A stretch of 4,114 bases of DNA from the IMG/VR virus record IMGVR_UViG_2695420650_000005; one strand, given 5' to 3'. The first letter of the stretch is position 1; the number at the start of each line of letters is the position of its first letter. A program made the translations under genes and the position numbers. This document shows positions 1 through 4,114 of this stretch, one piece after another. Source of the stretch: a virus (lineage: Duplodnaviria > Heunggongvirae > Uroviricota > Caudoviricetes). Under the pieces are notes generated by a model, which had not been told where the DNA came from, made no database searches, and saw nothing but the letters and a program-made list of their open reading frames with translations.

Positions 1-84
1 GGGAAAAATATCATCAGATGGCTGCTTAAAAAAAGAACAAATGGTAGTGTCCGCTATTGCCAGTACACCTCACCTGGAGGCATC

Positions 85-297
85 GTGGAAAAAATAAAGA
101 AACTATTTAGTAGTAAATACGCAGTCATACGTCGTGATGACCTGTCAGTTATAGTCGAAATGGATTACTTCCCTGAAACCAAAAAATCAATGATGTATCG
201 TAATGGTCGAAAGGCAATTTTTTTACCGATGAGGGTAAGTGACATTATGGGAAATGATAAACTGCTGGATGAATTGCGAGTCAGAGCATCCTGTTAG
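85..297 (+). CDS. Hypothetical small prophage protein (70 aa); start uncertain
   Basis: GTG at 85 is preceded by GGAGG at 76-80 (4-nt spacer). Frame 1 is open from window position 1, so this could instead be the C-terminal part of a longer gene starting upstream. Stop TAG at 295-297. No family recognised. Contains rare codons ATA x2, AGA x1, AGG x1. Confidence 0.35.
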   Translation: MEKIKKLFSSKYAVIRRDDLSVIVEMDYFPETKKSMMYRNGRKAIFLPMRVSDIMGNDKLLDELRVRASC

Positions 298-368
298 TAT
301 TGGCATTAATTCTGGTATACTACATAACGGGCTGAACACCCATTCTACTGCGCCAGCGGAGAACTACG

Positions 369-968
369 ATGGCGCATATACAACTGATCAAACAAACCTC
401 TTCCGGATTACTTCTCCCGGCGACGCCGGAGAGTTGCGATTTTCTGCATCAAATCAAAACAGGTGAGTGGATACACGCAGACTTTAAGCGTGTGCGTAAC
501 TACGCATTCCACAAGCGTTTTTTCAAACTCCTGCAACTGGGATTCGATTACTGGACTCCGGTCGGTGGGGCGATCACGCCTCGCGAACGAGAACTGCTGT
601 CTGGTTTCGTTGATTACCTGTGCGAATCAGTAGGTCGGGAACATACGCCAGCTCTGAGCGAAGCCGCAGAGCAATATCTGAATACAGTTGCGACACGCAG
701 AACCCGGGATACGGCATTGCTAAAGTCGTTTGAGGCTTTTCGCGAGTGGGTAACCATTCAGGCTGGATTTTACACCGAACATTTTTATCCGGACGGTAGC
801 CGCGGGCGTCGGGCAAAATCCATCGCTTTTGCGAATATGGACGAAACCGAGTTTCAGCAGGTTTATAAATCTGTTCTGAATGTGCTGTGGAACTGGATTC
901 TGTTCCGTAAATTTTCCTCTCCGGAACAAGTCGAAAATGTGGCCGCGCAGCTGCTGGAGTTTGCGTAA
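369..968 (+). CDS. Lambdoid-prophage protein, likely DUF1367 family (199 aa)
   Basis: ATG at 369 with GGAG at 358-361 (7-nt spacer); in-frame stop TGA at 333-335 upstream fixes the start. Stop TAA at 966-968 overlaps the next start (TAATG). Family assignment is from recall of the protein and its position upstream of a Q gene, not from a search. Confidence 0.6.
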   Translation: MAHIQLIKQTSSGLLLPATPESCDFLHQIKTGEWIHADFKRVRNYAFHKRFFKLLQLGFDYWTPVGGAITPRERELLSGFVDYLCESVGREHTPALSEAAEQYLNTVATRRTRDTALLKSFEAFREWVTIQAGFYTEHFYPDGSRGRRAKSIAFANMDETEFQQVYKSVLNVLWNWILFRKFSSPEQVENVAAQLLEFA

Positions 969-1258
969 TGGTGGATTTACGTAAAGCGGCGCGGGGGCAG
1001 ATGTGCACCGTCAGAATTCCTGGCTACTGCAATCACGATCCGGAAACGTCTGTGCTGGCGCATTACCGACTGGCGGGAACGTGCGGAACAGCGATAAAGC
1101 CACACGATATGCAGGCAGCGATTGCCTGTAGCTCGTGCCACGATTTAATCGACGGGCGGGTAAAAACCAGCGATTACACCAAAGAAGAATTACGCCTGAT
1201 GCATGCAGAAGGTGTTTTTCGCACACAAGAAATCTGGAGAAAGGAGGGATATTTATGA
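968..1258 (+). CDS. Cys-rich small protein, likely DUF1364 family (96 aa), putative zinc-binding
   Basis: ATG at 968 overlaps the upstream stop; stop TGA at 1256-1258 overlaps the next start. Cys at residues 13, 21, 39, 54, 57 and several His suggest a metal-binding fold. Family name is from recall. Confidence 0.55.
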   Translation: MVDLRKAARGQMCTVRIPGYCNHDPETSVLAHYRLAGTCGTAIKPHDMQAAIACSSCHDLIDGRVKTSDYTKEELRLMHAEGVFRTQEIWRKEGYL

Positions 1259-1809
1259 TTTACCCAACGAATACAGGAAAAAGCGGAGAACACCTTCGTC
1301 TCACCACGCTGGAAAGTGTCTGGATTCAGGGAAAACTACGTATGTGGGGGCGCTGGTCGTATATTGGTGGCGGTAAGACGGGGAATATGTTTAACCTGAT
1401 GTTGACCTCTAAAAAGCTGACAAAAACGGCAATTAACGAGGCGCTCCGGAGGATGAAAAAAGCAGGTCTGAACAAGTCTGAACTTGAGGCTTTTTTGCGG
1501 GATATGATTAACGGTAAGCAAAAGAGCTGGCTGGCGCATTGTACTGATGCAGAGGCGTTATGTATTGATCGGGTCATAAGTGAGGTGCTGGCAGAGCATC
1601 CAGGATTGATTAGCGTCCTTCGGCAACGGTATGAGGGGCGGGGGATGACCAAACGCAAAATGGCTGAACTGCTGAATGATGCACACCCGAAATGGAGTTT
1701 AAGAACCTGTGAAAGACGCATTGAGCATTGGCTAAAGGTGGCAGAATTTATTTTGTACAAACCAATGGTTATGGCTTTTGGTATAGAGAAAAAAGTTATT
1801 GCTTTTTGA
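1255..1809 (+). CDS. Q: Phage late-gene antitermination protein Q (phage 82/21-type, 184 aa)
   Basis: ATG at 1255 with AAGGAGGG at 1241-1248 (7-nt spacer), preferred over the in-frame ATG at 1135 listed in the ORF track. N-terminal WGxW motif (RMWGRWSY) resembles Q-family proteins such as QuuD. Position fits: just upstream of an intrinsic terminator and phage tRNA genes. Stop TGA at 1807-1809. Confidence 0.65.
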   Translation: MIYPTNTGKSGEHLRLTTLESVWIQGKLRMWGRWSYIGGGKTGNMFNLMLTSKKLTKTAINEALRRMKKAGLNKSELEAFLRDMINGKQKSWLAHCTDAEALCIDRVISEVLAEHPGLISVLRQRYEGRGMTKRKMAELLNDAHPKWSLRTCERRIEHWLKVAEFILYKPMVMAFGIEKKVIAF

Positions 1810-1885
1810 CGTAAAAACTGCTTCAATTCTTGTACGCTTCGCAAAGCTGTACCGCGAGGCGAATAGCAGACATGGACATTTGAAA

Positions 1886-1910
1886 GAGCCCGCTTTATGC
1901 GGGTTTTTTT
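1886..1910 (+). terminator. Rho-independent terminator (tR'-like) downstream of Q
   Basis: Stem CCCGC (1889-1893) / GCGGG (1899-1903), loop TTTAT, followed by a 7-T run at 1904-1910; A-rich 5' flank can extend the stem. Oriented on the + strand. Confidence 0.65.
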
Positions 1911-1960
1911 ATACCTGAAAAACGGCACAGGACGTTAAACGTGCTGGTGGTCAGATGAGT

Positions 1961-1989
1961 TTGCAGATGTGATGACATATGGTTATTAT
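1961..1989 (+). promoter_or_regulatory. Candidate sigma70 promoter for the tRNA array
   Basis: TTGCAG (1961-1966), 17-bp spacer, TATTAT (1984-1989); predicted start about 1996, just before tRNA-Ile at 1999. Sequence match only. Confidence 0.3.
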
Positions 1990-1998
1990 TCTGCCTCC

Positions 1999-2075
1999 GG
2001 CCCTTTAGCTCAGTTGGTCAGAGCGAGCGACTCATAATCGCCAGGTCGCTGGTTCAAGTCCAGCAAGGGCCACCA
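1999..2075 (+). tRNA. ileZ: tRNA-Ile (anticodon CAT, predicted lysidine-modified, reads AUA); phage-type
   Basis: Cloverleaf folds: acceptor GGCCCTT/AAGGGCC, anticodon loop CTCATAA, T arm GCTGG-TTCAAGT-CCAGC, CCA at 2073-2075. Anticodon and T arms closely resemble E. coli ileX rather than elongator or initiator tRNA-Met. Symbol by analogy to Stx-phage ileZ. Confidence 0.75.
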
Positions 2076-2076
2076 A

Positions 2077-2153
2077 CCACCACTAGCTCATCCGGATAGA
2101 GCATCAACCTTCTAAGTTGACGGTGCGAGGTTCGAGTCCTCGGTGGTGGGCCA
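2077..2153 (+). tRNA. argN: tRNA-Arg (anticodon TCT, reads AGA); phage-type
   Basis: Acceptor CCACCAC/GTGGTGG (C1-G72), D stem GCTC/GAGC, anticodon loop CTTCTAA, T arm CGAGG-TTCGAGT-CCTCG, discriminator G, CCA at 2151-2153. Differs from my recalled host argU sequence. Symbol by analogy to Stx-phage argN and tentative. Confidence 0.8.
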
Positions 2154-2155
2154 GC

Positions 2156-2231
<76 letters not shown>

Positions 2232-2239
2232 TCAAGTCC

Positions 2240-2324
<85 letters not shown>

Positions 2325-2440
2325 ATTTCGGCCACGCGATGGCGTAGCCCGAGACGATAAGTTCGCTTACCGGCTCGAATAAAGAGAGCTTCTCTCGATA
2401 TTCAGTGCAGAATGAAAATCAGGTAGCCGAGTTCCAGGAT

Positions 2441-2515
<75 letters not shown>

Positions 2516-2521
2516 GTCAGA

Positions 2522-2567
2522 GTCTTTCAGTCTGCGATGATGGGAAATCCCGGAGTGACTGAAAGAC
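2522..2567 (+). repeat. Perfect 11-bp inverted repeat (stem-loop) inside the post-glyT insert
   Basis: GTCTTTCAGTC (2522-2532) pairs with GACTGAAAGAC (2557-2567); the 24-nt loop contains a nested GGG-AAAT-CCC mini-hairpin at 2542-2551. Begins 6 nt after the glyT CCA. Confidence 0.6.
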
Positions 2568-2622
2568 GTTTAAGTTATGAATGATCGCCTTTTTTTGCAA
2601 AATTGCTGTGCAGAAATACTAA

Positions 2623-2707
2623 NNNNNNNNNNNNNNNNNNNNNNNNNNNNNNNNNNNNNNNNNNNNNNNNNNNNNNNNNNNNNNNNNNNNNNNNNNNNNN
2701 NNNNNNN
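2623..2707. other. Run of 85 N (gap or masked sequence); content unknown
   Basis: Literal n characters. Nothing inside can be annotated; features spanning it are unresolved. Confidence 0.99.
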
Positions 2708-2752
<45 letters not shown>

Positions 2753-2758
2753 AGATGT

Positions 2759-2834
2759 GCTGATATAGCTCAGTTGGTAGAGCGCACCCTTGGTAAGGGT
2801 GAGGTCGGCAGTTCGAATCTGCCTATCAGCACCA
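2759..2834 (+). tRNA. thrT: tRNA-Thr (anticodon GGT)
   Basis: GCTGATATAGCTCAGTTGGTAGAGCGCACCCTTGGTAAGGGTGAGGTCGGCAGTTCGAATCTGCCTATCAGCACCA; matches my recollection of E. coli thrT. Confidence 0.9.
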
Positions 2835-2912
2835 CTTCTTTTCTCCTCCCTGTTTTTTCCTTCTGTTTATTGCATTCAACAAGTCGGGCATGTTGCCTGG
2901 TTGATGTGGTGA

Positions 2913-4114
<1,202 letters not shown>

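Follow-up and report, generated by a model that had tools for sequence, protein, structure and literature searches.

Lambda-like prophages of E. coli belong to the best-studied genetic elements, and their region from the Q gene to the lysis genes is known to hold cargo that alters host behaviour, including Shiga toxin, tRNAs, and small RNAs. The E. coli RNA 3'ETS-leuZ, which is the 3' external transcribed spacer of the glyW-cysT-leuZ operon, is released by tRNA 3' processing and acts as a small-RNA sponge; it is chromosomal, ~50 nt long, and consists essentially of a seed and a terminator hairpin. Phage T4 encodes, directly behind its last tRNA and on the same strand, the structured RNAs rnaD (species 2) and rnaC (species 1), of 119 and 139 nt, which to our knowledge still have no known function. 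In phages HK022 and HK639, the put RNAs are cis-encoded, adjacent stem-loops located just downstream of pL and pR that suppress terminators. It has been reported that 3'ETS-leuZ is among the Hfq-bound RNAs (PMC8550237) and that the Q-to-holin interval is a site of prophage small RNAs with host targets (PMC4104026, PMC8550237, bioRxiv 10.64898/2026.05.13.724894).

The RNA that we describe in this work, which lambda-like phages and prophages of E. coli and Shigella encode directly downstream of the tRNA genes that they carry, can be compared with each of these systems. Like 3'ETS-leuZ, it is encoded in the putative trailer of a polycistronic tRNA transcript, located right after the last tRNA and ending at the intrinsic terminator of the operon, but it is prophage-borne, ~200 nt long, composed of three covarying domains, and includes a kink-turn-like module. 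Like the T4 RNAs, it is a structured phage RNA that directly trails the last tRNA on the same strand; however, the T4 RNAs have tRNA-like 3' parts that it does not have, and T4 is a virulent phage. Homology with rnaC and rnaD was ruled out by a search of the T4 tRNA region, with filters off, using the covariance model built for our RNA (R1, see below), which found no match on either of them and gave a best score anywhere of 7 bits (E = 0.14). The RNA shares its location, the interval from Q to the holin and lysozyme genes (the pR' moron site) of lambda-like prophages of pathogenic E. coli, with PasA/PasC, PasD/STnc100/EcOnc13, AsxR, and StxS. It is nevertheless unrelated to them in sequence and structure, none of them has been described as a tRNA trailer, and PasA is antisense to the phage late genes. 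With its filters off, model R1 gave a best score of 5.6 bits on the PasD2-PasA locus of E2348/69, and STnc100 is a separate match further downstream in HK639. Finally, the present RNA resembles the put RNAs in being a structured RNA of lambda-like phages, and HK639 itself carries a copy; unlike them, it lies in the late region, after the tRNAs, and precedes a terminator that has to be active in lysogens.

The window, by which we mean the whole stretch of 4,114 nt that was analysed, comes from a viral record of the class Caudoviricetes (IMGVR_UViG_2695420650_000005), and its features are compiled in Table 1. The original prediction, made from the sequence of the window, had pointed to a perfect 11-bp inverted repeat with a 24-nt loop and an inner GGG-AAAT-CCC hairpin, and had proposed it as a candidate structured RNA or recombination site. 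A repeat search of the window recovers exactly this arrangement: the arms are complementary at 11 of 11 positions, and the 24-nt spacer between them contains UGGG-AAAU-CCCG. The stem of this hairpin, which we call D1, begins 6 nt past the CCA of tRNA-Gly according to the ARAGORN coordinates of tRNA-Gly(tcc), as had been stated. It had also been judged not to look like a terminator, and we agree with this, because the sequence directly 3' of D1 (GTTTAAGTT) has no T run, the terminator scan is silent there, and the hairpin is followed by GUUUAAGUU instead of the U run of an intrinsic terminator. The region 2516-2570 folds with an energy of -22.5 kcal/mol (z = -3.78), and none of 200 dinucleotide shuffles folds as well. 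The claim that such a repeat would be unlikely to occur by chance in 4 kb holds in part: D1 is the sole perfect inverted repeat of at least 11 bp with a spacer of 3-40 nt in the window, but such a repeat appears in 2.45% of 2,000 dinucleotide-preserving shuffles of the window. The repeat is thus unusual without being decisive alone, and it is the conservation in homologues and the covariation that decide.

Table 1. Features of the window and origin of its segments. Positions are those of the window; a dot in the strand column stands for a feature without strand.
Feature	Position	Strand	Description
Promoter-like site	1960-1989	+	TTTGCA-18-TATTAT, 9 nt upstream of the first tRNA; consensus match only
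tRNA(CAT)	1999-2075	+	tRNA-Ile in the RefSeq annotation of relatives
tRNA-Arg(TCT)	2077-2153	+	
tRNA-Thr(TGT)	2156-2231	+	Phage-specific D-loop CAGCAGGCAGAGC
tRNA-Gly(TCC)	2441-2515	+	Identical to chromosomal glyT and to the prophage tRNA-Gly that usually precedes the RNA
Linker	2516-2521	+	GUCAGA; 6 nt, A/U-rich, single-stranded
D1 hairpin	2522-2567	+	11-bp outer stem, 2522-2532 (GTCTTTCAGTC) / 2557-2567 (GACTGAAAGAC)
D1 junction	U2533; G2534.U2556; C2535-G2555	+	Bulged U, followed by the two pairs
D1 internal loop	2536-2540 / 2553-2554	+	GAU-GA opposite GA; asymmetric, kink-turn-like
D1 inner stem	2541-2544 / 2549-2552	+	4 bp; apical loop variable
D2, 5' half	2575-2622	+	5' arm UUAUGAAUGAUCGCC of a ~13-15-bp stem, and near-invariant UUUUUGCAAAAUUGCUGUG
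Run of 85 N	2623-2707	.	In intact relatives, the remaining D2, D3, and intrinsic terminator are here (3108-3232 in locus L002)
Segment	1-2232		Prophage; phage side recognized by the phage-specific tRNA-Thr D-loop; 3' part of tRNA-Thr identical in chromosomal thrU
Segment	2233-2440		Chromosomal tyrU and 116-nt spacer
Segment	2441-2515		glyT, common to phage and chromosome
Segment	2516-2622		Prophage RNA
Segment	2623-2707		85 N
Segment	2708 onward		Chromosomal: 45 nt of the glyT 3' part, then thrT and tufB

The analysis of homologous loci indicates that D1 is the 5' module of an RNA of ~190-205 nt that comprises three hairpin domains (D1, D2, and D3) and ends at an intrinsic terminator, with a fold that is conserved, supported by covariation, and specific to the + strand. 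The run of N in the window hides the 3' half of D2, all of D3, and the terminator; model R1 matches region 2516-2741 with 91 bits. The sequence of intact relatives continues for ~130 nt up to an intrinsic terminator. Our reference for these is locus L002, whose region 3001-3240 folds into three hairpins and a terminator with an energy of -84.8 kcal/mol (z = -6.4). There, the D2 stem of ~15 bp (ATGAATGATCGCC/GGCGATCATTCAT) encloses UUUUUGCAAAAUUGCUGUG and a CC-NNNN-GG mini-hairpin, while the D3 stem (GCACUCU/AGAGUGC) encloses AUCCNNYUAACC...GGGUGGUUUGUUGGAU. The terminator, GCCCGC-TTTT-GCGGGC, follows D3 at positions 3208-3223 of L002, ~150 nt beyond D1, and is itself followed by the T run TTTTCTTTTC. 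The terminator is likewise present in the E. coli-type loci (L002, L212) and HK639-type loci that were read, and the copy in phage HK639 has the same fold architecture at 76-80% identity. The near-invariant stretches UUUUUGCAAAAUUGCUGUG and GGGUGGUUUGUUGG of D2 and D3 are conserved beyond what pairing would need. The original prediction covered only the first third of this element.

Homologues were collected by two D2/D3-motif scans of viral contigs and by local searches, which together gave 84 distinct stretches, ~40 of them at 70-80% identity. When RNAalifold was applied to a plain MAFFT alignment of 30 sequences, which is not biased towards any structure, the same three domains were obtained. 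In this alignment, 97.9% of 1,707 cells are standard pairs, compared with 38-47% when the 3' partners are slid by 1-3 columns; changes on both sides of a pair are seen at 8 pairs versus 7.9 in column shuffles, which is no excess. The covariance model R1 gave 60 matches, and the alignment fitted to it contains 57 distinct sequences. Here 97.2% of the cells pair, and both-side changes occur at 27 pairs, versus 11.6 +/- 1.7 in shuffles and 9-14 in slid registers, in an alignment that leans towards the structure and has some rows without D1. Compensatory changes are present in every long helix, and much of the covariation reflects the split between the two main clades, the E. coli type and the HK639 type, so that the number of independent events is small.

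Since MAFFT misplaced the apical-loop gap in an alignment restricted to D1, the D1 pairs were counted by parsing anchored on the loop motif (in Python), in all 327 fetched loci, including those of one metagenome scan and one further viral scan with the D1 motif. The motif matches are bimodal: three have 1-4 outer pairs and are chance hits, and 49 distinct variants have 8-11. In the 46 variants that are in register, 97.4% of the 506 outer-stem cells pair, whereas column shuffles reach a mean of 93.9% and a maximum of 95.7% (500 trials) and slid registers 34-56%. The covariation that had been suggested as a check on homologues is found, with both-side changes at 4 of the 11 outer pairs: pair 2 is UA in 8 variants and CG in 34; pair 3 is CG in 11 and UA in 34; pair 6 is UA in 26, UG in 15, and CG in 4; and pair 8 is AU in 21, GU in 16, and GC in 6. 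One further G-C to A-U exchange occurs in the inner stem. While the stems and the apical loop vary among variants, the bulged U and the closing G.U pair never change, the C-G pair that borders the internal loop is retained in 46 of 49, and the internal loop reads GA(U/A)GA opposite (G/U)A in all 49, with GA on the second strand in 47. A G.U pair turns into A.C when the complementary strand is read, and accordingly the - strand folds worse (-55.7 kcal/mol for the 190-nt core, compared with -70.8 for the + strand), which indicates selection at the level of RNA, on the strand of the tRNAs and of the late genes. The structured-RNA half of the original prediction is therefore right, with the 49 variants of D1 showing compensatory and G.U changes that are compatible only with the + strand; the feature is larger than first seen, and it belongs to the prophage and not to a host tRNA operon.

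The consensus of the kink-turn and the rule for its 3b.3n position have been established previously (PMC4382518, PMC2790904), and the internal loop of D1 fits this consensus. Read in this way, D1 presents the pair C2535-G2555, a 3-nt bulge (G2536 A2537 U2538), the tandem G2539.A2554 and A2540.G2553, then U2541.G2552 and three G-C pairs, with a Watson-Crick pair at the -1 position. The C-G pair, the 3-nt bulge (GAU or GAA in D1), and the G.A and A.G pairs are shared with the ribosomal Kt-7 (GGC-GAA-GA-A-CC / GG-G-GA-GCC), and the 3b.3n position of D1 is U.G or A.G followed by a short helix, as in the kink-turn pattern, the likeness being one of sequence pattern alone. Three loci (L208, L252, and L268) read GC-GAA-GA-A-GGG / CCY-G-GA-GU, which is nearly the sequence of Kt-7, and two UA variants resemble the Kt-23 exception (PMC2790904). 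The 3n base is G in 43 of 49 variants, and kink-turns with G at this position form the class that folds in metal ions without protein (PMC4382518); D1 is accordingly predicted, from its sequence, to undergo Mg-induced folding without a protein partner. No kink-turn is known to have been described at the 3' flank of tRNA genes.

D1 is found ahead of at least three different downstream RNAs and 4-8 nt past a tRNA CCA, which characterizes it as a portable module. Its stem begins 6 nt past the CCA in 33 of 49 variants and 4-8 nt past it in 41, and the linker of relatives reads GUYARA, GUUUAA, or AAUAAU. The preceding tRNA is usually tRNA-Gly, with tRNA(CAT) in L197, L208, and L252. Downstream, 28 variants continue with D2-D3, 8 with D2', which is an unrelated long hairpin (GCAUUCGCAUGAGC...GCUCAGCCGAAUG) plus terminator, and the rest with other sequence. 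The D2' type was not found in E. coli genomes or phage records, where only its D1 part has matches. Conversely, D2 directly follows the CCA, without D1, in six loci (L058, L106, L107, L154, L075, and L080), and in the relatives without D1 the D2 stem begins 3-4 nt after the CCA. In L070, D1 lies several hundred nt from the nearest tRNA, and in L173, D1 and D2-D3 are ~380 nt apart. These arrangements indicate that D1 is dispensable for D2-D3. A scan of representative genomes with the D1 motif gave matches only in E. coli and Shigella, because the motif used (GCGATGATGGG...) was too narrow and missed the GAAGA variants that were later found in metagenomes.

Among 5,426 complete E. coli genomes, 536 carry the 107 nt of region 2516-2622, at 581 places of which none is on a plasmid, and 6 phage records contain them as well. 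At every locus examined, this sequence lies directly 3' of a prophage tRNA-Gly(TCC) and between Q and the holin and lysozyme genes, the normal prophage order being Thr, ATAT, Gly, and then the 2516-2622 sequence. In 9 of the 11 loci that were scanned, the element is preceded by a tRNA array of the same orientation; in the remaining two, a remnant of tRNA-Gly is left. As in trailers of the 3'ETS type, the element occupies the stretch from the last tRNA to the terminator of the operon, in their orientation and with no room for a promoter of its own. It had been described as 3' of glyT, which is correct as far as the tRNA is identical to glyT; the same tRNA, however, is also identical to the prophage tRNA-Gly, and the sequence from 2516 onward is prophage. 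The element is thus not an insert at the chromosomal glyT, as was supposed, but a standard part of the prophage tRNA module.

The upstream part of the window agrees with this location. Region 1-2232 is the late-regulatory region of a lambda-like prophage, and its open reading frames of 199, 96, and 184 aa agree in length with the genes for DUF1367, YbcO/DUF1364, and DUF1133/Q antiterminator in identical prophages. The tRNA array CAT, Arg-TCT, and Thr-TGT is 100% identical to that of prophages of CFSAN029787 and other strains. The site at 1960-1989 is a candidate promoter for the unit formed by the tRNAs and the trailer RNA; its counterpart in L002 is TTGCAA-17-TATTAT, again 9 nt ahead of the first tRNA. 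A further promoter-like match (TCGGCA-16-TATAAT, 10/12) within tRNA-Thr/Gly could provide an alternative 5' end. The resulting order of promoter-like site, genes, and terminator is the one typical of prophage cargo.

The window itself is a mosaic, which we mapped by alignment to a normal chromosome (L229) and a normal prophage (L213), and all its junctions fall within sequence common to the phage and chromosomal tRNA genes. The junction that runs from tyrU through the spacer and glyT into the RNA has no occurrence in viral contigs or in the 5,426 complete E. coli genomes, and it is absent from 10 chromosomal places encoding the same Q protein and from the E. coli and Shigella representative genomes matched by the D1 motif. 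Either the phage Thr-Gly genes underwent homologous recombination or gene conversion with thrU-tyrU-glyT, which gave a prophage with tyrU, or the window is a scaffold wrongly joined across these shared sequences. Neither reading alters that of the hairpin, because the phage tRNA-Gly has the sequence of glyT.

Taking these results together, we consider it probable (roughly 60%) that the repeat is domain D1 of a structured trailer RNA of the phage tRNA operon, where it acts as a processing boundary and protects the released RNA. That the RNA is transcribed with the tRNAs and released by 3' processing, as originally proposed, is plausible, given the promoter-like site 9 nt before the first tRNA, the 6-nt gap between the CCA and the stem, and the terminator after the RNA. 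From this anatomy we infer the following course of events. Transcription of the unit would start at the promoter-like site just ahead of the tRNA array and, during lytic growth, also at pR' under Q. Host tRNA-processing enzymes would excise the tRNAs, and an endonuclease would cut the A/U-rich linker, a putative RNase E-type site between the tRNA and the trailer RNA. D1 would confine the accessible single strand, and hence the cut, to the linker and, being a few nt from the new 5'-monophosphate end, would shield the released ~200-nt RNA from 5'-end-dependent decay, while the terminator would prevent constitutive transcription of the tRNAs from entering the holin gene. An invariant kink-turn-like loop is more than 5' protection alone would call for, which makes a more specific role of D1 probable; likewise, the unpaired stretches of D2 and D3, being invariant in sequence, suggest a specific partner, either RNA or protein. 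As a tentative extension, which we hold to be possible but on balance not likely, D1 may be a new portable kink-turn signal, set at a fixed 4-8 nt past the CCA of the last tRNA of the array, for a host or phage factor with control over tRNA 3' maturation or over what becomes of the trailer, and D1-D2-D3 a new class of phage-encoded, structured, constitutive regulatory RNA, present in ~10% of E. coli strains, with a host target that could be a small RNA, a protein, or a defence system.

A rival explanation gives D1 a role beyond that of a processing boundary, that of a kink-turn recognition module for a host or phage protein or for an RNA-RNA contact, the trailer then being a trans-acting regulator (a small-RNA sponge, a protein decoy, or an anti-defence RNA). 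The pattern of conservation in the 49 variants, with an invariant internal loop, bulged U, and G.U closing pair amid variable stems and apical loop, speaks for it, as do the reuse of D1 with different downstream modules, the conservation of UUUUUGCAAAAUUGCUGUG and GGGUGGUUUGUUGG beyond pairing needs, and the precedent of 3'ETS-leuZ, a chromosomal tRNA trailer that works as a small-RNA sponge. On the other hand, the variable apical loop makes a loop-receptor contact unlikely, and E. coli is not known to have an L7Ae-type kink-turn protein. The prevalence of G at 3n, which predicts folding independent of protein (PMC4382518), tells against this role, while the fact that the Q-to-holin interval hosts prophage small RNAs with host targets (PMC4104026, PMC8550237, bioRxiv 10.64898/2026.05.13.724894) favours it; overall, we regard it as unlikely. 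Quite improbable, in our view, is a purely cis-acting insulator or stabiliser that would supply the lysis and late mRNA with a structured 5' end once the tRNAs are removed from the Q-antiterminated pR' transcript, with no separate RNA product of any importance. The element is indeed always upstream of the lysis cassette and on its strand, and where D1 is missing, the D2 stem again places a strong helix at the new 5' end. However, an intrinsic terminator of its own comes after the element in the loci read, the gap to the lysis genes ranges from ~60 nt (L002) to ~500 nt (HK639, where it holds further terminators and an STnc100-like RNA), and the loop sequences of the element are conserved beyond the needs of stability.

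An action at the level of DNA, in which the repeat would be a palindrome for recombination, integration, or protein binding at the boundary of a glyT insert, is very improbable, even though the 3' end of a tRNA gene is a classic integration target and the window is a phage/chromosome mosaic with a second, 45-nt copy of the 3' part of glyT. The element lies well inside normal prophages, in the interval from Q to the holin and lysis genes, far from integrase and att, and does not have the character of a phage attachment or recombination site. Its arms change by compensatory substitutions instead of keeping a fixed recognition sequence, its G.U pairs would become A.C on the complementary strand, which folds 15 kcal/mol worse, and the junctions of the mosaic are inside the shared tRNA sequence and not at the repeat; the recombination-site half of the original prediction is not supported. 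Least credible of all is that D1 is a repeat due to chance, serves the tRNA operon as a weak terminator, or belongs to a small coding gene for a hypothetical protein of 38 aa. A comparable repeat does occur in some shuffled windows, at the frequency given above, but conservation with covariation across 49 variants speaks against chance, D1 lacks a T run and gives no signal in the terminator scan, and the real terminator lies further on. As for coding, the records ON470580 and ON470583 do list an ORF, which begins at 2577 and does not overlap D1. As a gene, this ORF was rejected: across variants it ranges from 6 to 43 aa, with frameshifts, premature stops, three different frames after indels, and ATG or TTG starts. 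The "hypothetical protein" annotated here in phage records is probably spurious.

The RNA is undescribed in the RNA family database and in the literature that we searched. At the gathering threshold, Rfam recognized only tRNAs in the window, L002, and L003, in addition to STnc100 elsewhere in HK639, and at E values up to 10 it returned nothing relevant over positions 3001-3240 of L002. A text search of the literature for the conserved motifs found no paper, and searches by keyword yielded only the Pas, EcOnc, and StxS RNAs, unrelated occupants of this niche. We place it among the tRNA-operon trailers and phage-encoded structured RNAs, its portable kink-turn-like module being a notable feature. 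An RNA of ~200 nt that is supported by covariation, contains a kink-turn-like module, occurs in about one in ten complete E. coli genomes, and is absent from Rfam would extend the known cargo of the Q-to-lysis interval. It would also be a second and more accessible case of the puzzle posed by T4, that of stable structured RNAs behind phage tRNA clusters. Moreover, the arrangement of a tRNA, a 6-nt linker, and a hairpin may offer a simple test system for the way in which the structure of a trailer affects tRNA 3' processing and the survival of the RNA.

The tRNA region of the window is a mosaic, in which the chromosomal tyrU gene and its 116-nt spacer lie between the prophage tRNA-Thr, whose D-loop is of the phage type, and tRNA-Gly, two genes that are separated by just ATAT in normal prophages. 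The 3' part of glyT is present twice, the second copy being a 45-nt segment that lies 3' of the 85-N run and continues into thrT-tufB, and every junction of the mosaic falls within shared tRNA sequence. The junction running from tyrU and its spacer through glyT into the trailer RNA was found in none of the complete E. coli genomes and none of the viral contigs searched. This arrangement reflects either true homologous recombination or gene conversion, or else a mis-scaffold.

Features of the window and of related loci (L-numbers; coordinates local to each locus)
Feature	Locus	Position	Description
Late-regulatory genes	window	369-1809	three prophage ORFs
199-aa gene	window	within 369-1809	DUF1367, NinB-position
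96-aa gene	window	within 369-1809	YbcO/DUF1364
184-aa gene (Q)	window	within 369-1809	DUF1133, weak Phage_antitermQ
Hairpin	window	1887-1910	CCCGC-TTTAT-GCGGG, then TTTTTTT; directly 3' of Q gene
tRNA, anticodon CAT	window	1999-2075	tRNA-Met (ARAGORN); tRNA-Ile, lysidine type (RefSeq relatives)
tRNA mosaic	window	2156-2752	
Promoter-like match	L002	2914-2941	TCGGCA-16-TATAAT, 10/12, graded strong; inside tRNA-Thr/tRNA-Gly genes
Degenerate tRNA-Gly	L212	2986-3056	annotated as tRNA-Val
STnc100 (RF02076) match	L003	3254-3459	
38-aa ORF	L001; ON470583	3062-3178 (L001)	across D2-D3
D1 + unrelated long hairpin	L284; also L233, L245, L289, L298, L299, L308, L316	1009-1170 (L284)	
D3-only weak matches	L197; also L045, L052, L011, L285	5450-5637 (L197)	model positions ~118-187, 19-23 bits
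Trailer RNA divergence	L213	~5230-5260	immediately 3' of D3

The assembly collection has 3,743 blocks that list this same Q protein, and the genomes concerned are often IS-rich. The hairpin that follows its gene occupies the position of the late-operon terminator tR', with the tRNA array downstream; it is missing from the + strand output of the terminator scan of the window. A tRNA(CAT) together with Arg-TCT is the customary rare-codon set in lambda-like prophages.

The tRNA-Gly gene ahead of the trailer RNA varies among relatives. In CFSAN029787 (L212), the prophage closest to the window, its anticodon loop is CCTTACAGG and its acceptor arm is one base short; an intact trailer RNA follows. 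In phage HK639 (L003, 2944-2991) the gene is reduced to its 3' 44 nt, ahead of D1; the STnc100 match lies ~70 nt 3' of the trailer RNA's terminator, and three further annotated terminators precede the lysis genes. The TATAAT of the promoter-like match in the intact E. coli-type relative (L002) sits in the tRNA-Gly D-loop, and the match is probably fortuitous, but it could yield a transcript initiating within tRNA-Gly.

The "hypothetical protein" that two phage records place across D2-D3 is probably a spurious annotation, because its reading frame is not conserved across homologues. The contigs with D3-only matches are unrelated viral contigs that have TTGCAAAACCCGACACTTTATGCCATATTT in common, and these matches may mark another RNA that carries a similar GGGTGGTTTGTTGG element. 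In CP104423 (L213), which holds a chromosomal copy of the window's prophage, the divergence right after D3 and the IS3-family transposase genes that replace the holin, 3' of the trailer RNA, suggest that the terminator and lysis genes were lost through an IS insertion or deletion.

D1 also occurs in a second type of tRNA trailer, in which a long hairpin of unrelated sequence (GCAUUCGCAUGAGC...GCUCAGCCGAAUG) comes directly after it, with an intrinsic terminator next. This type was absent from the E. coli genomes searched and was seen solely in metagenome and viral contigs. At L268, L288, L303/L307 and L313, D1 is joined to still different downstream sequences.
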